A stretch of 6,718 bases of DNA from an uncultured archaeon. GTDB taxonomy: Archaea > Asgardarchaeota > Jordiarchaeia > Jordiarchaeales > Jordiarchaeaceae. The notes below the pieces were generated by a model. The model ran no database searches and had not been told where the DNA came from. It worked only from the letters and a program-made list of their open reading frames with translations. The stretch is taken from NCBI GenBank assembly GCA_964510585.1, contig CAZECW010000077.1, positions 1-6,718 of the forward strand. The letters are read 5' to 3'. The translations under genes were made by a program, and so were the position numbers. Positions 1 to 6,718 of this stretch are shown here, in pieces (the stretch's first letter is position 1; every line of letters begins with the position of its first letter).

Positions 1-99
1 GTTGTGCTTTGGGGGCTTCCTGTCGGATTGTGCTTTTATCTTGCCAGCCTCTTTTCCCACTCTTCTCCCCCTCGGTTCTGCATCTTCTTCCGAGTTCAT
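1..99 (-). CDS. Possible N-terminal fragment of a hypothetical protein running off the left edge (MNSEEDAEPRGRRVGKEAGKIKAQSDRKPPKHN...)
   Basis: ATG at 99 (minus strand) is open to position 1, with an in-frame TAG upstream at 127-129 and purine-rich GAGGAAG upstream. It is divergent from the SRP RNA promoter. No family is recognised and only 33 codons are visible. Confidence 0.25.
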   Translation of the reverse strand, partial: MNSEEDAEPRGRRVGKEAGKIKAQSDRKPPKHN

Positions 100-230
100 G
101 GATTGTTTCTTCCTCTGTGTTGGTAGCTATATTTGGGTGCAGGTGCCTTAATAGAGTTTTTGGGCGGCTTAAACCGCAAGAAACATACCAAAAACGCAAA
201 AATACTCAATTGTGCAACACAGCAATTGAA

Positions 231-246
231 AAGAAATGTTTATATT
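231..246 (+). promoter_or_regulatory. Archaeal promoter (purine-rich BRE plus TATA box) for the SRP RNA gene
   Basis: The purine run AAGAAA (231-236) precedes TTTATA (239-244), which ends about 26 nt before the first paired base of the SRP RNA (270). This fits archaeal TATA-to-start spacing. Confidence 0.6.
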
Positions 247-269
247 TTTGGTAAGAGTGTTCATTAGAT

Positions 270-634
270 GGTGGCAAGTCTAGGCGGAGCGGCTAGGGGT
301 CGCCTGAGAGAGGTTTTCCTCTCGACCGCAAATCCTCTTTAAGGCGGGCCGAAAGCTGATGCGAGGCTTATCCTAACCGCTAAAACGGTCTATCACTAAG
401 GCAGTGAAGATCCGCACTGGAGGACCGGCGGTGGATGGCGGCTTTCCGTAGGGAAAGTTGGTTCATCCTTCGTCGGAGGAACCGGTTAGGCCCGGGAGAG
501 TGTGAGTATAGTGATACTTACGCCTTGAAGGAGCAGCCTAACTCTGGACGTCCGGTGCTTCCAGTATCCCGGATTGGAGACCAGGTGTTAGATACGTTAG
601 CGGGGCGATTTGACGAGCATCAGGACTTGCCACC
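270..634 (+). ncRNA. ffs: Archaeal signal recognition particle RNA (7S/SRP RNA), apparently intron-containing
   Basis: Manual fold. Helix 1: GGTGGCAAGTC 270-280 / GACTTGCCACC 624-634. Alu domain: helix 2 GGC 283-285 / GCC 348-350, helix 3 GCGGC 289-293 / GTCGC 299-303, helix 4 CCGC 326-329 / GCGG 344-347, with complementary loops AGGG 295-298 / TCCT 333-336. Helix 5: CTGATGC 356-362 / GCATCAG 617-623, CCGCTAA 377-383 / TTAGCGG 597-603, ACTGGAGG 416-423 / CTTCCAGT 558-565, ACCGG 424-428 / CCGGT 552-556. Helix 6: CGGCTTTCC-GTAG-GGAAAGTTG 439-460 with the GNAR tetraloop. Helix 8: SRP54-binding halves GGTTAGGCCC 484-493 and GGAGCAGCC 530-538. Confidence 0.95.
499..529 (+). other. Putative 31-nt BHB-type intron in SRP RNA helix 8
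   Basis: Central helix CGGG 493-496 / CTTG 524-527, bulges AGA 497-499 and AAG 528-530, and intron stem GTGTGAGTAT 500-509 / ATACTTACGC 514-523. Joining 498 to 530 gives TTAGG-CCC-GGGA-GGG-AGCAGCC, the canonical helix 8. Confidence 0.8.
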
Positions 635-655
635 TAAAATCCTTATTAGGTTTTA
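635..655 (+). terminator. Possible terminator or 3' trailer hairpin after the SRP RNA
   Basis: TAAAA-T-CCT-TATT-AGG-TTTTA can pair over 8 bp with one bulge and contains a T4 run. A further T5 run lies at 676-680. Archaeal terminators are usually oligo-T, so this is only suggestive. Confidence 0.3.
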
Positions 656-887
656 AAAAGGCTGTATGAAACCCCTTTTTCATGTCGCGCGTCATACAAA
701 TTTTTGCCCGCACTACTTCGGCTTCCCAATTAATTAGTTTTTTTGCCCTTTTGAGTAGGTGTAATTAGTATTCTTTATCTTTGTCACCTTGCCTTGGGCA
801 TTTGAGTGTACTAGGGGAACCTTGAACTCGTTCCCTATTTTGTTATATTTTAGGTATATGATGAGGAAAGTCGAGAGTTAACGTTAG

Positions 888-1802
888 TTAGGATAGTAGT
901 TGGCATGCTTTACATATTTTTTCTACGGAGGGTTCGCCGCATACTGAGCATTCTTGTATTGAGTTTTGGCTGGTGGTAATTTGAGGGCTAATTTTGTCGT
1001 AAAGGCGTAATATGTTATATTTAGTGCCTGGCCTTTTTCTTTCTATTTGGTTGAGGAAGAAGCGGATATCGTCCCTGTATGCTTCAGGTGCGTATGGGCA
1101 GGGTTTTGAATTGTGTTTTAGGTCTCTGTAGAAGGCGTATAAGGTGGTTTCTTTTTCAGGTATTGTTCTTAAAGGTTTTATGCGTGGAACAAGTTTGGGA
1201 TGTACTCTTTTATTTGTTGGGCTGTTTCTCGCGAGTCTATTTAGATCTCCTCTAAGAAAGTTTAGTAATATTGTTTGAGTTTCATCGTCGAGGTTGTGGG
1301 CGGTTGCTATGCAGTCTAAATTAGCTTCTAGGGCGGTTCTGTTCAAAGCTTTTCTTCTGAGTACACCGCAGTAGGAACAAGCGCCTAATCGTTTCTTCTC
1401 CTCTTTTTCTGCACGTTTAATTATGTCGTCTAGTGTTTTGCCATAAATTTTCTTATATGAAGATTGAATGAGAGGTATGTCCAAGTCCAATGAGTGTTTC
1501 TTTACCACTTTTAGGTTGTTGTTGCTATACTGAGATATGCCTTCGTCAACATAAATTATTGATAATTTACTTTCAGGGAAGTTCTTTTCAATCTTATTCA
1601 AAATGTGCAGAAGCACCACGCTATCCTTTCCGCCAGATACAGCAACTCCTATGCGGTCTGATCTATCCAACATTTTATAATGGGAAATTGCTTTTTGAAC
1701 TCTCTTCTCAACGGAGGTAAGAAAGCATTTACGACAAAGTTTTTCTCCTGAGTAGGGTAGGAAAACCACTGCGTTTTTTGTGCATTTTTTACACTGCGTC
1801 AA
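888..1802 (-). CDS. ttuA: tRNA 2-thiolation protein, TtuA/Ncs6(CTU1) family (PP-loop ATPase with zinc fingers)
   Basis: N-terminal CKKC...CRKC zinc finger, PP-loop SGGKDS, central CSYC, TAHNLDD motif, C-terminal CSVC...CKAC zinc finger. TTG start with GGAGG on the minus strand (1814-1818). Confidence 0.9.
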   Translation of the reverse strand: MTQCKKCTKNAVVFLPYSGEKLCRKCFLTSVEKRVQKAISHYKMLDRSDRIGVAVSGGKDSVVLLHILNKIEKNFPESKLSIIYVDEGISQYSNNNLKVVKKHSLDLDIPLIQSSYKKIYGKTLDDIIKRAEKEEKKRLGACSYCGVLRRKALNRTALEANLDCIATAHNLDDETQTILLNFLRGDLNRLARNSPTNKRVHPKLVPRIKPLRTIPEKETTLYAFYRDLKHNSKPCPYAPEAYRDDIRFFLNQIERKRPGTKYNILRLYDKISPQITTSQNSIQECSVCGEPSVEKICKACQLLS

Positions 1803-1823
1803 TGGGCGTATTTCCTCCGATTG

Positions 1824-3020
1824 CTAAAGGGGTGTGAAACCTACGGTTAATATAGGCAAAACTATATTTGCGACGAGCAGGGTAATCGCAGCGATGCGTG
1901 CACCATTAAGTAGAATTTTTCTTTGTGAGTAGGATTTTTTTCCAATTTTTAGCATTTTATCCCTTGATATAGAGTTTCTTATAATTTCTTCAAATATCTT
2001 ATCACCATCAAGAGAGTATATCGGAAGCATGTTGAACATAGCTACACTGAAGGTGACAATAAAAATCCAGAAAAATGTCAAGTATAGGTGCGCTGGGAAA
2101 CTTATTCCAAGCCACCATACCGAAGGATACGGCAAATAGAATGGTCGAGGATAAGTTATTCCTATATACCCTCGAGTAGGATTTCGAGGATTTATACTTG
2201 TAGTTAGGGTAATTGTTCCTATACTCGTTTCTAGCACTAGAGTTTCAAAAGGTTTAACATTCATGAGGTAGAGGGTGAGACTTACGTCGGAGAAAACAGG
2301 AGTACCATTAATTGCAAATATTACCGTAGAGGGTGGGAGTTTAAAGTATGCGGGAGAGTTAGGATCTACGTCAGTCACAAAGACACCAATTGGGGGACCA
2401 TACCAAGGAGACAAAGCTAGTGCAAAGTTACTAAAAAGTAGTAATGCAAGTAGAGCTGACACAAGATTTACTGCGGAGCCAGCGCTGAATATTCTGAATC
2501 TACAGCGAGAGGGGGCTTTTTTCAAAAAATTTTCATCTATTTCTACGAAGCCGCCGGGTATTAGTATGAAAAATAGTAAACCTGCAGATTTTATGGGTAA
2601 ACCTTCCGCGATGGCAGCTATTCCGTGCGCCAATTCATGTGTAACTAATGTGATAATTATAGCAATTAGTACATAAATTATTGAATTGCCAGTTATTGTA
2701 ATTCCTGGAATTATTGGTATTAGGGGTGAGGCGTTTTGTGGTTGGACAAATACATTGATTAAGTTTCTTAGTAATGCCATAATTCCATAACCGAGTGCTG
2801 CATAACTTAGTGCCACTCCCAAAGTAGAAGTAGCCTTCCAGAATTTCGGAGATTTTTGTGCAATTTCTGAGATGAACTTGTTAAATCGCTTGGTTTTATA
2901 CATCAGAAATAAGGGTGCGATGTCGAAACCGTATTTTTCCAATTTTAGGTACTTTGCTATAATAAATAGCATCACCCAAAATAGAAAAATTGCTACTAAA
3001 ATTAAGTATGCGTCTGGCAA
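1824..3020 (-). CDS. Site-2 protease family (peptidase M50) intramembrane zinc metalloprotease with a PDZ-like insert
   Basis: HELAH (HExxH) inside a hydrophobic segment, GGFVE motif, NMLPIYSLDG (NxxPxxxxDG third Zn ligand), several TM segments, and a soluble PDZ-like stretch (GVFVTDVDPNSPA...IFAING). TTG start with AGGAG at 3027-3031. It stops 21 nt before ttuA, so the two are probably co-transcribed. Confidence 0.92.
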   Translation of the reverse strand: MPDAYLILVAIFLFWVMLFIIAKYLKLEKYGFDIAPLFLMYKTKRFNKFISEIAQKSPKFWKATSTLGVALSYAALGYGIMALLRNLINVFVQPQNASPLIPIIPGITITGNSIIYVLIAIIITLVTHELAHGIAAIAEGLPIKSAGLLFFILIPGGFVEIDENFLKKAPSRCRFRIFSAGSAVNLVSALLALLLFSNFALALSPWYGPPIGVFVTDVDPNSPAYFKLPPSTVIFAINGTPVFSDVSLTLYLMNVKPFETLVLETSIGTITLTTSINPRNPTRGYIGITYPRPFYLPYPSVWWLGISFPAHLYLTFFWIFIVTFSVAMFNMLPIYSLDGDKIFEEIIRNSISRDKMLKIGKKSYSQRKILLNGARIAAITLLVANIVLPILTVGFTPL

Positions 3021-3277
3021 AGATTACTCCTTCCTTTCTGGGTAGATTAAAGTTTTAGGGCGCTAGCTTAGCGTTCTCAATAATTTTTTTCGGGAGGCTT
3101 ACTATGTGCTAGTAGTTTTCTGATAAACCAGATAGGGTGATGCTTAAAAAACTATCCTTAAATGTTATGGCTACTTTTTTGGGTCGTGTGATTAAAATTT
3201 TTGGAATAAAAGGGGTAATGTTTTTTTGAATGCGATAAGAGGGGTTATTTTGACCTTCTATTAAGTTCTGGTGACTT

Positions 3278-3997
3278 ATGATGGCTGAGAAACCAGTGAG
3301 AATTGGAGATAAAATTGAGGTAAGATATGATGCTGGTAGATGGGTGCTTTTGAGAGAATTGAGAGAGAAAGCTATTCATATTATGGAAATACTATTTAGG
3401 TACGGGATTCAAACAATTATTCATGGCAGTATTGCTAGGGGGGATGTAAAAGAAACAAGTGATGTGGATGTTTTTATCCCTTACGTAGTTTCATCTTTTC
3501 TGGTTGAGCACGCTCTTGAGAATATTAAGGAAGGTTTTTTCTCAAGAGAGATTGTTCAAGCTACTCCCCAATATGCTCCTAAAGCTTACATTTACCTTGA
3601 GGATAAAGTGAGTGTTTCCTTCCCTTTAGTGGATCTTAGACGCCTGGAAAAAGAATTTTATTATTTTGGTGGCGCTTTAGACTTGGATGAGTTAAAAGAG
3701 AATAGGAGAGTACCTGGTGTTGATAAAAGATTGATGTTTATTGAGCCGACCAAGTATGGGCATTTAGAAAGTCCGGTGATTGGAAGGGAGGCGACTGTAG
3801 CTAAAAGTTTAGGGGTTAGTTTAGATATAGTCAACCAGAGAGTAAGGGTGCTTACTAAACGCGACGATATTGGGCGAACCGGTATTTATCTTAAGAGGGT
3901 TTTAGATAAAAACGAGAGCTTTGAGCAAGTAATAAAGAGAATATCGGATAAGGATCCTATGGTTCGTAAACGTTTACAAATAAAAAGAGGAAGGTGA
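3278..3997 (+). CDS. Archaeal Pol-beta-superfamily nucleotidyltransferase domain protein (COG2413-like)
   Basis: HGSIARGDVKETSDVDV matches the GS-x(n)-DxD nucleotidyltransferase motif. GGTGA at 3270-3274 fits the second ATG (3281) better than 3278. The family assignment is from recall, not a search. Confidence 0.8.
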   Translation: MMAEKPVRIGDKIEVRYDAGRWVLLRELREKAIHIMEILFRYGIQTIIHGSIARGDVKETSDVDVFIPYVVSSFLVEHALENIKEGFFSREIVQATPQYAPKAYIYLEDKVSVSFPLVDLRRLEKEFYYFGGALDLDELKENRRVPGVDKRLMFIEPTKYGHLESPVIGREATVAKSLGVSLDIVNQRVRVLTKRDDIGRTGIYLKRVLDKNESFEQVIKRISDKDPMVRKRLQIKRGR

Positions 3998-4001
3998 TAA
4001 C

Positions 4002-5090
4002 TTGCGTAAAATTTCTAAGACAGGGGGTGGGTCAATTTTTATTGGTGAACTCTCAAAAGGTTGCAAGCTCTGCGTTCGTGGCGCCAAATTGGTTTTATTT
4101 GTGACTGGTTTATGTGAGCACCCACCAAGTTGCTCTTGGTACTGCCCTATTTCATATGAACGAAGAGGAAGGGATGTTACTTTCGCTAATGAACGATTAG
4201 TCCTCGATGATGGTGATGTAATTAGTGAAGCTACCCTTTGTAGCGCGGAGGGAACAGGAATCACGGGTGGCGAGCCACTCCTAGTTTTAGATCGAACTAT
4301 TCATTATATTAACCTTTTAAAAAATCATTTTGGAGAAAAGCATCATATTCATTTATATACGGGAATGAGACGAATCGTCAGAGAGGACATAGAAAAATTA
4401 GTTGATGCGGGGCTGGATGAGATACGCTTTCATATTTCAACGGTAAGAGAGAGTAAAGTTTTAGCTTCTGTGGATGGCTCTTTGAGTGTTGGTGTTGAAA
4501 TACCTGCTATACCTAGGAGAATAGAGCCTATCAAGAGGTTGATTAAATCACTCGAAAGGTATGAGGTTAATTTTCTAAATATTAATGAGTTGGAATTTAG
4601 TGAAACGAATGCTTACCAACTAAAAATGCGTGGTTATAGACTTGATAAAAATAGTATGGTAGCTGTAGAAGGAAGCGAAAATACGGCTATGGCTTTACTC
4701 GAATGGGCTTTAAAAAATACTAATTTAAACATCCATTACTGTCCATCAAGATTTAAGGGTGGAGTACAACTTAAGAATAGGTTAGTAAGACGCGCTAAAA
4801 ACGTCGCCAAACCCTATGAAAAAGTTACAAGAGAAGGTCTTTTATTGAAGGGTGTAATTAATTTTGATGAGTCGAAAAAAGACATAAATCAGATTTATTC
4901 GATTTTCAGGAGGTACAAAATTTCTGACCAGTTAATATACTATAATAAAGAAAAATCTAGGGTTGAAACATCTGTTAGAGTAGTAAAAAAGATTGCTGAA
5001 GAAGCCAAAAGAAAAGGATTTAAGGTTGGCATTTTAGAGGAGTACCCAACAGAACAGCCGAGACTAGAAACCGAATACACTCCTCTTTAA
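4002..5090 (+). CDS. Radical SAM protein, archaeal COG2108-like (PFL-activating-enzyme-related) family
   Basis: N-terminal GCKLC, cysteine triad TGLCEHPPSCSWYCP, GITGGEP motif, GLDEIRFH, FLNINELEFSE. TTG start 4 nt after AGGTGA (3992-3997), which overlaps the upstream stop codon. Confidence 0.88.
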   Translation: MRKISKTGGGSIFIGELSKGCKLCVRGAKLVLFVTGLCEHPPSCSWYCPISYERRGRDVTFANERLVLDDGDVISEATLCSAEGTGITGGEPLLVLDRTIHYINLLKNHFGEKHHIHLYTGMRRIVREDIEKLVDAGLDEIRFHISTVRESKVLASVDGSLSVGVEIPAIPRRIEPIKRLIKSLERYEVNFLNINELEFSETNAYQLKMRGYRLDKNSMVAVEGSENTAMALLEWALKNTNLNIHYCPSRFKGGVQLKNRLVRRAKNVAKPYEKVTREGLLLKGVINFDESKKDINQIYSIFRRYKISDQLIYYNKEKSRVETSVRVVKKIAEEAKRKGFKVGILEEYPTEQPRLETEYTPL

Positions 5091-5134
5091 CTAGTATACC
5101 TTCAGCGACTTGTATAGAAGCTATTTCTAAATAG

Positions 5135-6262
5135 TTATTCAGATGAATGTTCAGCAAGAGGGAATCTTAAAATTGCGGCAATGCCTCCAAATACTCGAAG
5201 ACGTTCTCCAACTCTGTGTAACGTACTTATTATATGGGTTTTTCCACCCATGTGTTCTGATTGACGTAAAAGTTCATCATACTTCTCTCTTTCCTCAACA
5301 TTAGCGGTTCTTAACTTTTCGTCGGTTATAAGTAATTTATCTACGGCTCCCTGTAACACAGCCCTTTCAACCGCTTCATTTCCATACACAACCCGTTTAT
5401 CATCTTTGGATAAATGTATGAAAAATTCTTCTAGGAGCTGTGAGTCTTTTATAACCTTGCTCTCTTCCAAGATTTTTGCAACTATCCCTCTTTTGATAGT
5501 CTCGTAAATTCCATTTATACCTCCATAACTCGAACTCTCAAGTACTAAATTATCCTTCAGCACTGGTTGTTTACTAATTAAATAATTTAGAAAATTATCT
5601 TTTGTAAAACCGGGTCCTACTATTACAATTTTATTTATGTCTTGACCAATCTTAAACTTTTGTGATGCAATAAATTGATTAAGAGCTTTATAGACTTCAC
5701 TAAAAAAAGCCCTAATTGCTTCATCATGTTGACTAACAAACCTTTTTCCCGGTATATTTATGCTAATGTTACTAATGATGTCTACGCTATAACTATCAAT
5801 TACTGCTATACTTGCTTCGCCTTCCTCCATTGAAATTACAATTATTTTTGTTTCTTCTCTAAGTTTTTCAGCTTCGCCTATCCGGTCCAGAATATATTTT
5901 GGCCATTTACTTTTTATTATTTTAATGGGTGTTCCGGTTTCCACATTTATTGTATGATATGAACCTCTGGAAACATTTTCTGGTGCACTAGAAATAATTC
6001 CTCTCACCCTTAACCTATTAGAATACTTATGAAGTGCGGCATCCTCTACGGTAATGCCCAAGTATACAGGAGTCTTTTCGCCCTTATCTGCTCTTAGAGG
6101 CTCGTTGGAACTTCTTATTCGCCTGAATGTTTTCGCATAAACAGTGTCGCCTTTTTCTATAATATTATATAAATGCCACAGGTCGGTGAGCGTTTCAGGG
6201 ATTAACTTCATTTCTCCCTTATGCAGCTTGTCTCTATATACCTTCAAAACTATTCCCTTCAT
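5135..6262 (-). CDS. pelA: Pelota (Dom34/aPelota) ribosome rescue / mRNA surveillance protein
   Basis: N-terminal KLIPETLTDLWHLYNIIEKGDTVYAKTFRR, RLRVRGII, YHTINV, eRF1-like domain 2 with GPGFTK, and a C-terminal domain with YG..V..A...GAVDKLLITD and GGIAAILRF. Confidence 0.97.
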   Translation of the reverse strand: MKGIVLKVYRDKLHKGEMKLIPETLTDLWHLYNIIEKGDTVYAKTFRRIRSSNEPLRADKGEKTPVYLGITVEDAALHKYSNRLRVRGIISSAPENVSRGSYHTINVETGTPIKIIKSKWPKYILDRIGEAEKLREETKIIVISMEEGEASIAVIDSYSVDIISNISINIPGKRFVSQHDEAIRAFFSEVYKALNQFIASQKFKIGQDINKIVIVGPGFTKDNFLNYLISKQPVLKDNLVLESSSYGGINGIYETIKRGIVAKILEESKVIKDSQLLEEFFIHLSKDDKRVVYGNEAVERAVLQGAVDKLLITDEKLRTANVEEREKYDELLRQSEHMGGKTHIISTLHRVGERLRVFGGIAAILRFPLAEHSSE

Positions 6263-6568
6263 AATCTATAATTCTATACATACCGAGGAACCCATGGCCA
6301 ATGGGTACGATAATATCACTATTTTTGAATAATTCCCGATTTTGATGAACGTTGTAAACACATATAAATCCCTTTTTGATGGATTTGAGTATTTTTAGTA
6401 GAGTTGCAAAGACACCTTATAATCACGTCTTCTGTTTTTAGCAAGCCGTAATAACATCGTTTTAATAATTAAGGGATACATAATTATTCCGGGCGTAAAA
6501 AGTCTTTTGTGCAATTTTAACCGAAAGGTTGGAGTATTGCTTCATCGTAAGTAACAATAGTGATAAAA

Positions 6569-6718
6569 ATGACAGAAGCAACACTCCAAACTGTTATTCT
6601 CATTCTACCCATTTATGTTTTACTGACCATCCTGATAATAACCCACACCAGAAGAGAACAAAGCATAACCCTCCCCCACCACCGCTGGGGAAAACCCCGC
6701 CGAAAAAACAAGACCAGA
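6569..6718 (+). CDS. Possible small membrane-anchored hypothetical protein, partial and running off the right edge
   Basis: ATG 6569 is open to the window end (MTEATLQTVILILPIYVLLTILIITHTRREQSITLPHHRWGKPRRKNKTR). It has one long hydrophobic segment followed by a basic tail, and GTGA lies a few nt upstream. It is divergent from pelota. Confidence 0.4.
   Translation, partial: MTEATLQTVILILPIYVLLTILIITHTRREQSITLPHHRWGKPRRKNKTR

Follow-up and report, generated by a model that had tools for sequence, protein, structure and literature searches.

A small bulge-helix-bulge intron at the helix-8 tip of a collinear SRP RNA gene in a Jordarchaeia archaeon

The question raised by this locus is whether the RNA of the signal recognition particle (SRP) can carry an internal intron of the kind that is removed from archaeal pre-tRNAs. 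The window, meaning the whole stretch of 6,718 nucleotides that was analysed, comes from an uncultured archaeon of the Asgardarchaeota (GCA_964510585.1, contig CAZECW010000077.1), and a first-pass annotation made from its letters had described an SRP RNA in which the two halves of helix 8 are separated by an insert folding as a bulge-helix-bulge (BHB) motif. The identity of the host RNA was established with the Rfam covariance model RF01857 (Archaea_SRP), which scored 131 bits against a gathering threshold of 96.5 (E = 1.5e-30) in a collinear, full-length alignment of model positions 1-317 with window positions 272-632 of the forward strand. A search of the 3.78-Mb, 96%-complete genome with the same model returned 272-632 as the sole SRP RNA locus, and the alignment places a 33-nt insertion in the loop of helix 8, where the model expects 2 nt. 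The SRP54 motif of helix 8 (the AGG / GGAGCA symmetric loop) and the helix-6 GNAR tetraloop, described in the literature quoted as the SRP19 contact and the partner of the helix-8 loop, are both present, and the columns of the symmetric loop (UAGG/AGCA) are invariant or near-invariant across the alignment of relatives (17 distinct sequences). What is missing from the gene is the GNRA tetraloop that closes helix 8, which is formed solely by the joining of 498 to 530 (CCC-GGGA-GGG) that is seen in RNA contigs. Since both the Rfam alignment (1-317) and the RNA contigs are collinear, the gene is outside the permuted SRP class of the Thermoproteus type, though its motif works like the Thermoproteus BHB. 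The features of the locus, all on the forward strand, are as follows.

239-246, forward strand: TATA-like box TTTATATT, 26 nt 5' of the SRP RNA start, read from the sequence; a putative promoter element, from archaeal promoter spacing.
272-632, forward strand: collinear SRP (7S) RNA gene of 361 nt, or 330 nt after splicing, from RF01857; the RNA contigs end at 632.
272-498, forward strand: exon 1, with the Alu domain, helices 5 and 6 and the 5' strand of helix 8 through GGGAG, from the RNA contigs.
308-323, forward strand: hairpin GAGAGG-UUUU-CCUCUC in the helix 3/helix 4 linker, retained in the mature RNA and not an intron.
448-451, forward strand: helix-6 GNAR tetraloop (GUAG), from the sequence and the Rfam alignment.
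487-490, forward strand: 5' half (UAGG) of the SRP54-binding symmetric loop of helix 8, partner of AGCA at 532-535, from the Rfam alignment.
493-496, forward strand: exon strand (CGGG) of the central BHB helix, pairing with 524-527.
497-499, forward strand: bulge 1 (AGA), with the 5' splice site at 498/499; the RNA joint leaves after 498.
499-529, forward strand: BHB intron of 31 nt, skipped in three RNA runs and present in the DNA of 9 of the 9 class members with an SRP RNA match.
500-523, forward strand: intron hairpin, a 10-bp stem (500-509/514-523) with the loop AGUG, of which the three bulge-adjacent pairs covary.
524-527, forward strand: CUUG, the intron side of the central BHB helix, replaced in relatives by CUCG, CCUG or CCCG with the pairing kept.
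528-530, forward strand: bulge 2 (AAG), with the 3' splice site at 529/530; the RNA joint re-enters at 530, and relatives have AAG, AUG or ACG.
530-632, forward strand: exon 2, with the 3' strand of helix 8 (GGAGCA...), the 3' strand of helix 5 and helix 1, from the RNA contigs.

The insert has the canonical strand layout of a pre-tRNA-intron BHB: outer helix, 4-nt central strand, 3-nt bulge, outer helix. The two halves of helix 8 (GGTTAGGCCC at 484-493 and GGAGCAGCC at 530-538) lie exactly where the first-pass annotation had put them, and its coordinates for the central helix, the bulges, the 10-bp stem and the AGUG loop proved equally right when checked against the sequence. The central helix consists of 4 bp, two of them G.U (C493-G527, G494.U526, G495.U525 and G496-C524), and 97% of its cells are paired in the 17 sequences. 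Bulge 1 is AGA in every one of these, a constancy to be read in the light of the fact that 16 of the 17 were chosen by a pattern that demands AGA. On the exon side, the outer helix is a single Watson-Crick pair (C492-G531) beside the non-canonical symmetric loop; it would have 2 bp with the pairs of the mature RNA formed, bulge 2 being then 2 nt long. The 71-nt region folds with z = -3.5 relative to shuffles; its minimum-free-energy fold is not the BHB, the intron stem gaining three pairs instead, through A497-U525, and the nearest-neighbour energies are -26.5 kcal/mol for this non-BHB fold and -11.1 kcal/mol for the BHB. Thermodynamic folding was set aside as a test of the BHB, since the energy model penalises 3-nt bulges and mis-pairs the symmetric loop of the SRP RNA.

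The direct evidence on the fate of the insert comes from sequencing runs. DNA runs from hot-spring metagenomes contain the entire unspliced stretch, and six microbial-mat metatranscriptome runs contain about half of its words. Assembled contigs of the RNA runs X15, X17 and X20 were placed on window positions 200-700, and one contig from each run links 498 directly to 530, omitting the 31 nt of 499-529. Because no letters fit both sides of this joint (there is no microhomology), its position is unambiguous. The spliced contigs have depths of 91, 8.3 and 51 in the three runs, and cover 278-498, 292-498 and 317-498 of exon 1 and 530-632, 530-626 and 530-617 of exon 2; the longest spans 278-632, and none extends beyond 632, the gene end predicted by Rfam. 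Confinement of the contigs to the gene fits an abundant small RNA, not carried-over DNA. These contigs give neither the unspliced fraction nor the RNA ends, and, being assembled from 31-letter words, they are of a kind in which a 31-nt circle cannot appear. A further RNA run available as raw reads (X21) has zero reads on the stretch and hence carries no weight, while the intron-dependent words of 470-559, of which only 4 were sampled, are contained in about 20 DNA runs and in no RNA run listed, a sample too small to count for or against splicing. The joint falls precisely at the cuts predicted beforehand by the first-pass annotation (498/499 and 529/530, removing 31 nt), the junction that it had proposed to look for in RNA data is the one found in the metatranscriptome contigs of X15, X17 and X20, and the spliced sequence has the CCC-GGGA-GGG tip that it had foreseen, as in the uninterrupted helix 8 of relatives. 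We therefore regard the observation of an interrupted SRP RNA with a BHB motif as confirmed, and its interpretation as tRNA-type splicing is supported by the precise RNA joint together with the conserved BHB and the covarying stems of relatives interrupted at the same site.

It might be argued that nothing was spliced, and that the contigs come from a co-occurring strain without the insert in its DNA, or from DNA contaminating the RNA libraries. Such contamination can occur, and the contigs differ from the window at three positions (T316C and two in the 3' part), so that they do not come from this exact genome. However, the SRP RNA gene of genome G001, a member of the same genus, matches that of the window except at 316 and 551, contains the identical intron at the DNA level and shares T316C with the contigs, which indicates that the RNA came from a near-identical relative with the intron in its DNA; the source is such a relative and not this exact strain, and the three mat samples may share one campaign. 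The insert is carried by 9 of the 9 DNA assemblies of the class in which an SRP RNA was matched, G001 included, the contigs, though deep, go no further than the gene, behaviour expected of an abundant small RNA but not of genomic DNA, and a DNA deletion exactly at the BHB cut sites would be a coincidence. An insert-free source of the contigs is, in our judgement, very improbable.

Splicing of the SRP RNA at a BHB raises the question of the enzymes, and the genome encodes two EndA paralogs:

EndA alpha (catalytic), contig C157, 192 aa: best solved match 3p1z_B, the EndA alpha of Aeropyrum pernix (E = 2.8e-45).
EndA beta (structural), contig C126, 198 aa: Thr in place of the catalytic His.

The alpha subunit retains Tyr, His and Lys, with its His aligned to the residue mutated in 3ajv, and carries 9 residues more than its paralog at the position of L1, the Crenarchaea-specific loop. 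As judged from the genome sequence, the pair is thus of the (alpha-beta)2 architecture with the L1 loop, a two-subunit enzyme with the broad-specificity loop; the first-pass annotation had proposed that the subunit type be identified. This architecture has been assigned to Asgard and TACK archaea and linked to broad specificity (Kaneta et al. 2018, PMC5829648). RtcB is encoded on contig C58 (578 bits), and SRP19 is also encoded. The rtcB gene holds an in-frame TGA inside a 30-nt insert (L087:1561-1590, G000 contig C58) between LPD and AHQGYGFPIGG; this insert folds as a BHB with the helix CCCG/CGGG and the bulges ACA and AAG, and its removal by the cut rule gives back the motif PD/AHQGYG (here and below, a slash within a sequence marks a cut or a joint). 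The rtcB mRNA itself seems to need BHB splicing, and because of the in-frame TGA the function of the ligase is only presumed. Few tRNA genes were detected in this 96%-complete genome, only 7 by ARAGORN and 7 by RF00005, with lengths of 93-107 nt for 6 of the 7 RF00005 matches; the majority of the tRNA genes must carry interruptions that hide them from standard tools. Introns have been reported in 92-95% of the tRNA genes of Freyarchaeia and Atabeyarchaeia (PMC11291895), and the tRNAs detected here agree with this.

The closest known system is the SRP RNA of Thermoproteus tenax, whose gene is permuted, with a BHB arising between leader and trailer (Plagens et al. 2015, eLife, PMC4731332); this BHB was cut in vitro by the recombinant heterotetrameric EndA of T. 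tenax (PMC4731332). The unligated S-domain construct used for T. tenax starts with GGAGCACCC and ends with GGTCCGGGAG (PMC4731332, supplementary oligonucleotide table), and therefore the T. tenax junction is CCGGGAG/GGAGCA, the same as that of 498 with 530 in the window. The BHB substrate reads CCCG-AA/G-GAGC on the leader side and CCGGG-AG/A on the trailer side (PMC4731332). The permuted SRP RNAs of T. tenax and T. uzoniensis thus share with the present gene the host RNA, the site at the helix-8 tip and the ligation junction; the T. tenax BHB further has the same bulges, AGA and AAG, with a CGGG/CCCG helix as in the introns of relatives of the window, and the EndA is heterotetrameric in both organisms. 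In contrast, T. tenax has a permuted gene, a BHB made by leader and trailer and a circular product without helix 1, whereas the gene in the window is collinear, with helix 1 present, a small internal intron and a presumably linear product. The first-pass annotation had cautioned that the outer helix is weak, and on the exon side C492-G531 is indeed the only pair; the worry that followed from it is eased because the equivalent T. tenax substrate, with the same exon-side sequence, was cut by EndA. The BHB described here is a relaxed form, like that substrate.

A weak exon-side helix for a textbook BHB is also what could be said for removal of the insert by a route other than EndA and RtcB, either another endonuclease and ligase or self-cleavage. 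Against such a route stand cut sites in full accord with the EndA rule, the in vitro cleavage of the same BHB sequence by T. tenax EndA (PMC4731332), a genome with the broad-specificity type of EndA, and an insert whose 31 nt fall far short of a group I or group II ribozyme. We consider excision by other means extremely unlikely, and return to splicing by EndA and RtcB. The present intron resembles the BHB introns of archaeal pre-tRNAs, among which are introns at non-canonical sites in Thermoproteales and in Asgard archaea, in its motif, its small size, the rule by which it is cut and the enzymes presumed to act on it, but the host is not a tRNA and offers no tRNA body for the enzyme to measure. 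The same endonuclease/ligase system has other substrates than tRNA, namely the BHB intron of the cbf5 pre-mRNA in Crenarchaeota and the BHB stems of 16S and 23S rRNA. These differ from the present case in being other RNAs, and the rRNA motifs free whole molecules, not an internal piece of a small structured RNA. As for novelty, about which the first-pass annotation had expressed doubt, no description of an intron within a collinear SRP RNA gene was found in the full-text literature searched, in which few subscription-journal papers were included, and Plagens et al. (2015) had already hypothesised an ancestral form of this kind. What appears to be new is a BHB intron in this host RNA, with the joint seen in RNA; BHB splicing and the permuted SRP case of T. 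tenax are known.

The gene holds a second hairpin that is not part of the usual fold. In the helix 3/helix 4 linker the window reads CCUG-A[hairpin]G-ACCGC, while relatives read CCUG-UA-ACCGC, a 16-nt hairpin (308-323) thus lying in a normally short linker. The RNA contigs of X15 and X17 pass through it without a joint, and so it is retained. Hairpins that covary are found at the same spot of the linker in Jordarchaeia, in G018 and in many genomes labelled Bathyarchaeia. A second intron at 306-325 was considered and ruled out, as there is no 4-bp helix with bulges and the segment is retained in the RNA contigs; the 21-nt "helix-3 loop insertion" given by cmscan is this hairpin, misaligned.

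Comparison with relatives allows the geometry of the insert to be weighed independently of the RNA. The class of the window (Jordarchaeia/Freyarchaeia) was represented by 11 genomes, 9 of them with an SRP RNA match, and an insert at the same point occurs in all 9. Matches of the pattern scan within the genus and class of the window include Candidatus Freyarchaeota (among them the closed chromosome CP147778.1), Candidatus Jordarchaeum and Jordarchaeia. In all, an insert at this site was found in 20 genomes, 9 in the class and about 10 outside it, the latter being the following.

G036, G045 and G053: Baldrarchaeota-type.
G050 and G058: "Promethearchaeota H2M".
G152, G154, G171 and G183: labelled as, or related to, Bathyarchaeia.
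G151: labelled Thermoprotei.
G153: unclassified archaeon.

These are submitter labels, which are not always reliable: G009, labelled Thermoproteota, falls in the class of the window. The introns at this site are 17-39 nt long, with the bulges AGA and A-N-G (AAA in one), and the template AGGCC-CGGG-AG/A-hairpin-NNNG-AN/G-GAGCA fits every interrupted gene except that of G183, which has exon variants at two positions (AGGCU, and AAA as bulge 2). Uninterrupted relatives read AGGCCCGGGAGGGAGCA, identical to the predicted and observed spliced product, and this identity of the uninterrupted with the spliced tip holds in G014, G016, G030, G040, G111 and many others. Among 17 distinct interrupted SRP RNAs, 92.5% of the cells of the BHB pairs are standard pairs and 22 cells are changed on both sides; the covariation score is 0.418, compared with 0.173 for shuffles (0 of 500 as high) and at most 0.152 for controls with slid partners. 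The three intron-stem pairs next to the bulges occur as GC, CG, UA and AU, with changes on both sides in all three. The comparison that the first-pass annotation had suggested as a check therefore gave inserts at the same site in relatives, a conserved BHB geometry and covarying stems. The pattern also has 11 matches in bacterial genomes, which were taken as chance matches and used as a negative control; they pair at only about half of these positions.

These comparisons bear on the possibility that the 31 nt simply lengthen helix 8 in this lineage and are kept in the functional mature SRP RNA. SRP RNAs do bear lineage-specific hairpins, the hairpin at 308-323 of the same gene is retained, and the minimum-free-energy fold described above is a continuous extended hairpin. 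However, the contigs of three RNA runs show only the form without 499-529, and the insert destroys the GNRA tetraloop. What relatives keep is, moreover, the BHB geometry and not an extended helix: 497:525, the middle one of the three pairs added in the alternative fold, is an A.C mismatch in 11 of the 17, whereas the BHB helix is kept and becomes a perfect CGGG/CCCG. We give a retained extension next to no chance of being correct. Just as negligible is the idea that the skip is an artefact of a reverse transcriptase or an assembler crossing a stable structure, for although the skipped part holds a 10-bp hairpin and reverse transcriptases can skip such structures, the joint has no microhomology, is the same in three runs and dominant at depths up to 91, extends beyond the hairpin (500-523) to the positions of the BHB rule, and other stable hairpins (308-323, helix 6) were not skipped.

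The reading that we prefer, and hold to be very probable, is that this collinear SRP RNA carries a 31-nt BHB intron within the GNRA tetraloop of helix 8, which is cut by EndA and joined by RtcB before the SRP is assembled. In the precursor, C493-G496 of the exon would pair with C524-G527 of the intron, setting the AGA and AAG bulges of 3 nt on opposite strands, backed by the 10-bp intron hairpin. The two-subunit EndA (alpha and beta, with the L1 loop) would then cut after the second base of each bulge, at 498/499 and 529/530, and RtcB would join the exons into CCC-GGGA-GGG, restoring the 3-bp stem and the tetraloop needed by SRP19 and by the helix-6 loop, with the intron leaving probably as a circle. 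The motif, its conservation and covariation, the exact excision in RNA and the genes for the enzymes are observed, whereas we infer that EndA of this organism does the cutting, that RtcB does the joining and that the intron is freed as a circle. Since the tetraloop for SRP19 and helix 6 would arise only after splicing, splicing would have to precede SRP assembly; the precursor most likely cannot assemble, splicing would gate SRP biogenesis, and we infer that the unspliced RNA is inactive.

The distribution of the site is uneven. Every Baldrarchaeota genome examined has it, and in Jordarchaeia/Freyarchaeia it is likewise fixed; in relatives labelled Bathyarchaeia it is sporadic, being present in 4 of about 26 examined. 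Among G151 and its relatives, almost all without an insert, only G151 has the intron, and its insert looks sporadic. The SRP RNAs of two of these relatives, G193 (L137) and G199 (L135), are of unusual length, 364 and 366 nt, and G193 has a duplicated CCCGGGAGG motif flanking an insert of about 25 nt near the helix-8 tip.

A separate observation concerns the first 65 nt or so of the SRP RNA in two other Asgard families, where a BHB-like insert lies in the loop of helix 3. It was seen at the loci L019 (G040), L020, L022, L050 and L051, and at L016 (G031), L018 and L045, and has the form GGCU-AG/A-stem-GGCU/GGCC-AA/G in one family (GGCU and GGCC being alternatives) and CUAG-GG/A-stem-CUAG-AA/C in the other; cutting by the BHB rule gives back the consensus helix 3. 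Asgard SRP RNA would therefore have at least two putative intron sites.

As to origin, the introns of different lineages share nothing beyond what the pairing with the exon demands, and the exon supplies CGGG and AG on one side and G on the other, that is, half of a BHB. A search of the genome for further copies of the intron (blastn-short) gave only chance 11-12-mers, and therefore there is no sign of recent transposition. Introns unique to each lineage, the lack of genomic copies and an exon that provides half of the BHB together suggest that a permissive site acquiring introns again and again is no less likely than a single old acquisition with many later losses. A simple BHB intron has been hypothesised as the ancestor of the permuted SRP gene (Plagens 2015, PMC4731332). 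We put forward tentatively, as an idea that may well prove wrong, that the intron at the helix-8 tip represents the collinear ancestor of the permuted Thermoproteus gene, at a site, ancient or re-invaded, that is shared by Asgard and TACK-labelled archaea, and that splicing there is an obligatory checkpoint. The first part of this proposal is made because the junction, the bulges and the central helix are common with Thermoproteus, and the second because the intron replaces the tetraloop that is read by SRP19.

With RNA-level evidence behind it, the internal intron of this collinear SRP RNA represents a further class of substrate for the tRNA-splicing system of archaea, and the gene has the form that Plagens et al. 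proposed as the origin of permuted SRP RNA genes. For annotation, it means that SRP RNA models under-score such genes and misplace insertions in them. The half-BHB provided by the helix-8 tip may explain why introns recur there, and makes this a tractable case for the study of intron gain in archaea. A ribonucleoprotein that is both essential and universal seems to rely on EndA and RtcB in Jordarchaeia/Freyarchaeia and Baldrarchaeota, in the same genomes in which nearly all tRNA genes are interrupted and apparently some mRNAs as well, including that of rtcB. If splicing at the helix-8 tip is indeed such a checkpoint at a shared site, the archaea most closely related to eukaryotes would couple assembly of their protein-targeting machine to their machinery for tRNA splicing.
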